A DNA stretch of 55,274 nt, taken from contig JAYPJE010000012.1 of NCBI GenBank assembly GCA_038128265.1, forward strand, positions 37,333 through 92,606. Reading direction: 5' to 3'. Below, in pieces: positions 1 through 55,274 of the stretch. Numbering within the stretch: the first letter of the stretch is position 1; each line of letters begins with the position of its first letter. Source of the DNA: Gemmatimonadota bacterium. Lineage in GTDB: Bacteria; Latescibacterota; UBA2968; UBA8231. Below the pieces are notes generated by a model. It saw nothing but the letters and a program-made list of their open reading frames with translations, ran no database searches and was not told the origin of the DNA. Position numbers and translations under genes: made by a program.

Positions 1-542
1 ACTCGATGTCCGACGATCACGGCGATCGGATTTTTCCCGATGGCGTACAGTCTCTCAACATCGCGCTGACGTATCCGTGGAACAACTGGATATTTCGTGC
101 GGCACTGCACATGGATGGAATTCGCGACGCAACGCCGCTCATGCGGGTACATACGGTATCTGTAAACTTTGAAGGGGATCGACTTTCTGGGCTGACGGAA
201 TTCGCCGCCAAGTTTTCCGAGACGGAATCGGGCGCACCCGATGTGCGCAAGGTCGCCCTCTACCAGTACTTGGGATACAAGCTGAACGATCATCTGACGC
301 CGTACGTTGGCCTGGATATGATCTCTAAAAACAGAGTGGAAGGAGACGATCAGACGCGTTCCATGGTGAAGACCATGCTGGGCATTTCATTTATGCCGGA
401 CGCTCGAATGACCTTCAAGACACAGTTAGAGCGACACCGGAATACTACGGGGGGCCATGCAGATCATGTTGAGGGCGATACGCCTGACGCTGCAGACGAC
501 CCACACAACGTGCTGATTTTTCAGCTGTCTGTAGGTATCTAG
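1..542 (+). CDS. Outer-membrane porin-like beta-barrel protein, C-terminal part (probably 5'-truncated by the window edge)
   Basis: The frame is open to the left edge. Alternating amphipathic beta-strand pattern with a barrel-type C-terminus (VLIFQLSVGI). Directly upstream of a periplasmic-binding-like gene and a sensor kinase. Confidence 0.6.
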   Translation, partial: SMSDDHGDRIFPDGVQSLNIALTYPWNNWIFRAALHMDGIRDATPLMRVHTVSVNFEGDRLSGLTEFAAKFSETESGAPDVRKVALYQYLGYKLNDHLTPYVGLDMISKNRVEGDDQTRSMVKTMLGISFMPDARMTFKTQLERHRNTTGGHADHVEGDTPDAADDPHNVLIFQLSVGI

Positions 543-547
543 TTCCC

Positions 548-1018
548 ATGAGCTATTTTGCGCGCCTAAAGCGCATGCTGTATGCGTCACTGGGTTCCAT
601 CGCGCTGTGTGCGAGTGGTGTCGCTGCGGAAGACGATCCACAGCTCAGACCCATCCTAGTGGGCAATGTTAAAGCCGAACAGCTACCCGATTCGGTGCGC
701 GTTGCGGATATCATGCGCGGCGATCGGCGCAGTTGGCCCGATGGGACGATATTAACCGTCGTGTTGCCGAGTCGGAAGCATCCTCTCTTTGACCAAGTGG
801 GGAAAGATTTTTTTGCCGGCAAAGGCGCACCCTTGCAGCGACACTGGCTTCGGCTCGTATTCAGCGGTCGAGGAAATCCACCCCTGTATGCCGAGAGCAT
901 CGAGGAGATGTGCGAGTTGGTCCAATCGAACCGCGGTTCGTGTGCTCTTTTCTACGACGCGGTGCCAACCCCATGTCAGTCGCTGCCGCGGTCACCACGC
1001 CTCGATACTTCCCAATAG
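548..1018 (+). CDS. Small exported periplasmic-binding-protein-like protein (phosphate ABC substrate-binding-like short family)
   Basis: Signal peptide ending ...SGVAA-EDD. Motifs G.RRSWPDG and HWLRLVFSGRGNPP resemble the short PBP-like family found between porins and sensors. Confidence 0.65.
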   Translation: MSYFARLKRMLYASLGSIALCASGVAAEDDPQLRPILVGNVKAEQLPDSVRVADIMRGDRRSWPDGTILTVVLPSRKHPLFDQVGKDFFAGKGAPLQRHWLRLVFSGRGNPPLYAESIEEMCELVQSNRGSCALFYDAVPTPCQSLPRSPRLDTSQ

Positions 1019-1041
1019 CATGCGATAGTACACCCGCCGCT

Positions 1042-2922
1042 ATGCTTTCGTCGTCTCTGCTGCTGAAGCTGGTAGTGCCCTATGTCACGGCACTCTCCCT
1101 CATCGCGTTTGCACTGCTGTATGTAGTCCCCCAAAAACAGAAGGACGATTTTCTCGAAGACGTTACGGCACAGCTCAGCGCCATTAGCCAAACGGCAGCA
1201 AACGGCGTTGAGATTGCCATCGAAGAGGAAGATTTCTCTTCTCTTTCGATGATAAACCGGCTCTTGGAATCAAATCCCAATGTGAGCTTTGCCGCCATAT
1301 ACGTCGAAGAAGATGGCGGCAGTGAACTCTTCGCTCTCTACCCCAGTGAACTGGCCGATGACACCACATTTTCCGTAGATGCTGAGCGCTATTTAATGCA
1401 CAGTCATCCCATCGAAACGGACCTGTTTAACGGGCGCGTTTTAGTGGGCTATGACGCCACCCTCTTTGAGGAGCAAGCGCAACAGCTGAACAGTCCGGTA
1501 TACATGGCGTTCGCGTTTGTTCTATTGGTTCAGTTCTGGAGCTATCGAACGATTTCGCGCTCGGTCGTCCAGCCTATTCGCCGGGCCGCGGTAGCGGCAG
1601 ACGCCCTGGGAGCGGGTGGACTGGACTCGCCGCTCCAGCTAGCTCCTCGAGAAGATGAAATTGGCCAACTGCACGATTCGCTGCGCAACCTGCAGAGCAG
1701 CTTGCAGGGACAGCGAAGTCGAAACGACGAACTGATGGCCTCGCTGGAGGAGCGCGTCAGAGAAAGGACGGCCGAGCTACAAGAGGCGCTGTCGACAAAG
1801 GACCATTTCCTGTCCTCTGTCAGCCACGAGTTGCGCACGCCGCTACACGGCATCATTTCCTCGCTCGAACTACAGCTTCAGACCGCTGGTGAGACGAACC
1901 AGTCGGACGATTCGATTGAAGTCGTGAGAAATGGCCTAGTTGCTGCCCGGTCGCTGCTGACGCTGATAAACGACCTGCTGGACTATCAAAAGTTCGCCAG
2001 TCAGGGGATTGAACTGAATCCCAAATCTACCAGTATGATCGATCTACTACAGCGTCTTGAGAGCGTGGTGAATCCACTTTTTCAATCCAGTGCGGTTCGC
2101 CTGCGCAGCGAGTACGCCGAGTGTGAGGGACTGTGGGTACGCGTCGATCCGCAGCGTTTGGAACAGATACTCGTCAATTTGGTGGGCAATGCCTGTAAGT
2201 TCACCCGCGAAGGAGAAGTCGCGCTGGATGTGCGGGTAGAAAGCACTGACGACGGCGCGCGCTGCACATTCACCATAGCCGATACGGGTATCGGTATGGA
2301 CGAAGATACGATCCGCCGTCTCGGTGAGCCCTTTTTCCAGAGCACAGAAGGCTACAGTCGCAAATTCGGCGGTACCGGCTTGGGGCTCAGCATTGTAAAA
2401 CGCCTGTTGGAAGCGATGGATTCGCACATCGAGGTACACAGCGTTCTGGGCGAAGGTAGCACCTTCTCGTTTGCGCTAGCGTTGCCGGTGGTAGAATCAG
2501 AAGCAGCGGTGAGCGACGGCGCGCCGCAGGATCTGGCCCTGTCCGAGCGGCTGCGCGTGCTCTACGTCGAGGATATGGAGATAAATCAGTTTTTTATGCG
2601 GGCCACGGCAAAACAGCTAAACGTAGAACTCGTGCTGGCAAGCAGTGCGTTAGAAGGCTACGAGAAAATAAAAAACGAAGAATTTGATTTGGTATTGACC
2701 GATATTCAGATGCCGGAGCACGATGGCACTGAACTGGTCAGATGGGTGCGCGAAAATTCTGATATACCACCCGGTCTACAGGTAGTTGCCTTTACTGCCC
2801 ACGCCGAACAGGAACGCGTAGAACAGTTTCTGGACATGGGTTTTAACAGTGTGCTGACCAAGCCACTGCGCATCGAAGAACTCCGGCTTACCCTCGAGCA
2901 CGTGCAGCAGCAAAAGTCCTAA
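1042..2922 (+). CDS. Membrane hybrid sensor histidine kinase (2 TM, HAMP, HisKA, HATPase, REC)
   Basis: H-box SHELRTPL, N-box NLVGNACKF, G1 DTGIG, G2 GGTGLGL, REC with LTDIQMP and KP. Start taken at ATG 1042 rather than the ORF-track start 910. Confidence 0.93.
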   Translation: MLSSSLLLKLVVPYVTALSLIAFALLYVVPQKQKDDFLEDVTAQLSAISQTAANGVEIAIEEEDFSSLSMINRLLESNPNVSFAAIYVEEDGGSELFALYPSELADDTTFSVDAERYLMHSHPIETDLFNGRVLVGYDATLFEEQAQQLNSPVYMAFAFVLLVQFWSYRTISRSVVQPIRRAAVAADALGAGGLDSPLQLAPREDEIGQLHDSLRNLQSSLQGQRSRNDELMASLEERVRERTAELQEALSTKDHFLSSVSHELRTPLHGIISSLELQLQTAGETNQSDDSIEVVRNGLVAARSLLTLINDLLDYQKFASQGIELNPKSTSMIDLLQRLESVVNPLFQSSAVRLRSEYAECEGLWVRVDPQRLEQILVNLVGNACKFTREGEVALDVRVESTDDGARCTFTIADTGIGMDEDTIRRLGEPFFQSTEGYSRKFGGTGLGLSIVKRLLEAMDSHIEVHSVLGEGSTFSFALALPVVESEAAVSDGAPQDLALSERLRVLYVEDMEINQFFMRATAKQLNVELVLASSALEGYEKIKNEEFDLVLTDIQMPEHDGTELVRWVRENSDIPPGLQVVAFTAHAEQERVEQFLDMGFNSVLTKPLRIEELRLTLEHVQQQKS

Positions 2923-2985
2923 ACTCGCACCACCCTTTCGTTGCTGGTCGCGCGTGCGCGTTTCCATACACATATCCGTACATGG

Positions 2986-3024
2986 CGCACCGTGCGCATG
3001 CTCGATGCACGTGCGCACGGTGCG
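2986..3024. repeat. Intergenic inverted repeat (13-bp stem)
   Basis: cgcaccgtgcgca (2986-2998) is the exact reverse complement of tgcgcacggtgcg (3012-3024). Confidence 0.6.
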
Positions 3025-3123
3025 GCCAAACGCGGAAGGCGTTGCCACAGGCATTTCTGCTGCAGGCACCGTCGCGTATATTTGCCCTGCTGAAAAGCGC
3101 ATGCATACGAGGGAGCGGTGGCG

Positions 3124-4299
3124 ATGGTTTCGGCTGGAGAAGAGGGCGGTGGGGGCGCATCGGAGCGCTTGCCCAAGGCGTTCTATGCGCTTTACTACGG
3201 CGCCGGAGCGTGCCTGTTTCCCTTTGTGCCGCTCTACTACGACCAGATTGGTCTCAACGGCGACCAGATCGGTTTGCTGGCCGGCATCCCGTCGGCGATG
3301 GTGCTGATCGGCGGCGCGCTGTGGGGCGGTCTGGCCGACTCGACGGGGCGGCACAGGGCCGTTTTGCTGCTGGCCATTGTAGGTTCGATTGGCTTGTCGC
3401 AACTGCTATCGTCGCTGAGCGCCTTTTTCTGGTTGATCCCCCTCGTATTTGCCATGGCATTTTTCATGTCGCCCATCGTGCCGCTGGTCGATCACTCCGT
3501 ATTGGAAATGCTCGGTGCTCGGCGCGCGCGCTATGGCAAGGTGCGCATGTGGGGTGCGGTAGGTTGGGGCGTGGCCGGACCGCTTATCGGTTGGATTGTC
3601 GAGCGCTCCCATCTGGACTGGGCATTTCGCGGATACGGGCTGCTAATGGGGCTATGTCTGCTGGTTGTGGCCTGTTTACCGGTGCGCGCCCGCCTGTCGG
3701 AAGGTCCGTTCCGAGGCGGTATAAAACAGCTTCTGAGCGATCGCCGCTGGCATTTGTTTTTGTTCTTGGCCTTTACCGGCGGCGTTGGTTTGGGTTTTGC
3801 CCATCACTACTTGTTTCTCTACATGGATGGGTTAGGTGCATCGCGCGCTGCGATGGGCTGGGCGCTGAGCATGGCGACCGTGAGCGAGTTGGTGGCGTTT
3901 GCGCTGGCCGAACGCGCCATGCGGCGCTGGGGAGCGCGCACGCTCTTTCTGGCGGCCCTGTTGGCCTCGGCGCTGCGCCTGCTGGCCTATGCGCTGGCCA
4001 CCGAGCCGTGGCATGCGCTGTGCGTGCAGCTACTGCACGGTCCCTCTTTTGCCCTGATGTGGATGGCCGGCGTGTCGTGGGCCAATCGCATCGCACCACC
4101 CGGCGCAGGAGCGACGGCACAGAGCCTGTTTGGCGGTGTCAACTTTGGCCTGGGTGGAACGGCGGCGGCGCTGGCTGGCGGTGCTTTGCTCGAGCGAGTA
4201 GGAGCGGCCGCTATGTATAAGTGGGGTGCGCTGAGCGTATTGGTAGGATTAGTTGTATGCGTATTGGCCGAGCGGGCGGTAGGAATAGAAGAAGAATAA
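3124..4299 (+). CDS. MFS transporter (MFS_1-like, MFSD6/HcaT-like)
   Basis: About 12 hydrophobic segments, motif A GGLADSTGRHR, YGKVRMWG and QLLHG. RBS gagggag upstream of ATG 3124 (alternative GTG 3118). Confidence 0.9.
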   Translation: MVSAGEEGGGGASERLPKAFYALYYGAGACLFPFVPLYYDQIGLNGDQIGLLAGIPSAMVLIGGALWGGLADSTGRHRAVLLLAIVGSIGLSQLLSSLSAFFWLIPLVFAMAFFMSPIVPLVDHSVLEMLGARRARYGKVRMWGAVGWGVAGPLIGWIVERSHLDWAFRGYGLLMGLCLLVVACLPVRARLSEGPFRGGIKQLLSDRRWHLFLFLAFTGGVGLGFAHHYLFLYMDGLGASRAAMGWALSMATVSELVAFALAERAMRRWGARTLFLAALLASALRLLAYALATEPWHALCVQLLHGPSFALMWMAGVSWANRIAPPGAGATAQSLFGGVNFGLGGTAAALAGGALLERVGAAAMYKWGALSVLVGLVVCVLAERAVGIEEE

Positions 4300-4353
4300 C
4301 AGCTGCGCACTGGCAGCCAAAAAAGGCGTACAGTCGGAGCAGAGGAGTAATCA

Positions 4354-6465
4354 ATGAAACGCGAAAAGGCCGTTTCTCTGACGTTGGATGCATCGGCTCT
4401 CGAAGCGCGTGGTCAATTGCGCAATGTGCGTTTTGACGGAGAAGCTATAACGCTGGACGATCGCGTACTGGTCGAAGACGATGCGCCGGCCATTGGTCAA
4501 CCACAGGGGATGCAAGACCGCGCCTGGTTTGAAAAACTGCAGGCCGGGGTGGTGCTGCGCAAAGACTTGTTGCTAGACGATGCGCGCGCGGTGGCTGCTC
4601 ATCTGGTTTTTGCCGGCATCGAGCGCGACGACAACGCAGCGTCGCTCTACCTGCGCGTAAACGGCGTGGAGCTCGTGCGCCCTCCGAGCAAGTGGGCGTA
4701 TCCCTTTGCGCGCCAGTACTACACCAGCGACTGGGGTGGCTCGCACTTTGACAATTGGTTTGTGGTGCCCATACCACCCGGTGCGCTGCGTGCCGGGCGC
4801 AACGAAATCCTACTGTGGACCGATTCGCCGGAGGCGAGCTGGGAGATCATGGTCGCTGCTGACGCGGAGTACGAGCGCGGATCGCTGACGCGGTTGCAGC
4901 ACCCCAATCGCAGCGCCAAGAGCCGAGACGGCGGCGCGACGTGGGATTGGGAGCATCTGGGATGGCAAGATGCGCTGGACGGTGAGTACTGTATTCGCCT
5001 GAGCCTGCAGCGCTACGCCCGCACGGGAACCTACATTTCGCCGGTCATCGACCTAGCGGGTGAGGGCGATGTAAAGCATTTCCTTCACGTGCGCGAAAGC
5101 CGTATGCGCTGGGCTGTGGAACAGCCGGAAGGCTGCACGGCGCACGCGCGCGTGCGCTTTGGAGACAGTCCACGGCCCGAAGCGGAGGACTGGTCTGATT
5201 ACGTCGCGGCAGAGGGGTTGGAGCTGTGCTTCGACGGCGCTCGCTATGCGCAGTTTGAGCTCGAATTGAGCACGGATAATCCACTGGCGTCGCCGCGCGT
5301 GCTCGGTGTTTCAATCGAGAGCGCAGCAGTAAAAAGGGCGCAGAGCGGATCGCTGCGCCACCGGGTGCGCAGCGTAGAGCATAATCCCATCGTGCGCTCG
5401 TCGGTCGACTACGTCTATGAAGACTTTGCCGCGCTGGCCAGTCTGCGCAGAGACTTTGAACTGGATCGAGTTGTGGCCGATGCGCCGGGCGAGTTTGCCG
5501 CTCAGCTGTGCCTGCTGCGCTGGGCCTATCAGGTGCCGCTGGGTGCGCTCGACCCGTACGCGTGGCGCTATGCCGACCTGCTCCAGGCGCAGCGCGACGG
5601 TGCTGGGCAGATCGTCCTAAACGGCGATTACGGCAAGCGCCGCCGCGACGGCCACTGCCTATTTAGCAACCTAGCGCTGGTCGCTGCCTGCACGGCCATG
5701 GGCTATCCGGCGCGCTGGGTCAATATATCCACCAAGCACACCTATGGTCACGAAGTGGCTGAGGTGTGGTCAAACGAATTCGGCAAGTGGGTCTTTATGG
5801 ACGCCACGCGCGACTATTATATCTACGATCCGGACAGCGGCATTCCGCTCAGTCTGGTGGAAATTGGCCAGCGCCTCGGCGAGGTGGTGCCGGGACCGTC
5901 GACGTGGGCATTTCCCGTGCAGTGGCGCGTGCCCAACAAGGCCATGCTCAGCGGCGTGCGCGTCGCCTACCGAGAGGGCGATCACCCCTATTCGGTGCGC
6001 TCCGAAGACGAGGTGGAAGGCGAGGATTTGCTGATGTACAAAGGCCACATCCAAATGCCGCTGCGCAACGACTTTGCCAGCCGTCCGCATCCAGTTCCAT
6101 GGCGCCTGTCGAGTAACTGGGGTAGTGACCAGTTTTATTGCTATTACAGCGAGCCCTTTCCGCGCAAGGAAGAGTACCAGGGACAGACCAATCGCTGGCA
6201 GGACTTTAATCCGACGCTCAACGGCTGCGAGCTCTTTATCTGCGAAACGGATCAGCGCGGAGTGCTGCGGGTAGAAATTGATACGCAGACGCCGCACTTC
6301 GAGGCATTCTTGGTACGAGTAGACAACGGCGCCGAGCAGGTATTGCCCGAGGGCACTTTTGAGTGGGCGCTGCACGAGGGCGCAAATCGCCTGCGCGTGC
6401 GCGCGCGCAATCGCGCCGGGGTTTGCGGTGCATCCAGCCATGCTGCTGTTGTGGCGCATAGCTGA
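4354..6465 (+). CDS. Large transglutaminase-like (Cys-His-Asp) domain protein with beta-sandwich modules and an Asp-box
   Basis: GHCLFSN...GYPARWV...GHEVAEVWSNEFGKWVFMDAT triad pattern. SRDGGATW Asp-box. RBS gaggag. Confidence 0.75.
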   Translation: MKREKAVSLTLDASALEARGQLRNVRFDGEAITLDDRVLVEDDAPAIGQPQGMQDRAWFEKLQAGVVLRKDLLLDDARAVAAHLVFAGIERDDNAASLYLRVNGVELVRPPSKWAYPFARQYYTSDWGGSHFDNWFVVPIPPGALRAGRNEILLWTDSPEASWEIMVAADAEYERGSLTRLQHPNRSAKSRDGGATWDWEHLGWQDALDGEYCIRLSLQRYARTGTYISPVIDLAGEGDVKHFLHVRESRMRWAVEQPEGCTAHARVRFGDSPRPEAEDWSDYVAAEGLELCFDGARYAQFELELSTDNPLASPRVLGVSIESAAVKRAQSGSLRHRVRSVEHNPIVRSSVDYVYEDFAALASLRRDFELDRVVADAPGEFAAQLCLLRWAYQVPLGALDPYAWRYADLLQAQRDGAGQIVLNGDYGKRRRDGHCLFSNLALVAACTAMGYPARWVNISTKHTYGHEVAEVWSNEFGKWVFMDATRDYYIYDPDSGIPLSLVEIGQRLGEVVPGPSTWAFPVQWRVPNKAMLSGVRVAYREGDHPYSVRSEDEVEGEDLLMYKGHIQMPLRNDFASRPHPVPWRLSSNWGSDQFYCYYSEPFPRKEEYQGQTNRWQDFNPTLNGCELFICETDQRGVLRVEIDTQTPHFEAFLVRVDNGAEQVLPEGTFEWALHEGANRLRVRARNRAGVCGASSHAAVVAHS

Positions 6466-6474
6466 GATCGGTCG

Positions 6475-8247
6475 CTAGCCCTCGGCGATTTCGCTCAGCG
6501 CTTCCCAGCGCGTGTAGGCCTGCTGTAGGGTTTCTTCTACCTCGCCGAGGCGTCCCTGTGCGGCGGCCACGTCTCCGCCGCTTTGCTGGTAAAATCCGGG
6601 GTCGGCCATCTGTTTGTGCAGTGCCGCTTGCTCTGCTTCCAGCGCTTCAATTTTTTCTGGTAGCCCATCCAATTCGCGCTGCTCGTTAAAGCTCAGCTTG
6701 CGCGTGCGCTGACGACTGCGCTGCGGCGGTGGTGGCTTGGTCTCAGCGGCACGCTCGGCACGTGTCGCCCGGTGCCGCTCTAACCAGTCGCTGTATCCTC
6801 CGGCATATTCGCCGATGCGTCCGTCTCCCTCAAAGACGAGTATGCTCGTTACCACATTGTCCAGAAATGCGCGATCGTGGCTGACCATTAGCAGCGTGCC
6901 GCCGTAGTTGACCAGCTGCTCCTCCAGCAGTTCAAGCGTTTCAGCATCTAGATCGTTGGTCGGCTCATCGAGCACTAGCAAGTTGGCCGGTTTGGCAAAG
7001 AGGCGCGCCAGCAAGAGGCGATTGCGTTCGCCGCCCGAAAGAGCGCCCACCGGCGTGCGCGCGCGCGCCGGCGTAAAGAGAAAGTCTTGCAGGTATCCGT
7101 AGACGTGTCGGCGCTGTCCGTTGATGTCGAGGTATTCCTGGCCTGGTGCGATGTTTTCTGCGACGCTCTCGTCGAGGTTGAGCTGGGCGCGCAGCTGGTC
7201 GAAGTGCGCCGTCTGCAGGCGCGTGCCGTGGCGCACGCTGCCGCGCTGGGGGGATAGCTGGCCCAGCAGCATGCGCAGCAGCGTAGTCTTGCCGCTGCCG
7301 TTGGGGCCGACTACGCCTATTTTGTCGCCGCGTCCGACGATGAGCGAGAGATCGCAGACCTGTGGCTGCCCTTCTAGGTAGGCAAAGTAGAGGTCTTTGG
7401 CTTCAATAACGAGGTCGCCCGAGCGCTCGGCTTCCTGCACGCGCAGGCGCGCATTGCCCTGGCGCAGGCGGCGCTGCTGGCGTTCCTCGCGCATTTTCTT
7501 CAGCGTGCGCACGCGGCCCTCGTTGCGCGTGCGCCGCGCCGATATACTCTGGCGCACCCACTTTTCTTCTTCGCTGAGGCGTGCGTCAAAAACGGAGGCC
7601 TGCGTCGTTTCGTGCACCAAGCGCGCATCGCGGTTTTTTAGAAAGTCGTCGTAGCTACCCGGATGCGAGTAGAGCTGGCCGCGGTCGATTTCGGCAATGC
7701 GCGTGGCCAAGCGGCGGACAAAGGCGCGGTCGTGGCTGACGAAGATGAGAGTGCCTTCCCAGCGCAGGAGAAATTCTTCCAGATAGAGAATGGAGTCGAG
7801 GTCGAGGTGGTTGGTTGGCTCGTCGAGCAGGAGCAGGTCGGGATGGGAAGTCAGAGCGCGGGCCAGCAGGACGCGGCGCTTAAGACCGCCGGAGAGCTGG
7901 GCAAAGTCGGCCTGTGGATCTAGCTGCAGCCGCGTGAGCGCGCTATCGGCCCAGTGCGGTGGATCGCCGGGGCGCAGTCCCTGCTGTGCAATGCTGAGCA
8001 CCGAGCCTGCCGTGCCGTCGGGCACGTCCTGATCGAGACGAGCAACGCGCGCTTGGCGTTCGAGCGCCAGCTCGCCGCCGTCCGGGCGAATCTCTCCGCT
8101 GATCAGTTTCATAAGGGTGGACTTGCCCTCGCCGTTGCGCCCGACTAGGCAGACGCGCTCGGCGCGTTCGACCTGCAGGTCAATACGGTCTAGGATAGGG
8201 GGGCCGCCAAAAGCGATGTGTAGCTGACGCAGGTTGAGAAGGGGCAT
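6475..8247 (-). CDS. uup: ABC-F family ATPase Uup
   Basis: Two ABC domains (GRNGEGKST, LSGG, DEPTN; GPNGSGKT, LSGGE, DEPTN), linker ARRTRNEGRVR and C-terminal KLSFNEQREL coiled coil. Start at MPLLNL. Confidence 0.92.
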   Translation of the reverse strand: MPLLNLRQLHIAFGGPPILDRIDLQVERAERVCLVGRNGEGKSTLMKLISGEIRPDGGELALERQARVARLDQDVPDGTAGSVLSIAQQGLRPGDPPHWADSALTRLQLDPQADFAQLSGGLKRRVLLARALTSHPDLLLLDEPTNHLDLDSILYLEEFLLRWEGTLIFVSHDRAFVRRLATRIAEIDRGQLYSHPGSYDDFLKNRDARLVHETTQASVFDARLSEEEKWVRQSISARRTRNEGRVRTLKKMREERQQRRLRQGNARLRVQEAERSGDLVIEAKDLYFAYLEGQPQVCDLSLIVGRGDKIGVVGPNGSGKTTLLRMLLGQLSPQRGSVRHGTRLQTAHFDQLRAQLNLDESVAENIAPGQEYLDINGQRRHVYGYLQDFLFTPARARTPVGALSGGERNRLLLARLFAKPANLLVLDEPTNDLDAETLELLEEQLVNYGGTLLMVSHDRAFLDNVVTSILVFEGDGRIGEYAGGYSDWLERHRATRAERAAETKPPPPQRSRQRTRKLSFNEQRELDGLPEKIEALEAEQAALHKQMADPGFYQQSGGDVAAAQGRLGEVEETLQQAYTRWEALSEIAEG

Positions 8248-8458
8248 GGGATGCGCTGGCAAAAGGGTTGTCGGAAACTCAAAGATACCGCTCGGCCAGC
8301 AGCAGGCAATAGGTGCCTGTGCACGGGGGATCGGTGCCTTGTGTAGAATCACCTTTTCGGAGTGATTAGGACGGATCGGCATAGCCGACGTACAGTGCAA
8401 ACGGTTTCAGTGCGCTCGTGCCTATCGCCACAGCATCCACCCCACTCAATCGTGCGGA

Positions 8459-10789
8459 ATGTATTACTCGACGTACTTCGACACGCACCCATGGCCCAAT
8501 CGCCTCGGACGACTTGTGCTGAGCGCCATTTTTTTCTGGTGCTTCAGCTCTGCCAATGCGGAGGAACTGCGCTTTAACGGCGCGGCGGCGTGGCGCGCGT
8601 GGAACCTACCCGAAGGGCTGATCGAATTCGACGCACAGGGGGCATTGCATTTGGTGCAGTACGACAGCTATATCGAGGCCGTTGCTACGGCGCGCTCGTA
8701 CCAGCATCAGACCTCGGAGCGCGGCGTGCGGCGAGGCGGCATTTGGCAGGTGGGTTCGGGTGCGGCTACGGCGGCCCGTGCGATCGATGGCGATGCGAGC
8801 ACCTACTGGCAACCGAGTGCGCGCGACGGCCTGCTCGATTGGCGCATAGAAGTGGACCTGGGCCGCGCGGTGCTGGCGCAGGAAGTGGTGCTGCGCTTTC
8901 CCGACCAGCCGGGGGCGCGTCCATTCCGCCAGTTCGACGTCTACGTCAGCGCGGGCAGCCGCTTTCGCGGGCGCAGCGACGACGTCTTTATTCACCAGCA
9001 AATATACGAGACGACGCTGCCCAACCGCGCGACGGAGATACGCATACCGCTGTCGTTTGAGTTGGCCGATACGCTCATTGTGCTGGACGAAGAGGTCGAC
9101 ATCGAGCCGCTCAAAAACTTCTTGCCGGTTCAGTATGTGCGGCTCGAAGCGAGTGCGCTGAGCGAGGAGGCGGCCCTGGCCGAAATTGAGGTGCGCGGCA
9201 TGGGGGGCAGTATCGGTCCGGGGACGCTGGCCCGCGGCGGAACCATCAAGGGCGGCGAGCGGGCCAGCAGCATATTCAATGCCATCGACGGCGATATGGA
9301 TACGCGCGTCTCGCTGCGCAGGGGGCCCATCGTCGACAATAGCTGGCGGGCCAGCGGCATGTGGTTGCAGGTGGATCTGGGCGCCGAGTTTTGGGTCGAT
9401 CGCCTGTTTCTTTCCCCCCTGCGCTCTATCTTTGCGCTGAGCACGGCCCAGCGCCTGCTAGTCGAGGGTGAAAACGCCGGCCTGTCGACGTTTTTAGTCG
9501 AAGACGGCATTGTCGGCAACTACGACCATTTCTTCTATGCGTTCCGTCCGCGCAAAATACGCCATCTGATTTTTCACAGCCTCGACGAAGTCGACTGGGG
9601 AGGCAGCATAGACGAGTTTATGATTTACGCGACCGGTCATCCGGCCGAAGTCGTGCTGCGCTCCGACTACATCGACCTGGGACAGATCGCCGGCGACGGG
9701 CGCGCCAAGGCCATTAGCAACCTTAGCTGGAGTGCCGAACTGCCGCTGGGTACGCGCATTCAGCTGCGCTCGCGCTCGGGCGATACGCTGCGCGAGGAGT
9801 ATACGTTCTACGACCGCAAGGGAGACGTCGTTACGCAGCGCACATGGAACAGCACGCCCAACGTTCTGCGCGGTCCCATAGACTCGGCTCTCGTCGTCTC
9901 GAACGACTGGGACGAGTGGAGCAATGTGTATCAGTTCTCCGGCGAGTCATTCAAGTCGCGGACGCCGGCCCGACTCGTGCAGTTGGAGGCGATTCTCGCC
10001 ACCGATGACCCGCAGGTTGCGCCCGTGCTGCGCCATCTGACGGTCCATTTCAGCGGTGCGTTGGTTCAGGAAGCGCTGGGACGCTTGCTGCCTCGTCAGG
10101 TTGAAGCCAACCAGCCGGTGCGCTTTAGCTACGTGCTGTGGCCGCAAAGCGATGGAGACGATCGCGGCTTTAATCGACTTAGAATTGCCGTGCCTGGCCC
10201 GGTTGATCGCGCCGATATCGCGCTCTCTATTGGCTCGGCGCCCGTGCAGCCGACCGATGTGTATGTCGAGGCCGATTCGCTGCTCTATGTGCAGCTGCCC
10301 AGTGCGGTCAAGACGGATTCGCTGCGCATTGAGTTTGTAGCGCGGGTGCTGCAAAATGCGACTCGGTTTGCCGTGCATTTGGGCCACGAACTCGAGCCCA
10401 CTATTTGGCAGGCTGTTACGCCCTTGGAGCGACATGCCGACGTGGTGTTCACGCCCGGCTTGGTCGGGCTGGGGCCCACCATCGACGATTTAGATATCAC
10501 GCCGATGGTGCTTACGCCTAATGGCGATGGTATCAACGACCGGATTGCTATTCGCTTTGCCGTTCTAAATGTGCAAGGGGGCTCGCCGCGCGTGCGCATT
10601 TGCGATTTGAGCGGTGCGTGCATCGCAGAGTTAGAGCGCGGCGTCGGGCGCGGCGTTGCCGAGTATAGTTGGGACGGGCGCGATGCGGCCGGCCGGCCCG
10701 CTGCACCCGGTCTCTACATCTGCACAGTGGAAGTAGAAGCGAACGCGCAGACGGCGCGCGTAGCTCGCGCTATTACCGTGGCATACTAG
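8459..10789 (+). CDS. Secreted multidomain protein with discoidin/F5-8-like modules and a C-terminal FlgD-Ig/CHU_C-like domain
   Basis: Signal-like segment ending SSANA-EE. Two AIDGD...VDLG discoidin-type motifs. C-terminal TPNGDGIND...WDGRD..G....GLY. Confidence 0.8.
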   Translation: MYYSTYFDTHPWPNRLGRLVLSAIFFWCFSSANAEELRFNGAAAWRAWNLPEGLIEFDAQGALHLVQYDSYIEAVATARSYQHQTSERGVRRGGIWQVGSGAATAARAIDGDASTYWQPSARDGLLDWRIEVDLGRAVLAQEVVLRFPDQPGARPFRQFDVYVSAGSRFRGRSDDVFIHQQIYETTLPNRATEIRIPLSFELADTLIVLDEEVDIEPLKNFLPVQYVRLEASALSEEAALAEIEVRGMGGSIGPGTLARGGTIKGGERASSIFNAIDGDMDTRVSLRRGPIVDNSWRASGMWLQVDLGAEFWVDRLFLSPLRSIFALSTAQRLLVEGENAGLSTFLVEDGIVGNYDHFFYAFRPRKIRHLIFHSLDEVDWGGSIDEFMIYATGHPAEVVLRSDYIDLGQIAGDGRAKAISNLSWSAELPLGTRIQLRSRSGDTLREEYTFYDRKGDVVTQRTWNSTPNVLRGPIDSALVVSNDWDEWSNVYQFSGESFKSRTPARLVQLEAILATDDPQVAPVLRHLTVHFSGALVQEALGRLLPRQVEANQPVRFSYVLWPQSDGDDRGFNRLRIAVPGPVDRADIALSIGSAPVQPTDVYVEADSLLYVQLPSAVKTDSLRIEFVARVLQNATRFAVHLGHELEPTIWQAVTPLERHADVVFTPGLVGLGPTIDDLDITPMVLTPNGDGINDRIAIRFAVLNVQGGSPRVRICDLSGACIAELERGVGRGVAEYSWDGRDAAGRPAAPGLYICTVEVEANAQTARVARAITVAY

Positions 10790-10843
10790 TCGTCCGTGGC
10801 AATAACTGGATGAGATCTGCGCGGGCAGTTCTATGAGGAGACG

Positions 10844-11575
10844 GTGAGTTTGAAATGCACGACGCCCGAGTGGCACCAGCAGCTAACGTCAACCAATAGC
10901 GTGCTGATAGAGCGCGTGCGCAGCGGCGCGGCGTTGCCCGATGGTTTTGTGCTGGCTGCGCGCGAGCAAACGGCTGGACGGGGCCGCTCCGATCGGCGCT
11001 GGGTTTCCCAAGCGGGGCGCGACCTCACCTTTTCTTTTTTGCTGCGCGGTCCCATCGACTTTCCGCACATTGCGTCGCTGCCCATGGCCTCGGTGTTAGG
11101 CGTGGCCGAAGCGCTAGAAGCGCTGGGGCTAGCCGTGCATACAAAATGGCCCAACGACCTGCTAGTTGAGCGTCGCAAAATCTGCGGCGTGCTCGCCGAG
11201 AGCTGCGCGGCCGATACCGTTGTCGTCGGCATCGGGCTCAATGTAAACATGCGCAGGGAAGAGGCGGACAGCATCGGTAGGCCGGTTACGTCCATTGCCA
11301 TGGAAACGGGTGAGGAATACGACGTGCAGGAGACGTTGGGCTTTGTCCTACCGCCTATAGAGCGCTGGATTAGCCGCTGGCGTGCGCGCGGATTTTTCGG
11401 TCTGCGCGCGGCGTGGATACAGCGCTGTGCAAACGTGGGCGAGTATGTGGAAGTCGGTGACGGGGAGGAGCGCAGGACGGGTGTCGTTGTGGGCTTTGGC
11501 GAGGCCGGCCAGATGCTGCTGCGCGAAGACGACGGCCGTCAGAGCGAAGTGTGGGTTGGGGATGTGGCGTCCTGA
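10844..11575 (+). CDS. birA: Biotin--protein ligase (class I, no HTH)
   Basis: STN, QTAGRGR, KWPND, KICGVL and GIGLNV motifs. Adjacent to a biotin-dependent decarboxylase. Confidence 0.93.
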   Translation: MSLKCTTPEWHQQLTSTNSVLIERVRSGAALPDGFVLAAREQTAGRGRSDRRWVSQAGRDLTFSFLLRGPIDFPHIASLPMASVLGVAEALEALGLAVHTKWPNDLLVERRKICGVLAESCAADTVVVGIGLNVNMRREEADSIGRPVTSIAMETGEEYDVQETLGFVLPPIERWISRWRARGFFGLRAAWIQRCANVGEYVEVGDGEERRTGVVVGFGEAGQMLLREDDGRQSEVWVGDVAS

Positions 11576-11585
11576 ACGCCTTTGC

Positions 11586-13391
11586 CTAATCCAAGCAGGC
11601 TAGCACGTCGCCGGCCGCGACCTGACTGCCCGCCGCTACCGAAATTTCGGTGATGGTGCCAGCAAAAGGTGCGGTAATTTGCACTTCCATTTTCATTGCT
11701 TCCAGCACCAATATGCCCTCTCCGCTCTCAACGCGGTCGCCGACCTGGGCCAATAGGCGAATAACCTTGCCCGGCATTTCGGCTTTTACTTCTGCGCCGC
11801 CGCTCGTCTGGCCCGTACTGTTTGCGTCCGTGCCGTTGCTTTTTGCGCCCATTGATACGCTGTAGCTGCGCCCGTTAACCGTAGCCGTCTCGCCGCTGAT
11901 GGCTACGCTGTAGTCGCGTCCGTCGACGTGAACCGTGTAGTGTGCTGGGCCGCCCGTCGGTGCGGTGGTGGCGGTACTTTCGGCTCGCTCCACTTTGCGC
12001 ACGCCAACCTCTCCTTTGCCCTGGAGAAAGTCGAGTCCCTTGTCCTTACAGGTGGATACGATAAAGATATTTTCTTCCGTCTCTTCCAGCCCCACATCGC
12101 GCAGCTGTCGGCGCGCGGCCTCAACGCCCTTGTTTGGATCGGCGTCGTTGCGTTCCAGCGGAGGCTGTGTAGTCGGCTCCAAGCCGAGCTGCTCGGCTGC
12201 TATGCGGACGACTTCGGGGTCGGCTGGCACGGGCGTCTTGCCAAAGTAGCCCAAGACCATTTGCCCGTAGGGTTCGGCAATGCGCTTCCAAGGACCAAAC
12301 ATCACGTTGTTAAAGGCCTGCTGAAAGTAGAACTGCGAAACTGGCGTGACCGACGTGCCAAAACCACCCTTTTCAACGACTTCGCGCATGGCCTTTATCA
12401 TGTCGGGGTACTTTTCCATGATGCCGTTGTCGCGCAGCATCTGCGTGTTGGCCGTCAGCGCGCCGCCGGGCATTGGGCTCCAGGGAATCATCGGCTCGAC
12501 GGCAACGGCTTCGGGCGGCAGGAAGTAATCGGCCATGCACTCTTTGAACACTTCTTCGGCATCGCGGACTTTGTCGATGTCGACGTCGAGATCGTAGTCG
12601 GAGCCGCGCAGCGCGTGCCACATGACGATGACGTCCGGTTGGCAAGTGCCACCCGAGCAGGGAGCCAAAGACAGGTCGATGGCATCAGCGCCGGCATCGA
12701 GCGCGGCCTGGTTTGACACTACGCCGATGCCGGCTGTCTCGTGCGTGTGAAAGTGAATTAAAGTGCCCTCTGGCAGCATGGCGCGCGCGCGCTTAATCGT
12801 CTCGTGCACTTTGGCCGGCACGGCGGTGCCCGACGCGTCTTTAAAGCAGACGGAGTCGTAGGGAATACCGGCGTCGAGAATGGCGCGCAGGGTGTTCTCG
12901 TAGAAGTCGGCATCGTGTGCGCCCTCGCAGCCGGGCGGCAGCTCCATGAGAGTGACGCAGACCTGGTGGTGCAGTCCGGCGTCGACGATGCACTGCCCGG
13001 AGTAGATCAAATTATGGACGTCGTTGAGCGCGTCGAAATTGCGAATGGTAGAGATGCCGTGCTTTTTGAACAGGTCCGCATGCATTTTTACGATGTCGCT
13101 CGACTGCGATTCTAGGCCAACGACGTTCACGCCGCGCGCCAGCGTTTGCAGGTTGGCATCGGCACCTGCCGTGGCGCGGAAGGCGTCCATCATGGCGAAG
13201 GCATCTTCGTTGCAGTAAAAGTAGAGCGATTGAAAGCGCGCACCGCCGCCCGCTTCGAAATAGTCAATGCCGGCGTCGCGCGCCGCCTCTAGGGCGGGCA
13301 AAAAGTCTTTCGTGAAAACGCGGGCTCCGTAGACGGATTGGAAGCCGTCGCGGAAGGCAGTGCACATAAAGCGGACTTTTTTCTTTGTCAC
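11586..13391 (-). CDS. oadA: Oxaloacetate decarboxylase alpha-like carboxyltransferase with biotin carrier
   Basis: FRDGFQS, GGGARF, FKDASG, HTHET and MPGG carboxyltransferase motifs. C-terminal biotinyl motif EAMKM. Confidence 0.9.
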   Translation of the reverse strand: MTKKKVRFMCTAFRDGFQSVYGARVFTKDFLPALEAARDAGIDYFEAGGGARFQSLYFYCNEDAFAMMDAFRATAGADANLQTLARGVNVVGLESQSSDIVKMHADLFKKHGISTIRNFDALNDVHNLIYSGQCIVDAGLHHQVCVTLMELPPGCEGAHDADFYENTLRAILDAGIPYDSVCFKDASGTAVPAKVHETIKRARAMLPEGTLIHFHTHETAGIGVVSNQAALDAGADAIDLSLAPCSGGTCQPDVIVMWHALRGSDYDLDVDIDKVRDAEEVFKECMADYFLPPEAVAVEPMIPWSPMPGGALTANTQMLRDNGIMEKYPDMIKAMREVVEKGGFGTSVTPVSQFYFQQAFNNVMFGPWKRIAEPYGQMVLGYFGKTPVPADPEVVRIAAEQLGLEPTTQPPLERNDADPNKGVEAARRQLRDVGLEETEENIFIVSTCKDKGLDFLQGKGEVGVRKVERAESTATTAPTGGPAHYTVHVDGRDYSVAISGETATVNGRSYSVSMGAKSNGTDANSTGQTSGGAEVKAEMPGKVIRLLAQVGDRVESGEGILVLEAMKMEVQITAPFAGTITEISVAAGSQVAAGDVLACLD

Positions 13392-13413
13392 GTATCACGT
13401 CCTTTTTTCGCGC

Positions 13414-14541
13414 TTATCCAACCAGCACAGACCATAGGATACCCGCGGCGACAGCCGAGCCTATGACGCCGGCGACGTTGGGAGCCATCGCGTGCATGAG
13501 CAGGAAGTTCTGCGGATCTTCCTGCTGGCCGATCATCTGTACTACCCGCGCCGAGTCGGGCACGGCCGAAACGCCGGCGGCCCCAATGAGGGGGTTAATT
13601 TTATCCTCTAGGAACAGATTCATAAACTTGGCGAAGAGCACGCCGCAGGCTGTAGCCACGGCAAACGACGTGGCGCCGAGGGCGAAGATGAGCAGCGAAT
13701 TGGGCGTTAGAAAGGTCTGCGCCTGCGTCGAGCAGCCTACAGAGAATCCGAGCAAAATGGTCACGATATCGATTAGGGCGTGACGCGCGGTGTCGGCTAG
13801 GCGTTCGGTAACGCCGCTTTCCTTGAGTAGGTTGCCGAAGAACAGCATGCCGATTAGTACGATGGCTCCGGGGGCGATGAGGGCGCAGATCAGAAAAGCG
13901 GCAATGGGGAAGATGATTTTCTCGCGCTGGGAAACGGCGCGCGGCGCCTTCATGCGTATTAGGCGCTCTTGGCGCGTAGTGAGGAGCTTCATAATGGGGG
14001 GTTGAATAACCGGTACCAGTGCCATATAAGAGTAGGCGGCTATGGCTATGGCCCCGAGCAGGTGCGGTGCCAGCTTGGCAGAGAGAAAGATAGCTGTCGG
14101 GCCATCGGCGCCACCGATGATACCTATGGCGCCGGACTCGGTGGGCGTGAAGCCCAGGTAGAGTGCGCCGATCAGCGTTAGAAAAATGCCCATCTGCGCC
14201 GCCGCGCCTAGGAGCACGAGGCGCGGATTAGACAGCATCGTAGAGAAATCCGTCATTGCGCCAATGCCCAAGAAGATCAGCGGAGGAAAAATGCCCTGGC
14301 TGACGCCGTAGTATATGTAGTTGAGCACGCTGCCTTCGTCGTAAACACCCACCGACATACCGGCGACCGGGGGAATATTGCCGACGATACAGCCAAACCC
14401 AATGGGCAAGAGCAGCAGTGGTTCGTAGTCTTTGCGAATCGCCAGGCCAATGAAGATCATGCCGATGGCGATCATCGTGAGGTTGCCGGCGGATATATTT
14501 GCCACGCCGGTAGTTTTTAAAAACTCCAGCAGAATGCTCAT
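13414..14541 (-). CDS. oadB: Na+-translocating decarboxylase beta subunit
   Basis: EPLLLLPIGFG, FPPLIFLGIGAMTDF, IIGGADGPT, AYSYMALVP and NFLLMHAMAPN. Confidence 0.96.
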   Translation of the reverse strand: MSILLEFLKTTGVANISAGNLTMIAIGMIFIGLAIRKDYEPLLLLPIGFGCIVGNIPPVAGMSVGVYDEGSVLNYIYYGVSQGIFPPLIFLGIGAMTDFSTMLSNPRLVLLGAAAQMGIFLTLIGALYLGFTPTESGAIGIIGGADGPTAIFLSAKLAPHLLGAIAIAAYSYMALVPVIQPPIMKLLTTRQERLIRMKAPRAVSQREKIIFPIAAFLICALIAPGAIVLIGMLFFGNLLKESGVTERLADTARHALIDIVTILLGFSVGCSTQAQTFLTPNSLLIFALGATSFAVATACGVLFAKFMNLFLEDKINPLIGAAGVSAVPDSARVVQMIGQQEDPQNFLLMHAMAPNVAGVIGSAVAAGILWSVLVG

Positions 14542-14810
14542 GCGCGCCCCGCCGTGTGACTGTGCAGCGCATAGGCAGCAGCTGCAACTGCGGCTTCCTC
14601 GTCGTCGCCCTGCTGGGCGCGTGCCTTGGGCGGAGCGTGGTGGTGTACTTCTGGGATGTAGCGGTTAATAATGACGAGAGCGCGTGGAAGGACCGCGATA
14701 AATGCGCTGACCATCGACAGAACGGTAAAGACGATGGTCATACCAGTGAGAGCGAGCGCAATTCCCTGTCCATCTAGGACATTCTGATAGCTAAAGCTAA
14801 ATTCGAACAT
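14538..14810 (-). CDS. oadG: Na+-translocating decarboxylase gamma subunit
   Basis: Single TM with GMTIVF, His/Pro linker and AAVAAAAYALH tail. Overlaps the oadB start. Alternative start 14825. Confidence 0.85.
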   Translation of the reverse strand: MFEFSFSYQNVLDGQGIALALTGMTIVFTVLSMVSAFIAVLPRALVIINRYIPEVHHHAPPKARAQQGDDEEAAVAAAAYALHSHTAGRA

Positions 14811-14914
14811 AGCCGTGAAAACCAACTCCTATCAGATGTGTTGTGCATAGTGCATACACAAACACACAATATGCAATCTTTCCGCCGATGCCGATATAGG
14901 GCACGGCCATATTT

Positions 14915-17395
14915 TTATCGCCCCCCTCTCGGTCGGAAAATCGGAAAAATTCGGGTATTTCCATCGTCGTCATGAACACAGCTGGCAAGCAACTCTTCGG
15001 GACTGGCCGCAAATAATTGGCTCGTGCGGCCGACGGTGTGCAGATACTTTTCCCCGGTCTGGAGAGGCTCGCCTTCTTCCACATCGCCTAGCTGATGGTT
15101 GGCCTGCATGCGCATCTGCGCGAACGCGCGCAGCTCGAGCAAATCCAAGTACTGGCCATCTTCGTATCCTTCGACATAGAGCAGCTTTCCGTCTGTCCCC
15201 ACGCGCACATAGTAGGCGCTGAGCGCACTGTGGCCGCTTAGGGCACCAACGCTCACGACGGATATAGATAGGCGCGGGCGCGCTGCATGGCGCCGCTTTT
15301 CCGGCTGTATCGTGAAGCAGGAAAAGAGCACTGCACGCAGCGAGGTCTGCAATTTCTTGATGACCTGGCGCGGCTGATGGCGTTCGCGTAAAACGGACCA
15401 GACGCGCTGGCATATATAGGTGCAGGCGCGCTGAAAAATGGGCCCAAACTGTTCGGATGCCAGCAGGTCTTCGGGCAGGCTGTCTACTTCGCAGCCGTCG
15501 CTTTCTATATCCAGAAATTCGAGCGGGCTGTCGGTAATGGCTGCTTCTAGCGCCTGCGGCGACGCGAGCTGTGCGCTGCCGCGCAATTCTTCTGCATAGC
15601 CGCATGCATCATCCAAGACCTTCTTGACGAAGGCGGCATTGCCAAAGGCTTCGAGCAGGGCGCGCGTGTCGCTTTCGGCCTGGGCGAGCGGTGCTTCTAA
15701 CGCTTGGGTATCGGCAAGGTGCATTATGCCGCCAATGCTTTTGAGCCGCTGTAGCTCGACCATTTGCTGTGTGTATTGGTCCGGGTAGTGGTGGCCCAGC
15801 AGGTAGTTTAAGCGCAGGGTCTCCAAGCGCCACAAACAGGCACAGGCGTGGTCAAATACTATTTCCAGTGGTCCGAGCTGGCGCTCCGTTGGTTGCAGAG
15901 TCTTATGGCCAGCAGTCGTTAGGTTGATAATGCCGGTAAGAACGGCGTTAAAGCTGCGGTTTCTGGCCGGCTGAGCGGGAATGTGCAGGCTGCTCTTGAG
16001 GCCGATAAACTGCGCAGTGCCGCGAATGAGGCGAAAGCTCTGGTTGGCGGGTGCGTCGGCCGTAGCCAGTTCGGCCGCCAAACCAGGGCAGTCCTCGATT
16101 TGGCGCGACGGATCGACAAAAAGGCGCCAGACGCGCTCGTCGCCGTGCTCTACCGCTTTTAAGAGCTGGCCGAGCTGATGGGCCTTCTCGTTGAATTCAG
16201 CGACGGAGGTAGCGCCAATAACATGTGTAATATCGGTGGGATCCAGCTGAAATGTGCGCGCAGGCTCCGCGTCTTCTCCATCCTGCGGCTCGTCGCTCGC
16301 TTCCACCGCATCGTCTTCTACTTTTGGTCTGGTCGTTTCGCTATTATCGCTGTCATCGCTGTCCAAGGGGTTGTGGCTGCGCACGCTTATACTGGGTTCG
16401 TCTGCATCAAGCGGCTCATCGGCAGCTGAGCTATAGCTGTCCTGCGGCACTCCGCGCTGCGCACGGGCTCGGCTATAGGTTGCTCCGCCGGTGCTGCGCG
16501 TGGAAGGTTTGTGAACGCGCAGCACGCGTTGACTATCGATAGCGCGGTCGCGCTCGGCAGCGATTTCCTCTGCTTCCTCAAAAGAAGGAATCGGCGTGTT
16601 GATCGGGTCGAAGTGCTTGATGATGTCTGCGCGCTCGTCGAGGACTTTTAGCGCGACGGCCGCCCCTTCGCGCTGCACTTCCGATGCACGCGCAGTGTAT
16701 ATGGCGTCGAGCGCTATGCGAAAATCGACCATAAACCGGTCCATCGGCTCTATTTCTTCCACTGCTTCAACGCCGTCGTCCTGCTCTGGCGGCGCGTTGC
16801 GTACCTCTGGTTCCGACAGGCTATTCCAGCACTCGCGCACGGCTCTTGCAAAAGACCGGCTCTTTACATGCTGTGCGCCGATCTGGACGATTTTATCCAC
16901 CGATGAGTCGCCGCGCACGACAATATTCAGCACGTCGCTCAGTGCGACGTTTTCTTTGTTGAGGACTTTTACGACGAGGATCATCTTGCATACGTCGGCG
17001 ACAAACTGGTCGATCTGTGGTCCTGGAAAAACGCCATCAGTGCCGTTGTAGATGTGCATGTGATAGAAGGCAAATAGGTGGCCCACCACCTTGCCCCGAC
17101 TCAGCTGATCGTCGTTTAGCCGTTCTAAAAAGCGCAACACGGCAATGAGCGAGGCGATTTCTTCCTTGAAATCTAGTATGTCGATGTGCAGTCGTTCGGC
17201 GCGCAGCTGAAGAATGGAGGAAAGCGGCGGCAGCCTGCGCGTGGCAATGAAAATGGGGTCGCCTATTTCATACCACACATCGGCGACGTCTTCGGCGTTG
17301 AGACCAAAAACGTGTGCCCACTGGCGCCACTGCGTGGCGGAGATGTGGCTCTGTGACTGCAGGCGGATGTAATACCCGCCATCCTGAGAAGACAT
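14915..17395 (-). CDS. Hypothetical 826-aa protein with a central acidic low-complexity linker
   Basis: Long ORF filling the gap between co-oriented genes. No family recognised. Confidence 0.75.
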   Translation of the reverse strand: MSSQDGGYYIRLQSQSHISATQWRQWAHVFGLNAEDVADVWYEIGDPIFIATRRLPPLSSILQLRAERLHIDILDFKEEIASLIAVLRFLERLNDDQLSRGKVVGHLFAFYHMHIYNGTDGVFPGPQIDQFVADVCKMILVVKVLNKENVALSDVLNIVVRGDSSVDKIVQIGAQHVKSRSFARAVRECWNSLSEPEVRNAPPEQDDGVEAVEEIEPMDRFMVDFRIALDAIYTARASEVQREGAAVALKVLDERADIIKHFDPINTPIPSFEEAEEIAAERDRAIDSQRVLRVHKPSTRSTGGATYSRARAQRGVPQDSYSSAADEPLDADEPSISVRSHNPLDSDDSDNSETTRPKVEDDAVEASDEPQDGEDAEPARTFQLDPTDITHVIGATSVAEFNEKAHQLGQLLKAVEHGDERVWRLFVDPSRQIEDCPGLAAELATADAPANQSFRLIRGTAQFIGLKSSLHIPAQPARNRSFNAVLTGIINLTTAGHKTLQPTERQLGPLEIVFDHACACLWRLETLRLNYLLGHHYPDQYTQQMVELQRLKSIGGIMHLADTQALEAPLAQAESDTRALLEAFGNAAFVKKVLDDACGYAEELRGSAQLASPQALEAAITDSPLEFLDIESDGCEVDSLPEDLLASEQFGPIFQRACTYICQRVWSVLRERHQPRQVIKKLQTSLRAVLFSCFTIQPEKRRHAARPRLSISVVSVGALSGHSALSAYYVRVGTDGKLLYVEGYEDGQYLDLLELRAFAQMRMQANHQLGDVEEGEPLQTGEKYLHTVGRTSQLFAASPEELLASCVHDDDGNTRIFPIFRPRGGR

Positions 17396-17407
17396 CCGCG
17401 CTCTCCG

Positions 17408-18868
17408 CTACAGTCCCATGCGCTGGCGCTGGCAGGGCGGCGCATCGTAACGCTCTAGCAGGTCAGCCATCTTTGCTGCTAAGCGCGCTTCGAGTGCGCT
17501 GTCGGCAATGGGATGCTGCTGCAGCGGATCGCTTATCATGTCGTAAATGGGATTAAAGTTGGGTGCGTTGTGATGATGCGTGCTCTGCACGGAAAAGCGA
17601 TAGTGCGGCACGCCGTGCGCGCTCGTCAGAAAGGGGCCTAGCTCGGCGCCGGCTAGCTGTTCGCGCCCGTGGAAGCTGGAAAAGCTGACGGGCATGGCGG
17701 TGTGATGGTGAACGACGGAGTCGGGCAGGGCCTGCCTGCAGTAGGTATAGTGCCCGTCCGTTAAGTTGATGTCCTTGCCGAAATAGCCGTAGAGCACGGC
17801 ATCGTGATGCGATGCTTCTCTCTCTAGCAAGTGGCACAGCGAGCGGCCGTGCACGTGCGGCGGCAGCTCGCCGCCGTGCAGTTCCATAAACGTTGGCATT
17901 AGGTCAATGGTTGAGGTCAGCGCCTGCACGCGTCGCGGACCGACATTGGGAGCGCATACGATCAGGGGAATGTGAGCGAGTTCCCCGTAGTCGAACATGT
18001 AATTTTTTGCCCAGTAGCCGTGCTCGCCCAGCAGGTGCCCGTGGTCTGTGCTAAGCACGACGACGGTGTCTTTCCACAGGTCAAATGCGTCCATTGTGTC
18101 GAGGAGTTTGCCGAGCCATGCGTCGGCCATGGACAGGGTGCCTGCGTAGCAGGCGCGAATGTGGTCGATGGCCGCGCCGTCTTCGACAGAAGGGTCTACG
18201 GGTGCGTAGTCTGGCCAGTCGAAGTGCAGCGCGCTATCATCCCAAGTGTCGCCGTACATGGCGCGATATTTTTGCGGACAGGCAAAGGGTTCGTGTGGGT
18301 CAAAACACTCCAAGTGCAGGTGCCAGTTATCGGCACCGTGATTGTGCTCGAGAAATTCGATGGCACGCATAAAGCACTGCGGCGTCGAGTAGTCCTCTTC
18401 GCGCTCGGTATCCATAAAATGCCGGTTGGCCCAGTAGGCGCGCCGGTTGCGGCCGCGGAAGGGGGGCGGCTCGGGCATGTCGACTAGTGGACGCCAGACA
18501 TCGCCCTCCTGACCGCGCTGAAACTCCCAGGAGTCAAACTGGTTGTGGTAGCACTCGCCGCCGGCGTGGTAGTAGTGGTAGTGATCGGTAATCATGTGCG
18601 AGTAGGTGCCGCGCTGCCGGCGCAGTTCGGGCTGCAGGCAGTCATCCCACGGTTGGATCGGGCTCCAGGGGGTCTCGAGAAAGTTGACGTGCCCGGTGTA
18701 CAGGTCCCGCCGAGCCGGCATGCAGGGCATGGAGCAGCAAAAGTGGTTGTCAAAGGTCAGACCGCGCGCGGCAAGGCGATCGATATGAGGGGTCTGCACC
18801 TGGCTGCCGCCATACAGGGGCAGATAGTGCCGGTTGAGCGAGTCGAGCATAATAAACAGCGTTTTCAT
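17408..18868 (-). CDS. Cys-type sulfatase (cytoplasmic)
   Basis: N-terminal MLDSL, CMPARR (CxPxR) motif, DPHEPF and STDHG. Start MKTLF. Confidence 0.92.
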   Translation of the reverse strand: MKTLFIMLDSLNRHYLPLYGGSQVQTPHIDRLAARGLTFDNHFCCSMPCMPARRDLYTGHVNFLETPWSPIQPWDDCLQPELRRQRGTYSHMITDHYHYYHAGGECYHNQFDSWEFQRGQEGDVWRPLVDMPEPPPFRGRNRRAYWANRHFMDTEREEDYSTPQCFMRAIEFLEHNHGADNWHLHLECFDPHEPFACPQKYRAMYGDTWDDSALHFDWPDYAPVDPSVEDGAAIDHIRACYAGTLSMADAWLGKLLDTMDAFDLWKDTVVVLSTDHGHLLGEHGYWAKNYMFDYGELAHIPLIVCAPNVGPRRVQALTSTIDLMPTFMELHGGELPPHVHGRSLCHLLEREASHHDAVLYGYFGKDINLTDGHYTYCRQALPDSVVHHHTAMPVSFSSFHGREQLAGAELGPFLTSAHGVPHYRFSVQSTHHHNAPNFNPIYDMISDPLQQHPIADSALEARLAAKMADLLERYDAPPCQRQRMGL

Positions 18869-19024
18869 AGGACCCCCATCGTCTCCCGTGCGAACGTCGG
18901 CTCGGTTGGGCATTGGCCAACCGGTTGTGTCGCTCGATTGCAAGGTGCACAGGGCCGGTCGCGGGCAACGGCCAAGTGTGTGGTTGATTCCATGGCAGCG
19001 GGTGCCGAGCGCACAGAGGTGGCG

Positions 19025-19855
19025 CTATGCTCCTTTTCGCTGCGGCGTGCGCGGCAGCGGTTCGAGGGGCTGCACAATCTTGCGTCGCTCGGGCGTTAGG
19101 CGCTGCAGTAGCTCGGGCGACGGCTGGTAGCCGTGGCGAAAGTTGCCCCACGAAGGCCCGTAGCGATAGATGATAACGCGGCGTTCGCCCGGGTTGGTGC
19201 GCTTGGCCGAGCCGTGCGACAGGCCGTCGACAAAGACGATGGCGTCGCCCTTTTCCATGTGAACTTCCACGGCGCCCTCGATGCCGTCGACGCTGGCACC
19301 CTCGGGCTTCATGCGGTGCTGGTCAAAGTGCGGGTGTTTGAAGTTAGACTTGTGGCTGCCGGGAATAATCATCGTTCCGCCGTCTCCGCTTGCGATATCG
19401 GTCAGTGCCATCAGCACGTTGACCTGGCCGCACATAAAGCGGCCGCCGTGGTAGCGGAACTGGTTGCGGTGAATGGGTGGGTAGCCGCCCGAGTGCAGGC
19501 CAATGGCTTCGCCGGGCTGGCGAAAGTGGGCGAAATTTTCGTCGATGAAGAGCGGGCCATGATGGTAGTCAAAGGAGCCCTCGCCGCCGACAAAGAGCTT
19601 GAGATGGTCGAACCACGATGGATGGTCAATGAGCTTTTCAAACGGCGTGCCGCCCTCGTAGATCTGCTGCAGGTTAAGCCCGTCGCTGGTGCCATAGGAA
19701 TGCGCGTGCACGTAGCCGTGCCACTCGCCCGGCTTCATGCGCGGTATTTCGTCAAGGGCGGCATTGAGCTCGCCTACCTCAACTGAGCTGAGAGCACCTT
19801 TGAGCAGGACGTAGCCGCGCAGGTCAAATAGATAGGTGTCGAGGTCGCTGACCAT
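19025..19855 (-). CDS. Phytanoyl-CoA dioxygenase (PhyH) family Fe/2OG enzyme, HxG variant
   Basis: GYVLLKGAL, GGTMIIPGSHK and distal HGS...ERR. The first metal motif is LHSG. Confidence 0.88.
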   Translation of the reverse strand: MVSDLDTYLFDLRGYVLLKGALSSVEVGELNAALDEIPRMKPGEWHGYVHAHSYGTSDGLNLQQIYEGGTPFEKLIDHPSWFDHLKLFVGGEGSFDYHHGPLFIDENFAHFRQPGEAIGLHSGGYPPIHRNQFRYHGGRFMCGQVNVLMALTDIASGDGGTMIIPGSHKSNFKHPHFDQHRMKPEGASVDGIEGAVEVHMEKGDAIVFVDGLSHGSAKRTNPGERRVIIYRYGPSWGNFRHGYQPSPELLQRLTPERRKIVQPLEPLPRTPQRKGA

Positions 19856-19873
19856 AGAGGTATGCTCCGCGTA

Positions 19874-20821
19874 TTATAGCGCACCGTAGGCACGCAGGGC
19901 CGTGTCGTGAAATAGAGCCATTTGCTCATCGCGCGAGTACTCGGCGCTCCAACTGAGAAAATGACCGTATAGGGTGGGAATGTCGATGTCTTTATAGCGG
20001 TCGACCGGATAGTTGCTGGCAAACATGCAGCGCTCAACGCCAAAGAGGTCAATGGTCTCGCGCACCCGATCGCGCACAAAAGCCGTTTTGGCCGGGTCGC
20101 GGTGATAGTCGCTACATCCAAACCACAACATAGATAGCTTCATATAGGTGTTGGGCAGTTCGGCCAGCGCGCGCAGGCTCTGGCGCCACAGGGCTTGGTG
20201 CTCTGCGTCGCCGCCGCTCAGCAAGAAGCCTAGGTGGTTGATTGCGACGCGCAGGTCGGGTACTTCGCCCAGTGCGGCCACGGCGTCGGCCACCTGATGT
20301 GGATGGCAGGACAGGTCAAAGGCCAGCTCGTCTCGCTGCAGCAGGCCCAGGCCTCGGCGAAAGTTTGGTTGGGCGAAAAACGCGCCGTGTTCCACCTGCG
20401 GCCAGGTCAGTTCGGGCAGGTCTGGGTGGTGGTTGAGGATCATGCGCACGCCGCGCAGGCGCCCTTCGGATACCTCGCGATGCTGCGCTATGGTGCGCTC
20501 GACCTCTAGCGCGTCGCGTCCCAAGTGGACGTAGGCGACGATGCCAAAGGGTTGGCCCAGCGGCTGCAGCTGCTGGCAGACCCAGCGCGTTTCGTCGACG
20601 GTGTCTATGGCCGCTCCGCCGGGCATCTGGCCGACGACGGTCTCGACGTGCAGGCCGGATACGCGCTGCAGGGGAGCCGGCAAGAGGTCCATGTCGCGCT
20701 GGTAGTCACTCGCTAAGTAGGTACTGTCGTTGCCCAGATTGGGGTTGGGGCGATTGGGCACGTCCCACAGGTGGAAATGCGGATCGCACAGCGGCAGAAC
20801 ATCGATTTTATCGGTGGCCAT
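19874..20821 (-). CDS. Amidohydrolase family protein (sugar lactonase-like)
   Basis: DPHFHLW, INHLG, YMKLS and MFASNYPVD. Confidence 0.88.
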   Translation of the reverse strand: MATDKIDVLPLCDPHFHLWDVPNRPNPNLGNDSTYLASDYQRDMDLLPAPLQRVSGLHVETVVGQMPGGAAIDTVDETRWVCQQLQPLGQPFGIVAYVHLGRDALEVERTIAQHREVSEGRLRGVRMILNHHPDLPELTWPQVEHGAFFAQPNFRRGLGLLQRDELAFDLSCHPHQVADAVAALGEVPDLRVAINHLGFLLSGGDAEHQALWRQSLRALAELPNTYMKLSMLWFGCSDYHRDPAKTAFVRDRVRETIDLFGVERCMFASNYPVDRYKDIDIPTLYGHFLSWSAEYSRDEQMALFHDTALRAYGAL

Positions 20822-20832
20822 GAGCCATTCTC

Positions 20833-21399
20833 CTATAGGCCGAGTTCGTCTTTGCGCTCGCGTAGCGCGGCGATGACGTCGGCGGTTATTTCATCGAAGC
20901 GTACGCCGAGCATCTCGGCGCCGCGCTCTACAATATCGCGCTGCACGCCAGCGGCGAAGCTCTTCTGCTTCCATTTTTTCTTGACGGATTTCACTTCTAA
21001 GTCAGCGACGCTCTTAGATGGGCGCACCAGCGCACAGGCGGTGACAAAGCCGCTCAGCTCGTCGACTGTGTAGAGGGTCTTTTCCAGCAGGCTCTGCGGC
21101 TCGACTTCCGTGCAGATGCCCCAACCGTGTGATAACACGGCGCGAATATAGCGTTCGGGCCAGCCGTTGGCGCGCAGAATTTCTTCCGTTTTCTGGCAGT
21201 GCTGTTCGGGGAACCGTTCGTAATCGAGGTCGTGAATCAGACCAATTGTTCCCCACTCCTCTTCATCTTCACCGGCCTTGCGAGCCATATAGCGCATAGC
21301 GGCCTCTACCGCTTTGCCGTGATGGATCAGCGATTCGCTCTCGTTATACTGGAGCAGCAAGTCGAGCGCTTGCTGGCGGGTCGGCGCATTCTCGCCCAT
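20833..21399 (-). CDS. HD-domain (HDIG) putative hydrolase
   Basis: GLIHDLDYE, DELSGF..ACALVRPSK and FAAGV.R. Confidence 0.88.
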   Translation of the reverse strand: MGENAPTRQQALDLLLQYNESESLIHHGKAVEAAMRYMARKAGEDEEEWGTIGLIHDLDYERFPEQHCQKTEEILRANGWPERYIRAVLSHGWGICTEVEPQSLLEKTLYTVDELSGFVTACALVRPSKSVADLEVKSVKKKWKQKSFAAGVQRDIVERGAEMLGVRFDEITADVIAALRERKDELGL

Positions 21400-21536
21400 G
21401 GGTGAGCACGTCCCTTCTGCGGCGTTTGCCGCGCCGCGTATGCAGTGGCAAAAAGGTAGTGAAATGCTCTTATTCTGTTGTGAGAGTCTTATAAATAGCT
21501 TGGCTTTTCTACTGCGTCAATACGCGCTCGCCCATC

Positions 21537-22124
21537 GTGCAATACATCGAACACATCATTTCCATCTTGCGTCAGCTTGGTGCACCCGGTCTATTGGGTC
21601 TGGCGTTTATCGATTCAGCGGGTATTCCCACGGGCGGTGGGCCGGATTGGGTGATTGTCGTTCTGCTCAGCGCGCGTCAAATGCTGGCGGATTTTCTCCT
21701 GATTGTTCCCCTAGCTGTGCTTGGGTCGACCATCGGTTGCCTAGTGCCGTACTACTTGGGCCGGCGCGGCGGTGAGATGGTGCTCCGGCGGTTTGACGCG
21801 TCGCGGCGCGACGCCGTGCGCGCAAAAATCGCCCGCTATGGATTTTGGGCGATGGTCTTTTCCGTTCTGGCGCCGCCCCCCTACCCGATGAAAGTCTTTA
21901 TTGTCTCCGCGGGCGTATTCCGCATGCCCTTGGGCACGTTTGTCTGCGCCGTGCTGCTTGGGCGCTGCGTGCGCTACTCGATTGTTGGCTATCTGGCCGT
22001 GCGCTATGGCGAGCAGGCCGGCGATCTAATGCGAGAACACGTTTTTATTATCGCTGGTGTAGCGGCGGCGCTTATCGTCTGCGTGTTACTGGTCCAGAAC
22101 GGGCGGCGGCGCGCGATGCGCTGA
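21537..22124 (+). CDS. DedA/VTT (YqaA-like) membrane protein
   Basis: GSTIG..YYLGRRGG, PPPYPMKVF..SAG and GRCVRY. Confidence 0.85.
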   Translation: MQYIEHIISILRQLGAPGLLGLAFIDSAGIPTGGGPDWVIVVLLSARQMLADFLLIVPLAVLGSTIGCLVPYYLGRRGGEMVLRRFDASRRDAVRAKIARYGFWAMVFSVLAPPPYPMKVFIVSAGVFRMPLGTFVCAVLLGRCVRYSIVGYLAVRYGEQAGDLMREHVFIIAGVAAALIVCVLLVQNGRRRAMR

Positions 22125-22125
22125 C

Positions 22126-22154
22126 TTGTCGGTGAACGGGCGCCCTCGTATCTT
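22126..22154 (+). promoter_or_regulatory. Putative sigma70 promoter
   Basis: TTGTCG-N17-TATCTT about 25 nt upstream of the 22179 start. Confidence 0.45.
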
Positions 22155-22178
22155 GATGCGACAAAAGAGGAGCGACAG

Positions 22179-23048
22179 ATGATTGAACACCCTTATGCGG
22201 ACTTGAGCGGTGGGCGCTGGTTGGTGGGGAACCTACACGCGCATACCACGGCCAGCGATGGCCAGCGCGATCACCAGGCCGTTATCGACGACTATGCCGG
22301 TCGCGGCCACGGCTTTTTGATGATTTCCGATCACGACATTCTCACCGATGCGGAAGACTACGCCGATTTTGACGCGCAGGGCATGATCCTGATTCCCGGC
22401 AACGAGATTACCGCAAACGGCCCGCACATGCTGCACGTGGGAGCCAGTGGGTTGGTAGAACCGCATGCCGACCGCCAACGCGTCATCGAAGGGGTCAAGG
22501 ACAACGGCGGCTTTGTTCTATTCAATCACCCCAACTGGCAATCGCGCTTTAGCCACTGTCCCCAAGAGATGATGGACACGTGCCAGGATTACGTTGGACT
22601 AGAAATTTACAATGGCGTGATCAGTCGCCTCGACGGCAGTCCCTATGCAACCAACCGCTGGGATATGCTGCTGAGTGCCGGACGGCGCCTATGGGGCTAT
22701 GCAAATGACGATAGCCATGCGGCCACCGGCGATGTTGGCCTGGGGTGGAACGCGGTCTATGTCGAGGACGAGACGCCAGAAGGCGTGGTCGATGCGCTGG
22801 CGCGCGGGCGTTTCTATGCCTCGACGGGCGTCGAGATTACCCGCATCGAGGTCGATGGTCACCGCGTTGTCATCGAAGCAGAAAACGCCGCACGCATCGT
22901 CGCCCTGCGCGATACCGGCCGGCGGTTGGCCACGGTCGATGGTCGCAAAATGGAATTTGAAGTGCCCGAAGGGGCGCGCTATGTGCGCTTTGAATGCTGG
23001 GGTGACGGTGAGGCCTTCGCCTGGACACAGCCCTTCTTCGTGCACTAG
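22179..23048 (+). CDS. PHP-domain metallohydrolase (CehA/McbA-like)
   Basis: GNLHAHTTASDG, ISDHD, NHP and NDDSH. Confidence 0.88.
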   Translation: MIEHPYADLSGGRWLVGNLHAHTTASDGQRDHQAVIDDYAGRGHGFLMISDHDILTDAEDYADFDAQGMILIPGNEITANGPHMLHVGASGLVEPHADRQRVIEGVKDNGGFVLFNHPNWQSRFSHCPQEMMDTCQDYVGLEIYNGVISRLDGSPYATNRWDMLLSAGRRLWGYANDDSHAATGDVGLGWNAVYVEDETPEGVVDALARGRFYASTGVEITRIEVDGHRVVIEAENAARIVALRDTGRRLATVDGRKMEFEVPEGARYVRFECWGDGEAFAWTQPFFVH

Positions 23049-23071
23049 CGTCATAACAGCGGTCCCGCTGG

Positions 23072-23105
23072 CAAAGCCCTCCTGTTTGCACACAGGGGGG
23101 TTTTG
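23072..23105 (+). terminator. Hairpin, probable intrinsic terminator
   Basis: caaagccctcctgt / acaggggggttttg stem with G-U pairs, ending in a short T-run. Confidence 0.55.
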
Positions 23106-23122
23106 TATTGAAAGGAGCGGAT

Positions 23123-24193
23123 ATGAAGCAGATTCTTCACGAAGACATGTTCTGCTGGTCGGTGTTTAGCGAGCTGCGACAAATCGACTTTAACGGCCAC
23201 CTGTGGGTGCGCGAAGAAGGCAATGTGCTCATCGATCCGGTGGCGATGAGCGAGAGCGATCTACACCAGTTTGACCGACTGGGCGGCGCGGTCTTGATTG
23301 TGCTAACAAACGCCGACCACGAGCGCGAGGCGGCATTTTTCCGCGCGCGAACGGGGGCCTCTGTCGTCGTGCACAGCGACGATGCCGATGCCCTCTCGGT
23401 CGACGTTGACCGCATGGTCGAAGACGGCGAGGAGATTGTTCCCGGCTTGGAGACAATTCACCTGCGCCACGGCAAGAGCCCGGGAGAAATAGCGCTCTAT
23501 TGGCCGGCTCGCCGTCTGGTTCTGGCTGGCGATTTGGTGGTGGGCGCGCCGCTGGGTCGACTTAGCCTGCTAATGAACGACAAGCTGGCCGATCCGCCGC
23601 GTGCGGCACTGGACCTTCGCAAGGTCTTGGCGCGGCCGTTTGATGCCATACTCGTCGGCGACGGTCATTCAATTATGCACGGTGCGCGCGAAAAGCTGCT
23701 CGAGTGCTTGGAACGGCGCGAGGATATCTACATCAATAAGGTGAACGTCGAAGAGCTGCCGTGGCTGGAGGCTATCGATCGCCCTGGATATAGCTGGCAG
23801 GCCAAGGACATTGACCCGCTTGTTGGTGGACGTCGACTGGGCTACCAATTCGTGCGCCTGCCTCAGGGCGAGAGCATCTGTCCGCTGCACTTTCACCACT
23901 TTGGCGAAGAAATGTTTTACGCAGTGGAGGGCACGTGCACGCTGCGCACGCCGCGCGGCGATTGGCCGGTGCGCGCCGGTGACGTCATTGCCTTCCCGCC
24001 TGGACCGTCGGGGGCGCATGCGTTTATCAACGAGGGATCCGGCGAGTGCGTGCTGCTGGCGCTGGGCGAACAGCTGGCACACGACGTATGTGAGTATCCG
24101 AATTCGCGAAAAATCAACGTTTTTGCCAAGCGCGCAACCGGTGATGCCATCTATCAAACCGGCGATTGCGTTAGCTATTGGGAGGGTGAATAA
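23123..24193 (+). CDS. MBL-fold and cupin fusion protein
   Basis: N-terminal MBL fold with degenerate LTNADH, GKSPGE and LAGD. C-terminal cupin HFHHFGEEMFY..EG...AH.F.N. RBS aaggag. Confidence 0.8.
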   Translation: MKQILHEDMFCWSVFSELRQIDFNGHLWVREEGNVLIDPVAMSESDLHQFDRLGGAVLIVLTNADHEREAAFFRARTGASVVVHSDDADALSVDVDRMVEDGEEIVPGLETIHLRHGKSPGEIALYWPARRLVLAGDLVVGAPLGRLSLLMNDKLADPPRAALDLRKVLARPFDAILVGDGHSIMHGAREKLLECLERREDIYINKVNVEELPWLEAIDRPGYSWQAKDIDPLVGGRRLGYQFVRLPQGESICPLHFHHFGEEMFYAVEGTCTLRTPRGDWPVRAGDVIAFPPGPSGAHAFINEGSGECVLLALGEQLAHDVCEYPNSRKINVFAKRATGDAIYQTGDCVSYWEGE

Positions 24194-25212
24194 TGAACAG
24201 TGCCATTGTGGTGACGCCGGGATTTGACGGCGTGTGGCCTTTTGCAGGAGACCATTTTTGCGCGCTGTGGAAAGCGCAGGGCGAGGTGCAATTTGTGCGC
24301 ATGGCGCCCGACGACGAGCGCCCCATTGGCGATGTCGTGGAAGATGCGGCTTCCGTCCAGCGTTTGGCGTGTCTGGGCGCGCGTGCGACGCGCACGTGCT
24401 TGGAGCAGTTTACCGCCTTGGAAGAGGCGACGTTTCAGGGATCCTACGGATCCCAGATCGACGAAGCCTGCGGGGCCTATTTGCAAGAGCGCGGCGTCGC
24501 CGTATACCAGCATCCCTCCGAGGGCTTTTGGGGGCAGTCGGTCTCCGAATTTGGCCTGGCGCTGACGCTGTGCGGTTTGCGCCGCATTCCGCAGCTGCAC
24601 CATGCCATTCTGACCGATCTGCAGCCGTGGGACTACAATCCGCCGGGAGGGCACGGCCTGCCGAGTGCGCGCGGCCACCAGTTTGGCGACGACGCCTCCT
24701 TCACCAGCGGCACGTTGAGCAATAAGCGCGTGCGCATCGTCGGCGCGGGCAATATCGCCAGCCGCTATGCCAGCTTTGCTTCTTTTATGGGTGCGGATGT
24801 AGCCGCCTGGGATCCCTTTGCCAGCGAACCGTGCTTTCACCGAGCCGGCGCGCGGCGCGAGTACCATCTGGAAAAGCTGGTAGAGGATGCGGAGGTCTTC
24901 GTGCCGATGGTGCCGCTGACCGATTCAACGAAAAACTTGGTGCGCGCCGAACACATCGACGCGCTGCCGACGGGCTGTTTAGTGGTTATGGTGACGCGCG
25001 CAAAGATTTGCGATACGGAGGCTATTCGTCGACGCGTGCTGGCTGACGAGCTGAGCCTGGCTGCTGACGTGTGGGACGTGGAGCCCCTGCCGCTAGGCGA
25101 TCCGCTGCTGGGACGCCATAATGTGGTGCACACGCCGCACAATGCCGGACGCACCATTGATGCGAACAAGGCGTGGGCGGAAAAGTTAGTCGTTCAGTTT
25201 AGGCCGCGCTGA
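24193..25212 (+). CDS. D-isomer-specific 2-hydroxyacid dehydrogenase family
   Basis: IVGAGNIA, ADVWDVEPLP and TPHNAG. Confidence 0.88.
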   Translation: MNSAIVVTPGFDGVWPFAGDHFCALWKAQGEVQFVRMAPDDERPIGDVVEDAASVQRLACLGARATRTCLEQFTALEEATFQGSYGSQIDEACGAYLQERGVAVYQHPSEGFWGQSVSEFGLALTLCGLRRIPQLHHAILTDLQPWDYNPPGGHGLPSARGHQFGDDASFTSGTLSNKRVRIVGAGNIASRYASFASFMGADVAAWDPFASEPCFHRAGARREYHLEKLVEDAEVFVPMVPLTDSTKNLVRAEHIDALPTGCLVVMVTRAKICDTEAIRRRVLADELSLAADVWDVEPLPLGDPLLGRHNVVHTPHNAGRTIDANKAWAEKLVVQFRPR

Positions 25213-25256
25213 ACGTGCGTCGCTAACCGTACGAGCGTGCAGGAGCGCCGTTTTCG

Positions 25257-25285
25257 TTGCCCGTCTCGATGGCTGCCTTTATCTT
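25257..25285 (+). promoter_or_regulatory. Putative sigma70 promoter
   Basis: TTGCCC-N17-TATCTT, with the same -10 hexamer as the 22126 candidate. Confidence 0.45.
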
Positions 25286-25330
25286 CTCTACGTCCATTTT
25301 CACCAGCAATCAAAGTGAGGGAGTTTCCCT

Positions 25331-27568
25331 ATGGCCGCCTCTATTGACACGGCACTCGCCGGGCAGAAACGGCGCAACGACAAGCTGTTAAAAGACGCCC
25401 GTTATCTGGGCCAGCGCGTGCGCTCGCAGGTGCTGCCGCTGCAGGTCGATATCGCCAAAGACAAGGCGCTGAGCAAGGCGCAGGTCGATGCGTTAGGTGG
25501 GCTGCAGATTGCCGCCGCGCACACGGCGATCCGCTCGTTGGGTTCGCTGGCCAAAATTGGCGAAGTCGATCACTTAGGCGGTGGATTGGAGCTTATTCCC
25601 TCGCTGCTGCTGACGCTGGCCGTGACCGACTACGAGCAGGTCGATTATACGATTGAGCACGCCCACACCAGCGTGGGCTATTATGCGGCGCTATCGGCGC
25701 TGGGTTTCATCGGAGAGGAGGCCGTGGTCGATGCGTTTCGCCGCAGCCTCGACGTGCCCGGCCACGTATCCTGGCTGCCGGGCGGCACCCAGCTCAACGG
25801 CGGTCGCCTCGGGGTGATGATCCCCGTCGCCGTCGGCCAGGCGCTGGGCAAGAAAGCCAAGCGCGGTAAAGGCGCATGGGTGGTGTGCCACTGCGGCGAC
25901 GCCGGCTACGTGTCGGGTCAGGCGCTCAACGGCTTTAACGGGGCCGATGTGCACGGCGCGCCGATCACGTTTGTGATGCACCGGAACGGCATCCAGCTGT
26001 CGGGCAGCACGGAGAGCATTCTCGACAAAGACCCGCGGCCCATGGTGGCAGCGATGGGCATCGAGATTATCGAGGTGAAATCGCTGCACGACATGGCTGC
26101 GCTCTACCGGGCCTATCGCAAGGCCTATGCGCTGGCTCAGCGCGGCAGGCCGAGCATGATCTATCCAACGGGCGAGGAGACCACCTTGGCCCAATTTGCC
26201 AAGGCCAACGGCATCAGCGCGGCCGTTGACGCCTTTGCTGGGCAACAGGGTGTCGACACCGGCAAGAAAGTGTGGATTCCCGGCTCGTTAATGAGCTATG
26301 GCGACATCGAGGCCATGCTGGAGTGCATCTTCTTGGTCAACAACCTGCCCGGTGGTAAAGGGCATCACGACGGCCATATGAAGGGACGCGATGTCGAAGG
26401 CGTGCTGAAAAATCCCATGCTCAAGCCCAGTGCGGACCAGCGTCGCGCCCTGTCGGCTCTGCAGCGCCGCGCGAAACGCGCAGTGGTGACAAAAGCGCGG
26501 CCGGCTCCGGGCAGCCGCAACCTGACGCTGTCGAAAGCAGCGCGTAAGGCGATCGCGCTTAAGGGCGTTGGCGAGAGCGACAGCGCGCGCTCCGGATCCG
26601 AGGCCGGCTATGCGCTGGTGGCCAAGCAGCATCCCGACAGCGTATTTGTCGTCAGCTGTGACCTAGACCCTTCGACTAAGTTGGCCAAGGCGCGCTCGTT
26701 TTTGGCCAGCGACCACCAGTTTGAAATGAGCATCGAAGAGCAGGCGGCTACCTTGGTCACCAACGGGCTGGCGATGAGCGGTTCCGAGCCACAGCTCAAC
26801 GTCGTATCGACCTTTGCCGCCTTTTTTGAAGGCATCGCGCGCGAGGGCTTTGACCTGTGGCGCTACCAGCGCAATCTCAACGGCGTTAACGAGGGGCTCA
26901 ATGTGGCTTTTCACATCTCGCACGTGGGCGCCTGCACGGGCCGCGACCACTTTTCGGGATGGGGGCTCGACTGGATCAACGTCGGCCTGACCTACCTGCC
27001 CTACTTACATCGCTTTTACGCGCCGGCCGATGCGCGCGCCGCCTTTATTGCCACCTGCGATTTGGCCGCTCATTACGGCGGGCATATTATCGGCATTCCG
27101 CGCGACAACCTGCCGATTTTGGCGAAGCAGGACGGATCGGGTCCGCTGTGGGAAACGACTGATGCCTGGGAAGATGTGACGGCCTATCGCCAATATAAGG
27201 GTGCAAAAAAAGCGATTCTGGCTCTGGGAGCGCCGGCGTTTCTGGCCGGCGAAGCGGCAGAAAAGTTGGGCAACGTCGACGTGCATATCGTCAACGGGTT
27301 GCCCCTGTCGGCAGGTCGCTTGGAAAAGTTGGTGCGGCGCTACCCGGGCGGCGTGGTGACCATCGAAGACGGCTTTATCGGCACGGCGGAGACGGGCGTG
27401 CGCGGCTTTGCCGGATTGGTGGCCGGCGTGGCATCTAGCGCGAAGATTCGGGCGGCGCATTTGGGTGTCACCGATCCGCGCACTGCGCCATCCGAAGGCC
27501 ATATGGAAACCTGGGCCCACTTTGGTATGACGCGCGCTGCGCTGATGCAGGCCGTTAAGAATGTGTGA
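25331..27568 (+). CDS. Transketolase-like ThDP-dependent enzyme (divergent)
   Basis: HLGG, PGH, G.LG, ThDP motif GDAG...RNGIQLSG, SCDL..STK, SIEEQ and TIEDG. Confidence 0.8.
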   Translation: MAASIDTALAGQKRRNDKLLKDARYLGQRVRSQVLPLQVDIAKDKALSKAQVDALGGLQIAAAHTAIRSLGSLAKIGEVDHLGGGLELIPSLLLTLAVTDYEQVDYTIEHAHTSVGYYAALSALGFIGEEAVVDAFRRSLDVPGHVSWLPGGTQLNGGRLGVMIPVAVGQALGKKAKRGKGAWVVCHCGDAGYVSGQALNGFNGADVHGAPITFVMHRNGIQLSGSTESILDKDPRPMVAAMGIEIIEVKSLHDMAALYRAYRKAYALAQRGRPSMIYPTGEETTLAQFAKANGISAAVDAFAGQQGVDTGKKVWIPGSLMSYGDIEAMLECIFLVNNLPGGKGHHDGHMKGRDVEGVLKNPMLKPSADQRRALSALQRRAKRAVVTKARPAPGSRNLTLSKAARKAIALKGVGESDSARSGSEAGYALVAKQHPDSVFVVSCDLDPSTKLAKARSFLASDHQFEMSIEEQAATLVTNGLAMSGSEPQLNVVSTFAAFFEGIAREGFDLWRYQRNLNGVNEGLNVAFHISHVGACTGRDHFSGWGLDWINVGLTYLPYLHRFYAPADARAAFIATCDLAAHYGGHIIGIPRDNLPILAKQDGSGPLWETTDAWEDVTAYRQYKGAKKAILALGAPAFLAGEAAEKLGNVDVHIVNGLPLSAGRLEKLVRRYPGGVVTIEDGFIGTAETGVRGFAGLVAGVASSAKIRAAHLGVTDPRTAPSEGHMETWAHFGMTRAALMQAVKNV

Positions 27569-27602
27569 TAGCGCATTTTTCAAATATATATAGGAGGTAT
27601 GT

Positions 27603-28241
27603 ATGCTGCGTTTAGTGGTGCTGTCCTGCGCGCTGTTAATGGCGTCAGGGTGCGGTTCCGACGGCGGAGTGGAACTCAATGAGGAGGCGTTGATGGAACC
27701 GACTAGTGACGAAATGAAAACGGAGGGGCCGGAAGAGTACGCGGTGACCTTTGAGACGACGGCGGGCAATTTTGTCGTAACCGTCCATCGCGACTGGGCG
27801 CCGCGTGGTGCCGATCGCTTTTACAACCTGGTGACGAATGGCTTTTACAACGAGCAGCGCTTTTTTCGCGTAGTGCCGGGATTCGTCGTGCAGTGGGGTA
27901 TGAGCGGCGATCCGGAACTTACCAAGAAATGGGCCAATGCACAGTTTCTCGACGACCAGGTCAAAGAGAGCAATACGCGCGGCCGCATTACCTTTGCCGC
28001 GACTTCGCGCCCCAATAGCCGCACGACGCAGGTGTTTATCAACCTGGGCAATAACGTGAACTTGGACGGCATGCGCTTTGCCCCATTTGGCGAAGTGACG
28101 GAGGGAATGGACGTAGTCGACAAGATCAATGCCGAGTACGGAGAGCAGGCTTCGCAGGGCTACATCGCCGAACAGGGCAATGCCTATTTGCAAGAAGCAT
28201 TTCCCAACATGGACTACATCAAATCCGTGCGCATTGACTGA
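27603..28241 (+). CDS. Cyclophilin-type peptidyl-prolyl isomerase, lipoprotein
   Basis: Lipobox ASGC, FFRVVPGFVVQWG, QVFINL and PFGEVTEGMDVVDKI. Confidence 0.93.
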   Translation: MLRLVVLSCALLMASGCGSDGGVELNEEALMEPTSDEMKTEGPEEYAVTFETTAGNFVVTVHRDWAPRGADRFYNLVTNGFYNEQRFFRVVPGFVVQWGMSGDPELTKKWANAQFLDDQVKESNTRGRITFAATSRPNSRTTQVFINLGNNVNLDGMRFAPFGEVTEGMDVVDKINAEYGEQASQGYIAEQGNAYLQEAFPNMDYIKSVRID

Positions 28242-28259
28242 GTCTGAGCGGATGGGGAT

Positions 28260-29198
28260 ATGAGCGAATCCGCCATTCGCAACGATGCCATCGGCGTGCG
28301 CGCCGGCGCGCTGGCGCTGCTGATGGCCACACTTTGGGGCGGCAATTCGGTGGCCATTAAGATTGGCCTGGCCGGCATGCCGCCGGCGGCGATGGCTGCG
28401 CTGCGCTTTGTGTTGGGCGCCCTGACCGTCTGGGTCGGGGCGCTTTTTCTTGGCATTTCCGTGCGCGTGCCGCGTGCGGTGTGGAAGGGCTTGGCCGGTT
28501 TGGGGTTGCTCTTTGCCGTGCAGATCTGGCTGCTCAACGCCGGCACTCAGTATACGACGGCCGGTCGTTCGGGCGTGCTGATCAACGTATATCCCTTTTT
28601 CTTAACGCTATTCTCCCATTTTTTTGTGCCCGGCGATCGCCTCACATTCGCCAAGTCGATCGGCCTGGTTTTTTCGTTCTCCGGCGTTTTCCTGCTTTTC
28701 GGTGAATCCATTTCGCTGGCCGATACGCACTATTTGCTGGGCGATCTGATGGTGGCTACGAGCGGCCTGTTGCTGGGCCTGCGCCAGGTCGTCATCAAGC
28801 GCCTAGTGCAGGGCCTGCACCCATTTCAGGTGCTGTTCTGGCAGGCCTCGCTCAGCCTGCCGCTCTTTGCTCTGTGGAGTTTCTGGGTAGAGGGCGATGC
28901 GCACTACGAGATGAATGCGGCGGTGCTGGGTGCCGTGCTCTATCAGGGATTCGTCGTAGCCGGTCTGTGCTTTATCCTGTTGGTCTTTCTCATCCGCCAT
29001 CACAGCGCCAGTCGGCTGGGCGTATTCAGCTTTGCCACGCCCATCGTTGGCGTGTTGCTGAGCGCCTGGCTGCTGCAAGAGGAAATATCGCCGGCGCTGT
29101 GGGCCAGCGTGGCGCTGGTCGCAGTGGGCATCGTCGTGGCCAATAGGGTTGAGCGCGCTGACGAGCAGCGCCAGGCACGCGCGGACAGTCGGCAGTAG
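28260..29198 (+). CDS. DMT/EamA family transporter
   Basis: About 10 TM segments with duplicated EamA pattern (LWGGN..AIK...P...AALRF). Confidence 0.9.
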   Translation: MSESAIRNDAIGVRAGALALLMATLWGGNSVAIKIGLAGMPPAAMAALRFVLGALTVWVGALFLGISVRVPRAVWKGLAGLGLLFAVQIWLLNAGTQYTTAGRSGVLINVYPFFLTLFSHFFVPGDRLTFAKSIGLVFSFSGVFLLFGESISLADTHYLLGDLMVATSGLLLGLRQVVIKRLVQGLHPFQVLFWQASLSLPLFALWSFWVEGDAHYEMNAAVLGAVLYQGFVVAGLCFILLVFLIRHHSASRLGVFSFATPIVGVLLSAWLLQEEISPALWASVALVAVGIVVANRVERADEQRQARADSRQ

Positions 29199-29307
29199 CC
29201 ACAGCGGAGTTCTGCAACACGAGTCTCTGCGAGCGCGACCTATTGCTTTTGCACGGGCTCTCCACTAGCTTATCTACGTCCTCATAAAAACAGACGGAGT
29301 GCATTCT

Positions 29308-30684
29308 TTGACACGCGAATCGCTGAAAATTTGCTGTATTGGAGCCGGCTATGTAGGCGGTCCAACCATGGCGATGATTGCCCACAAATGTCCGGACGTA
29401 GCGGTGAAAGTCGTCGATGTCAACGCCGAGCGCATTGCTGCCTGGGAGTCGGACGCGCTGCCGGTCTTCGAGCCGGGGTTAGACGATATCGTGCGCGGCG
29501 CGCGCGGTCGCAACCTGTTTTTTTCCGCCGACGTAGACGCGGGTATACGCGAAGCCGATATCATCTTTATCGCAGTTAATACGCCGACCAAGACGTACGG
29601 CATGGGCGCGGGCCGTGCAGCCGACCTGAAGTATATCGAAAGCTGTGCGCGTCGCATTGCCGACGTGGTGGAGGGCGATGCTATCATTGTAGAGAAATCA
29701 ACGGTGCCGGTGCGCACGGCCGAGTCGGTCAAGACAATTATGGAAGCGCGTCCGGGCCGCGGCAACGTGCAGGTGCTGTCCAATCCGGAATTTCTGGCGG
29801 AGGGCACGGCGGTGCGCGATTTGGAAAATCCCGATCGCGTGCTTATCGGCGGAGAGCGCACGCCGGAAGGCGTGGCAGCGGTAGAGACGCTGGCCAGCGT
29901 CTATGCGCAGTGGGTGCCGCGCGAGCGCATCATTACTACCAATCTGTGGTCGTCAGAGCTGTCCAAGCTGACGGCCAACGCCTTTTTGGCGCAGCGCATT
30001 TCTTCGATTAACGCGATTTCTGCGCTCTGCGAGGCGACCGGAGCCGACGTTGATGAAATCGCGCGTGCCATTGGCCTCGACAGCCGCATTGGCCCAAAAT
30101 TTCTCAAAAGCTCCGTGGGCTTTGGCGGCTCTTGCTTTCAGAAAGACATCTTTAATTTAGTCTACCTGTGCGAGCACTTTGGCCTGCCGGAAGTGGCGTC
30201 TTACTGGGAACAGGTCGTCCATATGAACGACTACCAGAAAGGGCGCTTTTCCAAGCGGATTATTGACGCGCTATTCAACACGGTAGCCGGTAAGCGCATT
30301 GCTATTTTGGGGTTCGCTTTTAAAAAAGACACCAACGATACGCGCGAGTCGGCTTCCATCCATGTGTGTCGCCACCTGCTGCAGGAACAGGCGCACTTGG
30401 CTATTTACGATCCGCAGGTTCCCGAAGAAGAGATTCGCGCCGAACTGGCACAGGCGCTGGAGTATGGCGGCCAAATCGAAGTGTGCACTGACCCGCACGA
30501 GGCAATGCGCGGGGCGCATGCAGCAGCGGTGCTAACGGAGTGGGACGAGTTTACCGAATTGGACTTTGGTGCTGTCTACGACGAAATGCTCAAGCCGGCC
30601 TTTGTATTTGATGGACGAAATATTCTGGACCTGGACAAGCTGCGTGCGCTGGGTTTTCAGGCACAGGGCATCGGCAAGAGCTAG
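29308..30684 (+). CDS. ugd: UDP-glucose 6-dehydrogenase
   Basis: [28 protein letters not shown] and [13 protein letters not shown] start chosen from GGAG spacing (alternative GTG 29299). Confidence 0.95.
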
Positions 30685-31664
30685 GCCAGTCGCACGATCT
30701 CGATATCCCCAAACGACGCGTTGACATGATGCGCCAGTAGCGCGACGCCCCCATGTAAAGCGCGTTCATCCTGCTGCTCGACCTGCCAGTCCCACGCGCT
30801 CGGCTCGTCTTCGTCCGCCGGCCACACGGCGCAGCAGTATGTGCTTGCGCTCGGTCCGATGCGTTTGCAGGCGGCCTTGAATACGTAGGTCTTACCCTCC
30901 ATCACAGCACATTCGCCGAAGTTTTTACGCTCGTTGCCGTCGCCGCGATAAAACTGCTTTTGCGGTGGCATATCGGGTCCATCTTTCCAGCGCAGCCCGG
31001 CGAGGGCGCCAAAGGGCCGGTATCTCCACTGCGGCTGGTCGACCGTATTACTGCTGTAGTCCTTTGCGGCATGTCCGGCAAAGCGCAGGACGAGACCCAG
31101 CCCGTTGTCGCCGCTGTTGGGACCGAGCAGCGGATCGACGGCGTGTATGGTAACGGGTACGGTAATCTGGTAGTCGTCCCAGGTGTCGCTGCCAAGGAGA
31201 AAAATGCGCTCGTAGCCGGTGTGCTGTGTGCGCAGGCCATGCGGGCCGATGGCCCAATGGCCGTCTACATACTGGCCTACGTCCTGCGGGTTTGCAACGG
31301 CAGACCAGCGGATAGTGCAGGGGAGTAGGTGGGATCCGGTGTATTTCTCCACAATGACGCGCGCCGTGGTTTCTTCGCCGCTGTCGTTCACAGCGACCAC
31401 ATCAATGTGATTATCGCCGTCGCACAGGTTGGCGATGGGGATGTCGGCGTTGAAATGGCCGCTGCGCGCGAGGCGCCGACCGTCGCCAAAGCCGTTGGGC
31501 GCGCTGCCTATGCCCAGCACCGCAGCGTTTTCGCCGTTAACTCGATAATACAAGTGATCGACCGACTCGTGGTCTTTCAGCTGGCCCATTAGATTGAAAT
31601 CCGCCTGGGCGTTACCCAGATGTCCGACGCGCTGGCGCGCGCCGTGCCATACCTCTATCTGCAT
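30681..31664 (-). CDS. Hypothetical protein, probable Ig-like plus ConA/jelly-roll beta fold
   Basis: Beta-rich ORF with an RBS (gaggag). The fold assignment is pattern-based only. Confidence 0.65.
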
Positions 31665-31760
31665 GCCACTCCTCGCTTGACTGGTAGCCGCTCTTTTAGA
31701 TAGTCTAAACGCATCTCGATGACAATGCTATAGACCGCGTGAAAAATGGAGGATGGATCG

Positions 31761-32726
31761 GTGCAACTAGGATTGGGCACGAGTCTACAGAATTTTGACG
31801 ACGAGTGGCTGCGCTTTGTGCGCCAGCTGGGCGTAACGCACGTATTTATCAACGGCCCGCGCTTGGGCAATAGCGGCATCTTTGAATTTGACGAGCTGCT
31901 GCGCTTGGCCAAGATGGTCGAGGCACACGGACTGCAGCTGGGCGGTATTGAAAACCTACCGCAGGACCACTGGGATGAGATACTGCACTTCGGCGAGGGG
32001 CGTCATAAGCAGTTGGAAAACGTCTGCCGCACGCTGGAGAATATGGCGCGCGCAGGATTTCCCGTCTTGGGCTATTACTTCAGCATTGTCAAAGTTTGGG
32101 GGCATTGGCGGGCCTACCAATCCGGCGGCGGACGCGGCGGTGCGGGCATCAAGAGCTTTGATTACGAGTTGGTTAAAGACGTGCCACCGCCGGAGAGCGG
32201 ACCGGTTAGCGTCGATGAGATGTGGAAGCGGCTGCAGTGGTTTTTGGAAGGCGTGGTGCCCACTGCTGAGCGGGTTGGAATTAAACTGGCGGCCCACCAG
32301 GACGATCCGCCGGTAGAATACTTGCGCGGCGTAGGGCGGCTGCTGACCAGCCACGATGCGATGCAAAAATTGATCGACTTGGTGCCCAGCGAGTGCAGCG
32401 GCCTGGAGTTTTGCCAGGGAACTGTGGCGGAAATGGGCCCCGACTCGGTCCTCGATGCAATACGTCGCTTTGCCGGCCAGGGCAAGATTTTTTACGTGCA
32501 CTTTCGCAATATCAGGGGCTGCGTCCCCGCATTTGACGAAGTGTTTATCGACGATGGTCAGGTCGACATGCTGGATGCTATGCGCGCCTACAAAGAAGCG
32601 GGTTTTGACGGCGTGCTGACGCCCGACCACTCGCCAAAAGTGGCCGGCGATAGCGATGGGCTGAAAGGCCGCGCCTTTGCGCTGGGCTATATGCGTGCGG
32701 CCATGCAGATGGTGGAAAAGGAATAA
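31761..32726 (+). CDS. uxuA: Mannonate dehydratase (UxuA) family
   Basis: HQDDPP, GLEFCQG, VHFRN, EVFIDDG and PDH. GTG start after GGAGG (alternative ATG 31746). Exact substrate uncertain. Confidence 0.82.
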   Translation: MQLGLGTSLQNFDDEWLRFVRQLGVTHVFINGPRLGNSGIFEFDELLRLAKMVEAHGLQLGGIENLPQDHWDEILHFGEGRHKQLENVCRTLENMARAGFPVLGYYFSIVKVWGHWRAYQSGGGRGGAGIKSFDYELVKDVPPPESGPVSVDEMWKRLQWFLEGVVPTAERVGIKLAAHQDDPPVEYLRGVGRLLTSHDAMQKLIDLVPSECSGLEFCQGTVAEMGPDSVLDAIRRFAGQGKIFYVHFRNIRGCVPAFDEVFIDDGQVDMLDAMRAYKEAGFDGVLTPDHSPKVAGDSDGLKGRAFALGYMRAAMQMVEKE

Positions 32727-32768
32727 ACTACTCCGCATAGACGGAGTGCTATTGGAAAGGGATAGGCG

Positions 32769-33764
32769 ATGAAAGTCTTGTTTATTGGCGGCACGGGAAC
32801 AATTAGCGCGGCGTGCACAGCGCTGGCGGCCGAGCGCGGCATTGAGCTGTACGTGCTCAACCGGGGGCAGCGCGCGGTCGAGGTGCCAGAGGGGGTCACC
32901 GTGCTGCGTGGTGATATAAACGGAGACCCTGCCGGCGTGGCGTCCCTTTTAACCGGCCATGTATTCGACTCCGTCGTGAACTGGATTGTCTTTACCCAAG
33001 AACAGTTGGAGCGCGATATCGAGCTGTTTAGCGAGCGCGTTGGACAGTACATCTTTATCAGCTCGGCCTCTGCCTACCAGAAGCCCATCGTCCACCATCG
33101 CATTAGCGAAGGGACGCCGCTAGCCAACCCCTACTGGCAGTACTCGCGCAACAAGATCGCCTGTGAAGAGCGGCTGATGCTCGAATACAGGCAAAAGGGT
33201 TTTCCGATGACGATCGTGCGCCCGTCGCACACCTACGGACCGGCTTCGCTGCCGACGGCGGTTGGCGGCGGCGCCACCGTTGTGGCGCGCATGCGCGCAG
33301 GCAAGCAGGTCATCGTGCACGGCGACGGTGAGTCGCTGTGGGTGATGACGCACAACACGGACTTTGCCAAGGCTTTTGTCGGCCTGCTAGCGCATCCTAA
33401 GTCGATCGGCCACGCGCTGCAAATAACCAGCGACGAGGTGCTGACGTGGAACCAAATTTACGGCATGATTGGACGGGCCTGCGGCGCCGATCCGCAGATG
33501 GTGCACATTCCTTCCGACCTGATTAACCACTTTGATCCGCAGACCGGTGCCGGCCTGCTGGGCGACAAGGCGTGCAGCGTGGTCTTTGACAATAGCAAGG
33601 TCAAAGAGCTGGTGCCGGACTACGTGGCGACGACGCCTTTTGCGCGCGGCGTCGAAGAGTGCATTGCCTGGTTTGACGCCGAGCCGGGGCGTCTGCAGGT
33701 CGATGCGGAAAAAGATGCGATGATGGATCGAATTATCGCCGCCTACGAGCGGGCTTGGGCCTAG
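32769..33764 (+). CDS. NAD-dependent epimerase/dehydratase (extended SDR)
   Basis: GGTGTIS, YSRNK and VRPSHTYG. Confidence 0.9.
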   Translation: MKVLFIGGTGTISAACTALAAERGIELYVLNRGQRAVEVPEGVTVLRGDINGDPAGVASLLTGHVFDSVVNWIVFTQEQLERDIELFSERVGQYIFISSASAYQKPIVHHRISEGTPLANPYWQYSRNKIACEERLMLEYRQKGFPMTIVRPSHTYGPASLPTAVGGGATVVARMRAGKQVIVHGDGESLWVMTHNTDFAKAFVGLLAHPKSIGHALQITSDEVLTWNQIYGMIGRACGADPQMVHIPSDLINHFDPQTGAGLLGDKACSVVFDNSKVKELVPDYVATTPFARGVEECIAWFDAEPGRLQVDAEKDAMMDRIIAAYERAWA

Positions 33765-33767
33765 CGA

Positions 33768-34544
33768 TTAAAAGCCGATGGACGCACCCCCGTCGACGGG
33801 CAGGCAGACACCGGTTATGAACTTGGCTGCCGGCGAGGCGAGGTAGGCTGCTGCCCAGCCGATATCTTGCGGCTGGCCCAGGCAGTCCATGGGCGTGCGC
33901 CCCAGCACCTTGGCCTTGCGGTCGGGAACTTTGGCAAAGGCTTCGCGGCTCATTTCCGTCTCTATCCAACCCGGGGCAATGCCGTTGACGCGCACGCCGC
34001 GTCCCGACCATTCGGCCGTCAGCGAGCGGATGAGTCCCAGATGGGCCGATTTGGCCGCTGCGTAGGGCAATACGTAGGGTATGCCCATCAGCGAAGCCAT
34101 CGAGGCGATAAAGAGAATAGAGCCGCCGCGGCCGTCGAGCATGCGCTGTGCGGCTTCGCGGCTCAGCGCAAAGGCGCCGTTGACGTGCACATCCATGACC
34201 TGCTGTAGGCCGTCGTTCGTCAGCTCTTCGGCGGGCCCGCGCACCTGGTTGCCCGCGTTGTTGATCAGCGCCGTAAGGGGGCCCAGCGCCTCTTCGACTG
34301 CGTCGATCAGCTCGGAAGCTCGCTCCGTGGCAGTGACGTCGTGCACGCAGTACGCCGCGCTGGTGCCCAGCTGTTGGCAGGCCTGCTGCAGCACGTCTTC
34401 GCGTCGACCGCTGATCATGACGCGCGCACCCTGTGCGATAAACGCGTGGGCGATGGCCAGTCCAATGCCGGTGCCCCCGCCCGTAATTAGCGCTACCTGT
34501 CCACGCAGGCTAAATGCGTCGGGCGTTAGCTCATACTGTTCCAT
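33768..34544 (-). CDS. Short-chain dehydrogenase (gluconate 5-dehydrogenase-like)
   Basis: TGGGTGIG, NNAG, YAAAK and IAPGW. Confidence 0.92.
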   Translation of the reverse strand: MEQYELTPDAFSLRGQVALITGGGTGIGLAIAHAFIAQGARVMISGRREDVLQQACQQLGTSAAYCVHDVTATERASELIDAVEEALGPLTALINNAGNQVRGPAEELTNDGLQQVMDVHVNGAFALSREAAQRMLDGRGGSILFIASMASLMGIPYVLPYAAAKSAHLGLIRSLTAEWSGRGVRVNGIAPGWIETEMSREAFAKVPDRKAKVLGRTPMDCLGQPQDIGWAAAYLASPAAKFITGVCLPVDGGASIGF

Positions 34545-34783
34545 ATTGCCTCTTTCTTTTTACTCATTGCGGCAGTGCCCGCCGTATTGCGCACGGTCTG
34601 CGCGCGCTGCGCAGAGGCGTCAGGTGCGGTAGCTTTGATATCGCCGTCTATCTCCGTTTGCAGGCCAGAGTATGTGAGAAGCCGTGCGGTGCTGTCAACA
34701 CAGCCGGTGGGAAAATACTTGACCGCTCTTTTGCATAATGCCAGTATCGTGTGTAGCACACCGGCCATTATTGGAATGAGACT

Positions 34784-36730
34784 ATGACCAAACACGAAGA
34801 CCATACCGCTTTTCGGAGGTCGCCCTTTAGCATGCGCGGCCTCTCGCTGGGCGTTGTGCTCTCGCTGGCTATTGGTCTGATCGCTCCCTATGGGATTGTC
34901 TTCAACTACTACTGGATCGGTTTCAACCCCTCGTCGCCGGGTGCGCTCTTCTTTTTTTTCATACTGACGTTTGTTGTCAACGCCATTGTTGGGTTGGTCA
35001 GCCGCAACTTCGAGCTGAGCAAAGCCGACCTGGTGATGATTTACTGCATGCTGTTAATGTCCGTCACCGTGCCGACGTGGGGCCTTATGTTTTTCCTTAT
35101 TGGCACGCTGGTATATCCCTTCTACTACGCCACGCCCGAAAACAACTACGCCGAACTGTTCTATGATTTTATACCTGCGTGGATGGTGCCGCAGGATTTT
35201 CAGGCGATCAAGGACTACTACGAAGGCCTGCCTGAAGGCGCGGCGATTCCATGGGGTGTGTGGGTTGAGCCGATGGGCTGGTGGCTGGCGCTAATCGTGG
35301 CGATGAGCCTTATGTTGATCTGCCTGAGTGCCATTCTGCATCGCCAGTGGTCGGTGCACGAACGCCTGGCCTATCCGATGGTGCAGCTGCCGCAGAACAT
35401 GATTGAAAGGGATGGAGATGCGTTGCTGGCGCCCTTTTTTAAGAGCGGCACTATGTGGCTGGGATTCTTTGTGCCCTTTACGTTGCTCAGCCTCAATGCC
35501 CTCAATCACTATTGGCCCATTGTGCCGCAGTATAGTCCCAGCGGGCGCTTTTCGCTGTTTAACGAGACGCTGCACTTGCCCATCGCGCTCAACCTGGCCT
35601 GGGTCGGCTTTTTCTATCTGGTCAATCTCGAGATCACCTTTAGCATTTGGTTTTTCTACGTGCTATCCAAAGTGCAGGAAGGGGTCTTCACTACGCTTGG
35701 CATCGCCAGCACGGAACGACTGAGCGCCTATGAGTATTCGCAGCCGGCCGATCTGACGCACCAGGCTACCGGCGCAGTCATCGTGCTGGTGCTCTACGGG
35801 CTGTGGAGCGCGCGCGTCCACCTGAGAGAAGTCGTGCAAAAGCTGTGGGACCCACGGGGAGGTGTCGACGACAGCGAGGAGTTGCTGCGCTACCGTACCG
35901 CTCTGTGGCTGTTCTTCGGCAGCCTGCTCTTTGTCGCCGTTTGGCTGTGGCGCTCGGGCGTGCCGATCGTCGTGCTGCCGGTGCTGATCGTCGTCAGCCT
36001 GATATTCTTTATTCTCGTCGCGCGCGTGGTGGCCGCCAGCGGCGTGGCGACGGCGCGCAGTCCAATCGTTCCGGCCTACTTCATTATTTCTGGGTTGGGT
36101 ACTTCGGTGCTGGGTGCCAAAGGACTGGTCGCGCTCAATTTCACGTTTATATGGCAGGGCGAATCGCGCACCTCGCCGATGGTGGCTGCATCCAACGGCC
36201 TCAAATTGGCCGAATTAATACCCGGCTCGAAGACGCGGCTGTTCTGGGGTCTGATGCTGGCGCTGGTGTGTTCGCTGCTGGGCGCAGCCTATATGACGCT
36301 CAAGCTGGCCTATACCTACGGCGCCATCAACCTGTCGTTGATCAACTGGGCCGGCGCGCACGGTTGGCCCTACATCGGACCCACCATGGTCAACATGCCC
36401 GATGCCGATATGCGCGGCTGGCTCTTCAAGGGCATCGGGGCGGTATGCGAGGGGTTTCTGATGTGGGCCCAGCACCGCTGGCACTGGTGGCCCTTTCACC
36501 CCATTGGCTTTGCTATTGCCGTCGGCTGGTTAACCAGCCAGATCTGGTTTTCGGCGCTGATCGGCTGGCTGGTGAAAGGAGCCATTGTGCGCTTTGGCGG
36601 CGTTACGCTCTTCCAGAATATGAAGCCCTTTTTTCTCGGTCTGATCCTCGGGGAAGTGTCCGCGTCGGGCGTGTGGGGGGTTATCTACGTGCTGACAACG
36701 GAACAGGGACGCTGGCTGACCAATATGTGA
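34784..36730 (+). CDS. Polytopic membrane protein, DUF6785/DUF6784-like (putative transporter)
   Basis: About 17 hydrophobic segments, QW...ERLAYP, WWPFHPIG and PFFLGLILGE motifs typical of this family. Confidence 0.8.
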   Translation: MTKHEDHTAFRRSPFSMRGLSLGVVLSLAIGLIAPYGIVFNYYWIGFNPSSPGALFFFFILTFVVNAIVGLVSRNFELSKADLVMIYCMLLMSVTVPTWGLMFFLIGTLVYPFYYATPENNYAELFYDFIPAWMVPQDFQAIKDYYEGLPEGAAIPWGVWVEPMGWWLALIVAMSLMLICLSAILHRQWSVHERLAYPMVQLPQNMIERDGDALLAPFFKSGTMWLGFFVPFTLLSLNALNHYWPIVPQYSPSGRFSLFNETLHLPIALNLAWVGFFYLVNLEITFSIWFFYVLSKVQEGVFTTLGIASTERLSAYEYSQPADLTHQATGAVIVLVLYGLWSARVHLREVVQKLWDPRGGVDDSEELLRYRTALWLFFGSLLFVAVWLWRSGVPIVVLPVLIVVSLIFFILVARVVAASGVATARSPIVPAYFIISGLGTSVLGAKGLVALNFTFIWQGESRTSPMVAASNGLKLAELIPGSKTRLFWGLMLALVCSLLGAAYMTLKLAYTYGAINLSLINWAGAHGWPYIGPTMVNMPDADMRGWLFKGIGAVCEGFLMWAQHRWHWWPFHPIGFAIAVGWLTSQIWFSALIGWLVKGAIVRFGGVTLFQNMKPFFLGLILGEVSASGVWGVIYVLTTEQGRWLTNM

Positions 36731-36741
36731 CCGGGCGCGGC

Positions 36742-37734
36742 TCAACCCACTCGACCTAGCGGTCGGGGCGCGCGGCCCAGCGGTAGGCAGGCCGGTTCTT
36801 CAAAGGGCCTGAAGGGCACCTGTGCGGCAATTTCGTCGATGCGCTGCAGCACGGCGTCGGGCAGGGGGCCGCGCTGGCAAGCGTCGACGTTGAGGTCGAC
36901 TTCCTCGGCCGAACGCGCGCCCATGAGGGTGCAGGAAATATCCGGATTGGACAGCACGAAGCGCAGCGCCATTTCCGGCAGGCTGATGCCGCTTTCGTCC
37001 AGCAGGGCGTATAGGTCGAGCAACTGCTGGCGCCGCGGTGGGCTGAGCCAGTGCGGATTCCGCTGCACCTCGGCGTCGTGTCGGCGCGCGAGCACGCCCT
37101 GCTGCAGCGGCGAGCCGATAACCACGCCCATATCGAGCTTTTTAGCCGTTGGCAGGATGGCGATCTCCGCTTCGCGCCACAGCAGGCTGTAGTTAAAGGC
37201 GGTCAGCACTACGTCGAAGCGCCCCGTTTCCATAATGGGCACCATGGCATAGGCGGTAGTGCCGCCCAGACCCGTATAGCGCACTAGGCCCTTCTCTTTG
37301 AGTGTATCGAGCACGTCGAGCACGGGGCCGGTGTAGCGCTCGCTGTCACTCCACCAGTCGAACTGACCCGGTCGCTCGGGTTCGTGCACAAAGAGCACGT
37401 CGATGTGCGTGCGCCCGAGCAGGCGTAGACTCTCTTCGACGGAGTGATATAGATGATCGGCATTCTGCGGTTCAAAGGGGTCCGGTCGGCCGCCGAGCTT
37501 TGTAGAAAGGATAAAGGGCGCCTTCACGTCGGGCAGCACCTGGCCCAGCACTTCCTCGCTATTGGCATATGACGGAGCGGTATCGACGTAGTTGATGCCG
37601 GCGTCAAAGGCGCGTAGGATGGCCTGGCGGCCCTGTTCAAAGGCGCCGCCGACGGAGGAGACGAAGAGTCCTCCGAGCGAGAGTTCACTCACCTGCAGTT
37701 CAGTCCTTCCCAAACGGCGCGTGCGCATGGGCAT
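36742..37734 (-). CDS. Aldo/keto reductase
   Basis: LGRTELQVSELSLG, DTAPSY..SE, LSTK and HEP. Confidence 0.92.
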   Translation of the reverse strand: MPMRTRRLGRTELQVSELSLGGLFVSSVGGAFEQGRQAILRAFDAGINYVDTAPSYANSEEVLGQVLPDVKAPFILSTKLGGRPDPFEPQNADHLYHSVEESLRLLGRTHIDVLFVHEPERPGQFDWWSDSERYTGPVLDVLDTLKEKGLVRYTGLGGTTAYAMVPIMETGRFDVVLTAFNYSLLWREAEIAILPTAKKLDMGVVIGSPLQQGVLARRHDAEVQRNPHWLSPPRRQQLLDLYALLDESGISLPEMALRFVLSNPDISCTLMGARSAEEVDLNVDACQRGPLPDAVLQRIDEIAAQVPFRPFEEPACLPLGRAPRPLGRVG

Positions 37735-37837
37735 TTCTTCCTCACGTATAGCAGTGGGCTGGCAACAAACGCGTATTCGATCCCGAATGGCTGCTCGCCG
37801 CTGAGGGCTTGGCCACTTTTAAGGGGCGTGCGCCGAG

Positions 37838-37866
37838 AGTATAAGGTGGCGAAAACGCGGCGGCAA
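37838..37866 (-). promoter_or_regulatory. Sigma70 promoter for the aldo/keto reductase
   Basis: Minus strand TTGCCG-N17-TATACT, about 100 nt upstream of the start. Confidence 0.55.
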
Positions 37867-37955
37867 ACAAATGCGGGCTTGCGCTAGCAGCTCACTGGAT
37901 CAAGCGCGGGAATAGGTCGTGCGCGCCGCGGCCGGAAGCGGCTCCATAAAAATGC

Positions 37956-37982
37956 TCAAGATCGCCGTCTACTTGCCGATAC
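37956..37982 (+). promoter_or_regulatory. Sigma28 (FliA)-type promoter
   Basis: TCAAG-N14-GCCGATAC, matching the TCAAG/TAAA...GCCGATA consensus. Confidence 0.6.
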
Positions 37983-37989
37983 TTAGTAT

Positions 37990-38270
37990 TAAGTGATACA
38001 AAGAGCGCATATGCTCTTCGAGAGGAAACGCAGCACACGCGGTGAGATTCGCGCTCAATGGCGCGGTATCATCCTGGAGGAATTTACCTTACTTGCCGCT
38101 CGCACCGGCGCTTGGTCTGGAGGAGATACAAGCGTCTTAGCTGAAGGGGTGGCGGCCTCGACGCGAGCACACGAAACCGGCCGTTGCCCGAAAAATACAC
38201 TACACCCAAGGACATAGTACCGATTCCATATGACACCCCGGGGCGCTCCTCCCACGCCCCGGGTTTTTTT
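37990..38270 (+). ncRNA. Candidate structured small RNA (GGA-rich, C-rich terminator loop)
   Basis: Bounded by a sigma28-like promoter and a + strand intrinsic terminator. Several stems, six GGA motifs and no convincing ORF. Confidence 0.5.
38237..38270 (+). terminator. Rho-independent terminator (+ strand)
   Basis: Perfect 9-bp stem cccggggcg/cgccccggg, loop ctcctccca, then T7. Confidence 0.8.
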
Positions 38271-39330
38271 ATGTGTGCCAGTAGGTAGGTATGTCTACGG
38301 GCGAGCCGTTTTGCAGCGCGCTCTGATGGGCGCAGAGCCCTGGAACGGACATGTCGAGCGCGGCCCCGATATCTATGGGCGGCGGCAGGTCGCAGCGTAT
38401 GCTCTCTAAAAAATCGCGCACCATATAGTATTCCGCCGTGCCGTGCCCGCCGGCATCGGCGCCGCGTGGTGCGTTGGGATCGTTGTGGCCGAGCGCTAGT
38501 TGCACCATCTGCTGCTCGGTGCCGTCGCCAAAAAACGCGTTGGTGCGCAGCGCGTCGGGCGGTCGCTGGCTTTCCAAACAGCCGCGCGTTCCGTAGAGCG
38601 AGTAGTAGTGAAAGGCCGGCTCGCGCGCGACGCGGAACGAGGTCAGCACTTTGAGCGTTGCGCCTTCCTCTGTCTGAAAGAGCGCAACCTCGCTGTCGTA
38701 GTGGTCGGGACCGGGCTGCAGGCGCGACGGCGTGGCTAGGGCAACGGCCCGTCGCACGCGTGTGCCGCTAATCCACAGGAGCGGGCCCAAGCTGTGCGTC
38801 AGGTAGTGAATGGGCGGCAGCGTCGCGCGCCAGGTTGGTTTCCCCTGCGCATCGGACATCAGCGAGCGCACGTCGTGCACGTATTCCGCTTCACCGTGCA
38901 CCAACTCACCCAGCTGTCCCGCCTGCCACATCTTCTTCCACTCGGATACAAAGTGCCAGTAGCAGCAATTTTCGGCGAGCATAAACTTTTGCTGCGGATG
39001 TGCCTGCACGGCGTCGTATAGCTGTCGACACTGCTCGAGCGTTTCGGCGAGAAATACCTCTTGTAGAACATGGCAGCCCGCCTCCAGCGCGGCGATGCTC
39101 TGTTCGGCGTGCAGGGCGACGGGCGAGGCGACGACGCAGATATCGGGCCGCGTTTCCAGCAGGTCTTCAAAGCGAGTAAAGCGCTGTGCATCGGGATAGC
39201 TGGTGGCAACGTGCTGCAGGCGCTCTTCATCTACGTCGCAGAGTGCGCTGAGGCGACAGTCGTCAAACAGGGGGAATACGCGGGCAAAGCCCGCGCCGCG
39301 GCGCAGGCCGCAGAGGGCTACGTTCAGCAT
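38269..39330 (-). CDS. Gfo/Idh/MocA family oxidoreductase
   Basis: N-terminal Rossmann fold, ASP..LH..QSI.ALEAG.HVL.E, AENCCY and GGHG. Confidence 0.9.
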   Translation of the reverse strand: MLNVALCGLRRGAGFARVFPLFDDCRLSALCDVDEERLQHVATSYPDAQRFTRFEDLLETRPDICVVASPVALHAEQSIAALEAGCHVLQEVFLAETLEQCRQLYDAVQAHPQQKFMLAENCCYWHFVSEWKKMWQAGQLGELVHGEAEYVHDVRSLMSDAQGKPTWRATLPPIHYLTHSLGPLLWISGTRVRRAVALATPSRLQPGPDHYDSEVALFQTEEGATLKVLTSFRVAREPAFHYYSLYGTRGCLESQRPPDALRTNAFFGDGTEQQMVQLALGHNDPNAPRGADAGGHGTAEYYMVRDFLESIRCDLPPPIDIGAALDMSVPGLCAHQSALQNGSPVDIPTYWHT

Positions 39331-39432
39331 GAGTGCGCTCCGCTAATGGGGTGTTATGGACAGCTGCTCTGCCGTCGAGCGCGCCGTGGTTGCACTGTGC
39401 CGCGCTTGCGTCGGGCAGAAGTCGTGCCCTCG

Positions 39433-41328
39433 TCAGGAGATGGGCTCTGGGTTGTAGAGGTCGGCGATATGCACGGCCTGAAAGAGCGTGGCCGGTTCGA
39501 GCTGGGTGCGCAGCGCGCGTTTGCGCGGCAGCAGCGTTGTGGGGCCTAGGATGGGGGGGCCGACGATTACTTCAACGCGGCCGGGGTGGATGTGCAGGTT
39601 GCCTTTGGGACACTTGGGCCACAGCGAGTGGATGCCGCGAAAGGCCAGGGGAATTAGCACCAGATCGGCCGGCAGGTGGGCAAAGAGTCCGTGCTGCATG
39701 GGCAGGCACTGCAGCGCGTAGGATGACGTGGTGCCGGCTGGATATACTACGCCGGGTCGTTTTTCGAGCAGTTTGGCAAAGCGCTGCGTGGGGCTGCCGG
39801 TGTCGGCTGAGCGCGACATAACGACGTGCCCATCGGCGTCTTCCATCATGCGATCGACTTCTTCTGGCGTAAAGCCAATCGGCGTAAAGGTGCGCCCGAA
39901 AATCGTCAAGCTACCCATGGCCGTTAGCTGAGAGCGGGCCAGAATAGTGCATGGGGTAGGTTCCTCCCAGCCGAGCGCCTTCATAAAGACTTCGTCGTTG
40001 AGCACGTAGTTCATTACCGGATGGTCAAAAACGCTCTGATGCGTGGGAAGAAAGAGTATTTTGTGCTTGCCGGATCCCAGCTCCAAATCGCGGGCAATGG
40101 GAGCGAAGAGCGAATCGATATGAATGTCGACGCGGATGTCGAAGATCTTCAGCGACTCGTGCGCCCACTCGCGGTTTTGCTCCCAGGCACGGCGCAGGCG
40201 CTCCTGCTCTTCCATGTTGTTTTTTAGCAGCTGCATTTTGCGCTTACCGGTGCGACGAAAGAGCAGGGCCCATCGCAGCAGGCGCGTGCGTCGGCCCCAG
40301 TTCGACAGCTGTCGCGTACATCCGACGTCGTCGTATTCGAGAAAACGACCTTTAATGCTTTCGCCCAGCAGTGGCGGTAAGCTCACGGCATCCGCCTGCA
40401 GGATATTGGCTTCGCGCACGATGGATCGCGTTAGATCAATCAGGTCGCGCGTCAGATAGCTGTATTCCTGACCGTACCAGTACTCGCGTGGTTTGATTTG
40501 CGCCGGATCCTCCAAGTGGGCCTGTAGGAATTGCAGCAGCATGGCCTTACCCAGCAGCACGGACTTTGCCAAGGGGTTGGTAGCGGCCGTTGGCAACGCA
40601 TCGCGCTGGGCTAAAAATAACTCCACGTCGGTAATGGCTTTCCAGCAGGAGATACCCAGCCAGATAAAGTTACTGAACGTATTGTAGCGAATCGCCAAGA
40701 GTTCGCCGGCGGCCAGAAAGTCGACGACGGCTTCGGCAATGGACTCCAGCAACTGACGCAGCGAACCCGCGTGTTGGCTGCCGTCTAGCTCAACGGTATA
40801 GTGGTGCTGCCAGCGCGGCTCGTCTGCTTCAGAGACGCCAATCTTTTCGGCTACGGAATGGGCGTGCGATAGCGGGACGCGGGCAACGCGCAGGTTGACT
40901 AGCGCTTTTTCCCCTTCGTCTAGCTCAATGGGATCGTCGCGTCCGAGTGCCTGCAAATAGACGTCGTGGTAGAGCTGGAGAAAGTCGCGTTCATCGCCCT
41001 GACCCTCGTCGCAGAACTGCGCCTGCAGTTTAAGAAAGAGGCGATTGGCAGCGTGGTATGCGGGTCGCACCGATGCAAACTGTGCGTGGGCATCGGCTAA
41101 GCGCTGGTCTCTGCGTTCGGGAACGCCCTCGTGGATTGTTGCGATGAGTTGGGCACGGCGCTGGAGAGATTCCAGCGTTGGTTGACTGCCGTCGGGCCAT
41201 TCAACGGCGTCGCCCGTGCCAAAGTGGCCATCGCTGTGCGCAACCTGCAGCAGCTGTTGCGCCGCTTCGTCGTACTGGGCCAGCAGCGAATCGCGGTCTA
41301 TATCACGCAGCAGATGGTCTATGTCCAA
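39433..41328 (-). CDS. Protein with a C-terminal PlsC-like acyltransferase domain and an unknown ~400-aa helical N-terminal region
   Basis: FLPTHQSVFD (HX4D) and VYPAGT motifs in the C-terminal third. Confidence 0.75.
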   Translation of the reverse strand: MDIDHLLRDIDRDSLLAQYDEAAQQLLQVAHSDGHFGTGDAVEWPDGSQPTLESLQRRAQLIATIHEGVPERRDQRLADAHAQFASVRPAYHAANRLFLKLQAQFCDEGQGDERDFLQLYHDVYLQALGRDDPIELDEGEKALVNLRVARVPLSHAHSVAEKIGVSEADEPRWQHHYTVELDGSQHAGSLRQLLESIAEAVVDFLAAGELLAIRYNTFSNFIWLGISCWKAITDVELFLAQRDALPTAATNPLAKSVLLGKAMLLQFLQAHLEDPAQIKPREYWYGQEYSYLTRDLIDLTRSIVREANILQADAVSLPPLLGESIKGRFLEYDDVGCTRQLSNWGRRTRLLRWALLFRRTGKRKMQLLKNNMEEQERLRRAWEQNREWAHESLKIFDIRVDIHIDSLFAPIARDLELGSGKHKILFLPTHQSVFDHPVMNYVLNDEVFMKALGWEEPTPCTILARSQLTAMGSLTIFGRTFTPIGFTPEEVDRMMEDADGHVVMSRSADTGSPTQRFAKLLEKRPGVVYPAGTTSSYALQCLPMQHGLFAHLPADLVLIPLAFRGIHSLWPKCPKGNLHIHPGRVEVIVGPPILGPTTLLPRKRALRTQLEPATLFQAVHIADLYNPEPIS

Positions 41329-41373
41329 TGTACTGTCTCGCGTGCGTTGAAAAGTCGGAGCGCTGCGTGCATC

Positions 41374-43032
41374 TCACGTCGACAGCGTTGTGTTTACTTT
41401 GTCGATCAGACCCTGTGGACTGAAAGGCTTTTGTAGAAAGATAACGTTGTCTTCTTCGACTCCGTGGCGCAGCAGCTCGCTTTGGGTATAGCCGGACATG
41501 TAAATGGTGCGCATAGCCGGGCGCTGTTTGCTCAGGTGCTGAGCGAGTTCGGGGCCGTTCATCTCGGGCATGACGACATCGGTCAGCAGCAAGTCGATCG
41601 TACCGTTGTGCAGTTCGGATAGGGCCAGCGCCTCGTCTCCTCTGCTTGCTTCGAGCACGTCAAAGCCGTAGTCGCCGAGTACCCTGCGCGCCAGGTTGCG
41701 CACGATGTCCTCATCCTCGACGACCATGACAGTGCCATTCTTTTGGCCGCCGTGTGTGCTGGGGGCATCCGCGTCGAGTAGATCATCGGGAGGGCTGATT
41801 TCGGATAGAGGCAGATAGATAGTAAAGGTCGTACCCTCGTTGGGCTTGCTGTGCACGTCAATTTGGCCGCCGCTCTGTTTGACGACGCTGTACACCATCG
41901 CGAGGCCCAGTCCCGTGCCCTTCCCCCTGCCCTTGGTAGTGAAAAAGGGCTCGAATATGCGGTTTAGTGTGCCGTCGTCCATGCCGGTGCCCGTATCGCC
42001 AACGCTCAGCAGGACGTAGGTGCCCGGTTCGAGGTGTACAAAGCGGTTGGTCAGCGGCGCATCGAGGGCGAGTTGCTCCGTCCGGATGGCGATTTGTCCA
42101 CCTTGCGGCATGGCGTCGCGTGCGTTGACCGATAGGTTGACGAGAATTTGGTCAAAGAGGCCGGAGTCCGTATGCACAAAGAGCGATGTAGGATGGAGCT
42201 GAACATCGATCAGCACGTGTTCGCCAATTACGCGCTGCAGCATGTCTTGCGCTGCGCTAACAGCGCTGTTTAAGTCAAACGTCGTCGCCTCGAGCGGCTG
42301 GCGTCGGCCAAAGGTGAGCAGCTTGCTCGTCAGGGCCGCGGCGCGTTCGCCGGCATCGCGGATTGCCCTTATATCGTCGTAAAACGGCTCCTCTTGACTT
42401 ATGGTGCTCAGCACCAATTCGCTGTAGCCCTTAATAATGGTCAACATGTTGTTGAAGTCGTGGGCAACGCCGCCGGCCAGTTGGCCGAGCACGTCCATTT
42501 TTTGCGACTGGCGCAGCTGTTCTTCGAGCAGGTTTTTGTCCTGGTTATCTCGCTTGTGTTCGGCAATTTCTCGGCGCAGCTGCTCGTTGACCTGAGCGAG
42601 CTCTGCCGTGCGCTCGTTGACGCGCTCTTCGAGCTCTTCGCGCGCGGTGCGCAATTCCCGTTCGACCGAATGGCGGTACAGGGCGATTTCTATGGTGCTG
42701 TTGAGTTCGCGGTCTTTAAACGGTTTGAGCACGTATGCGAAAGGCGCTGTCGCCTTCGCGCGCTCCATCGTCTTCTCGTCGGAGTAGGCCGTTAAAAAAA
42801 CGACGGGAACATCTACTTCGCTGCGCATGCGCGCAGCCGTCTCAATGCCGTCCACATCGCCGTGGATATGAATATCCATTAGGACCAGGTCGGGCGGGTC
42901 CTTGCGTGCCAGCTCGAGAGCGGAATCGCTCGAGTCGGCAATGCCCGTGACGCCGTAGCCCATGCGCAGCAGGCGATTTTCTATATCAAGGCTGACGATT
43001 CCCTCGTCTTCGACAACTAGTATATTCGCCAT
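41374..43032 (-). CDS. Cytoplasmic hybrid histidine kinase (REC-HisKA-HATPase-REC)
   Basis: N-terminal REC (ILVVEDE, LMDI), AHDFNN H-box, [15 protein letters not shown] and C-terminal REC. Start MANILV. Confidence 0.93.
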
Positions 43033-43234
43033 GTTAACCGTGTCCGGAAGCCTTGTTGTAGAGCGGTGTCCCAAAGTTAGTGGGTTGCTTGGGCGAAAGC
43101 AAATACATGTTGGCCAGAACGCACGGTGCGTTTTTGACGCATAGCGCGTCGTGCGGGCGTTTTTCTTGAGAACCGCGTGCCAATTGAGTACATTGCCGAA
43201 AGAGGCGGTGCTGTCCTTGCGAAAGGGTAGTGCC

Positions 43235-43501
43235 ATGCGGAGCTACGAAGAGATTTTTCAAGAGAAGTTCAAGGGATTTTGCGCTGAACACCGCAGCCTC
43301 CAGGCCTGGCAGGCACGCTTGGAGTTAAAGCGCTTGTATCCCGGTCTGTTTCAGGCCGTATTTGCTCGCAGTCTGCACGAAAAGTATATGGGAGCTGTTG
43401 ACTTTCATATGGCAGAGGGGCATGCAGCAGAAGAGGCGCGCCAGATGGTTGTCAAGCACGCGCCCGAACTGGCGGCCGAAGTTGCCGGAGATGACGACTG
43501 A
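43235..43501 (+). CDS. Small hypothetical helical protein (88 aa)
   Basis: ATG after gaaaggg, followed by its own terminator. Confidence 0.65.
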   Translation: MRSYEEIFQEKFKGFCAEHRSLQAWQARLELKRLYPGLFQAVFARSLHEKYMGAVDFHMAEGHAAEEARQMVVKHAPELAAEVAGDDD

Positions 43502-43524
43502 CCACAGCAAAGCGCGCCACGCCG

Positions 43525-43550
43525 ACCGGCCCAGCAGGGCCGGTTTTTTT
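43525..43550 (+). terminator. Rho-independent terminator
   Basis: accggccc-agca-gggccggt followed by a T-run. Confidence 0.8.
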
Positions 43551-43567
43551 GTTTCTAAAGGAGCACT

Positions 43568-44410
43568 ATGTTTGCGGAAGTTGCGCCGGGCGTCTACAGC
43601 GTCGAGCACCGCGTCGCCGAAGGAAAGAACGCGCTGATATGCGGCCGGCGCGGAGCGTTGGCCATCGACGGCGGCACCTATACTGAAGAAGGCCAGGCCA
43701 TGGCCGACTACCTGCGCAAACGGGGTTATGTCGCTGACCGCTTGGCGCTGACGCACGGGCATGCCGACCACGTGTTGGGCGCCAAGCCGCTGGCCGATGG
43801 GGAAGTGTATGCGCACGCGCGCACGCCCGGTGTCATTCGTCGTCACGCCGTCGATTGGGCGCGGCGCCAGCAGCGCAGCCTCGACAGGCTCATCGCCGAG
43901 TTACCCATGCCCACCGTGACCTATACGGACGAATTGTGCATCGATTTAGGTGACGTTAGTGCGCGATTCTTTCCCACGCCCGGTCACAGCGAAGACGGCG
44001 TTAGCGCCTATGTCGAAGAGCGCAGGCTTCTCGTTGGTGGCGATGCCGTAGTAACGGGCATCGTCCCGGCCATCGGCGACGGCGATAGCCGTGTGTTAGA
44101 AGCATCGCTGCGCCGGTTACTCGACATGGATATAGACATCCTGCTGCCCGGCCACGGTCCGGTTGTTTGCGGCGCGGCCGACGTGCGCGGCTGGATTGCC
44201 TGGGAAGCGGCCTATTTGTCCGGCGTGCGCGACCGAGTGGCCGAGTTGCTGAGCGCGGGCTGGGACGGCGATGCGCTCGTTGAACAAGTCGACTTTGCAC
44301 AGCACAGCGCCGGCCGTCTATCAGCGGAAAAACACGGGATGCTCAAGCGCCACCAGGCAACAGTTGCCGTCGTTGTCGGTGAGCTCAAACGCGCCGGAGA
44401 GGGGGCGTGA
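43568..44410 (+). CDS. MBL-fold metallo-hydrolase
   Basis: THGHADH, TPGHS, GGD and LPGHG. Confidence 0.9.
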   Translation: MFAEVAPGVYSVEHRVAEGKNALICGRRGALAIDGGTYTEEGQAMADYLRKRGYVADRLALTHGHADHVLGAKPLADGEVYAHARTPGVIRRHAVDWARRQQRSLDRLIAELPMPTVTYTDELCIDLGDVSARFFPTPGHSEDGVSAYVEERRLLVGGDAVVTGIVPAIGDGDSRVLEASLRRLLDMDIDILLPGHGPVVCGAADVRGWIAWEAAYLSGVRDRVAELLSAGWDGDALVEQVDFAQHSAGRLSAEKHGMLKRHQATVAVVVGELKRAGEGA

Positions 44411-45486
44411 TGTCAGAGGCCTGGGACGAGGGCCGGCGCGTTGACGCCGGTGAATTATTGGGTCTGGTCTCGGCGATTTTCCGCCGCTGCGGTATGGAAG
44501 ACGCCGACGCTCACCTGCTGGCTGACTCGCTGGTATTTGCCGACCTGGGCGGCATCCATTCCCACGGCGTGCTGCGCGTGCCCGAGTACGCCCAGAAGTT
44601 GACGGCAGATGGGGTTGACCCGCGCGGGTGTCCGCAGGTGGTGCGCGAGCTGGGTGCCTGTATTGTGGTGGACGGAAAGAATTCGATGGGGCAGGTTGGC
44701 TGTCACTTTGCCATGCAGCAGGCCATTGAAAAGGCGCGCGTGCACGGTTTGGGTGCCGCTGCCGTGCGCGGGTCCAACCACTGCGGCGCTATGGCCTACT
44801 TCGCCATGCAGGCGCTGCCGCACGATATGATTGGCTGGGCGACGACCAACGCGCTGCCGACGATGGCGCCATGGGGCGGAACAGAGCGCATTGTCGGCAT
44901 CAATCCGCTGGCGGTTGCCGTGCCGGCTGGTGCGGAGTATCCGCTCGTATTCGACGCGGCTTTCAGCGGATCTTCGCACGGTAAAATTCGCATTCATCAT
45001 CAGAAAAACTTGCCGTTGCCCGAAGGGTGGGCGCTCGATGCAGACGGGCAGCCGACGACCGATCCGGCCCGGGCTATTGACGGGTTGCTCATGCCCATTG
45101 GCGCTTTCAAAGGCGTATCGCTGGCCATGCTGATGGGCGTGTTTTCCTCCATGCTCTCTGGGGCGGCCTATGGAACGGAACTCGGCACGATGGAAGACGG
45201 CCCCAGAGCAGGCGGCGATGGCCATTTCCTCATGGCCATTAACGTGGCGGCCTTTGAGGAAACCGATCGCTTTAAGGAGCGCATCGACGCGGCTATAGCC
45301 GAGGTCCACGCCAGCCGTAGAGCACCCGGCGTGGAGCGCCTGTACGTGGCGGGCGAAGTGGAGTTTATGCGCCGCGCGCAGTACGAGCGCGAAGGCATTC
45401 CGCTCAACGCTGCGACGTTGGAAGACATCGCCGCAACGGCGCGTGACTTGGGCGAAGACACGTCGCCCTTTGCATGGCTGCGTTAG
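44407..45486 (+). CDS. Ldh_2 family (malate/L-lactate/ureidoglycolate-type) oxidoreductase
   Basis: ADL.GIHSHG, SNHCG, G.NP and GAFKG. Confidence 0.9.
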   Translation: MMSEAWDEGRRVDAGELLGLVSAIFRRCGMEDADAHLLADSLVFADLGGIHSHGVLRVPEYAQKLTADGVDPRGCPQVVRELGACIVVDGKNSMGQVGCHFAMQQAIEKARVHGLGAAAVRGSNHCGAMAYFAMQALPHDMIGWATTNALPTMAPWGGTERIVGINPLAVAVPAGAEYPLVFDAAFSGSSHGKIRIHHQKNLPLPEGWALDADGQPTTDPARAIDGLLMPIGAFKGVSLAMLMGVFSSMLSGAAYGTELGTMEDGPRAGGDGHFLMAINVAAFEETDRFKERIDAAIAEVHASRRAPGVERLYVAGEVEFMRRAQYEREGIPLNAATLEDIAATARDLGEDTSPFAWLR

Positions 45487-45537
45487 GTATGCCCGACGCT
45501 GCGCTGCGCTTTGGCCCGCTGTGAATAGCGATTGGCC

Positions 45538-46422
45538 TTAGAGCGAGCGGTGGCCGACAACGCCCTTAGGGTTTTCAAAAGCATCGACCCACAGGCGACA
45601 CCACTCGTCGTAGTCGTGCATTTCGCTAGAGGGGTTGCTGCGCGAGCGCACGATAAAATCGGGGTGGCCGGTGCGGCCGGTGTGCTGTCCGGTGGGCTGA
45701 TAGCGCAGGTCGAGCGACCAGCGACACTCGTCTGAGTAATTGGGCGTCGAGCGGTGCGGTGTAAAGCGGCTCATGAGCACGATATCGCCCATTTCGCACT
45801 CGGCGACGATGGGTTCGGTGCCGGGAATTAGCTCGGGATCAATCGTCGTGCCGCCCTCGCGCAGGTGGCGGAGATAACCCGTTTCGACCACGTTGGGAAT
45901 TACTTCCATACAGCCCATCTCTTGCGTTGCGCGGCCGATGGGCAGCCAGCAGGTGACCACGTCTGAGCCTTCCGCCTCCTCCATCATCACGCCAGCGTCC
46001 TGGTGCCAGGGTGCATTGTGAAAAGAGGGACCGGCATGGCCTTCGTACTCCAGCGGCGGTTTGGCGCGCAGGTGCTGTATGGGGTTACAGGTCAGCTCGG
46101 GTCCGAGCAGCGATTCGAGCAGTTCGAGCAGGTTTTCATTGAGCAAAAACGCAAACGTAGCGCGCCCGCGATAGTGCATGATGTCGAGGCCGTTGCCTAT
46201 TTCCCTGCACTGGGCGAAGAGCAGTCCATAGCGCGTTGCAAAGGGTGCGTCCTCGTGCAGATCGGCGATCTTGCCTTCGGAGTGCAGCTGGTGCGCGCGC
46301 GCATCAATCCAGGCGGATAGCTCGTCGATGACGGGCTGCAAGTCGGCCGCGCTCAGGGCGCCGCGGGCGATAATAACGCCGCGGGTGTGGAATTCGTCTC
46401 TTTGCTCTTCGGTCAGTTTCAC
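45538..46422 (-). CDS. Phytanoyl-CoA dioxygenase (PhyH) family
   Basis: Canonical WHQD, distal PHRS..N and RWSLDLRY. GTG start after aggag. Confidence 0.9.
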   Translation of the reverse strand: MKLTEEQRDEFHTRGVIIARGALSAADLQPVIDELSAWIDARAHQLHSEGKIADLHEDAPFATRYGLLFAQCREIGNGLDIMHYRGRATFAFLLNENLLELLESLLGPELTCNPIQHLRAKPPLEYEGHAGPSFHNAPWHQDAGVMMEEAEGSDVVTCWLPIGRATQEMGCMEVIPNVVETGYLRHLREGGTTIDPELIPGTEPIVAECEMGDIVLMSRFTPHRSTPNYSDECRWSLDLRYQPTGQHTGRTGHPDFIVRSRSNPSSEMHDYDEWCRLWVDAFENPKGVVGHRSL

Positions 46423-46505
46423 GGTCGTTCTCCTGTGTAGCTCTTTAGGCCGCCCAAAATTAAGCATATTGCCGCCGCGCTGTAAACGCTCTGCGCGGTG
46501 CTAAT

Positions 46506-46546
46506 ACAACGAGGGACGGCGCGATTGTCACGCCGTCCCTCGTTGT
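46506..46546 (-). terminator. 16-bp perfect hairpin downstream of the mini-FlhA-like gene
   Basis: acaacgagggacggcg / cgccgtccctcgttgt. The U-tract is weak. Confidence 0.6.
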
Positions 46547-46568
46547 GCATCCAGCTGCAGGCTCTATC

Positions 46569-46868
46569 TCACATGGCATGCTGACGAATATTGTGCGCCA
46601 AGTGCGACGAGAGTTCCGCCACGCCGTGTGCGTAGCCCAGTTCGCCTCCGGCTACCGCCTGTTGGTAAATAAAGATGCGGTAGCCGCGCGGCGGCAGGCT
46701 CGTATTATCGCAGATGCGTATGGGCGGGATTCGATAGCGATCCGTGCGCTCCATATTGCGCCGCATCTGGCGAATGCTGCTAATCAGGTTTCCCTCCTCT
46801 GCGTTTTCGCTTTTTACATACGGTACGAGTTCCAATCCAATTTCGAGTTGTATGGCCTCCATATCCAC
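46569..46868 (-). CDS. Stand-alone FHIPEP/FlhA cytoplasmic-domain-like small protein
   Basis: IQLEIGLELVPYV...NLISSIRQMRR...IPPIRICDNTSLPPRGYRIFI...VAGGEL parallels the FlhA-C LEIG..LIPLV...IRR...P.IRIRDN..L.P..Y.I pattern. RBS aaggag. Confidence 0.75.
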   Translation of the reverse strand: MDMEAIQLEIGLELVPYVKSENAEEGNLISSIRQMRRNMERTDRYRIPPIRICDNTSLPPRGYRIFIYQQAVAGGELGYAHGVAELSSHLAHNIRQHAM

Positions 46869-46995
46869 ACCATCTCCTTGCCATAAAAGTCATCGGCCCT
46901 ATGCACGGCGTTGCGCTCTTTCCGATAAATGGCGCAGTGCTGTGCGTCGAAATCGCCAATGGGGAGGCGGGCGATTTCGTTCCCGCCAGGGGGTA

Positions 46996-47012
46996 AGCAA
47001 GCGCAGTGCCAA
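46996..47012 (-). promoter_or_regulatory. Sigma54 -24/-12 promoter
   Basis: Minus strand TTGGCAC-TGCGC-TTGCT with exact GG-N10-GC spacing. AT-rich tract immediately upstream. Confidence 0.75.
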
Positions 47013-47237
47013 ATTGAAAAATTATTTAGAAGGTAAGCTTAAGTGTATGTTGGAGAGCGTATTGCAAGGCATACAATTCACTGCCTATTGCACGGCATGG
47101 TCCGCGGCTGTGGGTAGAAAATGCGCGCGTGGCGCAGGGCGTAGAGAAAAAGGTGCAACCGCTGCCGCGCGACGGGCACGGCGGCGATTGCCGCTGCGAG
47201 GGGGGCCGGTTTTACAGCGCGCCGGCAGGAGTGTCAC

Positions 47238-48161
47238 CTACAAATCGATGGCGTGTTGGGCGATATAGGCGTCGATATCGGCGCGGCTCATGGAGCCGGT
47301 AAAGGTGCCGCCCGGTGGCATGTAATAAAAGTATTCGGCGTAGTTCAAACCGTAGGGTTGGCCCATGCGCTCGTACTCGTTGAGGCCGAAGAGACGGATA
47401 TACTGGCGGTCAGCCGTCTCGTCATCGTCGCCCAATTCCGGAAGCTGTTTGCCCTCTGCGGCCAGTCGCTCCTTGAGGCGGCGGCCGTGTGAGCCGGCCG
47501 GTCCCTGCGATTTATTGGCGCTCATCGAAGCAATTTTCTCTTCTAAGTACGGCTCAATATCGACGGCCGTGTTATACGGCTGACCCGGTCTCATCGTCCA
47601 ATAATAGATGTCTTTGACCCCGTATGGCTGCAGTCCGCAGGCAATGTGTTCAGGGTAGTCCTTGCTCATACCGGCCATCCAGCGCGCCGCTTCGACGGCC
47701 TGCCCGGTTATGTAGTGGTCGGGGTTTTCCTCCCAGTGTCCCCAGGGACTGAAAGTGGTAATGGTGTCGATTTTCAGTGCGCGAATAAGGTAGACTAAGC
47801 GCGCGCGCAGTTCGATGGGAGAGGCTTCGTCGAGAAAGTGGTTGCGGTAGCTCAGGTGAATGACCTGCTTAAAGCCGAGCTCTTTGGCCAGCACGTCGAT
47901 TTCTTCCTCGTTGCGGCGAATGGTGTCGCCAATGCTGGGCGTGGGGCCGCACTTCTCATCGTTGGTGGTCTGGATCAAGTAGGCAGTATAGCCTTCGTCG
48001 ACGAGCTTGGCGACGAGTCCGGCGCAGAAAAAGGGAATATCGTCGGCGTGCGCCTGCACGGCGGCCAGCACTTTGCCGGCGTGCGGTTTGCCCTGCTGCT
48101 TTTTTTCTACGGTGACATCGCCAATGGCTTCATACCATGGTGTGCGCGGGTCGGATGACAT
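47238..48161 (-). CDS. PIG-L family deacetylase
   Basis: QAHADD and NPDH motifs. Start MSSDPR. Confidence 0.88.
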   Translation of the reverse strand: MSSDPRTPWYEAIGDVTVEKKQQGKPHAGKVLAAVQAHADDIPFFCAGLVAKLVDEGYTAYLIQTTNDEKCGPTPSIGDTIRRNEEEIDVLAKELGFKQVIHLSYRNHFLDEASPIELRARLVYLIRALKIDTITTFSPWGHWEENPDHYITGQAVEAARWMAGMSKDYPEHIACGLQPYGVKDIYYWTMRPGQPYNTAVDIEPYLEEKIASMSANKSQGPAGSHGRRLKERLAAEGKQLPELGDDDETADRQYIRLFGLNEYERMGQPYGLNYAEYFYYMPPGGTFTGSMSRADIDAYIAQHAIDL

Positions 48162-48312
48162 GAGGGAAGGCTCCTTTGTAGAGGATGGCGGCAACCGAGT
48201 GCTAAGTCTGCTCTGCGCACGAAGCGATGTCAAGCGCAACGGGAGCGGCTATTTGATCAGCGGACAAAGTCGGATATACTTGAAGGCCAACGACAAGCGA
48301 TAGGAGCTCGCC

Positions 48313-49167
48313 ATGAAACTCTGCTGCACCTCTGTGATGTTGCCGCGCTGGACGCTGGACGAAACCTTTGACCAACTCGCGGCCGCTGGCTACGACGCCG
48401 TCGAGCTGCGCTGCCGCTACAACCCAGAAGACGAAAATGCCGAGCCGGCTTTTTGGGGACGACACCTTTCCGACGTTAGCCCCGACACTATCGTCGACAA
48501 GGCGCCGGCCATTCGCGCGGCATCAGAGCGCAGCGGAGTGCAGGTCGCCGCGCTGGCGCCCAACGTTCAGATTGGCCAAGACGAAACCATTCGCAAGATC
48601 TTTGCCGGCGCTGTAGCTATCAACCCGGACAGCCCGCCCATGGTGCGCATCGGCGCGCCGCGCCACGACCGCACGCAGCCCTATATGCCGCAGTTTTTGG
48701 CAGCGCGCAGCGGCTTTGCCGACCTGGTCGAAATGGCGCGCGAGTGCGGCGTGAAGGTGCTCTATGAAATTCACGTCGGCACGGTGGCCGTGAGCTGTTC
48801 GCGCACGCTGGAACTGCTGCGCGATTTGGATCCACAGCACATCGGCGCGATTTACGATGTGCCGAATATGCTGCGCGTCGGTCTGGAAGATTCGCGCATG
48901 GGCATGGAGATTCTCGGGCCCTACCTGGCGCACTGTCACATCGGCAACGGCATTTCCGTTGAGGACGGCACGGACGAAGAGACGGGGCGCCGCAAGTGGA
49001 AGTGGACTTTTAGCGACGTGCGCGAAGGCGTGGCCGATATTGCGCAGATCGTCGGCGATCTAAAGAGCGTTGGCTATGCAGGCTGCCTGTCGCTAGAGGA
49101 GTTCGGCCCGGGCGACGACGCGGAGAAAATTGCGAGCCAGGGCGCGTGGATTCGCCGCTGGATGTAG
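48313..49167 (+). CDS. Sugar phosphate isomerase/epimerase (xylose isomerase-like TIM barrel)
   Basis: GYDAVEL, YEIH, YDVPN, HCH and GY.G.LSLE. Confidence 0.88.
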   Translation: MKLCCTSVMLPRWTLDETFDQLAAAGYDAVELRCRYNPEDENAEPAFWGRHLSDVSPDTIVDKAPAIRAASERSGVQVAALAPNVQIGQDETIRKIFAGAVAINPDSPPMVRIGAPRHDRTQPYMPQFLAARSGFADLVEMARECGVKVLYEIHVGTVAVSCSRTLELLRDLDPQHIGAIYDVPNMLRVGLEDSRMGMEILGPYLAHCHIGNGISVEDGTDEETGRRKWKWTFSDVREGVADIAQIVGDLKSVGYAGCLSLEEFGPGDDAEKIASQGAWIRRWM

Positions 49168-49182
49168 GGTGTGCAATCGGCC

Positions 49183-49232
49183 AAAAAAATGGGCCATGGG
49201 CGGCCTGTTACGATCGGTCGCCCATGGCCCAT
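49183..49232 (-). terminator. Long hairpin terminator between convergent genes
   Basis: atgggccatgggcggcc / ggtcgcccatggcccat stem (17 bp, 1 mismatch), with an A7 run that gives a U-tract on the minus strand. Confidence 0.75.
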
Positions 49233-49262
49233 ATACTGCGTGCCCAGCAGCGTGCGGCGCGC

Positions 49263-50495
49263 TTAGAAGCTGATAACGGCTTCCAGCATGACGCCGCCGA
49301 AGTCGGCTCCTTCGAGTAGCGTCCCCGTGAAGCCCTCTTCGCTATAGGTCTGCGTTACGTACTCCAGCTTGCTCAGCACGTTGTCGGTCATAAACCAGCC
49401 GGCACCGATATTCAACCGGTCGATGGTGCGCGTGGCTGCTCCGTCCACCTGTTCGCCAGAAACTTGGTTGTAGCGCGCACCGACGTAGATGTCTTCTTCT
49501 TCGCCCAACCGGTAGAGCAGCTCGCTGCCTATGTGGGTGTAGCCGCCGCCCGCATCGGCCCCGTTGGATACGCTTTCCAATAGGCCAAAGAACTCGATGC
49601 CGTTGTATTTGACAAACGGATTGATCATAACGGCGGTTTGATGGGCGTAGCGCGGATTGAAGCGCCCGTCAAAATCACCGCCACCCAAGATGGCATAGTA
49701 GCGTCCGCCTGCTCGGTCACCGCCATACAGATAGTCCCGCGTGCCGCCCGCGCTGCTGCGATACAGGGAGCCCGTCAAGCGCACGCGCAGCGCGTCGTTC
49801 ATCTGCTTGTCGTAGCCGACCTTGCTGTATACAACCAATCCGTTGTCGCCGTCAGTGGGCTTCTGGTTGAGCCGGCCGTTGGTCGCGCCGATCACGGCCA
49901 GAATACCCCCACGGCCCAGATAGCTAACTTCCAAAAAGGGCTCTGTTGTGAACGAGTCCATTATGTAGTTGCCGACAAAGGGGTTGTATAGGGTCTGGGC
50001 GTTGTCCGAGCGGCGGAAATGGGCATCGCCGTAGTTGATGTCGTCCATGCCCACCCGCACGCGCACGACCTGCATCACGTCGGACAAGAGTCCTTCGGAG
50101 ACGAAGTCCAGGTCGTCGATCTGCAAATAGCCGCCCTTTACGTAGGCCTCGGTGTGGTGGCGAGAGGACAGGTAGGTGCGCAGGTGGACGCGCAGGCCCT
50201 TGGCCAGCTGTGCATCTACGTTCTGGTTGGCCGCCGGCAGGTTAAAGTTATTGGCCAATTTATTGGGAAAGACCGAATCCACGGCGCTCTCCTGCGTCAG
50301 GCCCTGAAACTGCAGGGCGAAGTCGCCGCCCAAGCGCACGGCCAATCCCTCAAAGGGCACGTCCTCTTTGGCTACTTCGAATACGTTGATACCGGCTCTG
50401 CCCGCAGGCCTATCGTTGGCAATCTGCTGTGCGACTACTTCCGTGGTCGTGCTCAAGATGCCAAAGAGTGCGATGAATAGTGCGAGTGCATACAT
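49263..50495 (-). CDS. Outer-membrane beta-barrel protein of unknown function (YceI-associated family)
   Basis: Signal peptide, amphipathic beta strands, terminal Phe (EAVISF), LSSRHH and YGDAHFRR motifs. RBS aaaggagga. Confidence 0.8.
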   Translation of the reverse strand: MYALALFIALFGILSTTTEVVAQQIANDRPAGRAGINVFEVAKEDVPFEGLAVRLGGDFALQFQGLTQESAVDSVFPNKLANNFNLPAANQNVDAQLAKGLRVHLRTYLSSRHHTEAYVKGGYLQIDDLDFVSEGLLSDVMQVVRVRVGMDDINYGDAHFRRSDNAQTLYNPFVGNYIMDSFTTEPFLEVSYLGRGGILAVIGATNGRLNQKPTDGDNGLVVYSKVGYDKQMNDALRVRLTGSLYRSSAGGTRDYLYGGDRAGGRYYAILGGGDFDGRFNPRYAHQTAVMINPFVKYNGIEFFGLLESVSNGADAGGGYTHIGSELLYRLGEEEDIYVGARYNQVSGEQVDGAATRTIDRLNIGAGWFMTDNVLSKLEYVTQTYSEEGFTGTLLEGADFGGVMLEAVISF

Positions 50496-50517
50496 GATGT
50501 TTCCTCCTTTATAAGTG

Positions 50518-51105
50518 CTAAGGTTTAACTTCGAGAGAGACCGGGACAAAGAGCATGCTGTATGCAATCTGTACCTGTGGACTGGTCTTTAACATGCCCA
50601 TCATGGCTGTCGGCGGTTTGACTCCGTATTCCGTCATGTCTATTTCGACGGTTCCCGATACATTTAAATCACCGTTGGCGAGTATTCGATACGTGCCAGT
50701 GACGTCGATATCGTTCGACACGCCGGCGAGAGAAAGTTGCCCTGAAACGGCGATGGTGTCGCCGTAAACGCGTGCGGTGCGTTCGCCAGCGTGGAAGCGA
50801 ATCTGCGGGTATGCTTCCGCGTTTAGTGCGTCGCGCGTTTTGGAGTCCATGATCTTCTTTCCGCTCGATATGGATAGGACATCTGCGATGAAAGTCAGGC
50901 TGTCGGCGCCGACGAGTGCTCCATCTTCAGCATGAAAGCGCGCCGTTACCGCGAAGCTGTCCACGCTGCTTTCCCAGGCGTGAATGGATGAGTTACCCAG
51001 GATGGAGACGCTGCTCTCATCGGTTGCCAACCTGTAGTCCACTTCGGCCATCGCCGAAGACCAGGTCGACAGCAGCGCCACACCAACGATAAACCATCTC
51101 ATCAT
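50518..51105 (-). CDS. YceI family exported lipid/isoprenoid-binding protein
   Basis: Signal peptide, G.SSIH.W, ALNA..YP.I.F, G.L.LAG and MTEYGVKPP. Confidence 0.85.
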   Translation of the reverse strand: MMRWFIVGVALLSTWSSAMAEVDYRLATDESSVSILGNSSIHAWESSVDSFAVTARFHAEDGALVGADSLTFIADVLSISSGKKIMDSKTRDALNAEAYPQIRFHAGERTARVYGDTIAVSGQLSLAGVSNDIDVTGTYRILANGDLNVSGTVEIDMTEYGVKPPTAMMGMLKTSPQVQIAYSMLFVPVSLEVKP

Positions 51106-51137
51106 ACCACCTTCTTTCTCTTCGTTCACGTGCGTGC

Positions 51138-51236
51138 CTACAGGCTCTTGTACATCAGGACGAAGATGCCCCAGACAAAGGCGAAGAGCGCTGGTAAGAA
51201 GATTTCTTTTAGAAGAAAGGGCGCTTTGTGTTTCAC
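51138..51236 (-). CDS. Small membrane protein, 32 aa (MKHKAPFLLKEIFLPALFAFVWGIFVLMYKSL)
   Basis: GTG 5 nt after AAAGGAGG. Single hydrophobic helix. First ORF after a sigma54 promoter. Confidence 0.6.
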   Translation of the reverse strand: MKHKAPFLLKEIFLPALFAFVWGIFVLMYKSL

Positions 51237-51292
51237 GATGGCCTCCTTTGCCAAGGGTGTTGTTCGCTCTAATGCGGCGTCAGATAGCCTTA

Positions 51293-51309
51293 TGCAAGGG
51301 GTGTGCCAA
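51293..51309 (-). promoter_or_regulatory. Sigma54 -24/-12 promoter
   Basis: Minus strand TTGGCAC-ACCCC-TTGCA with exact spacing. Very AT-rich tract 51320-51385 upstream. Confidence 0.8.
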
Positions 51310-51682
51310 CGGAAACACACTGTATTTAATTAAATGTAAGATTTTGTAAATAATATACTTGAGAATAATTTAAATTTATCACTTAGGTCGTGTGAGCCAT
51401 ATCAATGTGACGCAAAGGTCCCGTGTGAGACGAAAAAGACACACCACATGTATCAATTTATACGCGATGGACTCGAATGGATCTGCTGCAGGGAGTTCTG
51501 CTGTAGTGATTTTTGTCGCCGATCGGCGGGTCGCTATCGGGGTGCGGGCTGATTTGCTGTGCCTCGGACGGGGGTGCGGGCATGTCGCATGGTCTGCGAA
51601 TAGGCCCTATCAAAGCGCTTATCAATTTCTCGCTTGGTTGTGCACTGAGCCGGTGTTGGGTCTATTGGCCAGTGAAGGCACT

Positions 51683-51691
51683 TGCTATAAT
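51683..51691 (+). promoter_or_regulatory. Extended -10 promoter candidate
   Basis: TG-C-TATAAT about 185 nt upstream of the divergent YceI-like gene. Confidence 0.35.
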
Positions 51692-51875
51692 AGAGGTATA
51701 GATCGTTCGACATCTGTTATTATTGCGGGGAAGCGGCGCGGTCTTTTCGCCAGCAGGTGGTCTGACCGCTCTGCACGCAGCCCGTCGTGCTGCCGTTTGA
51801 TCGCTAAGTCGTTCTGGACACCCATAGATGCGGTTGGTCGAACGATTCCGAAGTCTTTACCCTAAGCTTTTTTGA

Positions 51876-52457
51876 ATGTCCTTTATGCGGATAGTCGCAC
51901 CTCTATTTGTGTTGGTTTTTTGCTGGACCTGCTTTGGCAGAGCGGCCGATCGCGTCGAAACGGTTCTTGCCGAAGACAGTGCGTTAGAAATTCGCGGGCG
52001 CTCCAATATAACGGGCTTTGCGTGCGAATACACCGAGTCGATCAGTTCGGATACGCTGGTGCACTGGGTGCTGCTGGACGACGCCGTGCGCGTGACGCAG
52101 GCCCACCCCATCAAGCTGCAAGTCCGGGCATTTGACTGCGGCAATCGGTTTATCACGCGCGATCTGCGGCGCACGCTGCAAAGCGATCGCTTTCCCCACA
52201 TGCAGCTGCGCCTGCATCAACTAGATATTGCCGACACGACGCCCTTTTCCGCGCAGGTGTACGTATCGATGGTCGGCGTCGAGCGCCTGTGCACCGTGAC
52301 CGTAGAAGAGGTTGTGCGCGATGCGCATGGCCTGCGCGTGCGCGGTGTCGGACAAATCGACCTGAGCGCGTTCTCTATCCGACCGGTTTCGTCGATGTGG
52401 GGGCTGCTGCGCGTCGACGAACGCATCGACATCGCGTTTGATTTGCTGCTGCGCTAA
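51876..52457 (+). CDS. YceI-like exported protein
   Basis: Signal peptide, S.L.I.G.SNI..F.C, FDCGN..I..D...TL....FP and F.I.P....GL..V. Confidence 0.8.
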   Translation: MSFMRIVAPLFVLVFCWTCFGRAADRVETVLAEDSALEIRGRSNITGFACEYTESISSDTLVHWVLLDDAVRVTQAHPIKLQVRAFDCGNRFITRDLRRTLQSDRFPHMQLRLHQLDIADTTPFSAQVYVSMVGVERLCTVTVEEVVRDAHGLRVRGVGQIDLSAFSIRPVSSMWGLLRVDERIDIAFDLLLR

Positions 52458-52512
52458 TGGGCTTGTCAGACGCTAGACGTTGCTGACACAATAGATGTGT
52501 TACTGGGTAGCA

Positions 52513-54048
52513 CTAGCAGAGCCAGTTGGTGCGGTCCATGCTGCGGTATTGAATGGCTTCGGCCAGGTGGTGCGGGGCGATGTGCGGGGCGCTCTCTACG
52601 TCGGCGATGGTGCGCGCCACTTTGCGAATGCGATCGTAGGCACGCGCCGAAAGGCCCAAGCGCTCCACCGCCGTAGCCAGCAGGGCCTCACCCGCTTTGC
52701 AGAGCCCGCAGTGCGCTTCCAGGTGGCGCGGCCCCATGTGCGCATTGCAGTAGATACCTTCCTCGACAAAGCGCTCTATCTGCCGTTGGCGGGCCGCGTT
52801 GACGCGGTGGCGCACGGCCTGCGAACGCTCGCCGCCTTCGCCCTGGCGCAGGTCGGCATAGTCTAGGGCCGGCACTTCTACGTGCAGGTCAAAGCGGTCG
52901 AGCAGCGGGCCCGACAGGCGAGCGCGATAGCGCCGCACCTGGGCCGGCGTGCAGTGGCAGCGCCGTCGGGCATCGCCGGCGTAGCCGCACGCACAGGGGT
53001 TCATGGCGGCTACCAGCATGAAGCGGGCCGGATAGGACAGGCTGAGCTGGGCGCGGGCAATGGTCACCGAGCGGTCCTCTAGCGGCTGGCGCAGCGCTTC
53101 GATGACGTCCTTGCGAAACTCGGGCAGCTCGTCTAAAAAGAGCACGCCGTGGTGGGCTAGGGACACTTCGCCCGGGCGCGGATAGGTGCCTCCGCCGATA
53201 AGGCCTGCGGCGGAAATCGAGTGGTGAGGCGCGCGGAAGGGACGCGCGGCGACGAGCGCTTGCTGGGGCGGCAGCACGCCGGCGACGGAGTGAATCTGCG
53301 TGGTGTCCAGCGCTTCTTCCAAGGTGAAATCGGGCAGTATGGTGGGCAGGCGCCGCGCCAGCAGCGTTTTGCCCGAACCCGGCGTGCCGACGAAAAACAG
53401 GTTGTGGTTGCCCGCCGCGGCAATTTCTAGGGCGCGCTTGGCATGCGCCTGTCCCTTCACTTCTGAAAGATCTATATCGCCGGCCGTTTGCTTTGCAAAG
53501 ACCGCTTCTATATCCAATGCGTAGGGCCGCATTCGCGCGCTGCCTTCGAGGACCTCGACCGCCTCGTGCAGCGTAGCGGCGCCGTATACCAGCGGACTGC
53601 CGGCGGTAGCGGCCTCGCGCGCATTGGGCGTTGGCACGACCAGTCCGTAGAGCGCGCTCTGGCGCAGGCCCAGCGCCATGGACAGCGCGCCGTGGATGGG
53701 GCGCACGGTGCCGTCTAGCGAAAGCTCGCCGAGAAAGGCAAAGTCCGACAGGCGCGCGGGGCGTATCTGCCGCGAGGCGATGAGAATGCCCAGCGCGATG
53801 GGCAGGTCGAACGCGCTGCCCTCTTTGCGGCGATTGGCCGGCGCGAGGTTGACGGTGACGCGTTTGCGCGGCCACTGAAAGCCGCTGTTGCGAATGGCGG
53901 CCAGCACGCGCTCTTTGCTCTCGCGCACGGCGCTGTCGGGCAGGCCGACGACGGTGAAGGTGGGCAACGAGCGGTCGGTGTCGACTTCGACGTGGACGGG
54001 ATAGGCGTCGATGCCGTGCGTGGCGGCCGAGAGCACAGTGGATGGCAT
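52513..54048 (-). CDS. comM: ComM/YifB Mg-chelatase-like AAA+ ATPase
   Basis: VGLPDSAVRES.ERV, NLAPA..KEGS.FDL, G.PGSGKT, RAPHHS, GEVSLAH.GVLFLDE, NPC.CG and LSARAY. Start MPSTVL at 54048. Confidence 0.95.
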   Translation of the reverse strand: MPSTVLSAATHGIDAYPVHVEVDTDRSLPTFTVVGLPDSAVRESKERVLAAIRNSGFQWPRKRVTVNLAPANRRKEGSAFDLPIALGILIASRQIRPARLSDFAFLGELSLDGTVRPIHGALSMALGLRQSALYGLVVPTPNAREAATAGSPLVYGAATLHEAVEVLEGSARMRPYALDIEAVFAKQTAGDIDLSEVKGQAHAKRALEIAAAGNHNLFFVGTPGSGKTLLARRLPTILPDFTLEEALDTTQIHSVAGVLPPQQALVAARPFRAPHHSISAAGLIGGGTYPRPGEVSLAHHGVLFLDELPEFRKDVIEALRQPLEDRSVTIARAQLSLSYPARFMLVAAMNPCACGYAGDARRRCHCTPAQVRRYRARLSGPLLDRFDLHVEVPALDYADLRQGEGGERSQAVRHRVNAARQRQIERFVEEGIYCNAHMGPRHLEAHCGLCKAGEALLATAVERLGLSARAYDRIRKVARTIADVESAPHIAPHHLAEAIQYRSMDRTNWLC

Positions 54049-54174
54049 GGCAGCTTCTTTCCGTAAGGTGGCGCGGAAAGAGCAACAAGAACTGTGCCGG
54101 GCGGATGGGTTCTCTGAAAGTGAATGCCGAGGTGAGGACGAGCGCGTCACCTGCAGGTGACATGGGCGCTACGC
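54045..54174. repeat. 130-bp direct repeat, copy A (comM leader)
   Basis: Identical to 54990-55119 except at one position (54167 C vs 55112 T). Confidence 0.95.
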
Positions 54175-54205
54175 GGATTACATGGCCATGGCCGTCCGAT
54201 GGGAT

Positions 54206-54583
54206 TTACGCTGCGATCACAGAAATCCCGTATTGCCTGATAGAGGTATCGCGGGTCACCAGCGTTAGGTCCTCTATTTTAGCCTGTACGATCATCATGC
54301 GGTCAAATGGGTCCTGATGAACCGGCGGCAGGGCGGCAACGGCCAGAGCGTGCGGAATGGTTATGGGCAGCGATAGGAAATGCTCTTCGGCCATGACCTC
54401 CTCGAGATTGTCCGGGGCATCCAATTTGCCAAGCGCCTTTTTGATGGCGATTTCCCACGCTGCAGCGGCGCTGACAAATACCAGATTATCGCTTTCGGCA
54501 ATGGCGTTAAAAGCTTCTTCGGAGAGGACGTTGGGATCGTCAAACCACCAGAGGACTACGTGGGTGTCGAGAAGCACATTCAC
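54206..54583 (-). CDS. vapC: PIN-domain (VapC) toxin
   Basis: LLDTH, WEIAIK..LGKL, H.DPFDR and LVTRD. Confidence 0.93.
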   Translation of the reverse strand: MNVLLDTHVVLWWFDDPNVLSEEAFNAIAESDNLVFVSAAAAWEIAIKKALGKLDAPDNLEEVMAEEHFLSLPITIPHALAVAALPPVHQDPFDRMMIVQAKIEDLTLVTRDTSIRQYGISVIAA

Positions 54584-54819
54584 GGCGTTTCACCCTTGAA
54601 TGCAGCGGCTAAGCCCTCGGGCAACTGATCGAAGTCAGCGGCGACGTTGACCTTTCCACGCCACTGACCTCCCTGCCGTCGCGCTTGGCTGGGCGCGTAT
54701 TGCACGAGTTTGGCAACGGGTTTACCCGCCTTGCAGATGACGACCTCTTCGCCCTGCAGGACGCACTCTATGAGCTTTGATAGATGCGTCTTGGCTTGGT
54801 GTATATTGGTGGATCGCAT
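54580..54819 (-). CDS. Phd/YefM-family antitoxin
   Basis: NIHQAKTHLSKLI...GEEVVI.KAGKPVAKL. Overlaps the toxin start by 4 nt. Confidence 0.92.
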   Translation of the reverse strand: MRSTNIHQAKTHLSKLIECVLQGEEVVICKAGKPVAKLVQYAPSQARRQGGQWRGKVNVAADFDQLPEGLAAAFKGETP

Positions 54820-54844
54820 GAGGAGTTCCTTTGTGAAACACTAG

Positions 54845-54866
54845 ATTAGCTAACATTAGCTAATGT
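54845..54866. promoter_or_regulatory. Putative TA operator (tandem TTAGCTAA palindromes)
   Basis: attagctaac-attagctaat tandem, including the perfect 14-bp palindrome acattagctaatgt, 25-47 nt upstream of the antitoxin. Confidence 0.65.
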
Positions 54867-54912
54867 ATAACATAATATCGATGGTATGTAAGAGGCAACG
54901 TCCCGTGTATCG

Positions 54913-54993
54913 CTTTCGCCGATCGGCCGGCGCGAGGTTGACGGTGACGCGTTTGCGCGGCTACTGGAAGCCGCTGTTGCGAATGGCGGGCAT
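54913..54993 (-). pseudogene. Degenerate duplicate of the comM 5' end
   Basis: Reads MPAIRNSGFQ*PRKRVTVNLAPADRRK. Has a 144-nt in-frame deletion relative to comM and a TGG to TAG stop. Confidence 0.85.
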
Positions 54994-55119
54994 GGCAGCT
55001 TCTTTCCGTAAGGTGGCGCGGAAAGAGCAACAAGAACTGTGCCGGGCGGATGGGTTCTCTGAAAGTGAATGCCGAGGTGAGGACGAGCGCGTCACCTGCA
55101 GGTGACATGGGTGCTACGC
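54990..55119. repeat. 130-bp direct repeat, copy B
   Basis: Matches 54045-54174 with one mismatch. Confidence 0.95.
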
Positions 55120-55163
55120 AGCCTACACGGGCGGCGAATCCACGCAGGTTTTGCCCTTTATGC

Positions 55164-55193
55164 TTGCCTGCAGAAATAGTATCGTCCTATACT
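55164..55193 (+). promoter_or_regulatory. Sigma70 promoter candidate for a gene running off the right edge
   Basis: TTGCCT-N18-TATACT. An open frame from ATG 55237 runs to the window end. Confidence 0.35.
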
Positions 55194-55274
55194 TCGTCGT
55201 GTCGCCGCATTGGACCTCCAACAGCCGATCGAAGTTATGAATAAATACCAGCAGATCTCCCTTCAGATACGCCT

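Follow-up and report, generated by a model that had tools for sequence, protein, structure and literature searches.

A candidate sigma-28-type non-coding RNA gene, derived from a small-protein mRNA, in an uncultured Latescibacterota bacterium

Introduction

Almost nothing is known about the regulatory RNAs of uncultured phyla such as Latescibacterota. In one bacterium of this phylum, a 534-nt gap between two genes of the minus strand (535 bp in the initial annotation) carries a promoter and a terminator on the plus strand, which raises the question of what is transcribed there and what the transcript might do. The window, that is the whole stretch of DNA that was analysed, is 55,274 nucleotides long, and all coordinates refer to it. 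The flanking genes are an Aldo_ket_red gene (36742–37734) and a GFO_IDH_MocA gene (38269–39330), both on the minus strand as originally noted, and the plus-strand unit between them is about 280 nt long (about 37988–38270), with the promoter on its 5′ side and an intrinsic terminator on its 3′ side. We designate the genome under study G000, its genus g1 and the sister genus g14.

The initial annotation took this unit for a non-coding RNA. That first reading has held, with a conserved promoter, a conserved terminator and no conserved ORF, but it missed both the origin from a protein gene and a pseudoknotted core conserved beyond the genus. As judged from the sequences, the gap is a real, conserved, stand-alone non-coding RNA gene with a sigma-28 (FliA)-type promoter, and the unit is the remainder of a small zinc-finger-like protein gene, whose frame has been lost and whose structured RNA tail has been kept.

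Results

The sigma-28 (FliA)-type promoter occupies positions 37956–37981 of the plus strand and is composed of TCAAG (37956–37960), a 14-nt spacer and GCCGATA (37975–37981), as in the initial annotation, with its end at 37981. The form T[CA]AAG-N14-[GA][CT]CGATA is present in all eight genomes of the genus and matches the organism's own sigma-28 consensus, spacing included: TAAAG-N14/15-GCCGATA precedes two flagellin genes and flgM in the same genome, and TAAAG-N15-ACCGATA precedes a fliS-like gene. The promoter suggests that transcription depends on FliA. Just upstream of the −35 element, the A-tract ATAAAAAT (37946–37953, plus strand) is UP-element-like and may act as such; an A-run is found at the same position of the alignment in other genus members, G005 included.

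Downstream of the promoter lies a conserved 5′ leader, TAGTATTAAGTGATA(c/t)(a/t)AAG (37984–38003, plus strand), which is nearly invariant in seven of the eight genus members and in G061 of g14, with a related form in G005, G020 and G051. Transcription probably begins inside this leader or immediately 5′ of it, at about 37986–37992, and its conservation could reflect a role in the promoter or as an operator and not in what the RNA does. Genome-wide, there are only two copies of the inverted repeat ACTTA-N4-TAAGT. As a seed, the leader has no complement of at least 12 nt in G000 besides the locus itself; two 11-nt complements lie upstream of lon (C27) and in the leader of the fliS-like gene (C9). 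The lon site was dropped as a chance match because it is missing upstream of lon in the four relatives examined (G001, G004, G005 and G006). Weak evidence of expression comes from the salt-marsh metatranscriptome X20, where two contigs from close relatives fall wholly inside the unit, one of them ending at 38275; since they stem from relatives and DNA can occur in such a library, they attest to presence and not to strand or ends. The uncovered flanks are not readable as silent, because the flanking genes of these relatives may be too diverged to align at the 88% likeness required.

At the other end, an intrinsic terminator (38237–38270, plus strand) combines a 9-bp G+C stem, a 9-nt loop CUCCUCCCA and a T7 run. 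The stem strand CCCGGGGCG (38237–38245) pairs with CGCCCCGGG (38255–38263) across the loop CTCCTCCCA (38246–38254), and the T7 run (38264–38270) extends into the convergent gene's stop codon. All nine stem pairs are 100% paired in the eight genomes, with one GC-to-AU compensatory pair in three of them, so that the terminator proposed at the outset is supported both by the sequence and by its conservation. It was not flagged by the consensus terminator scan, presumably because the scan allows loops of 3–8 nt and the loop here has 9. CCUCC (38248–38252) is invariant in the eight genus members and is the only part of the loop conserved there. The complementarity first noted between GGAGGAG (38119–38125) and CTCCTCC (38246–38252) is exact. 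The two copies of CTGGAGGA are also present, at 38074 and 38117, but the former is not conserved in relatives.

Compensatory changes support the structure of the 3′ domain (38091–38268), in which two hairpins are combined with a candidate pseudoknot. The candidate 5′ pseudoknot strand GCUCGC (38098–38103, plus strand), which corresponds to the codons C-R-S-H in ORF-bearing relatives, is complementary to GCGAGC at 38163–38168. Hairpin a (38107–38136, plus strand), found in the minimum free energy (MFE) fold and in the alifold consensus, has a bulged A and exposes GGAGG in its 5-nt apical loop (38119–38123); six of its 12 pairs have changed on both sides among the eight genomes, in all of which GGAGG is invariant. 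Hairpin b (38147–38189, plus strand; 10–11 bp), also present in the MFE fold, holds the 3′ pseudoknot strand in a 21-nt loop, and over 13 sequences its 10 pairs are 93.1% paired, seven of them changed on both sides. The weakly structured linker that follows carries CCCAAGGA (38205–38212, plus strand), which is invariant in the eight genus members and is not kept in the g14 homologues; local folds give it weak closing stems only, in differing registers. For the pseudoknot, eight pairs are 88.5% paired over the 13 sequences and two have changed on both sides; in G003 and G007 the strand CUCGCGCG pairs with CGCGCGAG / CGUGCGAG. Few of its columns vary, however, and three of the eight pairs never do, which counts against the overall explanation proposed below.

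Over the 13 sequences, 89.0% of the cells are paired against 81.3% in shuffles, and 13 of the 23 pairs have changed on both sides against 6.2 expected; none of 500 shuffles reaches either value, and slid controls give 28–47% pairing. In the eight genus members, 38 pairs are 89.4% paired. Hairpins a and b and the terminator all appear in the MFE fold, whose z is −2.0. Of the stems proposed initially, those at 38109–38134 and 38147–38189 are conserved with compensatory changes, but tgatac/gtatca is neither conserved nor part of the MFE fold. The first hairpin, AAGAGC/GCTCTT (38001–38018, plus strand), is present in the MFE fold and in G001 and G004, but the other members form a different hairpin there. 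It starts the variable region (38019–38090, plus strand), which occupies the place of the ancestral ORF body.

A blastn search, the comparison proposed in the initial annotation, found the element in eight of 41 relatives, that is in 8/8 genomes of the genus and 0/33 outside it, with conservation starting sharply at the promoter. A covariance model reached further, to 13 of 76 family genomes (g1, 8/8; g14, 5/31; other genera, 0/37), and a model of the core alone recovers the same 5/31 in g14. What is shared beyond the genus is this core (CUCGCAC, hairpin a, and hairpin b with GUGCGAG in its loop), together with the leader in some g14 members; GGAGG, AAGGA and CCUCC are genus-specific and absent from all five g14 homologues. 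A related-locus search with a 7-row alignment gave one true locus, in a Latescibacterota MAG, and one chance match. Scanning of metagenomes with the leader pattern gave eight loci, one of them a chance match and seven near-identical to the RNAs of G002, G004, G006 and G007; these seven repeat four known genus RNAs and bring no new diversity.

The 3′ domain evolves more slowly than the 4-fold sites of the neighbouring gene: identity to G001, G002, G004 and G006 is 0.90, 0.79, 0.80 and 0.79 in the domain, compared with 0.69, 0.60, 0.51 and 0.43 at the 4-fold sites (0.79–0.90 versus 0.43–0.69). The variable region, with 0.51–0.70 identity to relatives, is close to the 0.43–0.69 of these sites. 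Promoter, leader and terminator are intact in all seven ORF-less species of the genus, although their sequences have substantially diverged. Promoter, leader and 3′ domain being under purifying selection, the RNA itself must do something.

The locus has a coding relative. An intact protein gene of 70–130 aa (CWEPGC...SHGIC..H) is found there in G005, g14, g7, g9, g10 and g13, and in these relatives the promoter is of the same type and the neighbouring gene is in part the same: sigma-28-like promoters accompany the ORF in g7, g9 and g13, and the convergent GFO_IDH_MocA neighbour is common to the locus and g7. G005 combines an intact 92-aa ORF with the promoter, the leader and the 3′ domain described above, and the frame ends directly after hairpin b; two more relatives with the ORF show 85% and 64% identity. 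The ORF is gone from G000 and six congeners, which retain the promoter, leader and RNA tail, and no copy of a small-protein homologue is found anywhere in the G000 genome. Among the five g14 homologues, the ORF is damaged or pseudogenised in four and missing in the fifth, G061. As to the order of ORF loss within the genus, G005 falls in an unresolved polytomy of the FliA tree.

The protein family comprises 33 cluster representatives, in which the Cys and Trp columns are invariant and those of His nearly so, and corresponds to no Pfam or NCBIfam family. Its AlphaFold model has a mean pLDDT of 94.5; Foldseek against the PDB returns nothing at E up to 0.001, and the best Z of the wide VIA-align search is 3.1, which amounts neither to a fold assignment nor to proof of a new fold. 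Genera without the RNA domain also have the protein, which is therefore the more ancient of the two. In the ancestral frame GGAGG falls on the codons Q-E-E-I, and its conservation may in part be a legacy of them.

We propose that the ancestor was a small-protein gene of the sigma-28 regulon (CWEPGC..H...SHGIC..H, 70–130 aa), whose mRNA would have acquired a compact structured domain at its 3′ end in the common ancestor of the genus and the flagellated part of the sister genus. This domain would have comprised hairpins a and b, the two pseudoknot strands, one of them in the loop of hairpin b, the linker and the terminator. The reading frame was then deleted or decayed in G000 and six congeners, in which the promoter, 5′ leader and 3′ domain have remained under purifying selection. 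As a whole, this explanation, a sigma-28-driven stand-alone non-coding RNA that descends from a small-protein gene, without its ORF and with its RNA tail kept by selection, appears to us probable, with considerable room for doubt.

Two other accounts of the unit deny the RNA a role of its own. It might be a decaying pseudogene of the small-protein gene, of no function, in which promoter and terminator have not yet eroded: there is no doubt that the ORF is lost, divergence of the middle region is close to neutral, and the g14 ORFs are in several stages of decay. We consider this very unlikely, given the slow evolution of the 3′ domain relative to 4-fold sites, the compensatory maintenance of its helices, the intact promoter, leader and terminator of the seven diverged ORF-less species and the sharp onset of conservation at the promoter. 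That the unit still encodes a small protein is harder to credit and, in our opinion, extremely improbable. Two frames are open in G000, a 74-aa ORF (37993–38217) and a 28-codon remnant frame (38058–38144) that lies partly in the variable region and still reads ..TCRSH.., but neither is conserved. The 74-aa ORF is out of frame in G001, the closest relative, absent elsewhere and without a Pfam family; remnant frames are different in every genome, and no Shine-Dalgarno sequence was seen by eye before the ATG of the 38058–38144 frame. Indeed, the longest ORFs of the eight genus members differ in place, frame and sequence and are unrelated, in agreement with the initial statement that the unit holds no credible ORF. 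Nor does the locus resemble a riboswitch or cis-acting leader: no plus-strand gene for it to control lies downstream, its terminator directly borders the convergent minus-strand gene at the stop codon, and no Rfam riboswitch family matches, either at the gathering score in the whole window or at E up to 10 on 37700–38350.

At the gathering score, Rfam gives no match in the whole window. On 37700–38350, with E up to 10, only ar14, NsiR1 and Acido-Lenti-1 appear, each of them owed to the terminator and far short of the threshold; five homologous loci give only chance miRNA or TEG147 matches, located elsewhere.

The link with flagella extends beyond the promoter. The G000 genome holds the three genes that the initial annotation had asked after, fliA (277.6 bits), csrA and fliW, csrA adjoining fliW. 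Of 24 family genomes that hold the ORF or the RNA, 23 have FliA, and among the 41 genomes without a FliA match the ORF or RNA is found in one only, G057, a csrA-bearing genome of 58% completeness. The element is thus restricted to fliA-holding genomes apart from this one incomplete genome. In the FliA tree, g1 is grouped with the RNA-bearing g14 genomes (support 97/94). The assignment to the flagellar regulon made at the outset is supported by the conserved sigma-28-type promoter, the presence of fliA and this restriction, and we infer that the RNA regulates the late flagellar programme in trans.

Discussion

Beyond the anatomy, the conservation, the descent from an ORF and the restriction to fliA-holding genomes described above, the unit would represent a new, mRNA-derived non-coding RNA family of the sigma-28 regulon, for which the leading mechanistic options are a two-site CsrA decoy and an anti-Shine-Dalgarno loop. 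A full-text literature search for Latescibacter and sRNA gave nothing related, and a search on sRNAs evolved from pseudogenes or protein genes gave nothing useful.

Our leading guess at the mechanism, a tentative one, is that two invariant GGA sites capture one CsrA dimer. The unit contains six GGA triplets, as initially counted, but this equals the shuffled expectation (5.65, sd 1.7; 256 of 500 dinucleotide shuffles reach six); relatives have 3–7 each, and the only two positions common to all eight genus members are the GGAGG apical loop and CCCAAGGA. In this the RNA would be similar to the leader of flagellin-1, with its two AAGGAGG sites, and repression by CsrA would be lifted once sigma-28 is active. 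The CCUCC terminator loop would either kiss the GGAGG loop, a switch already suggested in the initial annotation, or pair with Shine-Dalgarno sites. CsrA capture is not the function of the shared core, because GGAGG, AAGGA and CCUCC are lacking in g14 and csrA is present in four of its five RNA-bearing genomes; csrA also occurs in g1 (8/8), and its co-occurrence, which does not discriminate, was discarded as support. The multi-site sponge of the CsrB/RsmY/RsmZ type that was initially proposed, with several CsrA dimers on loop-exposed GGA, is highly unlikely: csrA and fliW are present, G000 has its six triplets and hairpin a shows one in its loop, but the triplets are not enriched, two positions alone are invariant, and no Csr/Rsm family matches at the gathering score in the window or at E up to 10 on 37700–38350. 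An anti-Shine-Dalgarno sRNA, whose CCUCC in the 9-nt terminator loop would pair with target ribosome-binding sites and repress them, with the GGAGG loop as internal competitor or switch, seems unlikely to us without being negligible. CCUCC is invariant on a fully paired stem, the sole Rfam hint, ar14, aligns through the terminator loop, and VcdRP is described as requiring four conserved 3′-end cytosines for pairing (PMC12612679). Against it, there is one C-rich loop only, the sister-genus homologues have unrelated terminator loops, a 5-nt seed fits any Shine-Dalgarno sequence and so confers no specificity, and the perfect complement GGAGG on the same RNA would compete with targets. A structural RNA could instead work through its pseudoknotted core, as a protein platform or a nuclease-resistant 3′ fragment, the GGA and CCUCC motifs being minor additions of the genus. 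The core, with the leader in some g14 members, is the part shared beyond the genus, shows the most compensatory changes and persists in g14 members with a dead ORF; yet it corresponds to no known motif and to no family in Rfam, and the genus-specific motifs are invariant across eight diverged species, which argues that they matter. We hold this core-based function to be distinctly improbable.

If the capture of CsrA by the two GGA sites were true, an RNA layer would be added over the FliW–CsrA partner switch, which has been described as operating without antagonising sRNAs. One might then speculate, with most of the odds against it, that this is the first RNA antagonist of FliW-type CsrA: a sigma-28-driven decoy with a hag-leader-like GGA pair, gated by a GGAGG:CCUCC kissing loop and exapted from an mRNA 3′ end whose coding role was given up in two or more independent events, one of them in g1 and one or more in g14.

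Sigma-28 sRNAs, CsrA antagonists, C-rich-loop RNAs and dual-function RNAs each share some traits with the unit. CsrB/RsmY/RsmZ-type sRNAs have many GGA motifs, clearly above chance and mostly in loops. The unit shares with CsrA antagonists a GGA in a hairpin loop and a second GGA site, csrA–fliW adjacency and flagellar timing, but differs from CsrB/RsmY/RsmZ in having two conserved GGA sites only, no enrichment and no Rfam Csr/Rsm match, and its CsrA binding is putative. Between 13 and 22 sites are described for CsrB/C. In C. jejuni and B. subtilis, FliW, and not sRNAs, is described as the CsrA antagonist, and a CsrA–FliW–flagellin mRNA circuit is described for the C. jejuni flaA mRNA (PMC4894983).

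Cuckoo/ar14-type and other C-rich-loop sRNAs, the class invoked in the initial annotation, repress by pairing with ribosome-binding sites, and ar14/cuckoo RNAs (RF02344) have several hairpins with CCUCCUCCC loops, one such loop being visible in the ar14 model consensus. The likeness to these alphaproteobacterial RNAs lies in the terminator hairpin with its CUCCUCCC loop and in a weak cmscan alignment through this loop. Membership is contradicted by the score, since ar14 reaches 19.4 bits (E = 0.24) against a gathering score of 58.8 and no family passes, and by one C-rich loop instead of several, of which CCUCC alone is conserved, in another phylum.

UhpU, MotR, FliX and FlgO are described as sigma-28-dependent, UTR-derived sRNAs of E. 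coli, linked to Hfq by the keywords of the article (Melamed et al., eLife 2023, PMC10578931). As in that description, a regulator under the flagellar sigma factor has here an evolutionary connection with the UTR or terminal part of an mRNA from that regulon. Unlike these UTR-derived enterobacterial sRNAs, with which it has no sequence or Rfam relationship, the unit is a stand-alone gene of Latescibacterota with its own sigma-28 promoter, from which dependence on FliA is deduced; it adds a sigma-28-controlled RNA outside Proteobacteria.

Dual-function RNAs offer the closest parallel to its descent. SgrS homologues without sgrT and a pairing site at the 3′ end of VcdRP are described (PMC12612679), and here too a small ORF and a conserved 3′ RNA domain would belong to one transcript, G005 having both with an intact ORF and G000 the conserved domain only. 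In contrast to the SgrS/VcdRP type as described there, the protein is larger (70–130 aa) and older than the RNA domain, and the ORF overlaps the structured domain rather than adjoining it. The analysis also draws attention to a small Cys/His protein family of the late flagellar regulon that lacks annotation and is modelled with high confidence. Its locus provides a natural series within one family, from the protein gene alone (g7, g9, g10 and g13), through the protein gene with an RNA tail (G005) and the dead ORF with the RNA (g14), to the RNA alone (G000 and six congeners), and this series bears on a question raised for dual-function RNAs, namely which function came first and whether one was lost (PMC12612679).

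A predicted sigma-28-type transcription unit between two minus-strand genes

The gap at 37735–38268 (534 nt) is flanked by minus-strand genes for an aldo/keto reductase (36742–37734) and a GFO_IDH_MocA oxidoreductase (38269–39330), the latter convergent with a candidate noncoding RNA gene of about 280 nt on the plus strand (about 37988–38270). The plus strand carries an A-tract (37946–37953), a sigma-28-type promoter composed of TCAAG (37956–37960), a 14-nt spacer and GCCGATA (37975–37981), and a terminator (38237–38270) with a 9-bp G+C stem, a 9-nt loop (CUCCUCCCA) and a run of seven T; the initial annotation had located the gap features correctly to within 1–2 bases. The final T of the T-run overlaps the stop codon of the convergent gene and, since the hairpin has no T-run on the minus strand, it would terminate plus-strand transcription. 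It is absent from the list of the consensus terminator scan, presumably because its 9-nt loop exceeds the scan maximum of 8. The aldo/keto reductase gene is adjoined by a gene for a 648-aa multi-pass membrane protein of unassigned family (34784–36730, plus strand).

Two contigs from one salt-marsh metatranscriptome RNA library match the stretch, both inside the predicted unit (38066–38224; 38090–38124 plus 38197–38275). They derive from close relatives, one carrying sequence like that of the congener G004 at its loose end, and one stops 5 nt past the terminator T-run. As such contigs give no strand, ends or level, and DNA may be present in the library, they lend weak support to expression of the unit.

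Distribution and structure of the RNA element

A blastn search of 41 relatives found the element in 8/8 genomes of the genus (G000, the genome under study, and its congeners G001–G007) and in 0/33 outside it. Matches past the closest relative start at query position 214 (37948), so that conservation begins at the promoter; it ends at the terminator. The most distant congeners, G003 and G007, matched over only 29–37 nt, in the leader (37984–38003), and their sequences, read by eye, contain the whole unit. A covariance model built on the 3' domain (38091–38268), applied with stricter filters and counting full-length matches, detected it in 13 of 76 family genomes: all eight of the genus, 5/31 of the sister genus g14 and 0/37 of the other 16 genera. 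A second model, restricted to the core, returned the same five g14 genomes, and G000 itself holds a single copy by the first model.

Three helices are agreed upon by RNAalifold, the single-sequence minimum free energy (MFE) fold and pair counts: hairpin a (38107–38136), whose 5-nt loop is GGAGG, hairpin b (38147–38189) and the terminator. The MFE is −98 kcal/mol (z = −2.0), with 2/200 shuffles as good. The loop of hairpin b holds GCGAGC (38163–38168), complementary to GCUCGC (38098–38103), and we propose that these strands pair in a pseudoknot. The complement extends to 8 bp in g14 (GCUCGCAC with GUGCGAGC), consists of CUCGCGCG with CGCGCGAG or CGUGCGAG in G003 and G007, and has one pair turned G-U in G005. 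Over 23 pairs in the 13 sequences, 89.0% are paired versus 81.3% (sd 1.0) after shuffling, and 13 pairs have changed on both sides versus 6.2 (sd 1.7) expected; 0/500 shuffles reach either value, counts that overstate significance because the sequences are related. Partners slid by 1–3 columns are 28–47% paired. Double changes affect 7/10 pairs of hairpin b, 4/5 of outer hairpin a and 2/8 of the candidate pseudoknot, the weakest-supported of the helices, in which 3 of 8 pairs never vary. The eight members of the genus alone give 38 pairs, 89.4% paired, and their terminator stem is 100% paired, with a GC-to-AU switch in 3/8.

Descent from a small-protein gene

In G005 and in g14, a small-protein gene lies 5' of the core and overlaps it. 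The G005 ORF encodes 92 aa (88 from ATG) with the pattern ..VCWEPSCQMHRL.HW...WVARP....YSHSICRSH.R...; the conserved TGCCGCTCGCAC, the pseudoknot strand, reads as codons C-R-S-H, and the frame crosses hairpin a and then hairpin b, with its stop codon immediately past the latter. When 1.84 billion representatives were searched with a profile, 33 proteins of 49–130 aa came up, 23 of them at E up to 1e-10; in their alignment C21, C26, W39 and C56 are invariant and H29, R30, H53 and H59 near-invariant. No Pfam or NCBIfam model covers the family. The AlphaFold model is confident (pLDDT 94.5) and combines a small sheet with two helices, a short one and a long C-terminal one; it has no PDB match. This unannotated family of small Cys/His proteins, with 33 cluster representatives, has the motif CWEPGC.MHRL..W...YSHGIC..H; its genes lie at L006:1581-1859 (minus) in G005, at L029:1601-1861 (minus) in the g14 genome G057 and at loci L033–L046. 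Many members end in ..AA(A/V/T), a tail that, in sequences with hairpin b, is encoded by the 3' strand of that hairpin.

The profile matched 16 of 168 genomes of the phylum, Latescibacterota, every one within this family: 4/31 in g14, 2/2, 3/3, 5/5 and 1/2 in the genera g7, g9, g13 and g10, and 1/8 in the genus of G000, where G005 is the sole match and G000 has none. The g14 ORFs are damaged, with several internal stops in G020 and G051, one TAG in G057 and loss of the invariant first Cys in G047; G061 has no ORF, and its core directly adjoins promoter and leader. No RNA core accompanies the ORF in g7, g9 and g13, whose genes have sigma-28-like promoters, TAAAG-N14-ACCGATAA (G015, G043), TCAAG-N14-[AG]CCGATA (G041, G013) and TAAAG or TAGAG-N14-GCCGATG (g13), while the G005 ORF follows TCAAG-N14-GTCGATA and a related leader. 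The same convergent GFO_IDH_MocA gene lies downstream in the genus (77–93% amino-acid identity; G001, G002, G004, G006) and in g7 (56–58%), so the loci are positional orthologues. Given the shared promoter type, leader and neighbour, the G000 unit is a descendant of the small-protein gene that has lost its ORF; a 28-codon stub (38058–38144) still reads ..TCRSH... In a FliA tree the genus groups with the four FliA-holding, RNA-bearing g14 genomes (97/94 support), which fits a single origin of the core. The ORF is intact in G005 and nearly intact in G057, which implies at least one loss in each genus.

Identity of the 3' domain to G001, G002, G004 and G006 is 0.90, 0.79, 0.80 and 0.79, versus 0.69, 0.60, 0.51 and 0.43 at 4-fold degenerate sites in the oxidoreductase gene next to it, which makes a unit devoid of function very improbable; the middle of the unit (38004–38090), at 0.70, 0.51, 0.51 and 0.55, is about neutral. 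Promoter, leader and 3' domain are thus under purifying selection where no protein is encoded, which argues against a mere pseudogene. That the unit codes for a protein is highly improbable, since no position, frame or sequence is common to the longest ORFs found in the eight ORF-less RNAs. The 74-aa frame named in the initial annotation turns into a hybrid of 49 aa in the closest relative, is missing in the others and has no Pfam match.

Link to the flagellar regulon

The three regulatory genes to be looked for, fliA (277.6 bits), csrA and, directly upstream of csrA, fliW, are all found in G000. A relaxed sigma-28 pattern has 20 matches in the 4.29-Mb genome versus roughly 3 expected from base composition, and four of them precede two flagellin genes, flgM and a fliS-like gene. 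Across the family, FliA (E up to 1e-40) occurs in 35/76 genomes and in 23 of the 24 that carry ORF or RNA; among the 41 without a FliA match, only G057 (58% complete, csrA present) has the element. Within g14, FliA is found in four genomes, all of them among the five that bear the RNA. The conserved promoter, this co-occurrence and the lack of a conserved ORF bear out the proposed noncoding RNA of the sigma-28 regulon; the roles of CsrA sponge and cuckoo RNA attached to it are not supported.

Further good motif matches in G000, at C7:39193-39218 (minus), C8:14976-15002 (plus), C79:8519-8544 (minus) and C4:68268-68294 (minus), some with no obvious long ORF right behind, could mark further late-flagellar transcripts or RNAs. 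Of nine Flagellin_N matches in the genome, six fall in a large flagellar region (C2:106914-145000), which also contains fliW-csrA (C2:108190-108790), a fliS (126077) and flgM (127152). A second FliS-like gene (PF02561, 76 bits; locus L063, C9:3637-3663, minus, to about C9:3140) has its own promoter, TAAAG-N15-ACCGATAA, and a leader containing UAGUAUUAAGU, an 11-letter match to the beginning of the RNA that may be chance or a shared element. The lon leader (C27:9378-9391, L062) carries ACTTAATACTAAGTGGT, which is reverse-complementary to the palindrome in the RNA's leader and agrees at 21/25 positions with the promoter and leader of g14; no such site was found upstream of lon in the four relatives examined, and the resemblance is probably fortuitous. 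The sigma-54-type motif GGCAC-N5-TTGCC lies upstream of lon in G001, G006 and G004 (L065, L066, L068), where G000 reads ...ATATTGCCC.

Possible modes of action

GGAGG in the hairpin a loop, CCCAAGGA, and CCUCC in the terminator loop are each invariant in 8/8 genomes of the genus, and the two loops are complementary over 5–7 nt. GGAGG coincides with the ancestral Q-E-E-I codons. Since the three motifs are missing from all five g14 homologues, and csrA is present in four of these five genomes, the shared core cannot act through them. Within the genus, a decoy for one CsrA dimer ranks first, as a tentative reading: a conserved pair of GGA sites, one in a hairpin loop, fits a CsrA ligand, and AAGGAGG occurs twice in the flagellin-1 leader of G000 (C2:120516-120688), once at the Shine-Dalgarno sequence. 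Anti-Shine-Dalgarno pairing by the CCUCC loop ranks second and is rather unlikely, and action of the pseudoknotted core with some unnamed partner would be slightly less likely still. The multi-site, CsrB-like sponge of the initial annotation is very doubtful, as GGA stands at chance level (6 observed versus 5.65 expected; 3–7 in relatives). Published work describes C. jejuni CsrA as controlled without antagonising small RNAs, and assigns its control in B. subtilis and C. jejuni to FliW.

Comparison with known RNA families

No Rfam family matches at its gathering score. The cuckoo-type ar14 reaches 19.4 bits versus a gathering score of 58.8, aligning through the terminator loop alone, and the suggested cuckoo identity is not supported. 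A literature search on Latescibacter and sRNA returned nothing relevant, which alone is no proof that none is in print. Our main finding, which is new, is that this RNA family arose at the 3' end of an mRNA for a small protein and outlived the discarded protein. A review of dual-function RNAs states that sgrT is not carried by all SgrS homologues and that an mRNA whose 3' end is regulatory may be the source of such RNAs (PMC12612679). The closest systems by function are the dual-function RNAs whose ORF some species miss (PMC12612679) and, in E. coli, the UTR-derived sRNAs that depend on sigma-28 (PMC10578931).

Follow-up and report, generated by a model that had tools for sequence, protein, structure and literature searches.

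Several described systems bear on the gene reported here. Subunits of secretion machines can yield single-domain products, such as the C-terminal product of the injectisome sorting-platform subunit SctQ. In ECF41/42-type one-component sigma factors, C-terminal extensions regulate sigma activity, and in the FlgM/sigma-28 checkpoint an anti-sigma factor, FlgM, is exported. The described protein to be compared most directly is FlhA, whose cytoplasmic ring governs the choice and timing of export by the flagellar apparatus, the contact between the linker and subdomain D1 being central to the switch. As delimited in passages of PMC5916509, D1 comprises FlhA residues 362-434 and 484-503, and D2 comprises residues 435-483. 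The passages of the same paper on the linker describe how its C-terminal part attaches to D1 in the neighbouring subunit, at a basic helix and a hydrophobic spot next to it: linker Glu351, Trp354 and Asp356 bind Arg388, Arg391, Lys392, Lys393, Phe400 and Leu401 of the neighbouring D1, and the contact drives cooperative formation of the nonamer ring and the switch from hook-type to filament-type export. Chaperones are received by a dimple between D1 and D2, which depends on Asp456 and Phe459 of D2, according to parts of PMC5916509 and of a preprint (10.64898/2026.05.29.728899).

Here we describe a short gene, mini-flhA, in a window of 55,274 nt (the whole stretch of DNA that was analysed). The evidence gives good support to mini-flhA as an accessory gene of the flagellar system, found in two genera of an uncultured marine lineage.

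Identity and conservation of the mini-flhA product

The mini-flhA coding sequence was placed at 46569..46862 on the minus strand (97 aa plus stop) from the ORF list, the Pfam FHIPEP match, the starts of homologues, the dN/dS analysis and the structural model. The first-pass annotation had given an ORF of 99 aa. That frame exists, from an alternative GTG start at 46868 (46569..46868, minus strand), but the ATG at 46862, two codons inside the GTG, is the start in nearly all homologues, so the product most likely has 97 aa. The Shine-Dalgarno sequence AAGGAG (46874..46879, minus strand) precedes the ATG by 11 nt and the GTG by 5 nt, and was invariant across seven aligned leaders, in keeping with the good ribosome-binding site noticed earlier.

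The upstream neighbour, outside the unit, encodes a PIG-L/LmbE-family deacetylase (47238..48239, minus strand; Pfam, with conserved synteny), and the downstream neighbour a PhyH-family dioxygenase (45538..46422, minus strand; Pfam), whose conserved start lies about 146 nt past the mini-flhA stop. A Pfam scan of the neighbours gave PIG-L, PhyH, Ldh_2 and a xylose-isomerase-like TIM barrel and no flagellar gene, as had been noted in the first reading of the sequence. The order PIG-L, mini-flhA, PhyH was kept in all five annotated loci, down to 39% protein identity, and in none of the five was mini-flhA beside flagellar genes.

The 97-aa protein matched Pfam PF00771 (FHIPEP) with an E-value of 1.9e-10 and 40.4 bits, above the cut-off of 29.1. 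The match ran from residues 2-83 to profile positions 329-408 only, of 657. NCBIfam profiles scored it at 1e-10 for FlhA and 0.092 for SctV, and by these scores the protein is of the flagellar rather than the injectisome type, although it reached only 40.6 bits against the cut-off of 772 for the FlhA equivalog (TIGR01398). The N-terminal polytopic membrane domain with the FHIPEP loop is absent from the protein, which has no transmembrane part, as previously stated. The complete D1-D4 cytoplasmic domain with its linker is likewise absent; D1 alone is present, with the return helix directly after the point of D2 excision. When the family profile was compared with PDB sequences, residues 3-80 aligned to residues 48-123 of FlhA-C from B. 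subtilis. The helix at the C-terminus aligned weakly to FlhA-C 171-186, the return helix with which D1 resumes past D2. In Salmonella numbering, query residue 3 falls at FlhA residue 362, so that the protein begins at the end of the linker. Set against the D1 and D2 limits in the cited passages of PMC5916509, this alignment indicates that both halves of D1 are covered and D2 is removed.

An AlphaFold model built from 45 diverse alignment rows (pLDDT 87.2, pTM 0.78) had the topology strand, short helix, helix, three strands, helix. In a Foldseek search it matched B. subtilis FlhA-C (3MIX) with an E-value of 6.1e-9, a query TM of 0.85 and an rmsd of 2.4 over 102 columns; there were 37 matches at E <= 0.001, and among the matches listed all 22 were FlhA or SctV cytoplasmic domains. 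The earlier claim that the protein resembles only the first cytoplasmic subdomain of FlhA was thus upheld by both profile and fold. Taken together, it is well supported that mini-flhA encodes a free-standing FlhA D1 (SD1) from which D2 has been excised, and which is devoid of the linker, the membrane domain, D3 and D4.

The 45-row model superseded an earlier one built from 18 close sequences (pLDDT 65.7), for which Foldseek gave no PDB match at E <= 0.001 and the 50 matches listed from a wide VIA-align search were generic alpha/beta folds (best Z 6.9), none of them FlhA. Weak matches to KH domains (Foldseek E >= 0.2; Z 5.3-5.8) came from this poor model only. The better model matched FlhA/SctV only, among the matches listed, and there is no GXXG between the first two helices; a KH domain was rejected.

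Homologues of about 100 aa were collected by a word-indexed search, which accepted 31 of 35 candidates. Those with at least 96% query coverage had 92-100 aa and 61-95% identity, and length was constant across the family (92-116 aa), as were the ends. Nei-Gojobori dN/dS, computed for 24 pairs with dS of 0.05-2 among 12 distinct coding sequences, was 0.04-0.19, with a median of 0.087. By these codon comparisons, purifying selection on mini-flhA was confirmed; with its fixed length, and with a promoter and hairpin that are kept in relatives, the gene is judged not to be a decayed fragment, as the first-pass annotation had argued.

Promoter, leader and hairpins of mini-flhA

An exact match to the sigma-54 motif TGGCAC-N5-TTGCT (-24/-12), TGGCACTGCGCTTGCT, was found at 46996..47011 on the minus strand and is the predicted promoter of mini-flhA. 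The window holds two matches to the motif against 0.10 expected, and two were reached in none of 100 shuffles; the relaxed TGGCAY form has 19 sites in the 4.29-Mb genome assembly. TGGCAY-N5-TTGCT was present upstream of the mini-gene in nine of nine loci from related genomes, conserved amid diverging flanking DNA. In a second set of loci, eight of whose 11 members duplicate loci of the first, the motif was present in 10 of 11, the remaining one (L022) reading TTGCG at -12. The G123 locus had no match to the strict pattern. The genome encodes RpoN (Sigma54_DBD, E 4.8e-65) and 11 strong activators (Sigma54_activat, E <= 1e-65). The sigma-54 promoter proposed on first reading therefore recurs in relatives, and the AT-rich tract reported with it was seen directly upstream of the motif. 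The sigma-28-like -10 sequence also reported there fared less well: GCCGATGA stands at 46890-46897, but its place is taken by GGGCTGAAGAC or GGGCCGACGAC in relatives, so it is not conserved.

Two conserved boxes, GCACCTTTTTCTCTAC and GCGCATTTTCTACCC, were found in the nine-locus alignment at 47112..47156 (minus strand), on the upstream side of the promoter at distances of about 110 and 140 nt. These TTTTCT-type boxes at about -110 and -140 are candidate activator-binding sites. A similar box occurs at one to two other sigma-54 promoters of the genome (one at -112), and the boxes were also read as weak terminator tails by a terminator scan. A k-mer search for an activator motif common to the 19 sigma-54 upstream regions gave AT-rich words only, and no motif common to the mini-flhA and flagellar promoters was found.

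The leader is about 125-133 nt long in seven loci and about 45 nt in two divergent ones. Near its 5' end lies a conserved hairpin, CGAAATCGCC...GGCGATTTCG (46948..46979, minus strand), whose loop carries CCUCC. RNAalifold on the seven leaders gave 21 pairs, six of them with changes on both sides.

Right after the stop codon stands a strong, terminator-like hairpin (about 46507..46547, minus strand; -43.5 kcal/mol, z -5.9), matching the downstream hairpin of the first-pass annotation; in the window it has no T-tract and was not scored as a terminator. A comparable hairpin lies just past the stop codon in 10 of 12 distinct loci, and in L008, L009, L022, L023 and L025 it is followed by a clear T-run. 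The two most divergent loci have only 75-100 nt between the mini-gene and PhyH, with no strong hairpin there. From these predicted signals, it is well supported that mini-flhA is a monocistronic gene driven by sigma-54.

Flagellar co-occurrence and relatives fused to transcription factors

A separate full-length flhA (at least 696 aa) was found elsewhere in the genome, beside flhB, in a fliOPQR-flhBA cluster: fliO, fliP, fliQ, fliR (the last without a Pfam match), flhB and flhA share one strand, with a sigma-54 site ahead of the run. The genes directly after other sigma-54 sites encode flagellin, an FlgF/G-type rod protein, CheA, a protoglobin-MCP and a group-3 sigma factor, and further sites stand ahead of genes for PspA, an ammonium transporter, Hsp20, Usp and YceI.

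The stand-alone mini-gene was found in 12 of 168 genomes of the phylum, namely all eight of the window's genus and four of the 31 of genus g14. FlhA appeared in the same search in 11 of the 12 carriers, and the twelfth has FliP. Within g14, FliP was found in exactly the four genomes that carry the mini-gene, and the PhyH orthologue in 28 of 31. In 24 g14 genomes without FliP, the orthologous PIG-L/PhyH site held neither the mini-gene nor the motif, and blastn found no remnant there. On the PhyH tree (in which one row, G150, was mis-extracted) all four carriers of g14 group in a single clade (SH-aLRT 93), so the co-occurrence within g14 amounts to about one evolutionary event. The mini-gene was absent from flagellated genera of the same family (e.g. 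g4, g6, g7, g9 and g13), indicating that it is dispensable for flagella. As read from the genomes, co-occurrence and the common sigma-54 promoter type support a tie between mini-flhA and the flagellum.

A profile search against 1.84 billion representatives returned 1081 matches at E <= 1e-3, and the best matches outside the family extend over the entire module, post-D2 helix included. They fall into three kinds. In the first, the module forms the C-terminus of ECF sigma factors of 292-314 aa; Pfam found Sigma70_r2 and/or Sigma70_r4_2 together with FHIPEP in 13 proteins of this size and in two shorter ones, P0040 among the fusions having both sigma domains. The second is a single protein with HTH_17 and FHIPEP (P0096), and the third comprises other stand-alone proteins of 99-119 aa. 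An Atlas cluster of 50 members combines HTH_3 with FHIPEP. The D2 excision boundary is common to this wider family, fusions included, and at least 90% of rows, again with the fusions, have Met at module position 1. The window's own phylum contains two of the fusions (G162 and G078). In G162, which is 92% complete, neither FlhA nor FliP was found, indicating that the module can work without an export gate. The window's genome holds no ECF-FHIPEP fusion, and nothing in it is closely orthologous to the sigma part found in G162 (best match 28% identity); in the window protein itself Pfam found FHIPEP only and no sigma domain.

In a tree of 80 columns, weakly resolved with 38 of 69 inner branches open, full-length FlhAs gathered behind a branch of support 88, with the window family and most fusions outside it, and the FlhA clade of the host's own family (99) excluded the mini-protein. 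A second-phylum sample of 301 genomes around a Planctomycetota-labelled MAG gave long frames among the matches listed: all 150 of the matches listed (20 more were unlisted) had at least about 460 aa, and most of those listed had about 700 aa, typical of full-length FlhA. A search for the metagenome-contig context of the module-bearing protein P0038 gave no match, and one with P0058 gave ordinary ECF sigma factors only, at about 30% identity, which were left unused. A term search of the main texts of two ECF classification papers (PMC7826278, PMC7671368) found no FHIPEP or FlhA-type extension, and in excerpts of the ECF classification supplement FHIPEP is named only as a neighbouring gene of ECF18s9. 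The literature searched held no description of a stand-alone D1 or of an ECF-FHIPEP fusion; within it, the D1-module family, ECF fusions included, appears undescribed.

Given a conserved gene for D1 only, its own sigma-54 promoter, a distribution among relatives that is restricted to flagellated ones, and cousins fused to ECF sigma factors, mini-flhA probably encodes a small regulator tied to the flagellum.

Possible partners and comparison with known systems

Because D1 in FlhA is the docking site of the linker, the corresponding surface of the mini-protein was compared with that of FlhA. R31, R34, R35 and Y43 of the mini-protein align to R388, R391, K392 and F400 of Salmonella FlhA. Arginine was found at position 31 in 17, at position 34 in 18 and at position 35 in 16 of 18 family members, and 16 of 18 have F or Y at position 43. 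All 31 FlhAs of the two phylum samples have a basic residue at the K392-equivalent position, against K or R in three of 11 among the residues listed for 14 fused modules. The FlhA of the window's genome carries V in place of R where Salmonella has R388, so the basic patch is only partly common to the mini-protein and its cognate FlhA; the linker of that FlhA holds a conserved acidic/aromatic stretch, PEDYL. A complex prediction for the mini-protein (18-row alignment) with cognate FlhA 320-696 (11-row alignment) scored 0.01 against a mark of 0.32, a value that counts neither for nor against binding.

The known linker-D1 contacts, the retained basic helix and the PEDYL stretch favour a free D1 that would engage the FlhA linker or ring interface in trans and tune the gate, which on present sequence evidence we hold to be plausible at somewhat less than an even chance. 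The mini-protein would offer its free D1 surface to the linker or to the ring interface in the manner of a microprotein, and a spare D1 of this kind could tune gate assembly or the timing of the substrate switch. Such tuning would take place when sigma-54 and its activator are on. The mini-protein can form neither the chaperone dimple nor the ring contacts of D3. Several observations were counted against engagement of the gate: other flagellated genera do without the gene, its co-occurrence with FliP in g14 amounts to about one event, it lies away from flagellar genes, its nearest relatives outside the family are fused to ECF sigma factors, G162 shows neither FlhA nor FliP, and the cognate FlhA has V at the R388 position.

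The main rival is a partner among the transcription factors. Because ECF sigma factors and an HTH protein with the same module are the closest relatives found beyond the family, the free D1 may act on a sigma factor, an anti-sigma factor or a sigma-54 activator instead of the gate; the D2-less D1 would then be a portable regulatory domain, possibly reporting the state of flagellar assembly. The position of the whole module at the C-terminus of its best non-family matches, the sigma and HTH domains recognised beside it (the HTH_3 cluster included), the two fusions within the phylum, the placement of the window family and most fusions outside the FlhA branch, and G162 all speak for this. However, the window's genome has neither a fusion nor a close orthologue of the sigma part, the basic helix of the stand-alone family is more FlhA-like than that of the fusions, the distribution of the mini-gene follows flagella, and the tree is weakly resolved. 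On balance we regard action on a transcription factor as possible but doubtful.

The mini-protein might instead serve a joint, non-flagellar pathway with the PIG-L deacetylase and the PhyH dioxygenase, its resemblance to FlhA reflecting only ancestry. The conserved order of the three genes, kept even at 39% identity, and the short, hairpin-free gap to PhyH in the two most divergent loci agree with this. The adjacency of PIG-L and PhyH, however, persists in many g14 genomes that have no mini-gene, so the pair is independent of it, and mini-flhA has its own promoter and, in 10 of 12 loci, a hairpin before PhyH; a shared pathway is improbable. Still less credible is a decoy, as suggested in the first-pass annotation, that would titrate chaperone-substrate complexes (FliS-flagellin, FlgN, FliT) from the gate. 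The module does derive from an FlhA region that contributes to the chaperone-binding dimple, and the T490-equivalent region of the return helix is kept as SSH, but D2, the source of Asp456 and Phe459 that the dimple needs in the cited parts of PMC5916509 and 10.64898/2026.05.29.728899, is absent in every family member; this suggestion was rejected as unlikely. Finally, the shortness of the gene and the match to only about 80 of 657 profile positions might be cited for an flhA copy in decay or an ORF arisen by chance. To the extent that sequence can decide, this is refuted by the low dN/dS, the constant length and ends, the conserved promoter, ribosome-binding site and hairpin, the confident compact fold and the same D2 excision boundary throughout the wider family.

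Returning to the free D1 that would act on the linker or ring interface, a natural D1 that is under selection and separately expressed would be a ready-made probe of the linker-D1 interface. If it does tune the gate, it would be the first example, within the literature searched, of a gate regulated by a spare copy of its own subdomain. The ECF and HTH fusions suggest a wider, unstudied class of regulators descended from a domain of a secretion machine. It is conceivable, though rather unlikely, that D2-less D1 modules are portable signalling domains from the export gate, such that in the fused form transcription answers to a linker-type peptide or the gate, the free form acts in trans, and the two together make up a new checkpoint from assembly to transcription. 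Such a checkpoint would be distinct from FlgM/sigma-28 and from FlgSR sensing.

Among known systems, the mini-protein would resemble FlgM of the FlgM/sigma-28 checkpoint as a small flagellum-linked regulator that couples the state of the gate to transcription, should its partner be a transcription factor; it has no sequence or fold relation to FlgM, and there is no sign of its export. Relatives of the module occupy the same regulatory C-terminal place as the extensions of ECF sigma factors, whereas the window protein is without any sigma domain. Like microproteins and SctQ-type products, it is a single interaction domain made as a small protein that could join or compete at the interfaces of its parent; unlike the internal product of SctQ, it comes from an anciently diverged, separate gene with its own sigma-54 promoter and not from an internal start in flhA. 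It differs from FlhA by the absence of the membrane domain, linker, D2, D3 and D4, by the contiguity of the two D1 halves, and by its encoding in a separate gene remote from flagellar loci and outside the FlhA clade of the host lineage. With D1 of FlhA/SctV (PF00771) it has in common the sequence match, the fold and the linker-docking basic helix.

Further sigma-54 sites and a 69-aa ORF

A 69-aa ORF preceded by a sigma-54 motif was identified on the minus strand at L015:8568-8777 (an extracted locus), corresponding to positions 84570-84776 of contig C1 in genome G000. A Pfam search of this ORF gave no match, and the gene that follows it encodes a TPR-SLT lytic transglycosylase. The ORF was present in 28 of the 76 genomes of the family, with few exceptions FlhA-positive ones. 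Its promoter region was compared with that of mini-flhA, the gene for the free-standing FlhA subdomain D1. In both, a GCAAAGTTTTCTC box is conserved at around -112, and the -12 element is directly followed by GGGAAAC. The 69-aa ORF probably encodes a small flagellar protein that has not yet been named.

The window contains a second exact sigma-54 match, TGGCACACCCCTTGCA, at 51293-51308 on the minus strand, 163 nt upstream of a gene for a 203-aa YceI-like protein (50521-51129, minus strand). Elsewhere, a sigma-54 motif with a TTTTCTGCC box at its -95 position precedes the gene for a protein of 1928 aa that carries an FlgD_ig domain at its C-terminus (G000, contig C6, 29543-35326, minus strand).

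In the mini-flhA leader, GGGAAC lies close to the 5′ end, and the RBS reads AAGGAG. Adjoining fliW and csrA genes, flanked by a rod gene and a flagellin gene, were located on contig C2 of G000 (108190-108790). Control of mini-flhA by CsrA is conceivable.

ECF sigma factor fusions

Two loci, L049 (871-1800, plus strand) and L039 (892-1797, plus strand), from two genomes in the phylum of the window, each encode an ECF sigma factor whose C-terminus carries a D2-less FlhA-D1 module. The genes adjoining the two fusions are non-flagellar, and neither FlhA nor FliP was found in G162, the host genome of one of them. In the alignment of module-bearing proteins (A5), the module of the sigma-factor fusions still opens with a Met, where the stand-alone gene has its start codon. 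This fits either of two origins: fusion of a gene that was once separate, or an internal start from which the free module would be released as well.

Carrier labels and the PIG-L/PhyH site

The record labels of mini-flhA-carrying MAGs vary among Gemmatimonadota, Latescibacterota and Planctomycetota; the NCBI labelling of this lineage is inconsistent.

In some non-flagellate genomes of g14, a genus of the same phylum, the intergenic site between the PIG-L deacetylase and PhyH dioxygenase genes holds other small cargo (loci L078, L081, L084 and L088). Examples are a 99-aa ORF shared among such genomes and, in genome G124, an ORF starting MIFDTDVV that was judged by eye to be PIN-like. The site seems to be an insertion hotspot.
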